DNA from: Guillardia theta CCMP2712
Taxonomy: Eukaryota > Protista > Cryptophyta
Direction of reading: 5' to 3'
NCBI RefSeq assembly: GCF_000315625.1
Contig: NW_005434578.1
Location: 173,045 to 237,044 of the forward strand
DNA length: 64,000 nucleotides
Below, in pieces: positions 1-64,000 of this stretch. The position numbers and the translations under genes were made by a program. Under the pieces are notes generated by a model, which made no database searches, was not told the DNA's origin, and was given only the letters and a program-made list of their open reading frames with translations. Each line of letters begins with the position of its first letter. Position 1 is the first letter of the stretch.

Positions 1-37
1 GCATTCGTCCCATCTCGCATTTCCCGCCTGCTCTTCA

Positions 38-200
38 ACTACCTACCCCATGCCAATCGTGTACAACTGTACCCTTACCCACCTTAAAATTTGATAACCC
101 CTGTATTTGCCCATACTTTTTCTGTTGAGACCACGGGTACAAAGGGCAGTGGTAAGGGTTAGAATGCTACAGCTGATCACCCCTACCCCACCACCTTCAT
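38..200. repeat. G/C-skewed (ACCCCTACCCC-type) dispersed repeat module, possible DNA-transposon end
   Basis: CCTACCCC at ~42 and ~182. The same motif occurs as GGGTAGGGG at ~2083, ~4088 and ~4153, and related C-runs occur at 32425-32895, always in AT-richer non-coding DNA. Confidence 0.3.
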
Positions 201-2169
201 GTTTCAAAAACCGAAATGAGCGTGGAGGCATCGGTTTGGGCTGAGGGGTCGGAAGAGGAAGGAAAGGCGGAGAGAGGGACGGCATGTGATAGTTCGGAGG
301 AAGTAGGAGATGCTTGCATGTCAGTCATGGGTCAAAGATTGGCAGAGGAGTTGCTGCTGATCGCGGGACTGAACGTGACTGTGAAAAATTCGAAATCAGG
401 CAATTTCGCAAGTGCAAGGATAGAAGTACTGCAGTTGTTCTATTGTCATTTGTTTGTTTTCTCATCCATGCTTCATGTAGAAACATATCAGAATTGTCCC
501 CGCATGTTCTATCTCAAGGTGAAACGAGGGCGAAGGTGCAAACGCCCTTGGATTGATCAAGCGAACAGGAATAGGGGAGGATGAATGGATTTCAGGACGA
601 TAAAGCAGCACCTAGAATGTACAAGTCTTCTTGAAAACATGCAAATGCAGCATGGGCACACAGGCAGTGGGAAAGGAGGGAGCCATCATTCAGAGTGGAC
701 TGAACTAGAAATTTGAAACTTGAACTGAAGACAAGTTATGCTGTGCATGTTGTTTCATGAGCCTGCATGTGAATGATTTGTACCATGCGATCAACTTGAA
801 GGGAATGACACTTCAGGATGATAGAGACGCTGCTTTGAACCCGTGCATTTGCAAACTCTCATCACTGCTGTGCCCTACCGTCACAGCTTGCATCGCCGTA
901 AGTCAGGGCTAAGGTAGGTATAGAGGTTTTCTAATAATAAAACAGAAGCACAAAGAGAACATGAAGCACATTCTCAAAGGCAAATCTAGCAGAGCCAACC
1001 CCAATGATTCGCTCGTAACTGAAAAAGAAAGAATACACCAGCTGCCAGCTGACCGCCGTCCCAAGCTGCTCACTGCCCGGCTAGCTTTCCTTGGCTCCTT
1101 TCAAGGTTCTCCTCCAAGAAAGAGACACGAGGTTGCAAACCATGCCTGCTGTCGCTATCACCAGCATCGTCTGCATGAGACTCCCGGGACCTGAGCATCC
1201 AGAGGTGAGACATGGTGGTAGCACGGTCATCATATCCAGACCTCTCTTGGGCGACCCCTTGGCTCCTGTGCCGGCAGGAAACGTTTCGAACGCATACAGC
1301 GTGTTGATGAGGAAGATGATCTCTGCCAAAAGGCAGCAGGTGACAGCGCTTCCTCCGACGAACGCTGACAGCACGCATGCAGAGGCCCTCGCGATGTGGG
1401 AAGCACCAAGGATAGCACAAAAATGGCGCAGGAGAAGTTGCCTCTCCTTCGAATCCTCCCATCTGGGCTTGAAGGTGAACCCCATCGTACTGAGATCTGC
1501 AGAACGCATGTAAGGATCCACCAGATCTCACTTGCAACGGTATGCTCTCTCTTCAGGTACTTACTTCCGTCCTCCTTGAACAGGTGCCCGAAGCCAATCT
1601 GCCCAAACACAAAAGCCAAAACGAGCAAGGAGGCTTTAGAGAGAATCAGCGCGATGGTGCGCAAGCCAAACTCCATGTCTCTGTTCGCGTGTGAAAACCA
1701 ACAAGATGACGAAACTGATGATGTTGACGTCGAAGGAAGAATGTGTAAGGAAGATAGACCTTCAAGGCAGTAAGTCAGCACGATCCAGGAGCAATATCAT
1801 GCAGCGACCTTCAGGGCGACCTCTCCTTCATCGTTCCTCTCATCAGCTCCTCGGCGATGCGGCAATCCACGCCTTGGCCATGCTCGGACGAAAACAAGTC
1901 AGTGCCGCCGCCTCGGTGATCAAAGGAAAAACAGGACCCCACCCTCTTTCTGAAACATATTTTGAGAGGTAAGAACCGGTAGTATACCCCTTGAAACCTC
2001 CTTACGGATTTCACGACCCGCCCCAGAGTCGGACAGTAGCGTAAAGTACCCCATATTCCAACCAAAAAGTTGCTTCTCAATGGGGTAGGGGTAAATATCA
2101 AGTCCGCCTCATTAGACAAGACTGGAACTCTCAATTCGAGAGTTCTCAGTAATCATGAATGTGAGTGGG

Positions 2170-3370
2170 CTTCGGTCAGACCGGACCCGGCGTCACACCG
2201 GGGGCGTCACACGGTCGGCCCGGACCGTTCGGACTCCATGATCGGACCGCGGCCCCGGGGCCGCCCGCGGCCGGGACTCAGCGCGGCGGCCCGGGCCGGC
2301 CCGCCGGCCCGGGCCGCTCAGAGAGTCAGCCCGGCCAATACTGAGGAACACAGTGACTGCTGATCTAACTTTTCAGTCACATGATTCAAGTACGGTCACA
2401 GCCTGGTGACACCCCGGATTGCCGTTGAACTCAAGTTGCAGCGCTGGAAATGGATTTTCAGTGACAGTCCTTGGATTTTTTATTCACACACAATTTTGTA
2501 CTGGTCTTTGAATGATCCTGTATCCGAGGCTCAGAGACGGTTTCTTCACTGAGTGGCAAGAAGTTGAGCCCGCCGCGCTCGCCGCTCGAGCCCGTGTACA
2601 GTACGGTCCGGTCACCGTTACCGAGGCGCCCGGCGGCCCGTACCGTACCGACGGACATCCGAGAATCAGTTCGATGATGGCATCATATGCCAGCCATACT
2701 ATCGGACTAGTCAAGTCCTTCCGTTCGTGACACTCGGACCGGGCAGAGCCTGAACTTAAGAGCACCGTGACTCGCGGGGCCGTACTACTAGTACCGTCAT
2801 GATCGGATCCTTACTACGGTAGTATCATATCATCCGTCAACCGGGGCGGCCCGGCTTGCAGTGGCAAGCATGGTGTACCCCGGTCACTGAGTTCAGTGCC
2901 GCAGGCACTATGGAAGAGCCAGTGCGTCTGCCATCTTTTCAAGCCAGGCTGAGGGCCGCTGATTTAATGAGTTGTACGATTAAGAAATTGCTGAGCCTGA
3001 ATCATTGAACTTGCGAGCCTTATGTGATGGTTCCCGTTTTGCTACCTTTCAGTCACACCCGCCGCCTTTCACAGACGCCGCGCAGCATCACTGGCCCTAA
3101 CTGATAAATAACTTCACACTTTCCTCCTCAATCATGCCTATGATCAGCAGTTTCTCTACGCGAGAGGGCCCGGGCATCATCCCGGTCCATCGGTTGACCC
3201 TCAGGCACACAAGGCTGGCCGGGGCAATCGGACGCGCGGCCCAAGCCTCGCCGCAGGGCAGGCTTGGCCATCATACTAGACTAGTCTAGGCCCTGAGGGC
3301 GGCTGTTCTCTGAGCGGCTACCGACTGGCACAGTCGCAAAGCGGCAGTGACCGTTCAGTGGCCGCAGACT
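2170..3370. other. GC-rich palindrome/micro-duplication island 1
   Basis: Dense CCGG/GGCC/GTAC/GTCAC/CTAG words; CCGTACCGTACCG at 2638-2650; perfect 14-bp palindrome CTAGACTAGTCTAG at 3276-3289; no credible ORF. Confidence 0.6.
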
Positions 3371-3999
3371 GGCATAGCAACTTGTTTATTTCATGACGTT
3401 CGCCACAATGATATCGACTAAATCGCTAACCGTGAACAATCCGTCCAAGTCACCGACCGTACTGAAAGCTCGTACGACGGTAGGCGGCCGGTTCTGCATC
3501 TACTCGAACATGGACTTGGCCAACCTCTCCATGTACACCAAAGACGGCATGATCAACGATGCAATCGTCCACCGATTCACCGTTTGCAATCACCGTTGTA
3601 GACGCTGGCGAGGCTGCTCGGACTCCAGAGTTGCAGCTTTCACCACTGCAAGGCAATTCAAAGGCTGTGGACAGCGCGAACGCAGGCCGGGGTGTAGTAA
3701 CAGATACATTACATGTGGCCCGTACCCGAGGACTCCGAAAGACTTTCGGATCCCAGGGCTACTCCCAGCATTGCATGAGTCTGATAGCTTCGTTGCGTTG
3801 CTTGAAGGCTCTGCAAAGTCTGCCCAGTCCAGGGTCCGTCCGTTGGGTACGCACACACCATTTGCATTCACCTCGCACAAATGCTGCCGCACAGGAAAGA
3901 GCGCGTACACGATCAGGTCTTGTTCTATGGAGCCACAGCCTCTAATGAGAGGATCGTTGTACTGTGTATTGCATTTGAAATTCATCGAGATTGGTATTT

Positions 4000-4190
4000 G
4001 AAGATTTCGGGGACACAAATTGCAGACCTTGATTTTTGCCGTTTTCTTGATTTTCGGCAAGTTTTCTTAGGGTTAGGGAAATTAATAGGGTAGGGGTCCA
4101 TCGCTCTTTGATTTGTCCCGGTTGCTTCAAAGCACAAAGCAGTCAAAATATAGGGTAGGGGTATTTGGAGATGTGGTGGGGGTCTATTTA
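4000..4190. repeat. G-run-rich repeat module (GGGTAGGGG x2, ending GGGGGTCTATTTA), possible transposon terminus
   Basis: The reverse complement of its end (TAAATAGACCCCC) resembles TAAAGTAGACCCCC at 32421. Confidence 0.3.
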
Positions 4191-4680
4191 CTGCCGAACA
4201 ATGGCGCGCGGTAGTCGCAGGAAAGCTGATGATGAGGATGTAGCTTGATATTTTAACATGTTTCTTGCACTTGAATCACAACCAAGATCATTCTAAAAGT
4301 ATATGACTCACGAGAAAGTTGTAACATCATGAGTTATTCATCATGTTGTAATATGAAAATGTGATTTGGTCGCCTCGCCAAAGTCATGAACCCTAAACCC
4401 AAAGATGGCAATGGAAGCATGTTGAGTGTGTTGAACACTTCATTCGATTGCATTTTCATACTATGAACATATTGCAAGCATGTCGAAGTTCATCAAACAG
4501 ATTCAACAGTTCTTTTTGTCATCGGTAATCATTGTCGATTCGTACTGCATTTTCATCTCTACATTCTGAATGCGATGAAAGATCATTCAAGTGCACTAAT
4601 CCCCACCTGAACCGATGTTTTACACTCTGTTGAACCTGTCCAAGTCAGAGATAGTTGAGTGTAGGCTTATTACACAACGA

Positions 4681-4748
4681 CAAATGGACTTTTTATACAG
4701 TTTTTCTGCTTGTCAAATGGACTTTTTATACAGTTTTTCTGCTTGTCA
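4681..4748. repeat. 33-bp perfect tandem duplication
   Basis: CAAATGGACTTTTTATACAGTTTTTCTGCTTGT occurs twice in tandem. Confidence 0.9.
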
Positions 4749-5269
4749 CTCGGGCAGCACATGACAATGGACGTTAGCTTCATCTTGCTACCATTCTGCA
4801 TGGTTGTTTCTCGACCACAGTATGATTCTCCATGACTGGCATTTCCATTTTTGACGAAAGAAATTTGCCATCAAGCACTCCTCTCGTTTTGAGGACAATG
4901 TTCTGCAGTCACATAGTGAACTAGAACAGTCAATGCTGCATTTACTAGAACACAACATGCACAACAGAATACTGCCGCCGTTGTTGGCTTGTACATAGAA
5001 AGCCTTCTCCTGCTATTGCAACTGGGGGGGATATAGGAGCAGAGCAATTGGTCTAGTGTGACCAAAGAACCTCTGTGTTGGTTGTGTTGCTTCCTAAATG
5101 AAGTTGATATCAAACTAAGTTGCTTGGCAACTATGCGTTATCCAGCCGAGGTCGTTTAAGCATGTGCTTGGTTTGGTTGCAACCTGTGCACCTTCCATTA
5201 CACGATGCAAACCCATCACGTCAGGCATCAAGCGACTCACCTGGCAACTTCCTCATCAATGTCGCCGGT

Positions 5270-8200
5270 CTACCGTCGCGTTCTGGGATCCATACCAAAC
5301 ACCTGCGCTTCGATCGCTTCATTGCCGCGGGTCCACCCGTACCTTGCAAGAATGCCTTTATTTTCCACATTCTTCACGCTGAAGCTGTTGAGAATCTCCT
5401 CGGGAACGACAAACACTATCTCCACCTTCCAGCCTTCCTCCTTCCCAATGCCCAAAAGTTGCAGGCACTTTGCCATGTATCGCAGTTTGAGGTCATGCGA
5501 CTGCCTAGTCGTTACCTGCACAAAGCGCACAAATTTTTCACTCCAGTCAACAATCACTGCATCGTAGCCCCCCTGATTCCATTTCAATGGCTTCAGGCAC
5601 ACCCTTGCTACTTTTGTCTTTTCCTGCAGCTTATGGATTTGCATAGCTTCCAGCCTTATCACGTTACATCTTTTCCAATCGTCGACTGTCACGGACCTCG
5701 TGGTAAGCTGCAGCCCTGCCCCTCGTATCCGAGCAAAGAACAGCATCTCAAACAACCAACCCCGAAGTGTCGGATTCCCAGTTGCGTCAACGAGTTCTTC
5801 AATCTTCCTCACAAACGTTTCTCCAAGCCTCTGTGCTAGCTCCATGGAAACAAACCTGCTGACAAGCGTCCAGTGCACCTCGTCTCCGACACGATACTTC
5901 CCATGCAGGCGATTCACAGCATTGTTTGCACGCTCTCCCATCCCCATGTCAAACAGGGACGCAAAATCAGGAACAGCCTCTATCCCGTCACGGAGTTCTT
6001 GGATCGCTTCATCTGTCCTACGTTCAAACATATATCGGCATGAGCCTCCTACAATCTGATACTTTGACTCGATTTCTCTCGACCTTCTCTCTTGTTCTGT
6101 CTCATCCATGCTTCCCTCGCCTTCATCCATGCTTCCCTCTTCTTCATCCAAGCTCCATTTCATCACATCAGCCACACTCTTATAGAACGCGTCGTACCTA
6201 CAGGCTTCCAGATACTCTTCCATTGTCCACGAATACACCATCATTTCTTCGACCTTCTCATTCGCATCTTGCTCGGAACTCTTCTTTGCTCGAGAGCTCA
6301 TCGACGTTGTGATAACAAGCCGCCGATTCTCCAGTTCACGATGAACCCAATACAGGCAAGCACTCAGCACAAATCCATGTGCTTGCTCCCCCTGTCGGTA
6401 ACCATCTATAGACACCAAAGTCTTCTTCCCGCTCGGTGCCCGTTCTCTGAGAAATTTCGGTATCCAAGCCCCCGCATTGTCGGCAGGCATCTCACATTTT
6501 CTCAATACGCCATCATCAACCTGTAAGAATTCGACAATTCCCCACTTCCACAGCCGAAAGCATATCACCCTCCATCCCTCCTCCATGCCTCGCGATTGCA
6601 TGAAGGACATCGTCGTCGTCGTCTTCCCCGTCCCCGGAGGCCCTAGAATCCAACCCAGACACCCCGCCTTGCACACCCGGTCGTCAAGGAAACGCCACTG
6701 CTCATTGAAGGAATCTCGGCAGTACAGCACACGCACCCCTGCTTGTGACGAGCTGATTGGATCAAACAGCGATCGATCGAGAAAGAAGAGTTTGTTCGCC
6801 TCCCTGTGCCCCACCAGATCACGACTCAAGGTTTTTTCTGTCCAAATTGCGCTTTCTGCCTCTTCCTCCCGGACCTCGGCCCTGTGTTTGTCAAGCACGA
6901 GCTCCTTCCTCTCAAGCTGACTGGTCAGCCGTTGCTTTTCTGCCGGGTCTTGGCACATCTCGATCTTGTGCTCGAGCTCCTTCTTCTCGAGCGTGAGCTT
7001 GTGCTCGAGCTCCTTCCTCTCGAGCTTGACCGTGTGCTCGAGCTCCTTCCTCTCAAGCTGACTGGTCAGCCGTTGCTTTTCTGCCGGGTCTTGGCACATC
7101 TCGATCTTGTGCTCGAGCTCCTTCCTCTCGAGCGTGAGCTTGTGCTCGAGCTCCTTCCTCTCGAGCTGACTGGTCAGCCGTTGCTTGTCTACCGGGTCTT
7201 GGCACATCTCGATCTTGTGCTCGAGCTCCTTCCTCTCGAGCTTGACCGTGTGCTCGAGCTCCTTCCTCTCAAGCTGACTGGTCAGCCGTTGCTTTTCTGC
7301 CGGGTCTTGGCACATCTCGATCTTGTGCTCGAGCTCCTTCCTCTCAAGCTGACTGGTCAGCCGTTGCTTTTCTGCCGGGTCTTGGCACATCTCGATCTTG
7401 TGCTCGAGCTCCTTCCTCTCGAGCGTGAGCTTGTGCTCGAGCTCCTTCCTCTCGAGCTTGACCGTGTGCTCGAGCTCCTTCCTCTCAAGCTGACTGGTCA
7501 GCCGTTGCTTGTCTACCGGGTCTTGGCACATCTCGATCTTGTGCTCGAGCTCCTTCCTCTCGAGCGTGAGCTTGTGCTCGAGCTCCTTCCTCTCAAGCTG
7601 ACTGGTCAGCCGTTGCTTTTCTGCCGGGTCTTGGCACATCTCGATCTTGTGCTCGAGCTCCTTCCTCTCGAGCTTGACCGTGTGCTCGAGCTCCTTCCTC
7701 TCAAGCTGACTGGTCAGCCGTTGCTTGTCTACCGGGTCTTGGCACATCTCGATCTTGTGCTCGAGCTCCTTCCTCTCGAGCGTGAGCTTGTGCTCGAGCT
7801 CCTTCCTCTCAAGCTGACTGGTCAGCCGTTGCTTTTCTGCCGGGTCTTGGCACATCTCGATCCGGCGCTGGATTTGTGAGATAGATTCCACCAGTATGCT
7901 CATTTCGTCTGTCTTGCTCTCCTCTTTCTCTTCATCTCGCCTGTATTGCTGTCTTGTTCCTTTTGGTCTTGCTTTCTCCTTTGACTTTTCATCCTGTCTG
8001 TCTTGCTGCATTGCTCTGCTTTTTCTTGCTCTCTTACTTTTGATCTTGTCGCGCTGCTTTTTCAATGTTGCGGTCTGGAAGACACAGTGAGAGGAACGCA
8101 GGAGAGTCAGGTTGTGAACAAAAGCATCAGGATTTGGGCATAAGCATGAGGAAGATGGGAAAGGAAATGAGAGTGGAGAAAGCAACGGTGACAGAAGAAA

Positions 8201-8479
8201 CAGTGGAGTTGCAACGGTAAAGCGCGCAAGGCAGTAAACCAAGAAATTGACAAGTGAATTACAGAAAACTACACTCACAGAGTTCAATTCAACTTTCTTC
8301 TCTGCCTCGTCCTCTCCGCCTTTCAAGCGTAGAGATAGAGGAGATCCAGTGCCTTGGCGCGACTTACGGCTCTTGAGCTTAGCATACTTTCCTGTCTCAA
8401 CGGATCGAAGCGCAGATTCGAAGGATAGGAAGAGCTGGAGGATGAGCAAAATTTCCAGAAAAAAATTCAATCCCCTCAT
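5270..8479 (-). CDS. Crinkler (CRN/CR)-family effector-like protein: signal peptide, LRLKGG motif, coiled-coil repeat array, P-loop NTPase, C-terminal restriction-endonuclease-like domain; one probable in-frame intron at 8075-8278
   Basis: NTPase motifs: LYCR...GWILGPPGTGKT (Walker A), LVSIDG (Walker B), WTMEEY, VGGSCRYMF. REase-like motifs: GWLFEMLFF...KPLKWNQGGYDAVIVD...FVQVT...H. These match my recollection of oomycete CRN C-terminal regions. Hydrophobic N-terminus. A 204-nt GTGAGT...TTCCAG segment is a multiple of 3 and reads through in the ORF track. Confidence 0.85.
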   Translation of the reverse strand: MRGLNFFLEILLILQLFLSFESALRSVETGKYAKLKSRKSRQGTGSPLSLRLKGGEDEAEKKVELNSVSVVFCNSLVNFLVYCLARFTVATPLFLLSPLLSPLSFPFPSSSCLCPNPDAFVHNLTLLRSSHCVFQTATLKKQRDKIKSKRARKSRAMQQDRQDEKSKEKARPKGTRQQYRRDEEKEESKTDEMSILVESISQIQRRIEMCQDPAEKQRLTSQLERKELEHKLTLERKELEHKIEMCQDPVDKQRLTSQLERKELEHTVKLERKELEHKIEMCQDPAEKQRLTSQLERKELEHKLTLERKELEHKIEMCQDPVDKQRLTSQLERKELEHTVKLERKELEHKLTLERKELEHKIEMCQDPAEKQRLTSQLERKELEHKIEMCQDPAEKQRLTSQLERKELEHTVKLERKELEHKIEMCQDPVDKQRLTSQLERKELEHKLTLERKELEHKIEMCQDPAEKQRLTSQLERKELEHTVKLERKELEHKLTLEKKELEHKIEMCQDPAEKQRLTSQLERKELVLDKHRAEVREEEAESAIWTEKTLSRDLVGHREANKLFFLDRSLFDPISSSQAGVRVLYCRDSFNEQWRFLDDRVCKAGCLGWILGPPGTGKTTTTMSFMQSRGMEEGWRVICFRLWKWGIVEFLQVDDGVLRKCEMPADNAGAWIPKFLRERAPSGKKTLVSIDGYRQGEQAHGFVLSACLYWVHRELENRRLVITTSMSSRAKKSSEQDANEKVEEMMVYSWTMEEYLEACRYDAFYKSVADVMKWSLDEEEGSMDEGEGSMDETEQERRSREIESKYQIVGGSCRYMFERRTDEAIQELRDGIEAVPDFASLFDMGMGERANNAVNRLHGKYRVGDEVHWTLVSRFVSMELAQRLGETFVRKIEELVDATGNPTLRGWLFEMLFFARIRGAGLQLTTRSVTVDDWKRCNVIRLEAMQIHKLQEKTKVARVCLKPLKWNQGGYDAVIVDWSEKFVRFVQVTTRQSHDLKLRYMAKCLQLLGIGKEEGWKVEIVFVVPEEILNSFSVKNVENKGILARYGWTRGNEAIEAQVFGMDPRTRR
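6898..7862 (-). repeat. Intragenic modular tandem array (33-bp and 75-bp units)
   Basis: Constant LERKELEH block followed by KLT, TVK or KIEMCQDP(AE/VD)KQRLTSQ; 9 CQDP units, near-identical at DNA level. Confidence 0.95.
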
Positions 8480-9475
8480 AATGGACAGTAGAAGTGCTGA
8501 AGTTCAAATCAATGTCTCTTGATGCCACGAGTATAGCTGAGAGAAATGCGAACGCGAATCAGATTATTTGGATATCTTTCAAGCCTGCAAGCAGATAAAT
8601 TGTCATGGGCAACAGGAGATGGTTCTGTTTAAGTTCATAATTGTGGAGTGGACCAGTTCGAACTTCACATCTCCCATCACCCTCTACCACAGCTCTACCT
8701 CACAAAAGTCAAAAGTTATTTTTTTTCTGCACACCTACTCGTACCACTTGGAATCAATCTTCATCTTTATCAAGTTCAATGTTGGTGCTACTTGAAGACT
8801 TCACGTTATCATATCCCCTTCTCTTTATCGGTACAAAGTTATTGTCCTTCCTTATCCCACTTCGCAGTTCAACTCAGTCCTCTCGTTTCCTAAGGAAATT
8901 GTCCTTTATTTCTGAGGCGTGTTCACTCGCTTCCACCTGATCTCCACTTCACTCATCGGTGCGATGCACATTTTCCTTTGCTTTCCACTTCCCTTCACTT
9001 TCCTTCGCTTTCCATTTCTCATCCTCACCTCACCTCTTGACACTCTGTTTCTGCTTTGACATGGCTTGTTGTGATTGATCTCTTCATCTTGGTTACTCTC
9101 TAGGCCGGCGGGAGACTCTGGCAGCGGCTCAGATAACCCCACCTCTGCAGCTCAGAGGAAGGGGTACTCTGCCCCCTTCCTCCCATATATCGCTCGACCT
9201 CTCCTCTCTCCTCTCTCCCTCTCCCTCCCTCCCTCTCGACTGCTCACTCTCTCTCCACCTCTTTCATTTATCTGGCTGTTTAAGGTTTATATGCAGAGGT
9301 TTATTAAGTCTTCCAAGGGGGCTGTATGAGGGCTCGAAAAGGGACCACAAATCAGATACTGAAAATCTGCAAGAGAATTTTAATATTATGTTTTACAATT
9401 CAATAATGTTTGCTCCGGTTCGGTTTTCTTTCCTCAGTCAGTAAACAGCTGCATAACCGTTGAACTGTAAAACAG

Positions 9476-9541
9476 GGTGTGGATGCTGGTTGGGTGCTGG
9501 TTGGGTGCTGGTTGGGTGCTGGTTGGATGTTGATTGGGTGT
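9476..9541. repeat. 11-bp minisatellite (GGGTGCTGGTT)n
   Basis: About 5-6 copies, degenerate at the edges. Confidence 0.8.
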
Positions 9542-9939
9542 TTATTGGTGATTCAATGAAGTAGAATAACTCTCTCCTCCGTACCTGGTTTCCTTCCTTC
9601 CTTCCTTCCTTCTTTGCTCAGTTTTCCCGGGTTCCGATTCCTTCGTTCCTCCTGGCTTCCTCCCCTTCACTGATCCATATGCCTGCCATCAGCCGCTGCG
9701 CCGCCTCCGCGAAGTCATCGGGCATGGGGACCTTTTCTGGCGCATTGAATGACTACCACCGTAAGTGCTCAGGTGCCGGGTGCTGTTTGACCACGCGTTC
9801 GAATCCTAAGGGCAATCGAAATCGGATTGCTTTTCAGCGTCCGATCAATTCCACTACCAGAATGCCCAAGACTTTTATGATTCTCGCCCACTCCTGAAAC
9901 CCGACTACCTACCCTGACTTCATCTCTTGTGAAACTTGA

Positions 9940-10930
9940 ACATCAGCGGCGGGTGGCCCGGGTGCAGAGCCTGGTGATGCCACGGATACTAGCCTGAGGG
10001 CCGTCGAGACTCGGAGCTCAGTGGCCCAGCCCACGGGAATTGCTCACTGTCAGCTGAAAAGGGGATCAGCCTGATACAAAAATCCTTGTGACGTGATCGG
10101 ACACTGCGGCTCCGACTCAGCGGCCGGGCGCCGCCGGGCCCGGGGCCTACTAGGCTAGGCTACTTGCAGCGCCGCCGGGCGAAGTTTAGTACGGATGCGG
10201 CGGTCACTGCGGCGCCGGGCGTAGGCTCCCGCACAGGCCCGCCTCAGAGCTGTGGGACTTCAAGCCGCTTCAACCGTATGTTGCCATGCATTATCCGCCC
10301 TCCGGTCCGGGAATACTTAACCCGGTTCCCTTTCGATAGGCGGCGCACCGAGATGCGCCCTTCACACGGAGACGGTTCCCCTATCAACTAGTATCTCCGA
10401 GTTAGGACCGACTAACTTAACCCATCATGTCCAATCACTTATCACCGTGGCACGGTAAGGCGGCGGCGGGGCGGACTCGACTCGCCGGACTCGGAGTCGC
10501 CGAGTCGCCGGGGAGTCCCCGGCCGGGAGCCTCCGCTTCAAGCAAGGCTTTGAAAGTTTACTCAAACGGTTGAGTATGTCACAGCGCCGGCGGGCACTGC
10601 CGCGCATCCCGGCCGGGCGTCCGGCGATGATGCCCGGCGCTGATCGGACCCACCGGTGACCGGCGTGAACTCCGGGACCGTGATGATCATATCACGCCGG
10701 TCCGCCGCCGTCGGATTGAAGTCGTCACTGACTGAGACTGGCGCGGCGGCCCCGCCGGCCATGGGGCAGAGACGTGACCGTACCGTCACTGTCACGGACG
10801 GTCGGACCGTACTACGTGACCGGCCCGGCCGGGTCACGGCGCCCGCCCGGGTCCCGGGTGCCGCGTGACGGTGCCGCCCGGGCCGCAGACGGTGCGGCGC
10901 GCCCTCAGTGGCAGACTCAGGCGGAGGCGA
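9940..10930. other. GC-rich palindrome/micro-duplication island 2, upstream of the CCDC112-like gene
   Basis: ACTCGACTCG, GAGTCGCCGAGTCGCC, CCGTACCGT and similar words; TTTACTCAAA at 10557-10566; contains the rRNA fragment. Confidence 0.65.
10283..10450 (-). rRNA. Degenerate fragment (pseudogene) of eukaryotic 28S/LSU rRNA interrupted by short insertions
   Basis: The minus strand reads TTGGACATG..GGTTA..GTCGGTCCTAA..GAGATA..GGGGAAC..TCCGT.TGAAGGGCGC...GCGCCGCCTATCGAAAGGGAACCGGGTTAA.TATTCCCGGACCGG. This is colinear with the conserved LSU segment GTTGGACATGGGTTAGTCGATCCTAAGAGATAGGGGAACTCCGTTT...ATCGAAAGGGAATCGGGTTAATATTCCCGAACC, which I recalled from memory. Confidence 0.8.
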
Positions 10931-11409
10931 GCCTGCTTCAGATTGCCTACCCCTCCCTTGGATCCGACGGCGAACAACCACCCCACCCATGGGATCAAGG
11001 CGCAAGGGTACTACCGTGATAGGGAATGGCGGGAAGGAGGGATCAGAATGGAGGAGGGGATTGAATGAAATATGCGCGAGTTGAAACAGATATGAGATGG
11101 ATCTGATCATCATGAACGCACAGAAGATTGATACGTGAGCTAGGCAGGAGCAGGATGAATGTAAAGGAGGAGGAGGAGGAGGTAGTCGTACTGCTCGGCT
11201 TTCGACATACGTTGGAGTTGATGGGACAGGATCTATCAGACACATGCCCCTTGATGCTGATGCGCTCATGCAACCCAGAACCTCTTGACCCCACCACTCT
11301 CCTTGCATGCTGAGAAAGCATGAGAGGGTCGCACTGCCATGGCGCGAACTGAATTGACCATCATCGCAGACCACGAGGAGGAGTGAGGCGCAGGAAGCGG
11401 AATGAGCAG

Positions 11410-14008
11410 ATGAACCGGGCGATATCAACACCTTCAGGTAACAGAAGAGATCACCGCTCCCTTCCTCTGCTCTTGCTTGCTCTCTGACTCTTTTCGTCGC
11501 AGCTGCCCACAGGAGCAGGCACACAGCAGAGGAGGACAAGGTTGCGGCATGGACAGCGCATGTGCGGAAGTCCAAAGCGTGACAGGATTGGGCCTGACCT
11601 GTCGCAGGCGCATCAGTTATGGACGAGATCGAAGGCTGCTCACAAGCACAGAGACGCATCTCTGAACAACATGCGAGGAGAACTGGGCAAGGAGGTATGC
11701 TGCCTGCTGTCGTATGGGCAGGTTCTGACAGGCTGATAGGTGACGGAGGCGGAGGAGCATCAGAGGAAGCTGGCGAGGTGGAGCTAGAGGTTGAATTGCG
11801 ATAGGGAGTTAGCTGACATGCTTCTCTTGCTCCCAGCCAAAGGAAGGAGGAAGCTGCTTTGCTCATGGGCCAGCTATCGCAAGTTCGGCAGAACGTGGAT
11901 AGTTTGCGGTCGATGATCCAGGCGCGAGGAAGAGGGCCCGAGTACATCGAGAGGTTGCGGGGAACGATGGACAGCATTGAAAACGAGATCTATCTGGTGA
12001 GGAATCAGGAGCAGGAGCATTTGGAGTTCCTCACCAGCGAGGAGAAAACCCTCAATGCCGAGTTGGCGGCGCTAGAGAGGTCGATCCAGGAATGGGCGAC
12101 CTCGGACGGGGATAACCGTGTAAGACCCTCCACAGCAGGAGCCTCTTTGTCCTCCAAGCAGGAAGCCATGCCGGTGCAGAGCAAGATAGGAAGGATGCTG
12201 AGCCAACCCCTGCTCCCGCCCGAGGTCGTTGCTGTCGATCGGATCCTCAAGGAGGAAGGAGGGAGTACAGGAGGCTGGGACGACGCGGATCACGAGAGAT
12301 TCTTGCGGTACCGGACTCAGTTCAAAGGCCAGCCGCACATCTACTGCGCTAAGACGGCAGATGACCTCCCCGACCATGACCTTGCATCTGTCGAGAGGCA
12401 CGAGCTGTGGTACACAAGGTACCTGACGCTGCTAGAGAAGAAGCGTGAGGCCATCAGGTCATGGAGGACGAACAGGCAGCACGAGCAGGAAGAGCAGCGC
12501 ACCAACACAACCGTGACCAAGGAGGAGGCGCCTTCTCGCCGTCCCCAGTCGGCCAAGAGCTCAAGCAGGGATGCTGATGTGTCGAGAGAGGAAGTGAAGG
12601 AGAAGTTACAGAAGTGGAAGGAGAGCAAGGAGAACGAGAGGCTGCAGAAGCAGGAGGAGGTGATGTAGCAGATGCTGCTGTGTGTGCTTGCTGACATGAG
12701 TCATAGGAGGCCAAGGCAGAGAGGGAGCGGGCAGAACGGGAGAAGTTGAGGAAGGAAAAGGAACGGCTGGAGAAGGTGATGAGAGTGGAGAACTACAAAA
12801 AGAGCAAGAAGGTCAGTTGCGATCTCACAAAACGTCTGAGTGTAAATGATGACGACGATTTGATCGCAGGCGGAGGAAGAGGCGAAGAAGAGAGAGGAAG
12901 AGTTTCAGCAAGAGCAGAACAAGTCCAAGGTACCCCCCTCCATCCTCTCCGAAGTTCATTTGGTGTTCTGACCATCTAAACAGATTTCTGCCGAGCAGCT
13001 GGAGCGGATCAGAGTCAGGAACAAGAAGGTTGGCAGCTTCACTCTCCTCCCCCTCCATCCCTGACATGTCGGAACCAGCAAACAGAAGAGCATATCAACC
13101 TGATCCGCAGGAAGGAGGAGCAAGAGCGGATCAAGGTCTTCCTCCTACCCTTGCTCTTGCTCCCCTCCTTGTCTCACCGGCTGCTGCAGACGCAGAGGAT
13201 GGAAGCTCTTCTTGAGCACGTCGATGCCCCCAAGATTGATCGAGATCCCAACAGGCTCGTCGCTCCCACCACTGCCAGGTATCCCTCTTGCTCCCTTCCC
13301 CCTTCATACCTCCTCCTTCCCTCCCCTTTGCCTTATTCCTCCTCCCCCTCCTTCCTACTCCTACATCCTCCTCCTCCTCCTTCACAACAAGATTCCATCT
13401 GATGATCTGGCGTGAGAGCATTGAAACAAACACTGAGGCCCTCAAAATCCTGCATCAAGTCCAGCAGACACAGATACGGAAATTCTTCTTGGAGTGGAGT
13501 GTCAAAGTTGTTCATCGCAGAATCATAGTAAGCAGTGTCCATTCTATTCCGCTCTTCTCTCTGCTTACTCTGATTGCAGANNNNNNNNNNNNNNNNNNNN
13601 NNNNNNNNNNNNNNNNNNNNNNNNNNNNNNNNNNNNNNNNNNNNNNNNNNNNNNNNNNNNNNNNNNNNNNNNNNNNNNNNCCTCCTCCTCCCTCCCTCCC
13701 TCCCTCCCTCCCTCCCTCCCTCCCTCCCCTCCCTCCCTCCCTCCCTCCGCCCCCCCCCCCCCCTAACCCACCCTCCTACCACCGCCTGCTCCTCTCCCTC
13801 CTGTGTGTAACCGCCCCCCCCTCGCCCCTTGCGTGTCTTCCTCCACTATCATGCTGTGTTGGTTGAGCTGCTGGCTGTCAGCATGGCGAAGTCGGAGCTG
13901 GAGTCACCGGACGAGAAGAACACACGAGGATACTACTCCATCATGAGACCCAACACAGTCATGCACGTTGCTGCTCGGGCGACCCCGACATGGCGGTCGG
14001 GGATGTGA
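11410..14008 (+). CDS. CCDC112: CCDC112-like coiled-coil protein (multi-exon; spans an N-gap)
   Basis: GGSTGGWDDADHERFL...LPDHDLASVERHELWY...KKREAIRSWR core; IDRDPNRLVAPT; C-terminal HVAARATPTWRSGM*. Exons joined by short GT-AG introns; the start is approximate. Confidence 0.75.
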
Positions 14009-14372
14009 GCGACGAGGATGAGGAGGATGAGTGGAAGTTAGTGCTGGTGGAGAAGAAGAAGATGATGATGATGTTGAAATTGCACACTGATGCTATAAGG
14101 CGACTTTGACATTCGCCCACACTCACTCCAACTCCCAACCCCCAACTCTCCTCGTCCTGCTGAAGCTGGTGCCGATGTTGGTGCAGGTGCAGGTGCAGGT
14201 GCAGGTGCAGGTGCAGGTGCTGGTGCTGGCTTCAAGCATAGACAAATGACCGTATTTTTGTCTTCAACAACAACGATATCATCATCATCATCATCATCAT
14301 CACCTGTTTGCCGTCTCGCCTATTCACATGCCACTTTACAACATTCATAATCTCCTTTGCTCTCAAGTCCCT

Positions 14373-17300
14373 TTAGCGCCGTTGGGCCGGGTTGACTGCC
14401 GTCTGAGGACGAGGTTTCTGCGAGAAAGACGTCAAAATGAAGAGAGGAAGGCAGGCAGGAAGGCAGGCAGGGAGGCAGGCTAGGAGGGAGGGAGGGAGGG
14501 AGGGAGGGAGGGAGGGAGGGAGAGGGAGGTGTATAGGTGCAAGGTACAGAGTGAGTGAGTGAGTGAGTGAGTGAAGGTAGAGCAGGAGGGAGGGATCAAA
14601 ATACCCACCTTTGTGAGAGGAGGCCGAGGAGATTGAGACGCTCTTGCAGAAAGCAAACCTCCTTTCGACCTGTGCTGCCTTCAGGCGGAGGAGAGAGGAA
14701 CAGAGGAAGGAAGGAGCAAAACAGGAGGAGGAAGAGAGAAGAGAGAAGAGGAGAGGAGAGGAGAGGAGAGGAGAGGAGAGGAGAGGAGAGGAGAGGAGAG
14801 GAGAGGAGAGGAGAGGAGAGGAGAGGAGAGGAGAGGAGAGGAAGGGAGTTCAACCTGGCTGAGGACACTTCCTGCGACAGGGCTAAGTTCATCTGCACGC
14901 TAATCCCGCTGCTCTTGCCCTTGTCCGCCGGCTTCCACAGGAGGAGGCGAGGAGAAACCCCGTGAGCAGTGAGGGAGGGAGGAGCTGCTGCTGCTGCTGC
15001 TGCTGCTGCTGTTACTTCCGCTGCCGCTGCCTCCTCCGGCGCCTGCGTGGATCCTTTCCTTGCTCGAAGCCGCGTCACGTCCCCCTTCCATGCTCCCACC
15101 GAGCGCCCGATGGAGTTGGAGGGCTCGGCTCTACCCCTGCTGGACAAGAGCTCGGCCTTGCCCTTCTCCTCCTCCTCCTCCTCCGCCAGTCTGATCGCTT
15201 CCCGCACCAGCTCTGGCGCCATGAGCAGGCGCTCGATCGTCTTCCTCGCCTGGTCGACCGTGAGGGAGATGAGACGGTAGCTGTGCCATGCCGCCGACAC
15301 GTCCAGCTGCTCCTTCACCCCCTCCAGCAGCGACCGCAGCGTCCCCGCAAACTCCCGGCCGAAGGCGAGGCGGAGGACACCGATGCGGAAGACCTCGGGG
15401 TCCATGCCCTCCTCCTCCTCCTCCCCTCCCTCTGGACTCGCGCTGAAGGGGTCGCGGAGGGAGGAGAAGGAGGCGGAGGAGGACTCGTGCCGGACCAGGA
15501 GGTCGAGGAGGAAGTCCACAGAGACGCTGACGCCTGCCCGCCATGAGCTTTCCGCCTCCTCCTCCCGCTGGCTGTGCGTCCTGAGCTCCTGCAGCAGGGG
15601 GCCAATCCTCTCCCTCCTCCCGTGCTTCGCTCTGCTCCTAACAAAGGAAGTCGCTTCCTCCAAGCTCAGCCAGCAGATCTCGCTCGAGTGGAGGGACTTG
15701 AGAAAGTGGAGAACGCGAGGAAGGAGGGCCTTGGAGGAGAGAGGAGGAGTCGCCTCCTCCTCCTCCTGCTCGCAGCGGAGGGGGATGGAGGAGAGAATCT
15801 TCATGTAGGTGACGAGCCTGTGCTGGGCAGTGTCGCGGAGGTTGTCCTGGTCCATGTTGAGGAGGGAGGAGAAGAAGGAAACTCGTAGACCCGTCGTCCT
15901 CACCCCCACCAGCCTCCCGACCCGGCCGAGCACAAGCTTGCTCCTAGCCTCTGCAACCTCCGGGTCCTTGTGCTGCTGCAGCATGTGGCGGTAGAGAAAG
16001 GAGAGCATTGTATCCTGCGAGCAATTGTTTGCCTTCTCCATGTACCAGCTGTTGTAGATCTGCACCCAAGTCAGGTTATTGTCTCCTGCTCCTCCTGCTC
16101 CTCCTGCTCCTTCTCTCCTCCTCCTCCTCCTCCTCATTCCCCCAACCTCCTCCGTGTCCCTTCAAATCTCCATCCTCTCCTTCTCAAGTTCCTTGCCTTC
16201 TCCCTCCCGAGCTCCTCCTTACCTCAGCAATCGCGTCCAGCACCTCCTCCTCCCCCACAGTCTCGCCCCCCTTGCTCTCTCTGCTCCCAGCCTTGAGCCG
16301 GTCCAGGATGCTGCGATCTACGAGCTTCTCGTTGCGCCGAGCAGGTGCAACAGGTCCCCCCTCCTTCTCCAGCTCTTGCCGGACTCTTCCCCAGCTGTCT
16401 TCCGTCCTCCTCCTGTAGATAGCAACCTCCCGCTTCAAGTTCGCTACCCGCTCGCTCCTGTTCTTCACCTCCTCCCTCAGCCTCTCCCTCTCCTCCTCCA
16501 GCTCCTTTACCCTCCCCTCCGACACTCCCAACCTCAGTGCCTCCTCCTCCACCACCTCCTCCCACGATCTCGTCTGGCTCTCGCTGTCGGCCTTGTCCAT
16601 ATCGCTCGTGCTCCTTACCCCCCCCAGGTTGATCAGCTTCAGCTGCAACTTCTCCATCGTCCTCTGATGTGCCTCCATCAACTTCCTGCTCGCCCCCAGC
16701 TGCTGTCTCGCCTCCCCCAGCTTTTCCCTGAGCTCCCCAACTTCCTGCAGCAGCTGCAGGTTCCCCAGGGGGATCATTCCCAGCTGATCCTCCAGCTCTC
16801 CGACGATCCTCCCTCGCTCCTCCACCAGCTTCCGCGCCGTCTCCTCCACCAGGTTCCACTCCTCCGGCAGGTAGGGCACATGCCGCGACGAGGCGGCGGC
16901 GGCGGCGGCGGCAGGAGGGAGGGCACGTTCGTACTCCTTCCTCCTCATCAGCTTGCTCGGGGCAGCGAGCGACTCAGTGCGGGAGATACCAAGAGAGGAA
17001 GGGAGCCCCTTCACCCCTTTCTCCTTGAACCTCATCACCGCCTCCTCGAACTCCTCCCTTATCCTCCCGTCCTCCACCAGCACCAGCCCCAGCTTCTCCC
17101 GCAAACTTCTCTGCAGCTCGTGTAGCTGGGGCTCCTTCAGCTGCCCCTTGTCCGCCATCAGCCCCCCAACCTTGTCCGTCACCCTGTCCAGCTCCTCCTG
17201 CAACCGGGCCTGAGCTGCCCTCGCCTCCTCCTGTATGTGGTCGCGCTGCAGGATCAGATTCTGAACGCGGAGGTTGAGCGCGTGCAGTTTGTTCTTGTCC

Positions 17301-18265
17301 GAGCTCAGCTCCTCTCTCAGCTCTTCTATTACCTCCTCCCTCCCCCTCCTCTCCTGCTCCAGCCTCTCCACCTCCCCGGCCAGCGCCTCCATCCTCTCCT
17401 TGACAAGGTCGTAGTCGGCGAACCTACTCATCTGCTGCTGGAAGTACTTCACCCTGACCTCCGTCTTCTCCTTCTCCTCCCGCAGCCCCTGGAGTTCTTC
17501 CTCAAGCTCCCCTATCCTCCTCTCCTTGATCCTCTCCTCCTCCCTCATTGCGTCCATCTGCTTCTGCGACTTGAGGATGAACGCGTTCAGGTCCGCTGAC
17601 TTCTCCTGCAGCTTCTCTTGCAGCTCCTCCTCCCTCCTCCTCATCTTCTTCACCTCCTCCTTGAGCGCCAAGTTTGCTTCGTTGAGCTCCGACAACTTTT
17701 CCACCCTCTTCTCCTCCCCGGCTGACGCCAACCGCAGCTCGAACTGGCTCTTTCTCAGCTCTTTCTCCAGATCCGCCTTGTCTTCCTCCCTCCTCCTCAG
17801 CAGCTCCTGCAGCTCAACAAGCTGCTTCCGTACCTTCTCCTCCCGCGCCAGGCACTTCTTCATCGCCATGGAGAAATGCCCGAACACCTGGAAGCGATAG
17901 AGAAGAGTATGCACAACGATCAGCCAGTTCTCTCTTGCTGCTCCTCTTGCCCCCGCTCCCTCTCGCTCTCGTGCTCTTGCTCCCCCTCTGACTCCTGCAG
18001 CTGCTCCCGCCAGTACACTTGCTCCAGCTCCCTCCCATGTTCCATCCTCCTCCTCCTCCTCCTCCTCCTCCTCTGATGTCTGCCTTACTCTCCTGAGGTC
18101 TCGACTCTCCTCCTCCTTGACTGAGTGTAAGAGGGAGGAGGAGGAGGAGGCAGCGGAGGAAAGAGCAGCGGAGCTTCCTCTGCTTCCTCTGTCGAGGCTG
18201 AAGGAAGAGCCTGCCCTCTTGCGGATGTCGAGGTACTCGCGGAAGGACACGTTGTTGCTTCCCCT
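14373..18265 (-). CDS. Large coiled-coil protein, 3' part (multi-exon); may continue into the 19352-21700 model across the gap
   Basis: Long E/K/R-rich heptad exon at ~16221-17935; globular exon IYNSWYMEK...RVSFFSSLL; last exon KPRPQTAVNPAQRR*. Confidence 0.65.
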
Positions 18266-19351
18266 GCAACTTCGTAAGCACGAGATGAAACAGAGGAGAG
18301 GGAAGAGGAGGAGGAGGAGGAGGAGGAGGAGGAGGAGGAGGAGGAGGAGGAGGAGGAGGAGGAGGAGGAGGAGCTGCAGGAGTCGGAGGGGGAGCACGAG
18401 CACGAGAGCGAGAGGGAGTGAGGAGGAAGAGGAGGAGGAGAACTGGCTGATCGTTGTGCATACTCTTCGCTATCGCGTCCAGGTGTTAGGGCATTTCTCA
18501 TGGCGATGAAGAAGTGCCTGGCCGCGGGAGGAGAAGGTGCGGNNNNNNNNNNNNNNNNNNNNNNNNNNNNNNNNNNNNNNNNNNNNNNNNNNNNNNNNNN
18601 NNNNNNNNNNNNNNNNNNNNNNNNNNNNNNNNNNNNNNNNNNCATGTTGTCCTCCTCTCCTCATCTGAAGAGAGCATGTTGTCCTCCTCTCCTCTCCTTG
18701 ACTTGTCGCTCCTCTCTGTACAGGCATCACAATCACCTTTCAACTCGCCTTCCTTTTGTTACTCCTGCACTCTTGGATATTTCCAGCATCTTGCCAATTG
18801 AATCCTCGTTTTTATCGTTGGCGCGATGAGGCACTCATGCTAGTAAAAGGTGCACGATCAAAGACAAGTGTGTGACCAACAAGTTGGTGTAAATTGATAT
18901 TAACGAAGCTGCTCCATTTGCATGTAAACATGTACAAATAAGGAATGTTGAAAACTGTTGTTGGTGGAAATTACATGAACAGTCTAGAATGTGAGCTCAT
19001 GGGCTAACAGACATTTGACTTGTGTTCTGCTTCTACGATTGGAGGTGTAGGAGTCTGAAGAGCTTGTCTGCAGGTCATGGAAGATCTTGAAAAGAATTTC
19101 AGCAAGCTGTCATGCAGCAATGTTGAAACCACTATATCTGAAGCTCCTGGGGAAAGAGGGGGGAGGGGGAGGCCTCGACAGGCACATGGAGGGGCTTCAG
19201 GAGAAGTCGGGGATGCCCAAGAGGAAGAGAGAAGAAGATGATGATGTTTATTGGCATGAGGAGGTGGAGGAGGAGGAGGAGGAGGAGGAGGAGGAGGCGG
19301 AGGATGGGTGAGGAGGAAGAGGAGGCGGAGGATGATGATGATGGGCGAGAC

Positions 19352-21700
19352 TTACTTGAGATCAGCACGAGGAGAAGGAGCGGGTGACCTGATAGGAGAA
19401 GAGACCTCTTTATCGCCCGCACGTTCCTCCTTTTCCTCCTCCTTCTCCTTCTGCTCCCTCTCCAGCCCAGACACCAACCCTCCTTTCCTCTCTGCTTCTC
19501 CCTCCCTCCCCTCCCCTCCCTCCCCCTCCTCCTTGTTTTGCAGATGAAACGAGAAGAAGCTCATCATCCTCGACGCTCTCTGCTCGCTTGTCCTCTGCAG
19601 CGTATTCCGGACGAGCAGCATGCGCGACGAGTGACTCGACTCCAGCTTCATGGCCCCGTCCACCCTGCTGACCTCGTGCTGAACGATCTCCCTCGCCAGC
19701 TCCTCCGTCGCCCTCCTCCTCTCCTCCTCCAGCTTCGCTGCCTCCTTCCTAGCAAGGCTGAGAGCCTTCCCCGTAGCCTCTGCCTCCTCCTCCTTTCTCC
19801 GGTGGGCTCGCTGGAGGTTCTTGTGCTCTTCCTGTAAGCCCTTCAAGGCTCCTGCTTTATCCTCTGCCTCCTGCTTCCACCGCTTCCTCTCTTCCTCCTC
19901 GCTCCTCAGCGAGTTTCGTAGAACAGCAACGTTAGCACAGACCATGTCAAGCTCCTCTGACAGCTCGGCTTCCTTCTTCTTCCTCTCCTCCACCTCCTCC
20001 TCCATCTTCCTGACGGAGGTCGAGAGCCGCAGAACCTCTTCCTCCGCCTCCTTCCCCGTCAGCTTCAGTCGATCGATCATCTCGTTCATCAGCTTCTCAG
20101 TCCTCTCCTTCTCTGCCCGCAACCGATCCAACTCCTGCTGCTGCAGTGCTGCCTGCCTTGCCGCCTCCTGCTCCAGGTGTGTGATAGTCTCCAGAGCCCT
20201 CGTCCTCTCCATCAGCAGCTCCTCCTTCTCCTTCCCTTCCTCCTCCAGCTGCAGCCTGACAGACTTCAGCTCCTCGTCTATCTTCCCGTTCACCCGGCTC
20301 AACGTTGCATGCCGCACGCTCAAGTCATGGAGGCTCTTGGAGGCAGTTTGTGCCTCGTTCCTCGCAGCGTACAACTCGGAGGTCAGAGCTTTCTTCTCGG
20401 AAAGATGCTTGCTCCTCGTCTGCTCCCGCTCCTCCGACATCTCCTTGTTCTCTCCCTCCAAACGCTCCAAGTCTCCTCTCAGCACCCCAGTCTCTTCCTC
20501 CAGCTCCCTCACCCTGCTCGACAGCCCTGCCACAGCCTGCTCCAGCTGCCTTATAGTCATCAGCTGCTCAGATATCTCCGCCTCCGCCTTGGCTGCCGCC
20601 GCGATCCTCTCCGCATGCGCCTTGTTGCTCATGTGGTGGGCGAACGCAATCTCTTCGTTGACGGTCTTGACCCTCCGGTCAAGGATCGTTTTCTCCCGGT
20701 CCAGGTCGGCTATCCTCCTATCCTTTTCCTCCATCATCTCACTGATCAGATCGTGGTTCTCCGCGTCCAGCGCTTCTCCTGTCAGTGTGCTGAACACCTG
20801 CCGGGCAGCGTCACGGCTCGTCTGATCCTTGCAGCAACGACAGAGAGTAGCAGGGGAAAATAGGAGCGGGCAGAGGCAGAGGGAGAGAGTGCGAGAGGGG
20901 GAGAGGGAGGAAGATTGAGTGGGAGAGGGAGAGGTAGAGTAACAGAGCAAAAAAGAGAAGCAAAGAATCGAAGCCCGCCCCCCCCCCCCCCCCCCTTCGC
21001 GCAACAGCAGGCCCGGCACACACCTGAGAGATTTGAAGTACAAGTTCCCTCCTGTGCTCCTTTTCCCTGACGCCTTCGATCGCCTGCCGTGCGATCGTTC
21101 CAAACCCGAAGGAGAAGGCATACAGACCGAGATACAACTTCTCGATCGTCTCCTCTCGCATCCCCGTTTTCCTGAGTTGACCATGATCGAGACCTGCCGC
21201 GGACAGCAGGCTCCTCCCCTCCTCCTTCCATGTCGGCAGGACCGTCTCCTCCACGCTCTGCAGCAGGTTGTATGCAGTCGTGGTGGACTTGATCAGATCG
21301 GAGTTCCTCAGCTCCAGCAGCTCGTTCAGAACTGCCTCCCACGTGCTCAGCCCCAGCGACACGGTCGGTCGTGCATGCCGCTCCTCCTCCAGCATGACGG
21401 TGGTGCTGTTGTGCTTGTCCTGGTCCAGTGAAGACGGATCGCCCTCATCAGACGCCTTCCTCCTTACCATCATGGCACACAAGGTCTAACCGCTGAACAA
21501 ACCCGTTCACACGAGGCGTCTCATTCACACAGCATTAGCCATGCACCGCGGCATATTCCACCAAGAGATACATCCATGCAGTCTGTATCGGCTAGCTCTC
21601 TCCTCAGTCTCTGTATCCTGCCCTCTCCTCTGTCCTCCTCCTCCTCCTCCCTTCCTCCCCTCAGCTCCTCTAGGCTGCGCCGCAAGGCCCATTGCGGGAG
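19352..21700 (-). CDS. Coiled-coil protein, 5' part (multi-exon)
   Basis: Exon containing EKLYLGLYAFSFGF, an intron at ~20829-21023, then a 1.3-kb coiled-coil exon; both ends uncertain. Confidence 0.6.
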
Positions 21701-22000
21701 CAAGCCACCAACGGCTCTTATTCCCGTTACGGAAAAATAACGGGCAAACCCGGCAAGGATCGGGGAAACTACGAACTTGCTTGCAGTTGGCCGAATGGAG
21801 AGGGTCAGGACCTTTGTAATATCTACTATAGCCTCTATTATAATAATGATAACCTTCTACCCATGGGTCTCTACATCAATTCGCCCCCTTTCTTAGCTCT
21901 TGTTACCTCTGCTCCTCCCTTCCCAGCAAACCTCCCCGCCCTCCTAGCTCGTTCCTGGTCACCCACCGGCCTTCCCTCCGATCTCCAACCCTTGCTCAAC

Positions 22001-23788
22001 ATGTGCCATGATCAAGAGAAGAACCAGGCGAACGCATGGAAGGAGTGCGACTCTGACGGAGATGTCCTGATAGCAGAAGATGGCTTCGAGAGTGCGGGAA
22101 CCGAGGTTGTGCAGCAGGCGCAAGAGCCGCACGGCTCCCCAGTCAAGAAGAGGCGGACCAACACCCAGGCACAGCAGCATGACACCAGCAGTGACGAGAT
22201 GCTCGACGAAACGGCAGACCCTGAAGACGATAAGACGGACATCAAGAGCCCCGAGGACCTCCCTCAGGTCTCCAGAGACCAGCAAGAGCTCGTCAGCAGC
22301 AGCTCCATCAAACAGGAGGCAGAGGCAGAGTTGGAGGAGCTGAGCAACAAGTGCAACGAGCTGAGAGAGAGCGTGAAGGCGCTGGAGCAGAAGAAGACAG
22401 AGAAAGAGCTCAGCCTGGCCTCCCTGGCTAAGCAGCACAAAGCCACGCACACCGAGCTTGACAACCTCAGGCAAGAGCTCAATGAAAAGGAGGAGAGAGG
22501 TGAGCAGCTCTCGGAGGAGCTCCTTCAAAGGGAGGGCAGTCTGCAGGCATGCAAGCAGGAGAGGGATGTCGTGGTGAAGGAGCTTACGGCGCTGCGGGAG
22601 GAGGCAGAGAGGGGAAGGCAGGAACTACAAGACATCAGCGAACTCAGGAGAGAGTATCAAGCTATCAAGGATGCACTTACTGCTGGCAAGACTAGCAAGC
22701 AGGCGGCAGAGGCAGAGTTGGAGGAGCTGAGCAACAAGTGCAACGAGCTGAGAGAGAGCGTGAAGGCGCTGGAGCAGAAGAAGACAGAGAAAGAGCTCAG
22801 CCTGGCCTCCCTGGCTAAGCAGCACAAAGCCACGCACACCGAGCTTGACAACCTCAGGCAAGAGCTCAATGAAAAGGAGGAGAGAGGTGAGCAGCTCTCG
22901 GAGGAGCTCCTTCAAAGGGAGGGCAGTCTGCAGGCATGCAAGCAGGAGAGGGATGTCGTGGTGAAGGAGCTTACGGCGCTGCGGGAGGAGGCAGAGAGGG
23001 GAAGGCAGGAACTACAAGACATCAGCGAACTCAGGAGAGAGTATCAAGCTATCAAGGATGCACTTACTGCTGGCAAGACTAGCAAGCAGGCGGCAGAGGC
23101 AGAGTTGGAGGAGCTGAGCAACAAGTGCAACGAGCTGAGAGAGAGCGTGAAGGCGCTGGAGCAGAAGAAGACAGAGAAAGAGCTCAGCCTGGCCTCCCTG
23201 GCTAAGCAGCACAAAGCCACGCACACCGAGCTTGACAACCTCAGGCAAGAGCTCAATGAAAAGGAGGAGAGAGGTGAGCAGCTCTCGGAGGAGCTCCTTC
23301 AAAGGGAGGGCAGTCTGCAGGCATGCAAGCAGGAGAGGGATGTCGTGGTGAAGGAGCTTACGGCGCTGCGGGAGGAGGCAGAGAGGGGAAGGCAGGAACG
23401 TGAAAATCTCGACACAAATCTTGAGCGCTTGCGAGTAGAGCAGCAGACGTTGACGTCGGAGCTGACGAGAATGACGACTGAGCGAACGACAGTCGGTGTA
23501 GAGCTGACACTCGCGATCGACATGAGGGCCCAGGCAGAGGCAGAGTTGGAGGAGCTGAGAAGCAAGTGCGAGGAGCTGAGAGAGAGCGTTAAGAGGCTGG
23601 AGCAGCAGCAGGAGAGCAAGAAAACGAATGCCAAGGCACTTGACCGGGAGCAAGAGACACTGGAGGCTATGAAGAGTCAGCTCAAGAACCTGCAGGAGGA
23701 ATACGACACGCTCAAGAGGAGCAGCGAGGCTGGCAATGGGTCTGCTTTCTCTAGATTCTTCCTCTTTGGTGGCAGGTCAACCCAGTGA
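22001..23788 (+). CDS. Intronless coiled-coil protein with three 129-aa repeats
   Basis: Uninterrupted ORF 21692-23788; likely ATG at 22001 (MCHDQEK); acidic N-terminus with NLS-like PVKKRR; heptad-rich repeats. Confidence 0.7.
   Translation: MCHDQEKNQANAWKECDSDGDVLIAEDGFESAGTEVVQQAQEPHGSPVKKRRTNTQAQQHDTSSDEMLDETADPEDDKTDIKSPEDLPQVSRDQQELVSSSSIKQEAEAELEELSNKCNELRESVKALEQKKTEKELSLASLAKQHKATHTELDNLRQELNEKEERGEQLSEELLQREGSLQACKQERDVVVKELTALREEAERGRQELQDISELRREYQAIKDALTAGKTSKQAAEAELEELSNKCNELRESVKALEQKKTEKELSLASLAKQHKATHTELDNLRQELNEKEERGEQLSEELLQREGSLQACKQERDVVVKELTALREEAERGRQELQDISELRREYQAIKDALTAGKTSKQAAEAELEELSNKCNELRESVKALEQKKTEKELSLASLAKQHKATHTELDNLRQELNEKEERGEQLSEELLQREGSLQACKQERDVVVKELTALREEAERGRQERENLDTNLERLRVEQQTLTSELTRMTTERTTVGVELTLAIDMRAQAEAELEELRSKCEELRESVKRLEQQQESKKTNAKALDREQETLEAMKSQLKNLQEEYDTLKRSSEAGNGSAFSRFFLFGGRSTQ
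22313..23398 (+). repeat. 387-bp tandem repeat x ~2.8, plus a diverged partial unit at ~23531-23606
   Basis: Units start at about 22313, 22700 and 23087 and are essentially identical. Confidence 0.95.
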
Positions 23789-24335
23789 GGTCACAGGAGG
23801 CCTTGAAATGTCAGATGATGACGGAACTGAAGAAGCCGAGGAGGTGATTGTGTTGTGGTGACGTCTTTCTCTATGATAGAAGAGGTTTGCGGCAGAGATA
23901 CGTTGAGATCCTGTCTTTTGAGAGTGTGGTGTTATGAGACCTTTTTGGTTTCAAACATGAATTTGGAAAGAACAATCGAGCCCCTCGTTCATTCACTCGT
24001 GCTATTGCCGCCTCCATTAGTCCCTGCCTTAAGTTGGCTCGTTCGAGCAAACAACAAACTTGCCTGGATACGACAACAGGAAAATCAATGCAAGGATATA
24101 TCCATTACAGGTACAAGAGCGAGGAGGTTTCAAACAGGGATCTCAACACCACCTATTGCTCTTCAGGCACAAATCCACCGCGGAGAGACGAGGAGCCGAC
24201 GAGGCCTTGTCTAGGTCTTCTGATTCATAATGAAACAACTAGGGGCGATTCTTCCTTCTCCTGCTGATGCTGCTGATGCTGCTGATGCTGCTGCTCTATC
24301 TTCTGCTGCAGCAGCAGCAGCAGCTGCTGATTCTG

Positions 24336-24392
<57 letters not shown>

Positions 24393-24559
24393 CTCGTCCT
24401 CGTCCTCCTCGTCCTCCTCGTTCTCCTCCTCGTCCTCTCCTCCCGTCGAGCACAAACTTCCTTACCGTCAAAGATTACTTAACTATCCGTTACGAACGTT
24501 TCGATGCGATGCCACGACATGGGAGGGAGGGAATAATAAAATGATTGAGGGAGAGGGAG

Positions 24560-24800
24560 AGACAAAGAAGATAGGGGAGGAGCGAGGAGAGCGAGGAGAG
24601 CGAGGAGGAGAGAGGAGGAGCTAGGAGGAGAGAGGGGGAGAGAGGAGGAGAGAGGGGGAGAGAGGAGCTAGGAGGAGCTAGGAGGAGCTAGGAGGAGCTA
24701 GGAGGAGCAAGGAGGAGAGAGGAGGAGAGAGGAGGAGAGAGGAGGAGAGAGGGGAACGAGGAGGAGCTAGTAGGAGAGACGATGAGGAGCTAGGAGGAAG
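24560..24800. repeat. Purine-rich (GGAGGAGAGA/GGAGGAGCTA)n microsatellite
   Basis: 10-bp period visible directly. Confidence 0.85.
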
Positions 24801-25142
24801 AGAGACATGTTTCGAAGCTGCCTGTGGGCTGAATGCATAACGTAGGAGGAAAGGGATAGTAAGGGAGAGGCAGTGAAGGAAAGAAGTGCATTTATCCCTT
24901 GTCAGTGAAGGAAAGAAGAGCGTTTATCCCTTGTACTTAGCCTCGATGGAATCAGCCTAACGGGGGCATGTAAAGAGAGACAATGATCTGACTGCTCACG
25001 TCTAGACACACGTGTTCACTTCATACTTCATTTCACTTCATACTTCACATAAACATTTACTTCTTGTCATTAGTTTGCTTTCTAATCTCTCCAATTCCTG
25101 CTCCGTTCCAGGTCCTGCTGCCCTTCTTTTCGTTGTGCAGCG

Positions 25143-26634
25143 ATGGAGTGCAGACAAAGTTTGCTGCTCGTGGGTCTGTTGGCGATGGTCGGTTGTGCTC
25201 ATGGATTCTTCCGAGGAGATCCTGTGAGTCCCGGATCCACTCTGTGCTCCACCGCATCCTCGTCCTCGTCCTCGTCCTCGTCCTCATCCTCCTCGTCCTC
25301 ATCCTCCTCGTCCTCCTCGTCCCCCCTTCACCCCTTATCCTCCTCCTCTTCACCCTGATCCCACTGCCACTACATCCTCCTCCTCTTTTTCACCCGCCAA
25401 CCCTCACAGTTGTTCCTTCCTCGCGTCTTCAGCCGGCATGTCTGTGAGAGGCTTCTGACTATCAGAGCAGGTGCAGACGTTCAAGAGGATGCAGTTCCAA
25501 GGCAAGCGGACGATGTGGAGCGACGTGCTCGTCGGTCAGGGCCCCTTGTACGCCGTCGATCGATCGGTGAGCAGAGCATGAGGAGACGAGGGAGATGGAG
25601 TGGGTGAGAGAGGAGGGAGACTAGATGGAAGACAGGAGAAGAGAGGGAGTTGATGGTCCAGTGTAGTGGTGGATGTACACACATACCCAAAGTTGAGTAG
25701 ATGCGCACTCTGAATAGAAGAGATGTAGGAGAGGGCGTTCGAGGTCGGACAGATGTTTCGAGACAGGACAGGAGGATGATGGTTTTGTGATCATTGCGGA
25801 ACAGGTGGAGCTGAACTATCCTTACAACGACATCGCGGCATCGGACACGCTAAAGATGCAGCTTGCGTACGATCACGAGAAATTTTCGAGGTGAAGAGAG
25901 GGAGAGCAGGATCAAAAGAGATTGACAAAGTTGAAAGCGAATGGATCACAGTATCTGATGGGAACGGAAATCACCTTGACGTGTAAGAGAATGGATGTGT
26001 TGTTATCTTCTCACCTTCTTTCCTTGCCTCTTGTTCTCCTTTTATTTTTTAATGTCCTCCTGCTGCATTTCTTTCCATTTCCTAGGGGTATCTTGTCCTC
26101 TTCTCTCTCTTCCTATCTGGCCTGCTTGACCCTTTCCTCCGTGTTTCCTCAGTACAAACTCTCTTGCCCATGTTGATCTCCTCCTCTCTCACTGCCTGCA
26201 CTTTTTCTCTTCCTCTCCTGATCTCTTGGTGCAGGCTGACCGTGGAACTTGTTTACTCTGGCAATGAGATCCATGAGATTCGTCACAAGTACAGATACAA
26301 GTAATGCTCCTCCTCCCCCTCCTCCTCCCTCCTCGTCTTCCTCTTCCTCTTCCTCTTCCTCTTCCTCTTCCTCTTTTGTTGCTTCACCTCTTCCTCCCTC
26401 CTCTTCCTCCTCTTCTTTCTTCTCTTGCTTCCCCTCCTTCTTCCCCTCCTTCTTCCCCTGCTTCTGCTTCTCGTCTTCTAATTTTTCCCGCAGGCAAGTT
26501 GAGCCTCACGAGCCTCATCCTGATCGCATCACCGTCGAGTATCACTGGTACCAGCCCTTCCCGTCCCCTATGCCCCATTCTCACCCATCCCACCCTGCTG
26601 CTGCTGCTGCTGCGGCTGCTGCTGCGGCTGCTGC

Positions 26635-26685
<51 letters not shown>

Positions 26686-26703
26686 GGCTGCTGCTGCGGC
26701 TGG

Positions 26704-26767
<64 letters not shown>

Positions 26768-27869
26768 CCTGGTGCTGCTCCTGGTGCTGCTCCTGGTGCT
26801 GCTCCTGGTGCTGCTCCTGGTGCTGCTCCTGCTCTTGGTCCACCAGCTCCTCCTGCTCCTCCTGCTCCTCCTGCTCCTCCAGCTGATTGTCGCGCTCCTC
26901 TCAACCATGGCAGGATCTCCGAGGCAGATACCGACACTCGCATGGGGTTGGACTTTCTCTTCGCCGCTGGCTGCTGCGTCACCGTCCTCGTAGTCTTTGT
27001 GGTAGGCTGCAGCAAGAGGGTGGAGGAGAAGAGAAGGGAGGAGAGAGGGAGGAGAACGAGGAGGGGAAGGAGGGAAGAAGGAAGGAGGAGCGAAAGTGAG
27101 GAAGAAGCGAGAGGGGGGTGCGGTGGTGGTCGGAAGGAAGGGAAGGTATTCATGCAGAATCGAGGAGAAATGAGAGGGCAGGAAGGAGTTGGGAGAGAGG
27201 ATGAAGGAGGGGGATGTGACTGCATGGAGCAGACTTCCTCGGACAACGGGGATCTTTCGGCCAAGAGGGCCATCGTCGTTCCTGAGTATGAGAACCCTGA
27301 GGCTCGCAAACCCAAGGTGAATCGCCTGCAGCTTCTCATCTTGCTCTTCCTCCTACTCCTCTTCCTTCTCCTCTTCATGCTCCTGCTCCTCGTCCCCTTG
27401 GTTCTCCTCGTCCTCGCCCTCTCCAACTTCTCCTCCTCCGCCGCCGCCTCCTCCGGTCAGCCTCTTCATCTCCCTGTGCTCATGGTGTGCGGCAGATCAA
27501 GAAGTTTCTGCTCTTCGACAAGGAAAGCGAAGCGACAGGAGGGCGAGTCATCGGAGACAACGACACCGAGAGCATCGTCACCAACGCCGAAGAAGAAGTT
27601 GGACCCCTCCCTTTCCCTTCCCGTCCACCCCCTCCTGCCTCCCTCCTCCCCTTCCCTCCTATCCCTCATTCACTTCCCTTGTCCTGCTCCGTTCCTCTTC
27701 TTCCCCACCCCCACCCTTGAAAGCCTTCAGCCCGCCACCCCTGTTCCTTCCTCCCCTCCCCTGCCTCTGCTCCTCCTCTGCCTGTCCGCAGGTGTTAACT
27801 CGCGGTTGGCAGGGGCTCCGAGCTCGGAAGGTGGAGGAAAGACCAAGCGATGCTAAGAAGGGCGAGTAG
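25143..27869 (+). CDS. Signal-peptide, single-pass membrane protein of a conserved uncharacterised plant/algal family (multi-exon)
   Basis: Spliced: MECRQSLLLVGLLAMVGCAHGFFRGDP|VQTFKRMQFQGKRTMWSDVL..GPLYAVDRS|VELNYPY..LKMQLAYDHEKFS|LTVELVYSGNEIHEI|..HPDRITVEYHW|..DTDTRMGLDFLFAAGCCVTVLVVFV. It resembles plant 'YRPGDIVPMS..RTVWHD..CPIFAVNRE..VRYTW..EID..GFYVLF' proteins as I recall them. Confidence 0.6.
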
Positions 27870-28244
27870 AGGAAGAGGAACGACAGAGAGTGCGCGAAGA
27901 GGGTAGAGACACCGAGGAGGAGGAGGAGGAGGAGGACAAGGCAGGAGGAGGAGGAGGAGGAGGAGGAGGAGGAGGAGGATTTGAAGTAGTCGGTGATTTC
28001 AATTATTGAGCTCAAGTATCGAGTCAAAAGCATAAATACAGGGAAAAAAATTCACAGAGGTAAAGAAAAGGAAAAGAGAAGAGAAGAGAGGGAGAAGCGA
28101 AGAACAATAGATCTCAACGAAGACAGGACGAAAAGGAGAGCAGGGGAGGATTCGGGTTAATGAACATGGAGGAAGGAGAGGCGAAGGAGAAGGAGGAGGG
28201 AACGATAACGATAGAGGGGGGGAGGGGAGGGGAGGGGTTCTTGT

Positions 28245-28673
28245 TCATGAGACAACACAGGAGCAGCCACCCTTGATGGTTCCTTCCCCTGCTATCGCCG
28301 TTGACTGCGCCATCGACTTGCTGCAGTCTCAATCAGAAGACCTTGAGATGAAACGCAACGCGGATCAAAGGCAGGGACGAGGATGACCACGAGGAAGTGA
28401 AGGAAAAGCGAGAGAAGTGATGGTTATGGTGGAGGTAGTGGTGGTGATGCTGAGGAGAAGGAGGAGGAGGAGGAGGAGGAGGAGGAGGAGGCAGAAAGAG
28501 GACGAGGAGGTAGTGGTGTAAATGGAGGAGGATAAGGGGCAGGATCAGGAGAAGAGCAGCCTTAGGTCAGCTATTCACCTGCCCATGGGGCTTATCTCCA
28601 CTGAAGGATCAGGCAGGCCTGGAAGGCCCTCGAGCTCCTGTAGCATCTCTGCAACATCGTCAGCATCAGTCAA

Positions 28674-28712
<39 letters not shown>

Positions 28713-31489
28713 TGCTGCTGCTGCTGCTCCTTTCCTCCTTCTCCTCATCCTCCGCTTTTTTATGCCCCTGTACGCTCTGATTTGCACTCTGCCTTGCTCC
28801 TGTCTGAATCTTCCTCCCGCCCCTTATTCTCTCGCGCTCCTTCCCCCATGCCCTCCTGCTCCTGCTCTTCCCGCTCCTCTCTTCAACTGTCGCATCTCTA
28901 CCTAAGGCCGTCGGGCGAGATTCGGGCACTCTGTTCCATCCCTTCTCAATGAGGCCTGCGGACATCTCAATCACACAAGGAAGCAGAAGCGACGATCAGA
29001 ATAAGATGAGGATGATGCTGATGATGAGGATATGAAGGAGAAAGAGGAGGAAAAATTGGAGGAGATGGAGGAAGAAGACATGCAGGAGACTTGAGCAAGC
29101 ACGACTTGAGCAAGCACAAACGAACCTGCAAAATCTTTCCATTCAACCATCTCCAATGAGGGACGAATCTTCTCTCGATTTTTCTGTGCAACGTAGTGAG
29201 CAAGATAGGTAGCAATCCTTCCCTCTCCTTTCATTCTCCTCCTCCTCCTCCTCCTCCTCCTCCTCTCATCTTTCAATCTCCTGCTCCTTCCCTCCCTTCC
29301 TTTGCTGCTCTCTCCATTCTCCATCCCCTCCTTCCCCCCTGCCCAAAGTCCTCCTTCCCCCCTGCCCAAAGTCCTCCTCCCCCCCGCTTGCTGTCCATCT
29401 GCCTACCCTCTCCCTGCCTTCCTCCCACTCCTCCTCTCCTCTCCTACCACACTCGTAAGCTCAGCTGGAGGAACATCCGAGAAAGGTTTGACCCCCGTTG
29501 CAATCTCCCACATGACAAGCGTGCCTGTAACGCATGCAACCGAAATTCAGCTGGTTGAGAGCTTGGGACACAAGGTTTACAGCTATAGATGTCAGCTTTT
29601 TCTGTGTACACGCCCTGCTTGCAGCCATACACCTGCTCGAGATCAGAGGAGGGCAAGGAAGAGAAGCAGGGGAAGGAAGAGGAGCAGACCAAGGGAGACG
29701 GCGGAGGGCGGAGAGGAAGGCGAGAGAGAGGAAGAGGAGAAGGAGAGGGGTAAGGGAGGAAGATGAGGAGGGGATGAAGGGAGAGAAGAGAAGGAGGAGG
29801 CCGGGTTGAGGGGGTTGACCTCAGGTGCCATGTATCTTCTTGTGCCCGTCATGCCCGTCAGCGTTCGTTGCAGACGATCCTGAGAAGCAGCAGGTAAGAG
29901 AACGCGAGCCCACAGAAGATACTCGCCTTCTTCTTCAACGTTCTGCTCACTCCAAAGTCTGCAATCTTGATCGTGCGCAAACCCTCTGTATGAATAAGTC
30001 ACGGGGAGGAAACATAAAGAGACGGGAAGAATGAGGAGGACGAGGGGAGGGACCAAATCTCTACCTGCCAGCAAAAGATTCCCTGGCTTCAAATCGCGAT
30101 GCATGATCATGGGTTCCTTCAGGAAGAGGGTTAGAAGCGGCTCAAGTAGCAGGAGGAGGGAGGACAAAGAAGGCGATGAAGAGGCAAGTCAAGTGTGAGA
30201 GGAAGTCAGGGCGAGGGATTCTAGCAGGTGATGGTGTCAAGGGGAGATTGCAGTAAGAGGAGAGGGTTAGCGAGAGAGAAGAGGGAGGAAGAAGAAGAGC
30301 GTGCAAGCGAGCACGTGCTGGGATGAGCGCAAGCCGTGGTTGCTAGGAGTTAAAGTCGAGACGAGGGACGGGGCAGCGGCTGACCCGATCGTGCAAGAAC
30401 GCCAGTCCCTTGAGAAGGCCTCTAGTCCAGGCCGCTAGCGTTGGCCGCTGCTTCCTCCAGCTGCAGAGGATCGTAAGGAAGAAAAGCACATATCTCCATG
30501 AAGCAGCTCACTGCAGCTGCATGCCCTCCATGCTGGCGAGAAAGTGGTCAAGCGTGGGGCCGTTGACCAGCTCGAGGAGGATGACTGGATTTCCTCCGGG
30601 CCCCGAGCAGACACCGTAGAAGGCTACGATATGCGGGTGAAAGCTGGAAGGCAGGGATCAGCCTCGAAGGAGAGAGAAGGTGCCGTCTCACCCTATCTTG
30701 GACATAATGTAGATTTCCTTGAGAATGTCCTTGTACCTTGACGGCAGATGTCAGAAAACCTCCGAAAAGGGTTCAGTGCACAACATTTGGGAGCTCGTAT
30801 TGGAGATGTGCTTTCCTTTCATCTGTTTGGCAGCACAATCGTGACCTCTCCACTTCACTCGGTGCACTTCTCCCATGGCTGAAGAGAAAACCATTAGATG
30901 GGGATCGCGAGAGCAAGTTTCGTCATGCGACTGGTGGGGATCGGGCAAGGGAAAAAGAGGGCGCAAGGCAGGATGAAGAGGAAGGAACAGAAAGAGGGAG
31001 AGAGGGAGAGAGGGAGGGTGCAGGAGGTACAAAAGAATAGTGAAGGGACGGGGGAGCGAAGTTCTGACCTCCTTCGGAAAGGTTAGAAATCCACTGGATC
31101 TCAGAGAAAGGCACGTAGAACTCATGCGAGATGTTGGCTGAGTCCATCAGCTTGACATCTGCGGGGTTCGGCTTTGGACGAGGGGGTCCATGAGCAAGGA
31201 TCGCACGGTTTGCGAAGTAATTTCTCTTCCCTCCAGCAACCGTCCCGTCCATGTTGTGCCAGCTCGAGTCGACGCCATCGTTCTTCCTGCTCGTTCTCCT
31301 CACTGACGAGCCGATCTGTGAGCTACCGGAGATGTCGAAGCTGATGCCTGTCTCATCGATCGCATCTGGCTTCCTATGGGAGGCTTCATGCTGCGACCCC
31401 TCCGGTGAGTGCGGCTGCCCTTCGTCAGCGGGCTGGGATGGCAATGGCTGCGCATTGCCGCCGTCTTCCGCTTGCCCCTCCTCCTTCAT
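28245..31489 (-). CDS. Protein kinase (TKL-like), multi-exon, C-terminal CaaX
   Basis: SEG|AMGEVHRVKWRGHDCAAK, EIYIMSKI, FYGVC, HRDLKPGNLLL, KIADFG, TGTRRYMAPE, EKADIYS, GW..PESRP; last exon SKSMAQSTAIAGEGTIKGGCSCVVS*. Confidence 0.9.
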
Positions 31490-32424
31490 GTTAGCGCATG
31501 ATGAATGATCCACCCAAGTTTAAGAGCAGCGAGTCTGACATGACTCGCAAGTTCACAACAGCTGCCCTCCATCCCACCCCTGCACGTCCCCTTTATCACT
31601 CGGATGAAGACGGCCAAGGCATGGGAGACTGTCTTATATGCCAGAATGTCACCATGTGCATCAAGCGGGCGACCGATCGCTCTGCATGTGCTACCAGCTA
31701 TCCATCCACTTGGTAGCAGTGGATGCCGCCCAAATTAGCTGATCGCCATGTCTGCTTCCCAGGTGTTATGCAGCCATCGAGCCGGTCAGATTACGGGAGG
31801 AGGGGAAGTACAAGGAGGATACAAACTTCTGCCTTGCATGGCTCTAATGGTTCACATAGGCAGGACAAGGGGGAGCAGCTATCATGCATGGTACCATTCA
31901 CTGCTACCGACCTCCGACTATCACTTGCCCACCATCTGTCACTCTATATACAGAGCTGCCTCATACATTCATCTAGCCCTGATGTTTGATTGACTGAGAC
32001 ATCCTACTTCGTATGTTTGAATCCCCGTCTCTCCCCGTCCTATCTGACTCCCAAAACGTGCTGTCAACACATGTCCTCTCCCCCCTCACTCCTTTCATGG
32101 TTTCTTTCCTGTTCCCCTACATCTTCTCGTCTCGACTCTCTTCATCCTCCTGGCCTCTACCTTCTCGTTCATTTCCCTCCCCTCGTCTCTTCCTCCCTCC
32201 CTTCATCGCCTTCCATGACGTGCCACAACCATGGCGCTGAAATGAACCATGGCGCTGAAATGAACCTCCTTCCACACACCCCTCCCATTAGTTTCCTGCA
32301 TACCCCTCCTTGCTACACCCCCACCCTTCATTTTGTACCCCCACCCCCTTTTTACGATGTTTTCAGAGTACAGAAGCCGATTTGTTGAGCTTACCATTCC
32401 TGATCACCGGTCATAATTCATAAA

Positions 32425-32875
32425 GTAGACCCCCTGACCCCACACAAATTTCCTCGTACCCCTTCATTTTCTACCTGACTACCCCCTATCGTAGTCATTC
32501 CTGGGCGTGTTGACCCACAAAATTTTTAGTATTTTAAATGTTAATATCAATATTGTAAAATATTTTATTCTCTACCATATTGCTTCCTTTTCAATACAGA
32601 AGTTAGTTAAATATGCAAGTTTTTTTTTTGACGAGTACGTTCATCACCCCCCCTAGGTAAAGGGATTTTGACTACAGGATGACCGGTAGTTGAAATTATT
32701 AAAAGAACGTAGTTGAAAGGGAGTGTTTTCAGATGTTCCTCCATCAGCAAAGGGGGTGGTACAAACCAGGGGTAATACCCTTGCAACTAGGAACCTTTGA
32801 TTTTTGTGGCCCAACTACCCCACCTACCTCAAATCCTCCCTATCAAAAGTGGATATAGGGGGTACTGGGGTCCAA
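32425..32875. mobile_element. Putative MITE/foldback-like non-autonomous element (~450 bp, AT-rich core)
   Basis: Imperfect inverted ends (TAGACCCCCTGACCCC vs reverse complement TGGACCCCAGTACCCC) and an inner inverted pair (GTTGACCCACAAAA at 32509 vs TTTTGTGGCCCAAC at ~32802); no TSD identified. Confidence 0.35.
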
Positions 32876-32979
32876 ATGACGACCCCCCACCCTAGGATGA
32901 GGGCATATGAAATAAGGCCTCTTGTCTACTTTTTTGTGCACTCCCGCAAGGCAATGAAGTTTTACTAATAAAAGTCAAT

Positions 32980-33200
32980 CTCAGTGACGGCGTCACTACC
33001 GGCCGTCAGCACTCGCCGAGTCTGCCGGGCCGCCCCTCCAGGACCAAAGTTAAGTTAACTTTGAGTAAAGATTTAAGTTAAATCACGAGTGCCAGTCTAC
33101 AGTGACTAGGTCTGATCCGGTGCAGCTTCCGCCGGCCCGGATCAAATGGCTGGGGCGGGCTTGTCAGGTCTCTCCCCTTCCATTTGAGTAAAAATCTCTC
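32980..33200. other. GC-rich micro-duplication island 3 with two TTTGAGTAAA motifs
   Basis: AAGTTAAGTTAACT at 33047; TTTGAGTAAA at 33060 and 33183. Confidence 0.55.
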
Positions 33201-34119
33201 CCTGCTCTTCATGCGTGATGTGGTGCCCCCAAGCAGCAAGGGACCCTTGCTAGCCCATGCTGATGGGCCCAGACGAAGGCGGCGGCAGCAGCGATGATGA
33301 CGATGATGATGACGATGAGATGAAAATGTCCATTCCCATTCCCATTCCCATTCCCATTCCCATTCCCATTCCCATTCCTATGTCAGTGTCAATGTCGAGG
33401 ATGGTGATGACGAGGATGATGCTGATGATGCCAGTGATGCTGATGCTCAATTGGGAGATTGTGGGGATTTCTTGATTGTGAGGATTACGAGAAGATCTTC
33501 TAACGGAGATGATGATGCAGATGCAGATGTTGATCTCATATCGAACATGAACTTGATGTTTAACATGGTGATGGAGAGGATGGTGATGATAATGGAGATG
33601 ATGAATGTGGTGTAGATTGAGATGAAGGAAAGGCCAAGAGGATGAAGATGAATTCAGTGGCCGTAGTAGAATTGGTAGAAGGAGCGGATAAGATGTCGAT
33701 GACGGAGATGGTTACCGTAATGAATGTGACGATAGAGCTGTTGAATAAAGGACCAAGGTGTAGGAGGAGGAAGAGGAGGAGGAAGAGGAGGAGGAGAAGG
33801 AGGAGGAGAAGGAGGTGGTAGTGGAGGTGCAGTAGTAGCGGCGGCAGCAGCAGAAGCAGCAGGTGTAGGCGCTGTGCTGGGATATAGAACGAGCCATATC
33901 ACTCTGTATAAATGTCAGTGTTGTTCGCTGTTTGGTCGAAAGAGGCAGGCGTTGCTTGTTTGTATTCCAAGTCAGACAATATTCCTCATGGTATATTGAC
34001 TGACACTAGATGAATATTGAATGACACTAGATCGTTTATGTTCTCCGGGACCCCCCTCGTGTATTCCTCTTCACTAACACACCGTGTCCAGGTTCCTTTG
34101 TAATAACAGGGCTGCTCAG

Positions 34120-34618
34120 ATGTCAACCCCGGATCAATCGAACAATGCAGGCAACGCAGTCCCTGGTTAGTGGCAACGAGAAAATTTGCAGTGACAGTGA
34201 CCCTGAAGCTTTCAGTTGCGCTTTCAAGGCCGCGGGAGAAAGCTCCTGAGTGGCAGAAGGATAGAGACGTCAAAAACTGCACCAAGTGCAAGGTCTGCAT
34301 ATCCTGACTGAGGTTGCCCTTGCTGATCCGCATGCAGAATCCTTTCTCCCTCTTTGTCCGAAAGCATCACTGTCGTCATTGTGGGCAGGTTGCGTTTGCT
34401 TGCGGGCGCTGAGCGTACTGAGGTGCCGTGGTCAGATTTTCTGCGAGGAATGTTCGGCGAAGACCTGCACCATTCCACAATTCAACATGAACAGTCCCGT
34501 CCGAGTTTGCGACGATTGCTTCATAAGTATTTCCTCCAAGATCTCCCGCTCGCGTTCCATGGTGTTCTGACGATGATGCGCAGCTATTAAGAGGACCAAC
34601 TTCGATTTTCAGATCTGA
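34120..34618 (+). CDS. Small FYVE zinc-finger protein (~100 aa, 5 exons)
   Basis: Spliced MSTPDQSNNAGNAVP|VALSRPREKAPEWQKDRDVKNCTKCK|NPFSLFVRKHHCRHCGQ|IFCEECSAK..PVRVCDDCFI|TIKRTNFDFQI*. WxxD, RKHHCR and RVC signatures are all present. Confidence 0.9.
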
Positions 34619-34778
34619 GCGCATGCCTTCACTTTCCTCCCCTCTCCCGCTAGCTCACAACATCGAGCATTCCAAAATCAGCAAGGGCGGCAAGCAGTCT
34701 CCGCCGCATGCACGGATCTTGAGTGTTTCACTATGAATAAATCATCGATATACAAGCCTTCCTCTCTCACCCACCTCA

Positions 34779-35939
34779 TCATAGAACTTTGCTGCTGCTC
34801 ACATTCTCACCGCCTGTTCTCGAAGCCAACCATTCTCCTGCTCCTGTCTTGTTCTCGATGGGCCCTGCCGGGTTCGCACTCAATGCCAACCATTGAGTGC
34901 TATACGCTGTGTACAGCAGTAACAAGTAGAGAGGAAAAGATCGCGGGGAGAGAGCGGCTTTCAAGGACCAGAGCCTCTGCAAGTCGACATGATCAGCATT
35001 GTACATAGCAAGAGACGCGACAATGAGAGAAAAGCTCATCCAGAAGCACGACTGGATCCGAGTCCCCATGAGAGCGTTCGCCAGCATTGCTGTCAGAAGG
35101 ATCTCACACGAAGTGGCGAACGCCTTTGTTATCGCGCTGAAGTTCTTGAGCGTGTAGGCTGTGCACAGCCCCCCGCTGACCAGGAGAAAGACGATACACG
35201 CTATGCGCCATGTTACCCGCGTCATCCAATGCGCCGCCCCGCTCCACGAGAGCACAAGAGCGTTGAGCACCGACGACATGGAGTAGAGCACGAAGTTCGA
35301 GCGGTTCATGCTGGAGCTCGTCGCAGGGCTGGCCTTCTTGAGGAGGAGCTCGTTGCAAACCGCCGCGAGGCTTGAGACGGTCGCCTGCAGCAGCACGAAG
35401 AGGAAGTGAGAGGTGCGAAAGGAGGAAAGAATGCCCCTCGATAGCTTGTCGCAGTCTATGTTTGCAAGCGCGCAGCCCAAGGTGAGGATGATCAGAGACG
35501 TCAGAACTCGCAGAGTGATGGCCTTGTTGAAGAGGATGGACCAGAAGAGAGCGGTGATGAGGATCTTGATATTCATGAGGATTGTGTAAGTTTGTGGCTC
35601 GTAGTTGGCCAAGTTCGAGAACGTCAGCAGGTTGCAAGCTGTGTACAGGAAGGCAGGAACGACCATCTTCCAGTCATGGTGCAGGAACGCATGATACAGC
35701 TGCTGCTGCAGCGGCTGCTTTTCCAGCCTACTCTCGATGGTGAACATGGCGAAGGAAACAGCAGCTTTGAGGATCTCCGAAAGCAGCACGAGGGACGATG
35801 GTTCATAGTCGAAGCTCCTCCCCCGGGTCGTCTGCTTGATCAGGACTGCAAGGAGGCTGAAGATGAGGACGTAGAGTATGAGTGGCGCATACTTGCTCCC
35901 CGTACTCCCTCCCCCTCCTCCCATCCCATCCCTTCCCAT
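34779..35939 (-). CDS. Nucleotide-sugar transporter (SLC35A; CMP-sialic acid/UDP-galactose transporter family), intronless
   Basis: SSLVLLSEILK, VPAFLYTACNLLTF, TYTILMNIKILITALF, SSLAAVCNELLLK, GGLCTAYTLKNFSAITKAFA; multiple TM helices. Confidence 0.9.
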   Translation of the reverse strand: MGRDGMGGGGGSTGSKYAPLILYVLIFSLLAVLIKQTTRGRSFDYEPSSLVLLSEILKAAVSFAMFTIESRLEKQPLQQQLYHAFLHHDWKMVVPAFLYTACNLLTFSNLANYEPQTYTILMNIKILITALFWSILFNKAITLRVLTSLIILTLGCALANIDCDKLSRGILSSFRTSHFLFVLLQATVSSLAAVCNELLLKKASPATSSSMNRSNFVLYSMSSVLNALVLSWSGAAHWMTRVTWRIACIVFLLVSGGLCTAYTLKNFSAITKAFATSCEILLTAMLANALMGTRIQSCFWMSFSLIVASLAMYNADHVDLQRLWSLKAALSPRSFPLYLLLLYTAYSTQWLALSANPAGPIENKTGAGEWLASRTGGENVSSSKVL

Positions 35940-36067
35940 CCCTTCCCTTCCCTTCCCTGCCCTGCCCTGCCCTGCCCCACCTGCTCTCTATTCCTCCACG
36001 ACGATTATTGCTACCCGTCCTTTCGACTGGTTTAGGACCCCACCCCTATAGAGGAAGAGTGCCACAA

Positions 36068-41462
<5,395 letters not shown>

Positions 41463-41487
41463 AGAGCAAAGGGTGCATATAGACAAA

Positions 41488-41620
41488 TGTAGATAATGAT
41501 ATGATTGTAATTTTACACTTGAAGTTAGTTGAATCTCATGTAGATATGACATTGTAATTTTACACTTGAAGTTAGCTGAATCTCATGTAGATACGATATT
41601 GTAATGTAATACTTGAAGAC
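41488..41620. repeat. ~48-bp AT-rich tandem repeat x ~2.5
   Basis: ATTGTAATTTTACACTTGAAGTTAG(T/C)TGAATCTCATGTAGAT is repeated. Confidence 0.85.
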
Positions 41621-42429
41621 GCGTATCTCGAAACATCTCATCTCTTCCCATCCCCATTCAATCCAACCTCCTGTTGTCTCGCTTCGTCTCAGATGAGATC
41701 TTATCTTGTCAGAATGTCCTTCAACCATGAATTGCTTCTGCCACTTGTTGCCCTCGCATCCTTTCTTCTTTTTTCAAGTCTTGCTCTTCATCTTCTTTTG
41801 TTTGTTTCACCGTCTCATCGTCATCCAATCTCATGATTATTCACTCGAGCCCTTCTACTTTATCCTTGATCCCTGCGTCTCCCTCGCCCTGTTTCAAAAG
41901 CCTGTCTCTCCCTCCCTCCCNNNNNNNNNNNNNNNNNNNNNNNNNNNNNNNNNNNNNNNNNNNNNNNNNNNNNNNNNNNNNNNNNNNNNNNNNNNNNNNN
42001 NNNNNNNNNNNNNNNNNNNNCCCTCCCTCCCTCCCTCCCTCCCTCCCTCCCTCCCTCCCCTCCCTCCCTCCCTGCATCGCTCGCTCGCTTCAATCCTCCT
42101 TTTCTTCCTCCATTCCTTCCTTCCTTCCCAGGAATAACTTCAACCATGTCCTTGCTTCCTTCAACTCCAATTTGATTGCAAATTCTTGCCAGCCCTCCAC
42201 TCAAGACCTTTACCTCTTGTGGTCAATCTATCTACCAACTCCTTCTATCTACCAACTCCCTCTGCCCCTGCCCCTGCCTCTGCCCCTGCCCCTGCCCCTG
42301 CCCTGCTTCTCCTGCTGCTTCTTGGTATGCCCCTACCTCCTCTCCTGGCCCCTCCTCTGCGTATCCCCCTCCTCCGCTCGGTTTTCCCCTCCCTCCCTTC
42401 CCTCTTCGTGCATTGCGAAAAGGTCAGCG

Positions 42430-42555
42430 GTTAAACTGTGGGATACCCAGTAGGTCCGTGAGACTGTCTGAGCGAACCGCATGGCACAAAAGGGGGCACA
42501 TGCGAGAAGGGACGGCGGGGGCAGGAGGAGGAGGAGGGGGAGAGAGAGGGGGAAA

Positions 42556-42587
<32 letters not shown>

Positions 42588-43583
42588 AGGGCGTAGAGGC
42601 ATGGAGCGGAAGTAGAGTCGCCTCAACATGGCGGGCAGGAAAGGGAGGAGATCTGAAGTTTTTCCTCCCATTCCAACAAACTCACGGGGATCTTGTAGAC
42701 GCAGGCAGACGAGCGAGAGAAAATGACGAAGATGAAGTACATGGTGAGATTCCGTCTCTCCTCCCTCCTCCTCAACCTTCCCGCAGCCTCCTCCCTCCAA
42801 GAGGCTCAGCCCCCTCGACCCTCCTTACGCCATCAGGACGCTACAGCAGGAGCTGGTAGGAGGCGCGTCTGCGAGCGTGAGTTGACATGGTGATGGACAG
42901 GATCCGATGGTGGAGGGGATCCTTGCTTCCTCCGTCCAGCTGCCCAAGTCTACAACTCACGGGCATTCAGGAAGGCCCCTGTGCGAGCCGATGATCACCC
43001 CTCACTCTCCCCAGACCAACAACGGGTGGGGCTCCGGCCGTGCTCGCGTCCTCAGTTCTGATCGATCCTCAGGTACGCTCGCAACTCTCTAGGAGGATTC
43101 TTCACCACGTGAAAGAACGCGCAATCCAGCCCTCCTCCTGTACTCCCAACTTAACCCCGCTACTTCCCTAGGAATGAACCTCCTCATGTCTTGCCCTCCT
43201 GCCTGCCATGGCAGGGAAAAAATCTTGCATCTCGAGTCGCTCGTGGAGCGTTAAGGAGCCCTACCCCATAGCAGCGTCGTATCGCTTCACCAGCCCGCCG
43301 TCGTGGGAGAAGGGAAGGTAGTGCCTCCGCGTGAGCTCCCGCAGCCCGTCGACCCACACCGGGACGGTAGTGAGCCACACGAGGGAGCAGATGACGAGGC
43401 CGCCGACTGAGTCTGCATGCCGCGAGCCCGGGAAGGAGCCAAACCTGTGAGCGTATGAGATGGTGACGTCACGAGCTTGCCTCCGCCACTCACTTGACGA
43501 TGAGACCGCACACGAGGACGATGATGGAGCCTAAGACGTCTTGAGCCGTGTGTAGCCACCTTCGAGCACACGTCAGACATGCC

Positions 43584-43626
<43 letters not shown>

Positions 43627-44731
43627 GGAAGCAGCAGCAGCAAGAAGCAGAAGCAGGGGCTCACAGAGCGTAGATGTTCATGTCGCGTTGCAGCTGCTCC
43701 TCTTGGAAACTTGGGCTGGGCTGCCATGGCTCTCAGCGATCTCCTCATCGTCCTCCTCTCCCTCCTCTCCTCTCTCGTCCTCCTCCTCCTCCTGGAGACA
43801 TGCATGACCTGCAGGCGAGAGGAGCTCGTTGATCCTCCTTGGTACAAGCCTTCTTCTTCACAGCACTCCTTCTTCGCGTGCGCATGTCCATGGCCGTGCC
43901 CGTGTCCGTGTCCGTGTCCATGGCCATGGCATCCGCCATGCGCTGCATCGCAAGAATCGTCAACCGTCAGTTCATCCTCCACACTGGGTAACTGATCTGA
44001 ATGGCAAGGAAGACCTCCGTGCGAGTGTCCGTGCCCTCCAAGGCTGAACATTGCCGCGGCGTTGAGGACGATGCCGAGGACGGCGACCACGAAGTATGCG
44101 GTGCCGATGTGAGCAATCTCCTTGGTGTGTGGGGAGACGAACAGTCTTTGAAACGCCTCCATCCCCGCAAAGAACGTCAGCACGAGCGTCGTCGTGCATG
44201 TCACCATCCCCCCCAGCACCCCGATCCTGTGGCTCTCCGCGCCCCCTGCGAGCTGGGCTCGGTTGGTGATGATGGCTATCCCGTAGGTTCCAGCATCCGC
44301 GAGGTTGTGGAACCCATCGCTCAGCAGCGTGATCGAGTTCATCTGAGCGCCGAACACAATCTCACTGCCGCCAAATGCTTAGAGCGTGAGGGGTCAAGGC
44401 AACATGTCTGCACCTGACACTGAAGGCCAGCGTGAGGCCGCCGAAGAACCAGAGCTGGTGTGAGATATGGAGGCCATGCACAGGATGCGATCCTGTCATC
44501 TCTACTCCTCTGTCTCGTCTTTCTCCCTGGCAAGGAGCTCCAGCCCTACCGTGACCTCGTCCTCCGCAACAGCGTTCAAACCACCTCCTTTCCAAGGGTG
44601 CCTCGAGGCTCCTAGGCCTCCTCCCCCACTTTCATCTCTCCTCCTCTTCCTCTCTCAACGATCGTCTCACGCTACAAGCTGCTCCCCTTCCTGCTCGTCA
44701 GCCCCTCCTCCTCCTCCGCTCCCCCTGCATC
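42430..44731 (-). CDS. Cation diffusion facilitator (CDF/SLC30, ZnT-like) metal transporter, multi-exon
   Basis: NSITLLSDGFHNLAD (TM2 HxxxD), His/Gly-rich loop (HG)n, DMNIYAL|WLHTAQDVLGS (TM5 HxxxD), ADSVGGLVI; ends approximate. Confidence 0.85.
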
Positions 44732-44846
44732 AGCGCCCAACACGCATGACGCTGCATGGACCAACCAAGAAGCCCGCCTCAGAATACAAGGTGTGCCTCA
44801 TAAGGCAGGCTGAGCTCAATGTCAATCACGATGAGCAAGCAGGACT

Positions 44847-45740
44847 CAAGGGGAAACAAGGAGCATGCGGAGTGTGGCAGTGGAGTGAGGATAGCTTCGG
44901 GTGTGGAGAGGTAGCAAGGCATGGGAAAGCTTCTGATAGTGCGCTGTTGTATGCAAGTTTAATCCGTTATCTTACATGCAAGGGCCTCTAGCAGACTCCT
45001 TCATACCTCCTTCCTCATACTGTACATGCCGACATCTCTCCAAGTCTTGTCTGTTTGATTGCTCTGCTCCACTCTCGTCCTCAAGCATCCCGTCTCCTCC
45101 ATCCCTGCGCTTGACCTGCCGCCTTCTCCTGGCGCTGAGATGTGACAACAATGTGTCCTTGCGCTCGAGCCTCCTCGAATGAGGCAAGGAGCTCTGATTG
45201 GATACGAGCCAAGCAGCGACGGCAGTTGCAGCTTGTCATCTGATGGGCTGAGTGCTGCATCAGTATGCAGCCGCTCGCCATGACTTGCGGTCTTCTCTGC
45301 TCGCCAACTGCGGTCATCCGAGCAGAATCGTTGGGGGCTCGTAAGCTGCGAGCTGGGGAGGCTGGAGGATGCGTCTTCATGATGAGCTCGCTGTGGCGTC
45401 TGCGAGGGACCTGTTTCGATGGCCGAGCGCATTCGCCCAGCCTCTTCTCCGACATGTCTGATCGCAAAGGGTCCCATGACACAACAGCGCTCAAGACTTT
45501 GTAGAGGTTGGAGATGGCGACTTGGAGAGTGAGGAGGAGCCCAACCTTGGTCTTGCCTGCCAAGAGAGAGTGCGAGGATGCGTCGCCATTGATCAGGAGG
45601 TCGACAAGAGAAGGCATGCTGGTGCTGCTGCTGCGCGTGGTGGTGCTAGTGCGCGTGTTGGTGCAGTGGGCCTGGTCTAGTCAAGTAAAGGGCAAAGGGG
45701 TTTACTACAGGAGTATTTTACTACAGAGATCGGAGATCAA
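44847..45740. repeat. 894-bp direct repeat, copy 1 (carries a 178-aa minus-strand ORF at 45081-45617)
   Basis: Near-identical to 46535-47428 (offset 1688), with only scattered substitutions. Confidence 0.95.
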
Positions 45741-46534
45741 AAACAAAAATGGCCAGGAGCCTCCGCTCCAGGAGTTATAAGGTTTTATATAGACCAAAAG
45801 TCTCCTGCGGTTTGTGAGGGTCCAAAGTTAAGTTTACTAGTGAGCTTATATGATAGTAGTGGTAACACGGGGAGAAGAGAAGAGACAAGCAACCCTTATC
45901 CGCCCCACTGCTGCTATGCCCCTGGCAAACTTGAAACTGATACTGGTCTCTTCACTGCGCCGCGCGCAGGACCATTCCCTCGCCGGCGTGCGTGCCAGCT
46001 CACTCCGCCATGTACGGTCGGGCTGTGGCCGCCGCCGAAGGAATGAGACGCATACAGTACCGGAACGCACCTGCGATTATGGCAGCGAAGGACAGGGAGG
46101 CCTTGAGCTGACGAAAGATGCTGGACCGGATGCGGCAGTTTTCAAGTCGGATCACCTGACTCCGACATCTTGCAAGGCCGCTAAGAGGCCATCCAGCGCT
46201 GCCGTTCCCTTGTTCGCCGAGCGGTCTGCCAGCCACCACAGAACTTTCGAAAGCGCAACTCATCATCCTGGAACTTCCGAGTCCATCATCAGTACTGGCG
46301 ATGATGGGAAGAAAGGCCTTTGGCGGGACGTGCTGAGCATATTCATTTCCATGCCCTCGGATCTTCCTCTGTGCTGCTGCTTACAGCAAGTTTGCTCCGA
46401 GTCAGGTCCGGAACCCCATAATAGTCACAGTTTCAAAAACATGTGACATGCTCAAGTCCAGGAAAAATCGGCCTCCAGTAGCCTGCATTGGCACCAAAAA
46501 CCAGAAGGGGGAGGGCAGCAAGGGGAAAGGGCAG

Positions 46535-47428
46535 CAAGGGGAAACAAGGAGCATGCGGAGTGTGGCAGTGGAGTGAGGATAGCTTCGGCTGTGGAGAGGT
46601 AGCAAGGCATGGGAAAGCTTCTGATAGTGCGCTGTTGTATGCAAGTTTAATCCGTTATCTTACACGCAAGGGCCTCTGGTAGACTCCTTCATACCTCCTT
46701 CCTCATACTGTACATGCCGCCATCTCTTCGAGTCTTGTCTGTTTGTCTGCTCTGCTCCACTCTCGTCCTCAAGCATCCCGTCTCCTCCATCCCTGCGCTT
46801 GACCTGCCGCCTTCTCCTGGCGCTGAGATGTGACAACAATGTGTCCTTGCGCTCGAGCCTCCTCGAATGAGGCAAGGAGCTCTGATTGGATACGAGCCAA
46901 GCAGCGACGGCAGTTGCAGCTTGTCATCTGATGGGCTGAGTGCTGCATCAGTATGCAGCCGCTCGCCATGACTTGCGGTCTTCTCTGCTCGCCAACTGCG
47001 GTCATCCGAGCAGAATCGTTGGGGGCTCGTAAGTTACGAGCTGGGGAGGCTGGAGGATGCGTCTTCATGATGAGCTCGCTGTGGCGTCTGCGAGGGACCT
47101 GTTTCGATGGCCGAGCGCATTCGCCCAGCCTCTTCTCCGACATGTCTGATCGCAAAGGGTCCCATGACACAACAGCGCTCAAGACTTTGTAGAGGTTGGA
47201 GATGGCGACTTGGAGAGTGAGGAGGAGCCCAACCTTGGTCTTGCCTGCCAAGAGAGAGTGCGAGGATGCGTCGCCATTGATCAGGAGGTCGACAAGAGAA
47301 GGCATGCTGGTGCTGCTGCTGCGCGTGGTGGTGCTAGTGCGCGTGTTGGTGCAGTGGGCCTGGTCTAGTCAAGTAAAGGGCAAAGGGGTTTACTACAGGA
47401 GTATTTTACTACAGAGATGGGAGATCAA
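46535..47428. repeat. 894-bp direct repeat, copy 2 (carries a 178-aa minus-strand ORF at 46769-47305)
   Basis: Near-identical to 44847-45740. Confidence 0.95.
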
Positions 47429-47589
47429 GAAGTGCTACTAGTGTTTTATCTGGAGCTAAGTCTCCTTTATATTGTACCTGCTTCGACCGGGCTGTGTAGT
47501 AAAACTTCTTTTTGATAATTTTTTTTGGCAAGTGATGAGGGTCGGTGAGTCTTTTACTCAACGATAAGTAAACAATCAGTACGAGGACA

Positions 47590-48200
47590 ATCAGGATAGT
47601 TTTATAATACTATGATAAAAGACTGACTCGGCGGCGCGTCGGTCGTGACACCGATGGCCCGGCCCGCCGCGGGCCTGGCCGGCGCCTGGCCGGCAGGTGC
47701 CACGGTGAGAGCAATCGGATTCTTTGAGTAACATAAAAGCCCGTGATCGGATCCGGTTCCGAGACCGGGCCGTGCCTGGCACTGCTCAGTGACACTGACC
47801 GGACTGCGGCACCGGCGCCGCGGGCAGCAACTTTGAGTAAAAAGGGCAAGGTCACCAGTACGGTCAGGCCGCGGGGCCCCGCTTCAGATAACTTCTACTG
47901 GCAGGCACTGTTACTCTCAGAGTCTTGAAAATCGGGCGGCCGGGCCGGGGTAGTAGTTGCCCGGTGTGGCAGTCGGCGGCCCGGACTCTGGCATGTCACA
48001 GTGTGGCCACTGGCGGCCGGGCGCATTTCAGTATCGGAGGACTAGTATTGTTGTGCCAGTGACCATGATCATACTAGGGCGAGTCCGCCACGATGTGGGA
48101 TGAGGCGAGTGAAAGAGGCCCGGGACTCGCGTGGCACTCAGGCCTGGCAGTGCCACCCGGTGACCGGGCCCCGCCGGCGCCGGTCGCCGGACCGTGCACA
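47590..48200. other. GC-rich micro-duplication island 4, immediately upstream of ODR-4
   Basis: CCGG/GGCC-dense; TTTGAGTAAA at 47832, TTTGAGTAAC at 47723; TTTACTCAAC at 47553 just outside the island. Confidence 0.6.
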
Positions 48201-48284
48201 GAGGTAGGAAGAACTATTGCAGGGCCTTCTTTAAGTGATCAACGAACTGTACTGCCAAAAGTTCATCAACCTCGAAAAACCAGA

Positions 48285-50100
48285 ATGCGGGTGGTGGTAG
48301 CGGCGGCTGGGGCGGTGGAGGAGGAGATGGGGAGGAGGTTCGAGAGGAAGGAGCTGGTGGGGACAGGGATTCTTGTTGGGAGAATGACTCCTCAGAGAGA
48401 CACGGTCCTCTTCTTCATCCCCACTCCTGACATGGGCGGTAAGTGCGACTTTCATGTTTCTGCTCTGTCCAATGCATTCGTGCTTCATAGTTCTTGTCAG
48501 TCCTATGCCACGCGTCCTTTGCCTCCTCCTCACGATAATGATTCGTGTGTAGATGAGAAGGGAACGTGGTCCTCTGTCGACGAAAGTTGGATGTTCGAAC
48601 ATGCTCGGGAAGTTCAGAGGATGCTGCCGGGAGGGCTGATGGTGATGGGAATCTACTTTTTCTGCCCGACGGATCAGGTTCGATGCTGAGAATCAGTTGA
48701 ACAAAGGATGACATGCATACCTCCCTCCTCCCTCCTCCCTCCTCCCTCCTCCCTCCTCCCTCCTCCCTCCTCCCTCCTCCCTCCTCCCTCCTCCCTCCCT
48801 CCCTCCCTCCCTCCCTCCCTCCTCCCTCCCTCCCTCCTCCCTCCTCCTTCCTCCCTCCTCCCTCCTCCGCGCCCCCCCGACGTGCCTCTATGAATGACTC
48901 AGCTGACCTGCTCGAAAAGGTGGGCGCTAAGGCGAACATGGCTTTCTCCACCTTGCGGAGGCTGGCACGAGTGCAGTCAACGATCTGCTTCCTGGTATCA
49001 TGACGACGACGACTATGGAGATGATGGAGATTATTTTGAAGTTGATGATCATGATGATGATGATGAGGAGGAGGAGGAGGAGGAGAAGGACTTTGACATG
49101 GACGATGATGGAGAGAAGGATTAATGTTGATGTGATGATGATGATGATGATGCCTGCGTCAGTGTGTTCGTGGGGGGATCAGTTTATGATCTGTTTTACA
49201 TCTCATATGGCTTCTTGTCCTGCTTTCCTCACGATCTTCGAGTCTCTTCGTAACGAGATCGGCAGGACGAGCAGGAGGAGAGCGAGATCGGGGCTGAGCG
49301 ACTCTTCTTCCATATGTGCTCCAAGACCAGGAAGAGCACCTGCAAGGTACAAGAAGCCCCTGCTGCTCTCCCTCCTGCTGCACCCGACCAGTGCTACCTG
49401 ATGATGCGTTCTCCTTCCCTCATCCTCTGCTTCTCATCCCTCCTCTCGTCTCTGCGTGTCTTCTCCGACTCCGCTGCCGTCTCTTTCATCCCTCACATCC
49501 TCGACAGGCGTACAACGTGAAAGATTCGTCCAAAGGCAGCCATCCTGCTGAGCTCAAGGTACTTGTCTGCTGTCTTCCTGCCTCCTCTTCTTATCTCCCT
49601 GCTGGACTTCTCCCTCCCTCACTCCCTCACTCCCTCACTCACTCACTCACTCACTCACTCACTCGCTGCTTGATCCGTTGCTCTGTGCTGCCCTCCTCCA
49701 TCGCATCCTTGCTGAACTCTCTCCCTTCTTCAATCATTCAATCTGCCATGCTGCTCATATCCGCATCAGCTTCAGGGCGATGTTTTCTCAGGCTTTGTTG
49801 GAGTCAACAGCAGGTAGAGGAGGAGGATGGCGAGGGAGATTGTTGGGGGTCTTGATGGAGTGAGATAAGCACCAAACAAGGACGGGACAGGGACAGGGAC
49901 ACTGGCGGGGGTGGGGATGAGGGATGAGGAGGAGGAGATAGGAGGGGCATCGAAGGTTCAAGGTCCTGACTTATCTTTTCCGTTTAGTTTTCACTTCTCG
50001 ATGTCCGTCAGCATCCCGCGGGTGGAAGAGGCGACCAAGAGCGGGAAGCTGAACAGCCTGTTGGAAGGGAAGGTGATGATAGCGAGGACGAGGGCGAGGA

Positions 50101-50155
<55 letters not shown>

Positions 50156-51536
50156 AAGGACGAGGATGGGACAGGAAGGGAGGAAACTTGAGACGCACGG
50201 GAAGGAAAGAAGGAGGAGCTCCACGAGCTAAAATGTGGCACCAAGCAAGACGATCAGGAGGATGAGTAGAAACAGAGATGCCTAGAAGCCAGGGAGGAGA
50301 GAGGATGTTATTGAGGGGTATAGAGAAGCCTAGAAGGGAGGAGAGAGGACGGTATGGTGGGGTGTTGGTCGAGGGGAGGGGGGGGGGGGGGGCAAGAAGA
50401 GGATGAGAGCGCTGACTACTAGCGCAGGTTCGCGAGAAACTTTCCTGCATCTCCAGTTGCATCTCCACCATCGACGATACGCTCGTGAGCTCGGAGCCGC
50501 TTGTCGGGGGCGGGAAGGGAGGGAAGGGGAAGCAAGGGAAAGCAGGTCAGGACAACCAGCTCCTTGCTGTTGGGTGGTGACGTGAAGGAAACAGACAAGT
50601 CCAGCAAGGGCGGAGCTGAGCCGCAGGAGCTGGAGCTAAGACTGTTCTCTCCTGCTGGCTCCGGTCTGCACTCTGGACTCCCAGTCGGGGTCGGAGAGGA
50701 GGAGGAGGAGGGGGGGGGGGAGGAGGCCCTTCATATCTCTGGGGAGATCATGAGTTACGGGATTGTGATGGGATCGGAAAGCTCGATAATGGCTGAGCGG
50801 GTAACCAACAGCTCTTGTTGTGTTGCTGCTCCGCTCTGCCTTCTCCCTCCTCACCCGACCCTCCTCTCCCTCTCCTCCCCCCCACTCCTCCCCGTTCTTT
50901 TCCTCGTCTCTCCTCCTCCTCTTTTCCTTTCCTCTTTCAAATCTCTCTTCCTCTTCTTATCCTCCCCTCCTCTATCCTCCACTAACACCTCTCTCCTCCA
51001 CTCGCTCACCCTCCCCTTGACTGCTGGACGTCAGGCCATCAAGCAGGACCTCGTCGCCACCATCTCGCACAGGTTTGCGCCGCTTCGTTGCAGTCTCCAG
51101 CTGACTGCCAGCAGGGTCTCGATGCTCCTGGAGGAATGGGAGCTGCAGGCGTCGGAGAAGGTCAGGAGCTTCCCAGCTCGAGTCCAGCTCTGAGCTGCAG
51201 CAGGGGAGCAAGAGCGTGCTTGAGGAGGCCGTGAGCAAGGGGAAGGCTTCCTCCTGGATCCTCCCCAGCCGCCTCTGCTTCCCGCTGGTGAGTCCGACAT
51301 GGAGACTGCGAAGTGGAAGAAAACAGGCAGCGAGGAAGTGAAGGAGGAGAAAGTGGTAGTGGCGATAGGGATGGACGAGGAGGACGAGGCGCGGCAGAAG
51401 CAGGAGCATGAGCAAGAGCAGGAGAAAGGAGCAGGAGCAGGAGCAGGGGCAGGAGGATCAGTAAGAGCACGAGCAGGAACACGAGCATGAGCACGAGGAG
51501 CAGGAGCAGGAAGCAGCAGCAGCAGCAGCAGCAGAG

Positions 51537-51572
<36 letters not shown>

Positions 51573-52297
51573 GGCAGGTGAAGCAGGAGCAGTTGACGGG
51601 CCCTCAGAACGGCGTCATCAAGTTCTTCGCGCATGTCATGCCCGGCGACAGTCCCAGCGATGCTCTTGAAAGTCTCCAGCAGATGCTGCCAAGCATCGTT
51701 GCTGTGCAGGTGACCTGCCCCTCTCCCTCTCCCTCTCCCTCTCCCTCTCCCTCTCCCTCTCCCTCTCCCTCTCCCTCTCCCTCTCCCTCTCCCTCTCTCT
51801 CCCTCACCTTCTCTTCTTCTTGCCCCTCTTCTCTTCCCTGCCCTTCCCCCCCTCTCCTTGTGTTGTTGTTCGTCTCCTCTTGCTCCCTTCAGCCTTCCTC
51901 ACGCAAGCGGCAGAACGTCAACGATCCGGACAGCTTCTTCGTTGCTCGTGAGAATGTTCGTGCCGCTCCTTCCCCTCCTCCCAGTGAGCCTGCAGCTCCT
52001 TGATCTCCTCGTCCTGACGATAGGGCAGCCAAAGCAAGGCCCCAAGGAGGAGCAGCAGGAGCAGCAGCTGGGTCCGAGAGCGCTGGGCAGGCGGCAGGAG
52101 GAGGAGGCATGCTGGGAGTGTTGATCATCGAGCTAGTCTGACCTGATGGCAGGGGGTAACGGCATGTGGAAGTACGTCGCTGTAGGAGGTGAGAGGAGAG
52201 GACGAGGCCCAGCTGCGGTCGAGCTGAGAACGTGGGTGCAGGAGTGGTGGCCTTGTACGGGCTCGAGATGATCTTTGACTTCTTGCCCTTCATTTGA
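48285..52297 (+). CDS. ODR4: ODR-4 homolog (ER tail-anchored protein), multi-exon
   Basis: GILVG..RDTVLFFIPTP, VDESWMFEHAREVQRMLPGGLMVMGIY, LFHMCSKTRKSTCK, HPAELK, AIKQDLVATISHR, LPSRLCFP; C-terminal hydrophobic anchor. Confidence 0.85.
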
Positions 52298-52350
52298 AGA
52301 AATAAACAAGAGAACGACAGCTGGAGGGAGAGAAGAGGAAGAGAGGGAGG

Positions 52351-52388
<38 letters not shown>

Positions 52389-52499
52389 GAGGGAGGGAGA
52401 AGTAGTTGCAGCCGGAACCGCAGGGAAACGGAGGGAGGGAGTGGAAGGGGGGGAGGAAGTGGTGGAGAGGGAGAAGTAGGACGTGCTGGTAGGGGAGAT

Positions 52500-53342
52500 C
52501 GGCTTATACGCTGATGACTGACTTTGACTTGAGCCGAATCCTCTTGCTGGCCTCCAGCAGACCCTCCTTCCTCCTGTGAGCTGGTCAGTCGAGAGGCGCA
52601 GAGGAGGCAGCTGGCGACATTAGGCTCTCGAGCACGGGTGTCGTGTCGAAGACCCACAGGGTCAGGGTTGACGGCCCCTCCTTGCTGCCCTGTCACGTGA
52701 GACGTCACGTGCTGCTATCACTTCTCAGCTCGTCAACCTGTCGAGATCTGCCCAGCAGCTGCTCGACAGTGCGGCGGAAACGCTGGTGCTGCGTTTGGAT
52801 CTAGAGCCACATTTCGCAGCTCAGCAAGGTGGGGGTGGGAGGGGGAACGAGGAGGGGGGGAGGTGGACGCACCTGGCGGCGAGTCAGCACGTGTCCACTT
52901 TGACGCCTCTGGTCGTTGGCCTGCCACGAGTTTCACATCTGGTCGGCCAACGAACCAGCAGGCACAACCCGCAAACATGCGTCCAGCTCGGCCTCTGCTG
53001 CCAGGATGACGACTTTGAAGTTCGGGGAGGCTTCACAGGGCCCAGCAGGGGACCCAGCAGAGCAGTTGTTGACAATGTCAATGTACTTGTCAACCTGCAG
53101 CCAACGTCAGCGGCAGCTTCGCAACGTGGGCAGCTGAACACCTGCTGGAAGCTTGTCATCGTCTTCTCCATTACCATGTGCCTCCTGCGCCTGACCCCGA
53201 GCTGGTGAAGGGAGTGTGAGGAGGGGAAGGCTGCTCTGCAACTTCACCAGGAACATCTCGTCCGCCAGAAAGATTGACTCGCTGAGTACCAGGAGTGAAC
53301 GCCACAAAAAGGGAGGAGAGTACGAGGACAGTACGGAGAAGA

Positions 53343-53415
<73 letters not shown>

Positions 53416-55052
53416 AGCAAAGAAGCAAGGAAGGAAGGAAGGAAGGAAAGAAAGCAGGGGAAGAGACTCAGACCGGTGGAGGTACTGGGAGTGCACCAGA
53501 ACGTCTTGCTCGCTCTTGTCGTCCCGCAACTCGTTGGCCCTACAGCCGTGGAGTGGGACGGGGCAGCAGGGAGGAAGCTGGGCTACCTTCTGGTCATGTC
53601 GTCGTCGTTGATGACGTGTCCTCTTGTCGTCGGACTCCATACGCTCTCCGAGGACAGCATTGTCTTCATCTCGTCCGCCGACACGTGCACGTGCGTCTCG
53701 TCGCAGCCCCCGCCATGCCCAGGCCTGACGGCAGCCTGTCAGCGCCCGCACGGGCCCTTCCTCCAGTTCCTGTCCAGCTGCTGCAGGACTTGTTCGAGCG
53801 TCGGGTCTTGATTTCCCTGCGTCAAACCTGTCAGAGGGAGGAGCAGCTCAGCTGGCTGACCTGCTGGTGCAGCCTGATCATGTTCTTAGCTATGCGCTTG
53901 AGAATAGCGGTCTGACAGCGCCGTCAGGAGCGGGAGTACACGATGGAGCAGGAGCAGGAACTAGTAAAGAGGAACAGGCGGTGGTTGAGAAGGAGGACGA
54001 GGACGAGGGAAAGGAGGGGTTCAAGTGGTGGTGGTGGAGGAGGAGCAGGAGGAGGAGCAGGAGAGCAGCTGTCCAGTCTACCTTCCCCGAGCCAGGCACT
54101 CCAACAATGAAAATCAGGAGGCGAGGGGTTGAGAGATCGACACGAGAGGGTCCGGCAGCACACTCGCTCTCCTTCCTCTCCTCCCGACTTGCCGTCCCCC
54201 GTTCTACCGCATGCAAAATTCCTGCATGCAACCTGCCAGGCCACATCACCACCCCTGCTCTTGCCCGCGCAAGTACCCCTCACGTGCTCCTCGTCGTCGT
54301 GAACTCTCGACAGGTCCACTCGTGACTTGGGCAGCACCTGCACTTAGGCGTCAGAGGAGGAGGGCGGGACGTACAAGAGCCTACGGGCGCCATGGACGGC
54401 TGACATGAAGGAGAAGGAGAAGATGCGTGAGTTGCGAGTCATGGCGCAAGATAAACTTACAGTCCATGGGTTTCACAATGCCTCATGATGCTGAGTAAAT
54501 GACGTAAGTAACCTGCAAGGTAGAAACGCAGCAAGTTGGAGGACAGGAGCAGCAGAACCAAGAACCAAGCAGCAGCAAGCATCGTCATCATCAGAAAAGA
54601 AGAAGAAGGAGAGGAGGAGGAGGAGGAGGAGGAGGAGGAGGAGAAGGATGGCGGTGGTGGTGACGGTGGTGATGGTGGTGGTGGTGGTGGTGGTGGTGGT
54701 GATGATGATGATGGTGATGATGATGGTGGTGGTGGTGATGATGAAATCCCACCTGTCCTTGAGAACTTCGGCATGTTCTCTTGTCCATGGAGTATCGTAG
54801 GGAATGGAGTCGACGCTCTCCCTGGTGTGTACGTTAATCTTGATCGGCAAGGTCAGCAGCAGCCGCAAGGAACCTCCAAAGCAGACATGCATCTTCCGCT
54901 CTTGTTGTGTTGTGGTAAGGACATGTTTGCTCGTCTGAACGAGAATCTTCATGTAAAGAATGAGATGAAACTGTTGCAACTCCCCCTTGCTCCGATCGCC
55001 CCACGGCAATGACGGCAAGCAGGGTCAAGGAGCAGAGGAGCTTTCCCATCAT
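52500..55052 (-). CDS. Signal-peptide-bearing zeta-toxin-like / AAA_33-type P-loop kinase, multi-exon
   Basis: MMGKLLCSLTLLAVIAVG signal peptide; PRLLIFIVGVPGSGK|T Walker A across an intron; VSADEMK and VINDDD; MVMEKT; FKVVILAAEAELDTCLR; 3' end approximate. Confidence 0.55.
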
Positions 55053-55102
55053 GTGAGGACGAGTCATCATGTGAGGACGAGTCATCATGTGAGGACGAGT
55101 CA
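55047..55102. repeat. 18-bp tandem repeat x3 at the start codon
   Basis: CATCATGTGAGGACGAGT occurs three times. Confidence 0.9.
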
Positions 55103-55149
55103 GCCACCGCCATCGCTCATAGCTCATCGCTCATCGCTCATCGCTGAAC

Positions 55150-55570
55150 CCGAGCCCGCCCCCGGTAACTTATAAGTGCTTTTTAGGGTCGTGCCGGATT
55201 CCGAGGCGGCTCGCCGCCGTCCCGCCGGGATCGGATCGGGCTTCGGACTCCGGGATATGATGCCGGCCCGGGGCCGGAGTCGGCCGGCGGCCCGCCGGGC
55301 TCCGGCCCGGGGCTCGGCGGCCTTGCCAGTGGGTCGCCGGACCTGGCCAGTGTCGGCCGGCCGGGAACTCACGGCCCTGCCGCGCTGCCAGTCTGAATTA
55401 TAAGTGAATGTCGCCGGCCGGGCGGCGCCGTCCGACCACTGTCATGGAGTCCGTGCCGAGCTTGACCATGTGACTATCTGAGCGGCCTAGTAACTAGTAA
55501 GAACTCGGGCGACTAGCGACTCCTTGGGAAGGGGTCCTCGGATCCGTCTAGTCGCCGTGCCGTGACCCGC
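55150..55570. other. GC-rich micro-duplication island 5, upstream of the P-loop kinase gene
   Basis: GGATCGGATCGG, CCGGCCCGGGGCCGG, CTAGTAACTAGTAA at 55487. Confidence 0.55.
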
Positions 55571-55744
55571 GAGCTGCCGCGGATATGGATGGAAGGAAAT
55601 TCCCCGTTTAAAGCTGAACTTAGCACTAAAAGCAGTTTTAGCAGGCTCATGACAGATCTTCGAAAAGGAATCTTTTCAGTGCTAGTCCTCGTGATAGGCT
55701 GAGAAGCCTTACAGCCCTTCCTCAGCGGCACTTTGTGCAAACCG

Positions 55745-56603
55745 CTAAGGTGAGGGCCTAGTCTGTTTCCATTGAGACAGACTCGAGAGAAGTCTAAACT
55801 AGTGGGGGGCCTGGTACAACTTCTTGCGGCCTTTACAGCACACGGTGCATCCTGTCATCCCGTGGAAGCCTTCGAACTCTCGGAACATTGCAGAGCTTGC
55901 CACCAAACCCACGACGCCCCTCCCTCCCTCCCCTCCGTTCCCGTCAACACCTTCCCTCCCTCCCTCCTACGTCAACACCTTCCCTCCCTCCCTCCTACGT
56001 CAACACCTTCCATCCCTTCCTCCTACGTAAAGGCCTTCCATCCCTTCCCTTCGCTCCCTCCCTCCCACCTCACCGCCTTCCTTCCCTCCTTCCTACATCA
56101 ACACCCTCCCTCCCTCCCTCCCTCCCTCCCTTCCCTTCGCTTCCTCCCCTCCCTTCCCTCCCTCCCTCCCTCCCTCCCTTCTTCCCGCCTCTCTCCACGC
56201 GCTGAGACATTCATGATGATCCGCGAGATCAGCTTCCAGTTCGAGCGACGCAAGCCAACCCCCGTTCTCCGCCTCACCCCCTACAGCGACACACCCTCCG
56301 ACTCCACGCCCTCCCGCGACCAGACCAGACCCCCAGGAAGCGCCCAACCTCTGCCCTGCCTCCTCCAATCCGAGCGTGAGAGTCGTGGTTGTGTCCGATG
56401 GGAGCGAGTGCCTGCACAGCGTGATGCGAGCGAGAGTCAAGGCGCAGGCTCGCGATCGAGCTCGAGCGAGCATGCCGCAAGCTTGAAACAAACAAGCGAG
56501 GAAGCTTAGGGAGCGTGACACTATACTTTGTAACACATCTGCTTTGTTTTTGTAAATAGGGATGAGAGTGGTAGTGAGAATACACGAAGATGCAAGTCTA
56601 CTA
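55745..56603. repeat. ~0.9-kb dispersed repeat, copy 1 (hairpin, CGTCAACACCTTCCCTC minisatellite, conserved 3' half)
   Basis: Homologous to 57612-58509; 56185-56603 is nearly identical to 58090-58509. Confidence 0.85.
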
Positions 56604-57259
56604 CTATCTGCCTTCTGCTGGATAGGTTGGTTGCCGTATCTTTTGTGCCAACAAGCTTGTCTGACCATGAGACGGACATTTGACTGCATCACTCGAGGAG
56701 ACTTCTGAGCTGCTGACCCTCTGTTCATATCCCCCCTGCTCGATCTGTGCAGGAGCAGAAGCTTGTGAAAGCGAAAGTGCAAGCATGAGGCGAGTCTGCT
56801 CATGCAACAAGGAGCACGAGCACACGTCCATCCCTCAGCCTGTATGACGATCAGCCTCTTGAGCTAGAAGGGCCTTTTCTCTCCTCACATCGTATGGCAC
56901 GCTCGTCTAGCATTACTCAACTTGTCGGATTGCGATCATCAAAGAAACCAGGCTCACGTCTGTCATTGGTGATCATATCCTCCTCTTTCTCGTCTTCACT
57001 GCCGCGAGTCTCTCGGGATTGACCTGTTTCTCAATCTTCTGTTTTACTTGCTCGATCTTATCCTCTTCCTCTTTAATCTTCTATCTTTAGATCCTTCTCA
57101 ATGAGGATTGCTTGTAAATACTATGATACTTGAAAGTTGATTTATCTGAGTCTTCAAGTTCAGCCTTCACTAGCATGGCCTTGTCCCACTGATGCGGCTT
57201 GTTGGTATCACTTCTACTTGACGATATCCCAACGCTACTATACGAGCCTTGAATTCACA

Positions 57260-57510
57260 ACAACGGGAGTCCTGCCGCGGCGCGGAGCCTTTGAGAGCGG
57301 CCTTACCGTATGGTCCGCCCGGCCTGCAATCACTGAGTGCCCGGCCCGGCCCCGGCGCCAACGAGTCCGGGCCGAGTCACTTAGTAACTTGAAGAGCCAC
57401 TGCCATCGTACGGCCGGTGTGCCCGATCGGACGGGGCGGCGACGAGACTGGGGAACCGGGTAGACATACTTTACTCACAGATCGGGATGATCACGTCAGC
57501 CTCCGGCTGT
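57260..57510. other. GC-rich micro-duplication island 6
   Basis: GCCCGGCCCGGCCCCGG, TACTTTACTC and similar words. Confidence 0.45.
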
Positions 57511-57611
57511 CACGCTGTCACAGGAGCTTGTAAGCCCTCCATGAGCTCCCTTGGGACACATTTCTAAAAGTATTCTAGCTGAAAGCGTGACAGCTGCTCG
57601 AAGATCGCCCG

Positions 57612-58509
57612 GCAAGGTGAAGCCCTCGTCTGTTTCCATTGAGACAGACTCGAGAAATGTCAGACCTAGTGGGGGGGTCTTACACCTTCTTGAAGCCTTG
57701 AAGGAAACCATATCCATTGGGCTCTGCGACCCTTCTATCTTGCCCCGGTACCCTAAACTTTCCTCCCTCCCACGTCAACACCTTCCCTCTCTCCCTTCCT
57801 CCCACGTCAACACCTTCCCTCTCTCCCTTCCTCCCACGTCAACACCTTCCCTCCCTCCCTTCCTCCTACGTCAACACCTTCCCTCCCTTCCTCCCTTCCA
57901 CCCTCCCTCCCACGTCAACTCCTTCCTTCCCTCCCTCCCACATAAAGGCCTTCCCTCCCTCCCTCCCTCCCTCCTCACCGCCTTCCTTCCCTCCCTCCTA
58001 CATCAACACCTTCCCTCCCTCCCTCCCTCCCTTTCCCTTCCCTTCCCTTCCCTTCCCCTTCCCTTCCCTCCCTCCCTCCCTCCCGCCCGCCTCTCTTCAC
58101 GCGCTGAGACATTCATGATGATCCGCGAGATCAGCTTCCAGTTCGAGCGACGCAAGCCAACCCCCGTTCTCCGCCTCACCCCCCTACAGCGACACACCCT
58201 CCGACTCCACGCCCCTCCCGCGACCAGACCAGACCCCCAGGAAGCGCCCAACCTCTGCCCTGCCTCCTCCAATCCGAGCTTGAGAGTCGTGGTTGTGTCC
58301 GATGGGAGCGAGTGCCTGCACAGCGTGATGCGAGCGAGGGTCAAGGCGCAGGCTCGCGATCGAGCTCGAGCGAGCATGCCGCAAGCTTGAAACAAACAAG
58401 CGAGGAAGCTTAGAGGGAGCGTGACACTATACTTTGTAACACATCTGCTTTGTTTTTGTAAATAGGGATGAGAGTGGTAGTGAGAATACACGAAGATGCA
58501 AGTCTACTA
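57612..58509. repeat. ~0.9-kb dispersed repeat, copy 2
   Basis: Homologous to 55745-56603, with a different minisatellite copy number. Confidence 0.85.
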
Positions 58510-58799
58510 TCTTGTTGTAAACGTGTGGCTGAGCATATCTTGACCTGTCGAGACCCGCGTCACCTCACTGGCCCCCAAGGCGTCAGCAACTGACATGAAG
58601 TGTGATGGACTGCTTGAATGCTCTGCCAGATATCACATGCTCTCCCTCGCTTTCCGTCCTTCCGTTCCTCCGTTCCTCCGTCCTTGTCGCTCTCCCTTCT
58701 CTCACACCAGGCTGTCTCCGTCTCTCCTTCTATCCGTCTCCCCGTCTCACTGTCTCTCCGAGGCTTCCTTTCTCCCTCTCTCTCAGTAAGCCGGGGGTG

Positions 58800-58940
58800 T
58801 CTGTGTTGGTGTTTTCATAGTTGTATTGGTGTTTTCATAGTTGTATTGGTGTTTTCATAGTCTTGTATTGGTGTTTTCATAGTCTTGTATTGGTGTTTTC
58901 ATAGTCTTGTGTTGGTGTTTTCATGGTCTTGTATTGGTTC
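58800..58940. repeat. 20-22-bp minisatellite GTATTGGTGTTTTCATAGT(CT)T
   Basis: About 6 copies. Confidence 0.9.
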
Positions 58941-59139
58941 TCCAAGTATTGTGTCAGTCTTTTCGAGTCTCTCTGTCTACCTGATGCCATGTTGGAGTAC
59001 TTGGGCTTCAAACGGAGAGTCAGTTCTCAGTGCGCGGAGAGCCAAACTACCATGAGGCACCTGAGAGCGGCATGGCAGCGAGTCATCGATGATTCATGGC
59101 TGCCAAGACTTGAATCAATGGTTCGGATGCCGAGCCTGA

Positions 59140-59850
59140 CTCTTGTCTGAGCGCCGGCGGTCACCAGTGGCGCGCGGCTCCGGGCCGAGTCCGCCGCCGC
59201 CGGGCCCGGTGGCCGAGGCTCCGAGCGACTGACGACAGTGACTCGTGAAGGTATCAGTTAAGTTTGGGGGACAGCAGTCGGCAGGATTGGGTTTGGTTCT
59301 CGCTGTCTTTCTCTTCTCGCCGTTTGGCCTGTGCGACAGTAGCGTCACAGCCACGGTCAAACCTCCGAGGCTCCGGGCCTCGTCTCTCCTGATTGTCCTG
59401 GTACTGATTTTTAACTTAACTTTGAGTAAAGACGACCGTGACTGACATCAAGTAGTCCGGGAGTCCGAAGGTAACTTGCCTCCCGGAGTCCCGGAGTCAG
59501 GGCGGCCCCGGCCCCGCCGGCCCCCGCTGGGGTGGCACTGGGCGTCATGCCGTCGGCGAACTTGCCGGGCGGGCCGAACGCCGGGTCGGACCGTCGGAGT
59601 CCCGGCGGGGCCCGGTACCGTACTCAGACGCGTGACCGTACGTACCGTCGGCGTCGGTACGGTAAAATCCGAAACCGTTCGCGGGGCTGGTAGGACTCAG
59701 TAATGATGATCCGGCGGTACCGTGCCGCTGCCGCGCCTGCGGCCCGCCACTCACTGATCCGATCAGGCTCAGCTGGCCGACCGTCCGACGCCGCCGTTGC
59801 TGAGCTGAGCGGCCCCGGGCCCGCCCCGGGTCCCGGACCCTCGGTGTAAC
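59140..59850. other. GC-rich micro-duplication island 7
   Basis: TAACTTAACTTTGAGTAAA at 59412-59430; CCGGAGTCCCGGAGTC; CCGTACGTACCG. Confidence 0.6.
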
Positions 59851-60353
59851 GGCACAAGGAATTTAGAAGTAAAAGGACTGATAACCGTCGAGTCAAAGAC
59901 CAACTGTTACACCTTCCGTTGATGCAGATGATGCGGGGAGGCAGGAGTGAAAAAGGAGAGGAGAGGAGAGAGGAAGAGGAGGCAGGAGGATGACAGGAGA
60001 GCTGAGATGAACAGAAGAAAGGCTCAGACAAAAGACGAGAAGAGAAGAGCGGAGAAAGGGAGGGGAGGGGAGGGGAGGGGACGTGAGGAGAGGCTACGAG
60101 TGGTAACAACAAGGACAGAGGACAGAGGGAAGGCACGGAATGAGGAATGGAAAGAAATGAAGAGGTTGAATGAATGTGGCTTGTTGTGGATTGGTGAAAA
60201 GTAGATATTACAGGATAGGAAACCGAGACAGGAATGGGTTGAATCGAGTGAAGTTTGTGCCGTATCTCATGTTCATCTTCTTGTCTGAACAGATTTGAAT
60301 CTGCTGAAGCAGCTGCAGTCCTCTCCTAGTCTTCGCTGAATATTCGAGATCAA

Positions 60354-61795
60354 GTGTGGACCAACAAGTCAGCGAATGATGCAGAGAGAGCAACAAGGGC
60401 GATAGAGGAGGAGCTTGTCGCAATGAGTGGTGAAGACGGGTCGGCAGGGGAGGAGGCGCAAGGGGAGCAGATTGAGGGAGGAGAGACGAAAGAGATCGAG
60501 ACTTTCTCTTCGGATGGTGACGGGCAGAGCATGCGAGAGTCGCGATCAAGGAGGAGTTTCAGGCCTCGGTCTACCAACGCCTACTCCTCTGCCTCTACCC
60601 TCTCCAACTCGATGCACTTTGACTTCCCTAACAACATCTCTCGCGCTTCCCTCGTCTCTGCCAGCGGCAGCACCTGCTCCCGGTCCGGGCTCAAGGAGCT
60701 GCGACATGCCCGGCAACACACGGAGGACGCGTACAAGGTGAGAAGTTGCGTGATGATGCGAAAGTGTGAAATGGCTGGAAGATGCTCAAGAGCAGACTGG
60801 CAAAGCTTGCGTTCGAGGAGCAGAGGGCGGTGAAGGTGGCGGAGATCAGCAAGCAGCGAGCGCAGGAGATCGGGAGGCTGCGGGCGCAGATCGAGGAGAG
60901 GAGGCGGTTGAAGGAGAAAGAGAAGGCACAGAGGAGGAAGCAACTGCAGCTGGAGATCGAGGCGAAGGCGAACGAGAAGAAAGAGCGTCAGATGAGCATC
61001 CGAAACCTGCGGGACTCGCTGGTGATGAGCAGGCAGGAGCTGGCGAGCAAGGTCAGGCAGGAGAAGAAGGTGAGGAGAGGTACTGCTGGTCTCGTCAGGC
61101 TGAGAGTGGAGCAGGAGAACGAGAGGGAGAGGGAGGAGATCGCTCGGCGGGTCCTGGAGGACAAGAAGAAGTTGAAGATGTCAGTGGCGGAGATGTCATC
61201 GGGGAAGGGCCAGTACGAGAGGAGGAAAGCAATCGCGCAGAAGCACAACATGGCGGACTTGGTGTACCAGGACAAGCTGATCCAGGAGGAGCAGGAAAGG
61301 AGCAGAATGAATCGACTCATTCTCGAACTGCAGGAGCAGGAGAAGTACGCCCTCACCTCCCTCTCTTCCTCCCTCGTCCCTTTCCCCGAACCCCCCTTCC
61401 TTCCTCCTTGTCCTCCCTCCTCCCTCCTCCCTCCTCCTCCATTTCTTCCCTTTCTCCCCCCCCTCTCCTCCCTCCTCCCTCCTCCCACCTCCCTCCTCCC
61501 TTCTCCCTCCTCCTTTCTCCCCGCCGATCTTCTACCTTGCATGACCCTCATTGTACCGTTGAGCTACCTCATCTGCTCTTTGCTGCCGTCCCCTTCCTCG
61601 CATAGCATTCCACAAACTCTTACTACCCCTGCCTCTTCCTCTGCCTCTGCCCCCTGCCTCTCTCGTCTCTTCTCTCCTCCTCCTCTCCCCCGCGTCTCCT
61701 CTCACTCTCACCTCAGGATCATGCTGCAACGGGTGGCGAAGGCGCAGGAGATGCAAGTGAAGGCGCTGATCGTCCTCAAGGACTCGCTCATGTGA
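60354..61795 (+). CDS. Uncharacterised coiled-coil protein (multi-exon; start uncertain)
   Basis: ELRHARQHTEDAYK|MLKSRLAKLAFEEQRAVKVAEISKQRAQEI...; short GT-AG introns; ends IVLKDSLM*. Confidence 0.6.
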
Positions 61796-61924
61796 GCAGC
61801 AGGATGAGGAGAGAGGAAGAGCACTTGATGAGGGGAAGAGACGAGTCGGGGTGGGATGAGGGGAGGAGGAAGGAAAACGGAGGAGCAGCAGGAGCAGCAG
61901 GAGCAGGAGCCAGGAGCCAGGAGC

Positions 61925-62009
<85 letters not shown>

Positions 62010-62055
62010 GGATTGGGGGAGGTTAGGAAGGGATGAGGAGGAACCTGAGGATTTA

Positions 62056-63505
62056 CTAGCTATCAGTAAAGAAGAGACGAACAAGAGTTGCGAGCATCGC
62101 AACGAAGAAGAGGATGTAGAGCTTGAGCAGCTCCTCCTTCTCCTTCCTGACCCCATCCGTGAACCCTTTCAGATCCTCCCGCCTTTGCTTCCTGATCTCA
62201 TGCGCAAGCTGCTTCGCCTGCTCGCAGCCTTCAGCGTATCCACTCTCCTCATCTCATCACTCTCCATCTTCCTCCTCCTCAACTCCCCATCGTTCACTCT
62301 CCCTCCTCCCCGTACCACTCCTCCTCCTCCTCCTCCTCCTCNNNNNNNNNNNNNNNNNNNNNNNNNNNNNNNNNNNNNNNNNNNNNNNNNNNNNNNNNNN
62401 NNNNNNNNNNNNNNNNNNNNNNNNNNNNNNNNNNNNNNNNNNNNNNNNNNNNNNNNNNNNNNNNNNNNNNNNNNNNNNNNNNNNNNNNNNNNNNNNNNNN
62501 NNNNNNNNNNNNNNNNNNNNNNNNNNNNNNNNNNNNNNNNNNNNNNNNNNNNNNNNNNNNNNNNNNNNNNNNNNNNNNNNNNNNNNNNNNNNNNNNNNNN
62601 NNNNNNNNNNNNNNNNNNNNNNNNNNNNNNNNNNNNNNNNNNNNNNNNNNNNNNNNNNNNNNNNNNNNNNNNNNNNNNNNNNNNNNNNNNNNNNNNNNNN
62701 NNNNNNNNNNNNNNNNNNNNNNNNNNNNNNNNNNNNNNNNNNNNNNNNNNNNNNNNNNNNNNNNNNNNNNNNNNNNNNNNNNNNNNNNNNNNNNNNNNNN
62801 NNNNNNNNNNNNNNNNNNNNNNNNNNNNNNNNNNNNNNNNNNNNNNNNNNNNNNNNNNNNNNNNNNNNNNNNNNNNNNNNNNNNNNNNNNNNNNNNNNNN
62901 NNNNNNNNNNNNNNNNNNNNNNNNNNNNNNNNNNNNNNNNNNNNNNNNNNNNNNNNNNNNNNNNNNNNNNNNNAGGGAGGGAGGGGGTGGGGGAATGAGA
63001 GGCAAGGGAATAGGAGCAGGTGGGAGTGGTTATAGTAGAGAGGACAAGGAGCAGAAACGATAACAGGAGCTGGGAAGGGAAAAGGAGGAGAAGGAGGAGG
63101 AGGAGGAGGAGGAGGAGGAGGAAGAGAAAAGGAGGGAGAAGAGAAGCAGGAGGAGGAGGAGACCTTGGGGTCGACGGTCCACCAGTCTGTGGTTGGCTGA
63201 TCGAGGTTGACAGACATGAAGAGGACAGGAGATTCTCTTTGCCGCAGAAACCTGGAGGAAAAATCATCCCATGCTCTCATCAACTGCTGGTGCTGGTGCT
63301 GGTGCTGGTGCTGGTGCTGGTGCTGGTGCTGGTGCTGGTGCTGGTGCTGATGATGGTGGTGGTGGTGGTGGTAGTGGTGGTGGTGGTGGTGGTGCTGCTG
63401 CTGCTGCTTTCCTCTGCTCTCCCCCTCTGCCTCCTCACTCACGGTGCTTTGTTCATCGCAAGCGCGAAGACGGAGCCGTAGTAGTCGACAGGAACTTTAC
63501 CTAGG
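62056..63505 (-). CDS. 3' exons of a membrane-anchored protein, possibly patatin-like; 5' part lies beyond the window
   Basis: Exons LGKVPVDYYGSVFALAMNKAP, LMRAWDDFSSRFL..DWWTVDPK and SGYAEG...LYILFFVAMLATLVRLFFTDS* (C-terminal TM); spans an N-gap. The family assignment is weak. Confidence 0.4.
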
Positions 63506-64000
63506 ACAAGGTGAGTGGTGGAGCATCGAGAAACGACCAAGAGGGTCGGAGAGAGAAGTGGGGATGAGAAGAAGGAGGAGAGGGAGAGGAGGGAGAGGAG
63601 GAGGACAGGAAGGAGGTGGTAGGAAAGGACGAAAAGGAGAAAGAGATCAAAAAGGAAAAGTGATAAGGGTGGTAAATGGAGGAGCGCAAGGAAGGAGGAG
63701 AAAACACAAAAAGAAGGACAGGGGGAAAGACAAGGAGAGGATGGAGAGGAGAGGATGGAAGGGGAGAGGAATTGGGGAGAGGAGAGGAGGCGCAGCAGAG
63801 GGTTTAGGGGAGAGGAGAGGGATGAGGAGAGAGGAGGAGGAGAGGGATGAGGAGAGGGATGAGGACAAAGGAGGAGGAGAAAGGAGGAGGAGGATAAAGA
63901 GGAGGAGAGAGACCAGGAGAGAGCTCTGGAGGAAAGGGAGGACGAACGGATAGAGACGACGATAGAGACGAGAAGAGAGCGGAGAAGAGAGAGTCTGACA

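What the first reader, a model, noticed from the sequence alone, without database searches (positions are those of the whole stretch)
10283..10450. 28S rRNA fragment records a micro-duplication process in the GC islands
Seen, on the + strand, against the conserved LSU sequence: ACGG-AG-[ACGG] (~10366), TATC-[AACTAG-TATC] (~10382), CTC-[CGAG] (inverted copy, ~10395), TAAC-[T-TAAC] (~10413), CAT-[CAT] (~10423) and probably ATCAC-[TT-ATCAC] (~10434). That is about six insertions in ~90 bp, each copying 3-5 adjacent bases directly or inverted, sometimes with filler, while substitutions are few. Known: transposon excision footprints and fill-in repair of staggered double-strand breaks leave this kind of signature. 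Inference: this DNA has been cut and repaired, or hit by insertion and excision, many times. The rRNA piece is the only place where the ancestral sequence can be read.
Basis: partly seen in the sequence, partly recalled or inferred. Interest (0 to 1): 0.85.

Follow-up and report, generated by a model that had tools for sequence, protein, structure and literature searches.

The report
Captured rRNA fragment riddled with micro-insertions
A short dead copy of the alga's own large-subunit rRNA gene sits in a hairpin-rich GC island; it matches the real gene at every aligned base but is interrupted by eight tiny insertions, so it records an unusual insertion-only kind of DNA damage and repair.

Summary
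Window 10277-10436 (minus strand) is a 133-nt piece of the host's own LSU rRNA, from a Guillardia theta CCMP2712 scaffold. High-depth rDNA contigs from two independent runs lie on it with 0 substitutions. They lack exactly C (10316), ACGG (10372-75), 10 nt (10386-95) and CGAG (10398-401). All 27 related LSU genes from metagenomes also lack TTAAC (~10417) and CAT (~10426). Three read sets carry the three central insertions, so they are not assembly errors.

New here:
- The 23 LSU bases that should abut 10277 lie 425 nt away at 10702-10729, with two more insertions.
- An inverted copy of that piece flanks the fragment.
- A second version of 10348-10678 differs by indels only.

Three insertions are clear direct copies of adjacent bases (junction homology P about 0.005). 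The "inverted copy" is not above chance. The sixth claimed event lies outside the rRNA homology. The insertions do not add hairpins more than random ones would.

Best reading: a young rDNA fragment captured at a break-prone island and altered by insertion-biased repair. One complex event versus many events is unresolved. Other first-stage notes report such islands elsewhere in this genome; I did not test them.

The parts
10277..10436 (-). Main LSU rRNA fragment: 133 nt of host sequence plus 27 inserted nt. Non-functional, with no substitutions.
   Evidence: Rfam RF02543 match. Host rDNA contigs show 0 other letters over 10277-10416. The panel of 27 LSU loci agrees. The true LSU runs on differently before 10277 (loose ends in X7, X12, X22).
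10316..10316 (+). 1-nt insertion (C). Not a copy of a neighbour.
   Evidence: Left out in the rDNA contigs of X1, X7 and X12, and in 21 of 22 RNA reads of X22.
10372..10375 (+). 4-nt insertion ACGG. It copies the ACGG that lies 6 nt upstream.
   Evidence: Left out in X1 rDNA contig record 6, depth 1339. Absent in 27 of 27 panel LSUs.
10386..10395 (+). 10-nt insertion AACTAGTATC. Its last 4 nt repeat the TATC just before it, with 6 nt of filler.
   Evidence: Five equivalent placements.
10398..10401 (+). 4-nt insertion CGAG. It forms CTC-C-GAG, which is not above chance.
10413..10421 (+). 5-nt insertion (TTAAC or an equivalent placement): TAAC-T-TAAC.
   Evidence: Absent in 27 of 27 panel LSUs. 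Present in the X12 contig. Host reads were not shown for this site.
10423..10428 (+). 3-nt perfect tandem duplication, CAT CAT.
   Evidence: Absent in 27 of 27 panel LSUs. Present in the X12 contig.
10702..10729 (-). Second LSU piece: the 23 nt that directly abut 10277 in the true gene, displaced 425 nt. It carries insertions GAT (10714-16) and CG (10723-24).
   Evidence: Smith-Waterman score 37 against shuffles at 22.3 +/- 2.4, P<0.002. The query was the true LSU continuation read from the loose ends.
10214..10267 (.). Left arm of an imperfect inverted repeat whose partner is 10712-10759. It holds an inverted copy of the second LSU piece, including that piece's insertions.
   Evidence: 12-nt core 92% complementary (pair I22). 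Extended alignment score 33, P=0.03.
10712..10759 (.). Right arm of the inverted repeat.
10443..10450 (+). 8 nt present here and in X12 but absent from the X1 and X7 contigs. With it the sequence reads CCGTG-G-CACGG, a 5-bp hairpin.
   Evidence: table 4 and records 7, 11 and 22.
10100..10900 (.). GC-rich (68%), CpG-rich island dense in short hairpins and short direct repeats. It hosts the rRNA pieces.
   Evidence: Hairpins z=5.8 and direct repeats z=6.5 against dinucleotide shuffles. CpG observed/expected is about 1.2 against a window median of 0.70.

Best explanation
This is a young, non-functional fragment of the alga's own nuclear LSU rDNA (domain III region). At least 156 nt survive, now in two pieces. 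It was captured in antisense orientation in a break-prone, hairpin-rich CpG/GC island between genes. Since capture it has changed only by small insertions: 8 events of 1-10 nt, 32 nt in total.

About half of the insertions repeat the bases next to them. That is the product expected when short staggered or resected ends are filled in and rejoined, or when a repair polymerase slips back and re-copies. I take this as the signature of insertion-biased, error-prone repair acting repeatedly in the island. The same region has also undergone an inverted duplication and exists in a second version that differs only by indels.

Shown: the origin from host rDNA, the list of insertions, the absence of substitutions, the presence in independent reads, and the second piece. 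Inferred: the capture at a break, the enzymes involved, and that there were several events rather than one.
For: - Host rDNA contigs are identical to the fragment apart from the insertions, and 27 of 27 related LSUs lack the inserted bases.
- Junction homology of the insertions exceeds chance, P=0.005-0.007.
- A second LSU piece carries two more insertions and no substitution, P<0.002.
- The left inverted-repeat arm copies that piece together with its insertions, so those insertions came before the inverted duplication.
- The X1 and X7 contigs over 10348-10678 differ from the window by 19 gap letters and 0 substitutions, and they diverge at 10678. The X12 contig matches the window exactly.
- The island is enriched in short hairpins and short direct repeats, as are three other islands in the window.
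- Contrast within the window: the 897-nt duplicate 44847-45743 / 46535-47431 shows 13 substitutions and no indel.
- Known chemistry supports the reading: 1-4 bp de novo duplications from trapped Top2 plus NHEJ (bioRxiv 10.1101/2020.05.03.075358), and short foldback and distant templated insertions at breaks (PMC11724301).
Against: - Five of the six insertions in the main piece lie in its right-hand 40 nt (binomial P about 0.01, post hoc). That polarity suits one error-prone synthesis run.
- The insertions do not create hairpins beyond chance, so the link to the island's palindromes is indirect.
- The new k-mers they create are not enriched elsewhere in the window.
- Whether the indel-only second version is an allele, a paralogue or partly a graph artefact of the Logan contigs cannot be told.
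- There is only one locus. No other rDNA fragment occurs in the window.
Confidence: 0.5

Rival explanations
1. One complex event. While the rDNA (or rRNA) piece was being copied into a break, a low-processivity polymerase or reverse transcriptase repeatedly dissociated, slipped back and switched template. The micro-insertions, the displaced piece and the inverted copy were all laid down in one go, and nothing has happened since.
For: Zero substitutions means the fragment is young. The insertions cluster toward one end of the fragment (positions 94-125 of 133). The displaced and inverted LSU pieces look like template switches. Polymerase theta and foldback synthesis are known to make such mosaics (PMC4912351, PMC11724301).
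Against: The inverted copy carries the second piece's insertions and has diverged further from it by small gaps. A second version of 10348-10678 differs by 19 indel letters. Both need either later events or further error-prone copying.
Confidence: 0.3
2. The insertions are footprints of repeated insertion and excision of a DNA transposon: a target-site duplication plus a few leftover or palindromic bases.
For: TATC-AACTAG-TATC and TAAC-T-TAAC look like 4-bp target duplications with filler. The region holds other repeats: a ~30-copy element lies at 9778-9935.
Against: Copy lengths and fillers are not uniform. ACGG is not adjacent to its source. C, CGAG, GAT and CG show no duplication. No transposase or terminal-repeat family was seen at the sites.
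Confidence: 0.1
3. The fragment comes from the nucleomorph LSU rDNA rather than the nuclear one. That would make it a nucleomorph-to-nucleus transfer.
For: The depth ratio of the matching rDNA contigs to single-copy sequence is 21-26 in two runs. That equals 6 nucleomorph rDNA copies (6 from my own knowledge of the genome's layout) times the ploidy of 4 given in the table of PMC4757882.
Against: The inferred host sequence is 93% identical to L010. L010 is a tandem nuclear-type unit (5S, spacer, SSU, 5.8S, LSU) with 38-57% GC. Only one high-depth LSU type lies on the fragment at 80% likeness. If that type were the nucleomorph's, the nuclear one should have been laid on it too. The fragment is 58% GC.
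Confidence: 0.07
4. Artefact: the extra bases are errors of the Sanger-era assembly in a GC-rich, hairpin-prone stretch.
For: The X1 and X7 contigs differ from the window by small indels in both island flanks.
Against: The same X1 and X7 locus contigs keep the insertions at 10372-10401. The X12 contig matches 10277-10736 with no difference but 10316.
Confidence: 0.03

Closest known systems
Orphan rDNA fragments, and templated insertions from distant loci captured at double-strand breaks (yeast Break-Ins studies, PMC11724301)
   Same: A short piece of a highly transcribed multicopy donor sits at an unrelated locus, is non-functional, and lies next to inverted copies.
   Different: Captured pieces are normally faithful copies. 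This one carries eight internal micro-insertions and is split and partly inverted.
Polymerase-theta / synthesis-dependent microhomology end joining with templated insertions (PMC4912351, PMC5068794, PMC9303309)
   Same: Short insertions copy nearby sequence, directly or after snap-back, sometimes with untemplated filler.
   Different: Those scars sit at a single junction and usually come with deletions. Here there are no deletions in the main piece, the events spread over about 60 nt, and only the direct copies exceed chance.
Top2-initiated, NHEJ-dependent de novo duplications of 1-4 bp (bioRxiv 10.1101/2020.05.03.075358; PMC8795545)
   Same: Pure small duplications of unique sequence. The size mode is near 4 bp, with no substitutions.
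   Different: Several events here carry filler (1 and 6 nt) or are not duplications at all. No evidence ties Top2 to these islands.
DNA transposon excision footprints
   Same: Direct repeats of 3-4 bp flank a few extra bases.
   Different: No constant duplication length, no element ends, no shared target motif.
Short template-switch mutations that create hairpins (my own knowledge: Loytynoja and Goldman 2017; Monttinen and Loytynoja 2022)
   Same: The island is rich in short hairpins. One polymorphic 8-nt insertion makes a perfect 5-bp hairpin (10445-10455).
   Different: Within the calibrated rRNA piece the insertions do not form hairpins beyond chance.

Membership tests
Functional eukaryotic LSU rRNA gene (Rfam RF02543) | Scores at or above the family's gathering score (50 bits) and covers the whole model. 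| tested here: not met
   No hit at gathering over the window. 22.8 bits for model positions 1534-1664 only.
Pseudogene fragment of the host's own rDNA | Near-identity to the host's own high-copy rDNA, with homology ending abruptly at both sides. | tested here: met
   0 other letters against the rDNA contigs. The true LSU continues differently before 10277. Homology ends at 10436 against the panel.
Pseudogene fragment of the host's own rDNA | Not expressed as its own RNA. | tested here: inconclusive
   21 of 22 RNA reads over 10316 are true rRNA reads, and no locus-specific reads were seen. Only about 6% of one run was read.
Templated micro-insertions of end joining (TMEJ / NHEJ fill-in) | The inserted bases copy sequence adjacent to the junction more often than chance. 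| tested here: met
   Junction homology P=0.007 and P=0.005. The looser any-copy test is not significant.
Templated micro-insertions of end joining (TMEJ / NHEJ fill-in) | Dependence on Pol theta, Ku/Lig4 or a defined nuclease. | not testable with these tools
   Needs genetics in the alga.
DNA transposon excision footprint | Constant target-site duplication length, with element termini or a donor family. | tested here: not met
   Copy lengths are 3, 4, 4 and an offset 4, and four events show no duplication. No related element was found in the window.
Nucleomorph-derived nuclear insert (NUNM) | The donor is the nucleomorph rDNA, not the nuclear rDNA. | tested here: inconclusive
   The closest relative L010 is a nuclear-type tandem unit, which argues against. 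The depth ratio of 21-26 fits 6 x 4 copies (PMC4757882), which argues for.
Hairpin-forming template-switch mutation | The insertions raise local self-complementarity beyond random insertions. | tested here: not met
   MFE -40.2 against -40.7 +/- 3.1. Hairpin count 14 against 14.1 +/- 2.0.

The most novel reading that the evidence does not exclude
The GC/CpG islands of this cryptophyte genome are sites of a recurrent, strongly insertion-biased break-and-repair (or template-slippage) process. It adds 1-10 bp at a time far faster than bases are substituted, and so builds island sequence de novo. On this reading the rRNA fragment is the first calibrated record of the process, at 8 or more insertions per 156 nt with no substitution.
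Probability: 0.35. Interest if true: 0.75.

Novelty: new variant of a known kind. Interest (0 to 1): 0.55.

Why it matters
Stray rDNA fragments and small templated insertions are both known. A fragment that stays base-for-base identical to its donor while collecting eight insertions is not the usual decay pattern.

If the process is recurrent and confined to the islands, it would explain how the hairpin-rich, CpG-rich intergenic islands of this genome arise. It would also give a natural example of insertion-biased mutation. Because the donor sequence is known exactly, the fragment is a ready assay target for tests with mutation-accumulation lines, break mapping or repair mutants.

Tried and rejected
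- **Inserted bits as recurring island "words".** ACTAGT and TAACTTAAC do recur in other islands. But the new 8- and 9-mers made by the insertions recur elsewhere no more often than the ancestral ones: 62% against 65%, and 21% against 25%. Rejected.
- **Hairpin-forming insertions.** Not supported.
- **Other rDNA fragments in the window.** None found with full rDNA units of relatives as queries. There is also no second copy of the island within the window.
- **The duplicated pair 44847 / 46535 as a natural experiment for island growth.** Homology simply ends and the neighbouring ORFs are unrelated.
- **First metagenome pattern.** It required a G after TTAA and found nothing, because the true gene lacks that base.
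- **Fetching the same locus from other assemblies by exact protein.** This failed for three ORFs. Only the reference scaffold was returned.
- **The divergent right flank of the second version.** It is not in the window.
- **A protein-database search for the second version.** I did not run it. The chance of success seemed too low for its cost.
- **Literature search for palindromic islands in this alga.** It found nothing relevant.

Full report
**What is there.** The window comes from scaffold JH993060.1 of assembly GCA_000315625.1. From my own knowledge that accession is Guillardia theta CCMP2712. The nearest protein relative of a window gene is from the cryptophyte Hanusia phi, at 77% identity. 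The window has no Rfam hit at gathering. When only 10262-10462 is searched, the minus strand matches LSU_rRNA_eukarya positions 1534-1664 at 22.8 bits, E 8e-4. From my own knowledge this is domain III.

**Test against the conserved sequence.** A pattern scan of metagenome contigs returned 27 eukaryotic LSU genes. In a MAFFT alignment every one of them lacks the following bases of the window: ATG/CAT after GGACATG, 5 nt in GGTTA^GTCGG, CTCG after CCTAA, 10 nt after GAGAT, 4 nt after GGGGAAC, and one G in GGTTAA^TATT (rRNA-sense orientation).

**Test against the host's own gene.** I laid four public runs on 9400-12100 at 80% likeness.
- High-depth contigs lie on 10277-10416 with zero other letters. 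Their depths are 1340-1560 against 64 for single-copy sequence in X1, and 171 against 6-8 in X7.
- These contigs lack 1 nt at 10316, 4 nt at 10372, 10 nt across 10378-10389 and 4 nt at 10397-10399.
- Before 10277 they run on into the true LSU continuation, so the homology ends there.
- Of 22 RNA reads over 10316, 21 lack the extra C. They are therefore ordinary rRNA reads, and the locus itself was not seen as RNA.
- The low-depth locus contigs of X1 and X7 keep the central insertions.
- A contig of a metagenome run (X12) matches 10277-10736 with no difference except 10316.

The host gene does not contain the extra bases, and they are not consensus errors.

**Tally.** Removing the six insertions leaves 133 nt with no substitution and no deletion relative to the host reads (10277-10416) or the invariant panel columns (10417-10436).

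A second piece appeared when I aligned the 30 nt of true LSU continuation to the island. Window 10702-10729 holds the 23 bases that should abut 10277, interrupted by GAT and CG. The score is 37 against 22.3 +/- 2.4 for shuffles, P<0.002.

The total is 8 insertions (32 nt) and 0 substitutions in 156 nt. For contrast, an 897-nt duplicate elsewhere in the window shows 13 substitutions and no indel. That duplicate is probably coding, so it is not a fair neutral control.

**Are the insertions copies of neighbours?** Three have 3-4 nt of terminal direct homology (TATC, TAAC, CAT).
- The summed junction homology is 12 against 4.4 +/- 2.4 for random inserts, P=0.007.
- At least 3 of 6 with 3 nt or more gives P=0.005.
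- ACGG repeats a 4-mer 6 nt upstream.
- A looser test, any copy within 12 nt on either strand, is not significant (P=0.72).
- The "inverted" CGAG and the single C are not distinguishable from random.
- The insertions raise neither hairpin count nor folding energy beyond random insertions.
Its neighbour TCACCGTGGCAC recurs at 47697.

**Context.** The fragment lies in a 68% GC island (10100-10900).
- CpG observed/expected is about 1.2 against a window median of 0.70.
- The island has 2.5 times the short hairpins and twice the short direct repeats of dinucleotide shuffles (z 5.8 and 6.5).
- Islands at 2200-2600, 47700-48000 and 55200-55500 behave alike, and gene bodies do not.
- An imperfect inverted repeat, 10214-10267 / 10712-10759, brackets the fragment. 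Its left arm is an inverted copy of the second LSU piece including that piece's insertions. Those insertions therefore came before the inverted duplication.
- X1 and X7 hold a contig over 10348-10678 that differs from the window by 19 gap letters and no substitution. One difference is an 8-nt stretch at 10443 that completes the hairpin CCGTG-G-CACGG. The contig then diverges at 10678 into sequence not found in the window.
- Its depth is 1.5-3 times single copy, so the segment probably exists in two or three copies.
- Just upstream, 9778-9935 is a repeat of about 30 copies with a tRNA box-B-like motif.

**Nuclear or nucleomorph donor.** The inferred donor is 93% identical to L010. L010 is a tandem unit ordered 5S, spacer, SSU, 5.8S, LSU with 38-57% GC, which is a nuclear-type arrangement. 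Only one high-depth LSU type lies on the fragment. This favours the nuclear gene.

One caveat remains. The depth ratio of 21-26 equals six nucleomorph rDNA copies (six is my own knowledge) times the ploidy of four in the table of PMC4757882. That paper also states that nucleomorph-derived nuclear inserts have not been found in this alga. I put the nucleomorph reading at about 7%.

**Mechanism.** Pure small duplications arise when staggered ends are filled in and joined. An example is trapped Top2 plus NHEJ, which gives 1-4 bp duplications (bioRxiv 10.1101/2020.05.03.075358). Short foldback inversions and the capture of distant sequences at breaks are documented (PMC11724301). Polymerase theta alternates between templated and untemplated extension (PMC4912351).

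The simplest account has three steps:
- An rDNA piece was captured at a break in a break-prone island.
- The region has since been hit by further insertion-biased repair.
- The region also underwent an inverted duplication.

I give this 0.5. A single complex copying event gets 0.3. It is favoured by the clustering of five of six insertions in the right-hand 40 nt of the fragment (post hoc P about 0.01). Repeated transposon visits get 0.1, and assembly artefact 0.03.

**Novelty.** A literature search found no description of such islands or of this pattern in the alga. Other first-stage notes on this genome describe similar islands and micro-insertions between repeat copies. They are untested leads. 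This is one locus, so I rate it a new variant of known break-repair scars, of moderate interest.

Noticed in passing
window 9778-9935: A repeat of roughly 30 copies per genome: depth about 2150 against 64 for single copy. It carries a tRNA box-B-like GTTCGAATCC and is probably a tRNA-derived SINE. Copies differ by substitutions and by 2-5 nt gaps. One variant replaces 9936-10025 with 38 other letters.
   Followed up: partly
window 26 (whole-window profile), islands at 2200-2600, 10100-10900, 47700-48000, 55200-55500: CpG observed/expected has a window median of 0.70 but is 1.0-1.3 in the GC islands. These look like CpG islands in a genome that may be CpG-depleted by methylation. The islands share mixed-composition words such as TTTGAGTAA, TGATCGGA and GTACGGTC.
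   Followed up: partly
window 5270-8479 (-): A 1069-aa ORF with weak AAA_14 and effector-associated-domain hits, and 108-nt tandem repeats at 6998-7862.
   Followed up: no
window 44847-45743 and 46535-47431: A direct duplicate of 897 nt at 98.6% identity, with 13 substitutions and no indel. Homology stops abruptly at both ends.
   Followed up: partly
window 11244-12062, run X12: A run labelled freshwater metagenome holds both a near-identical copy of this locus and a relative about 5% diverged. That is odd for an alga I know as marine.
   Followed up: no
window 10219-10400, run X22: All rRNA-derived read pairs have their first mate on the minus strand, which is the rRNA sense strand. That is the opposite of what a dUTP-type stranded library gives. 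The library type was not checked.
   Followed up: no
window 10163: Three data sets show three different letters at this one position: C in the window, A in X1, G in X7.
   Followed up: no
L025 4089-4207; L010 9415-9534: In the related metagenome rDNA units a 5S gene lies about 130 nt downstream of the LSU on the same strand. The 5S gene is therefore linked to the rDNA repeat.
   Followed up: no
window 13501-13750, 18501-18750, 41751-42000, 62251-63000: Runs of N (assembly gaps). The low GC value at 62001-63000 is due to them.
   Followed up: partly
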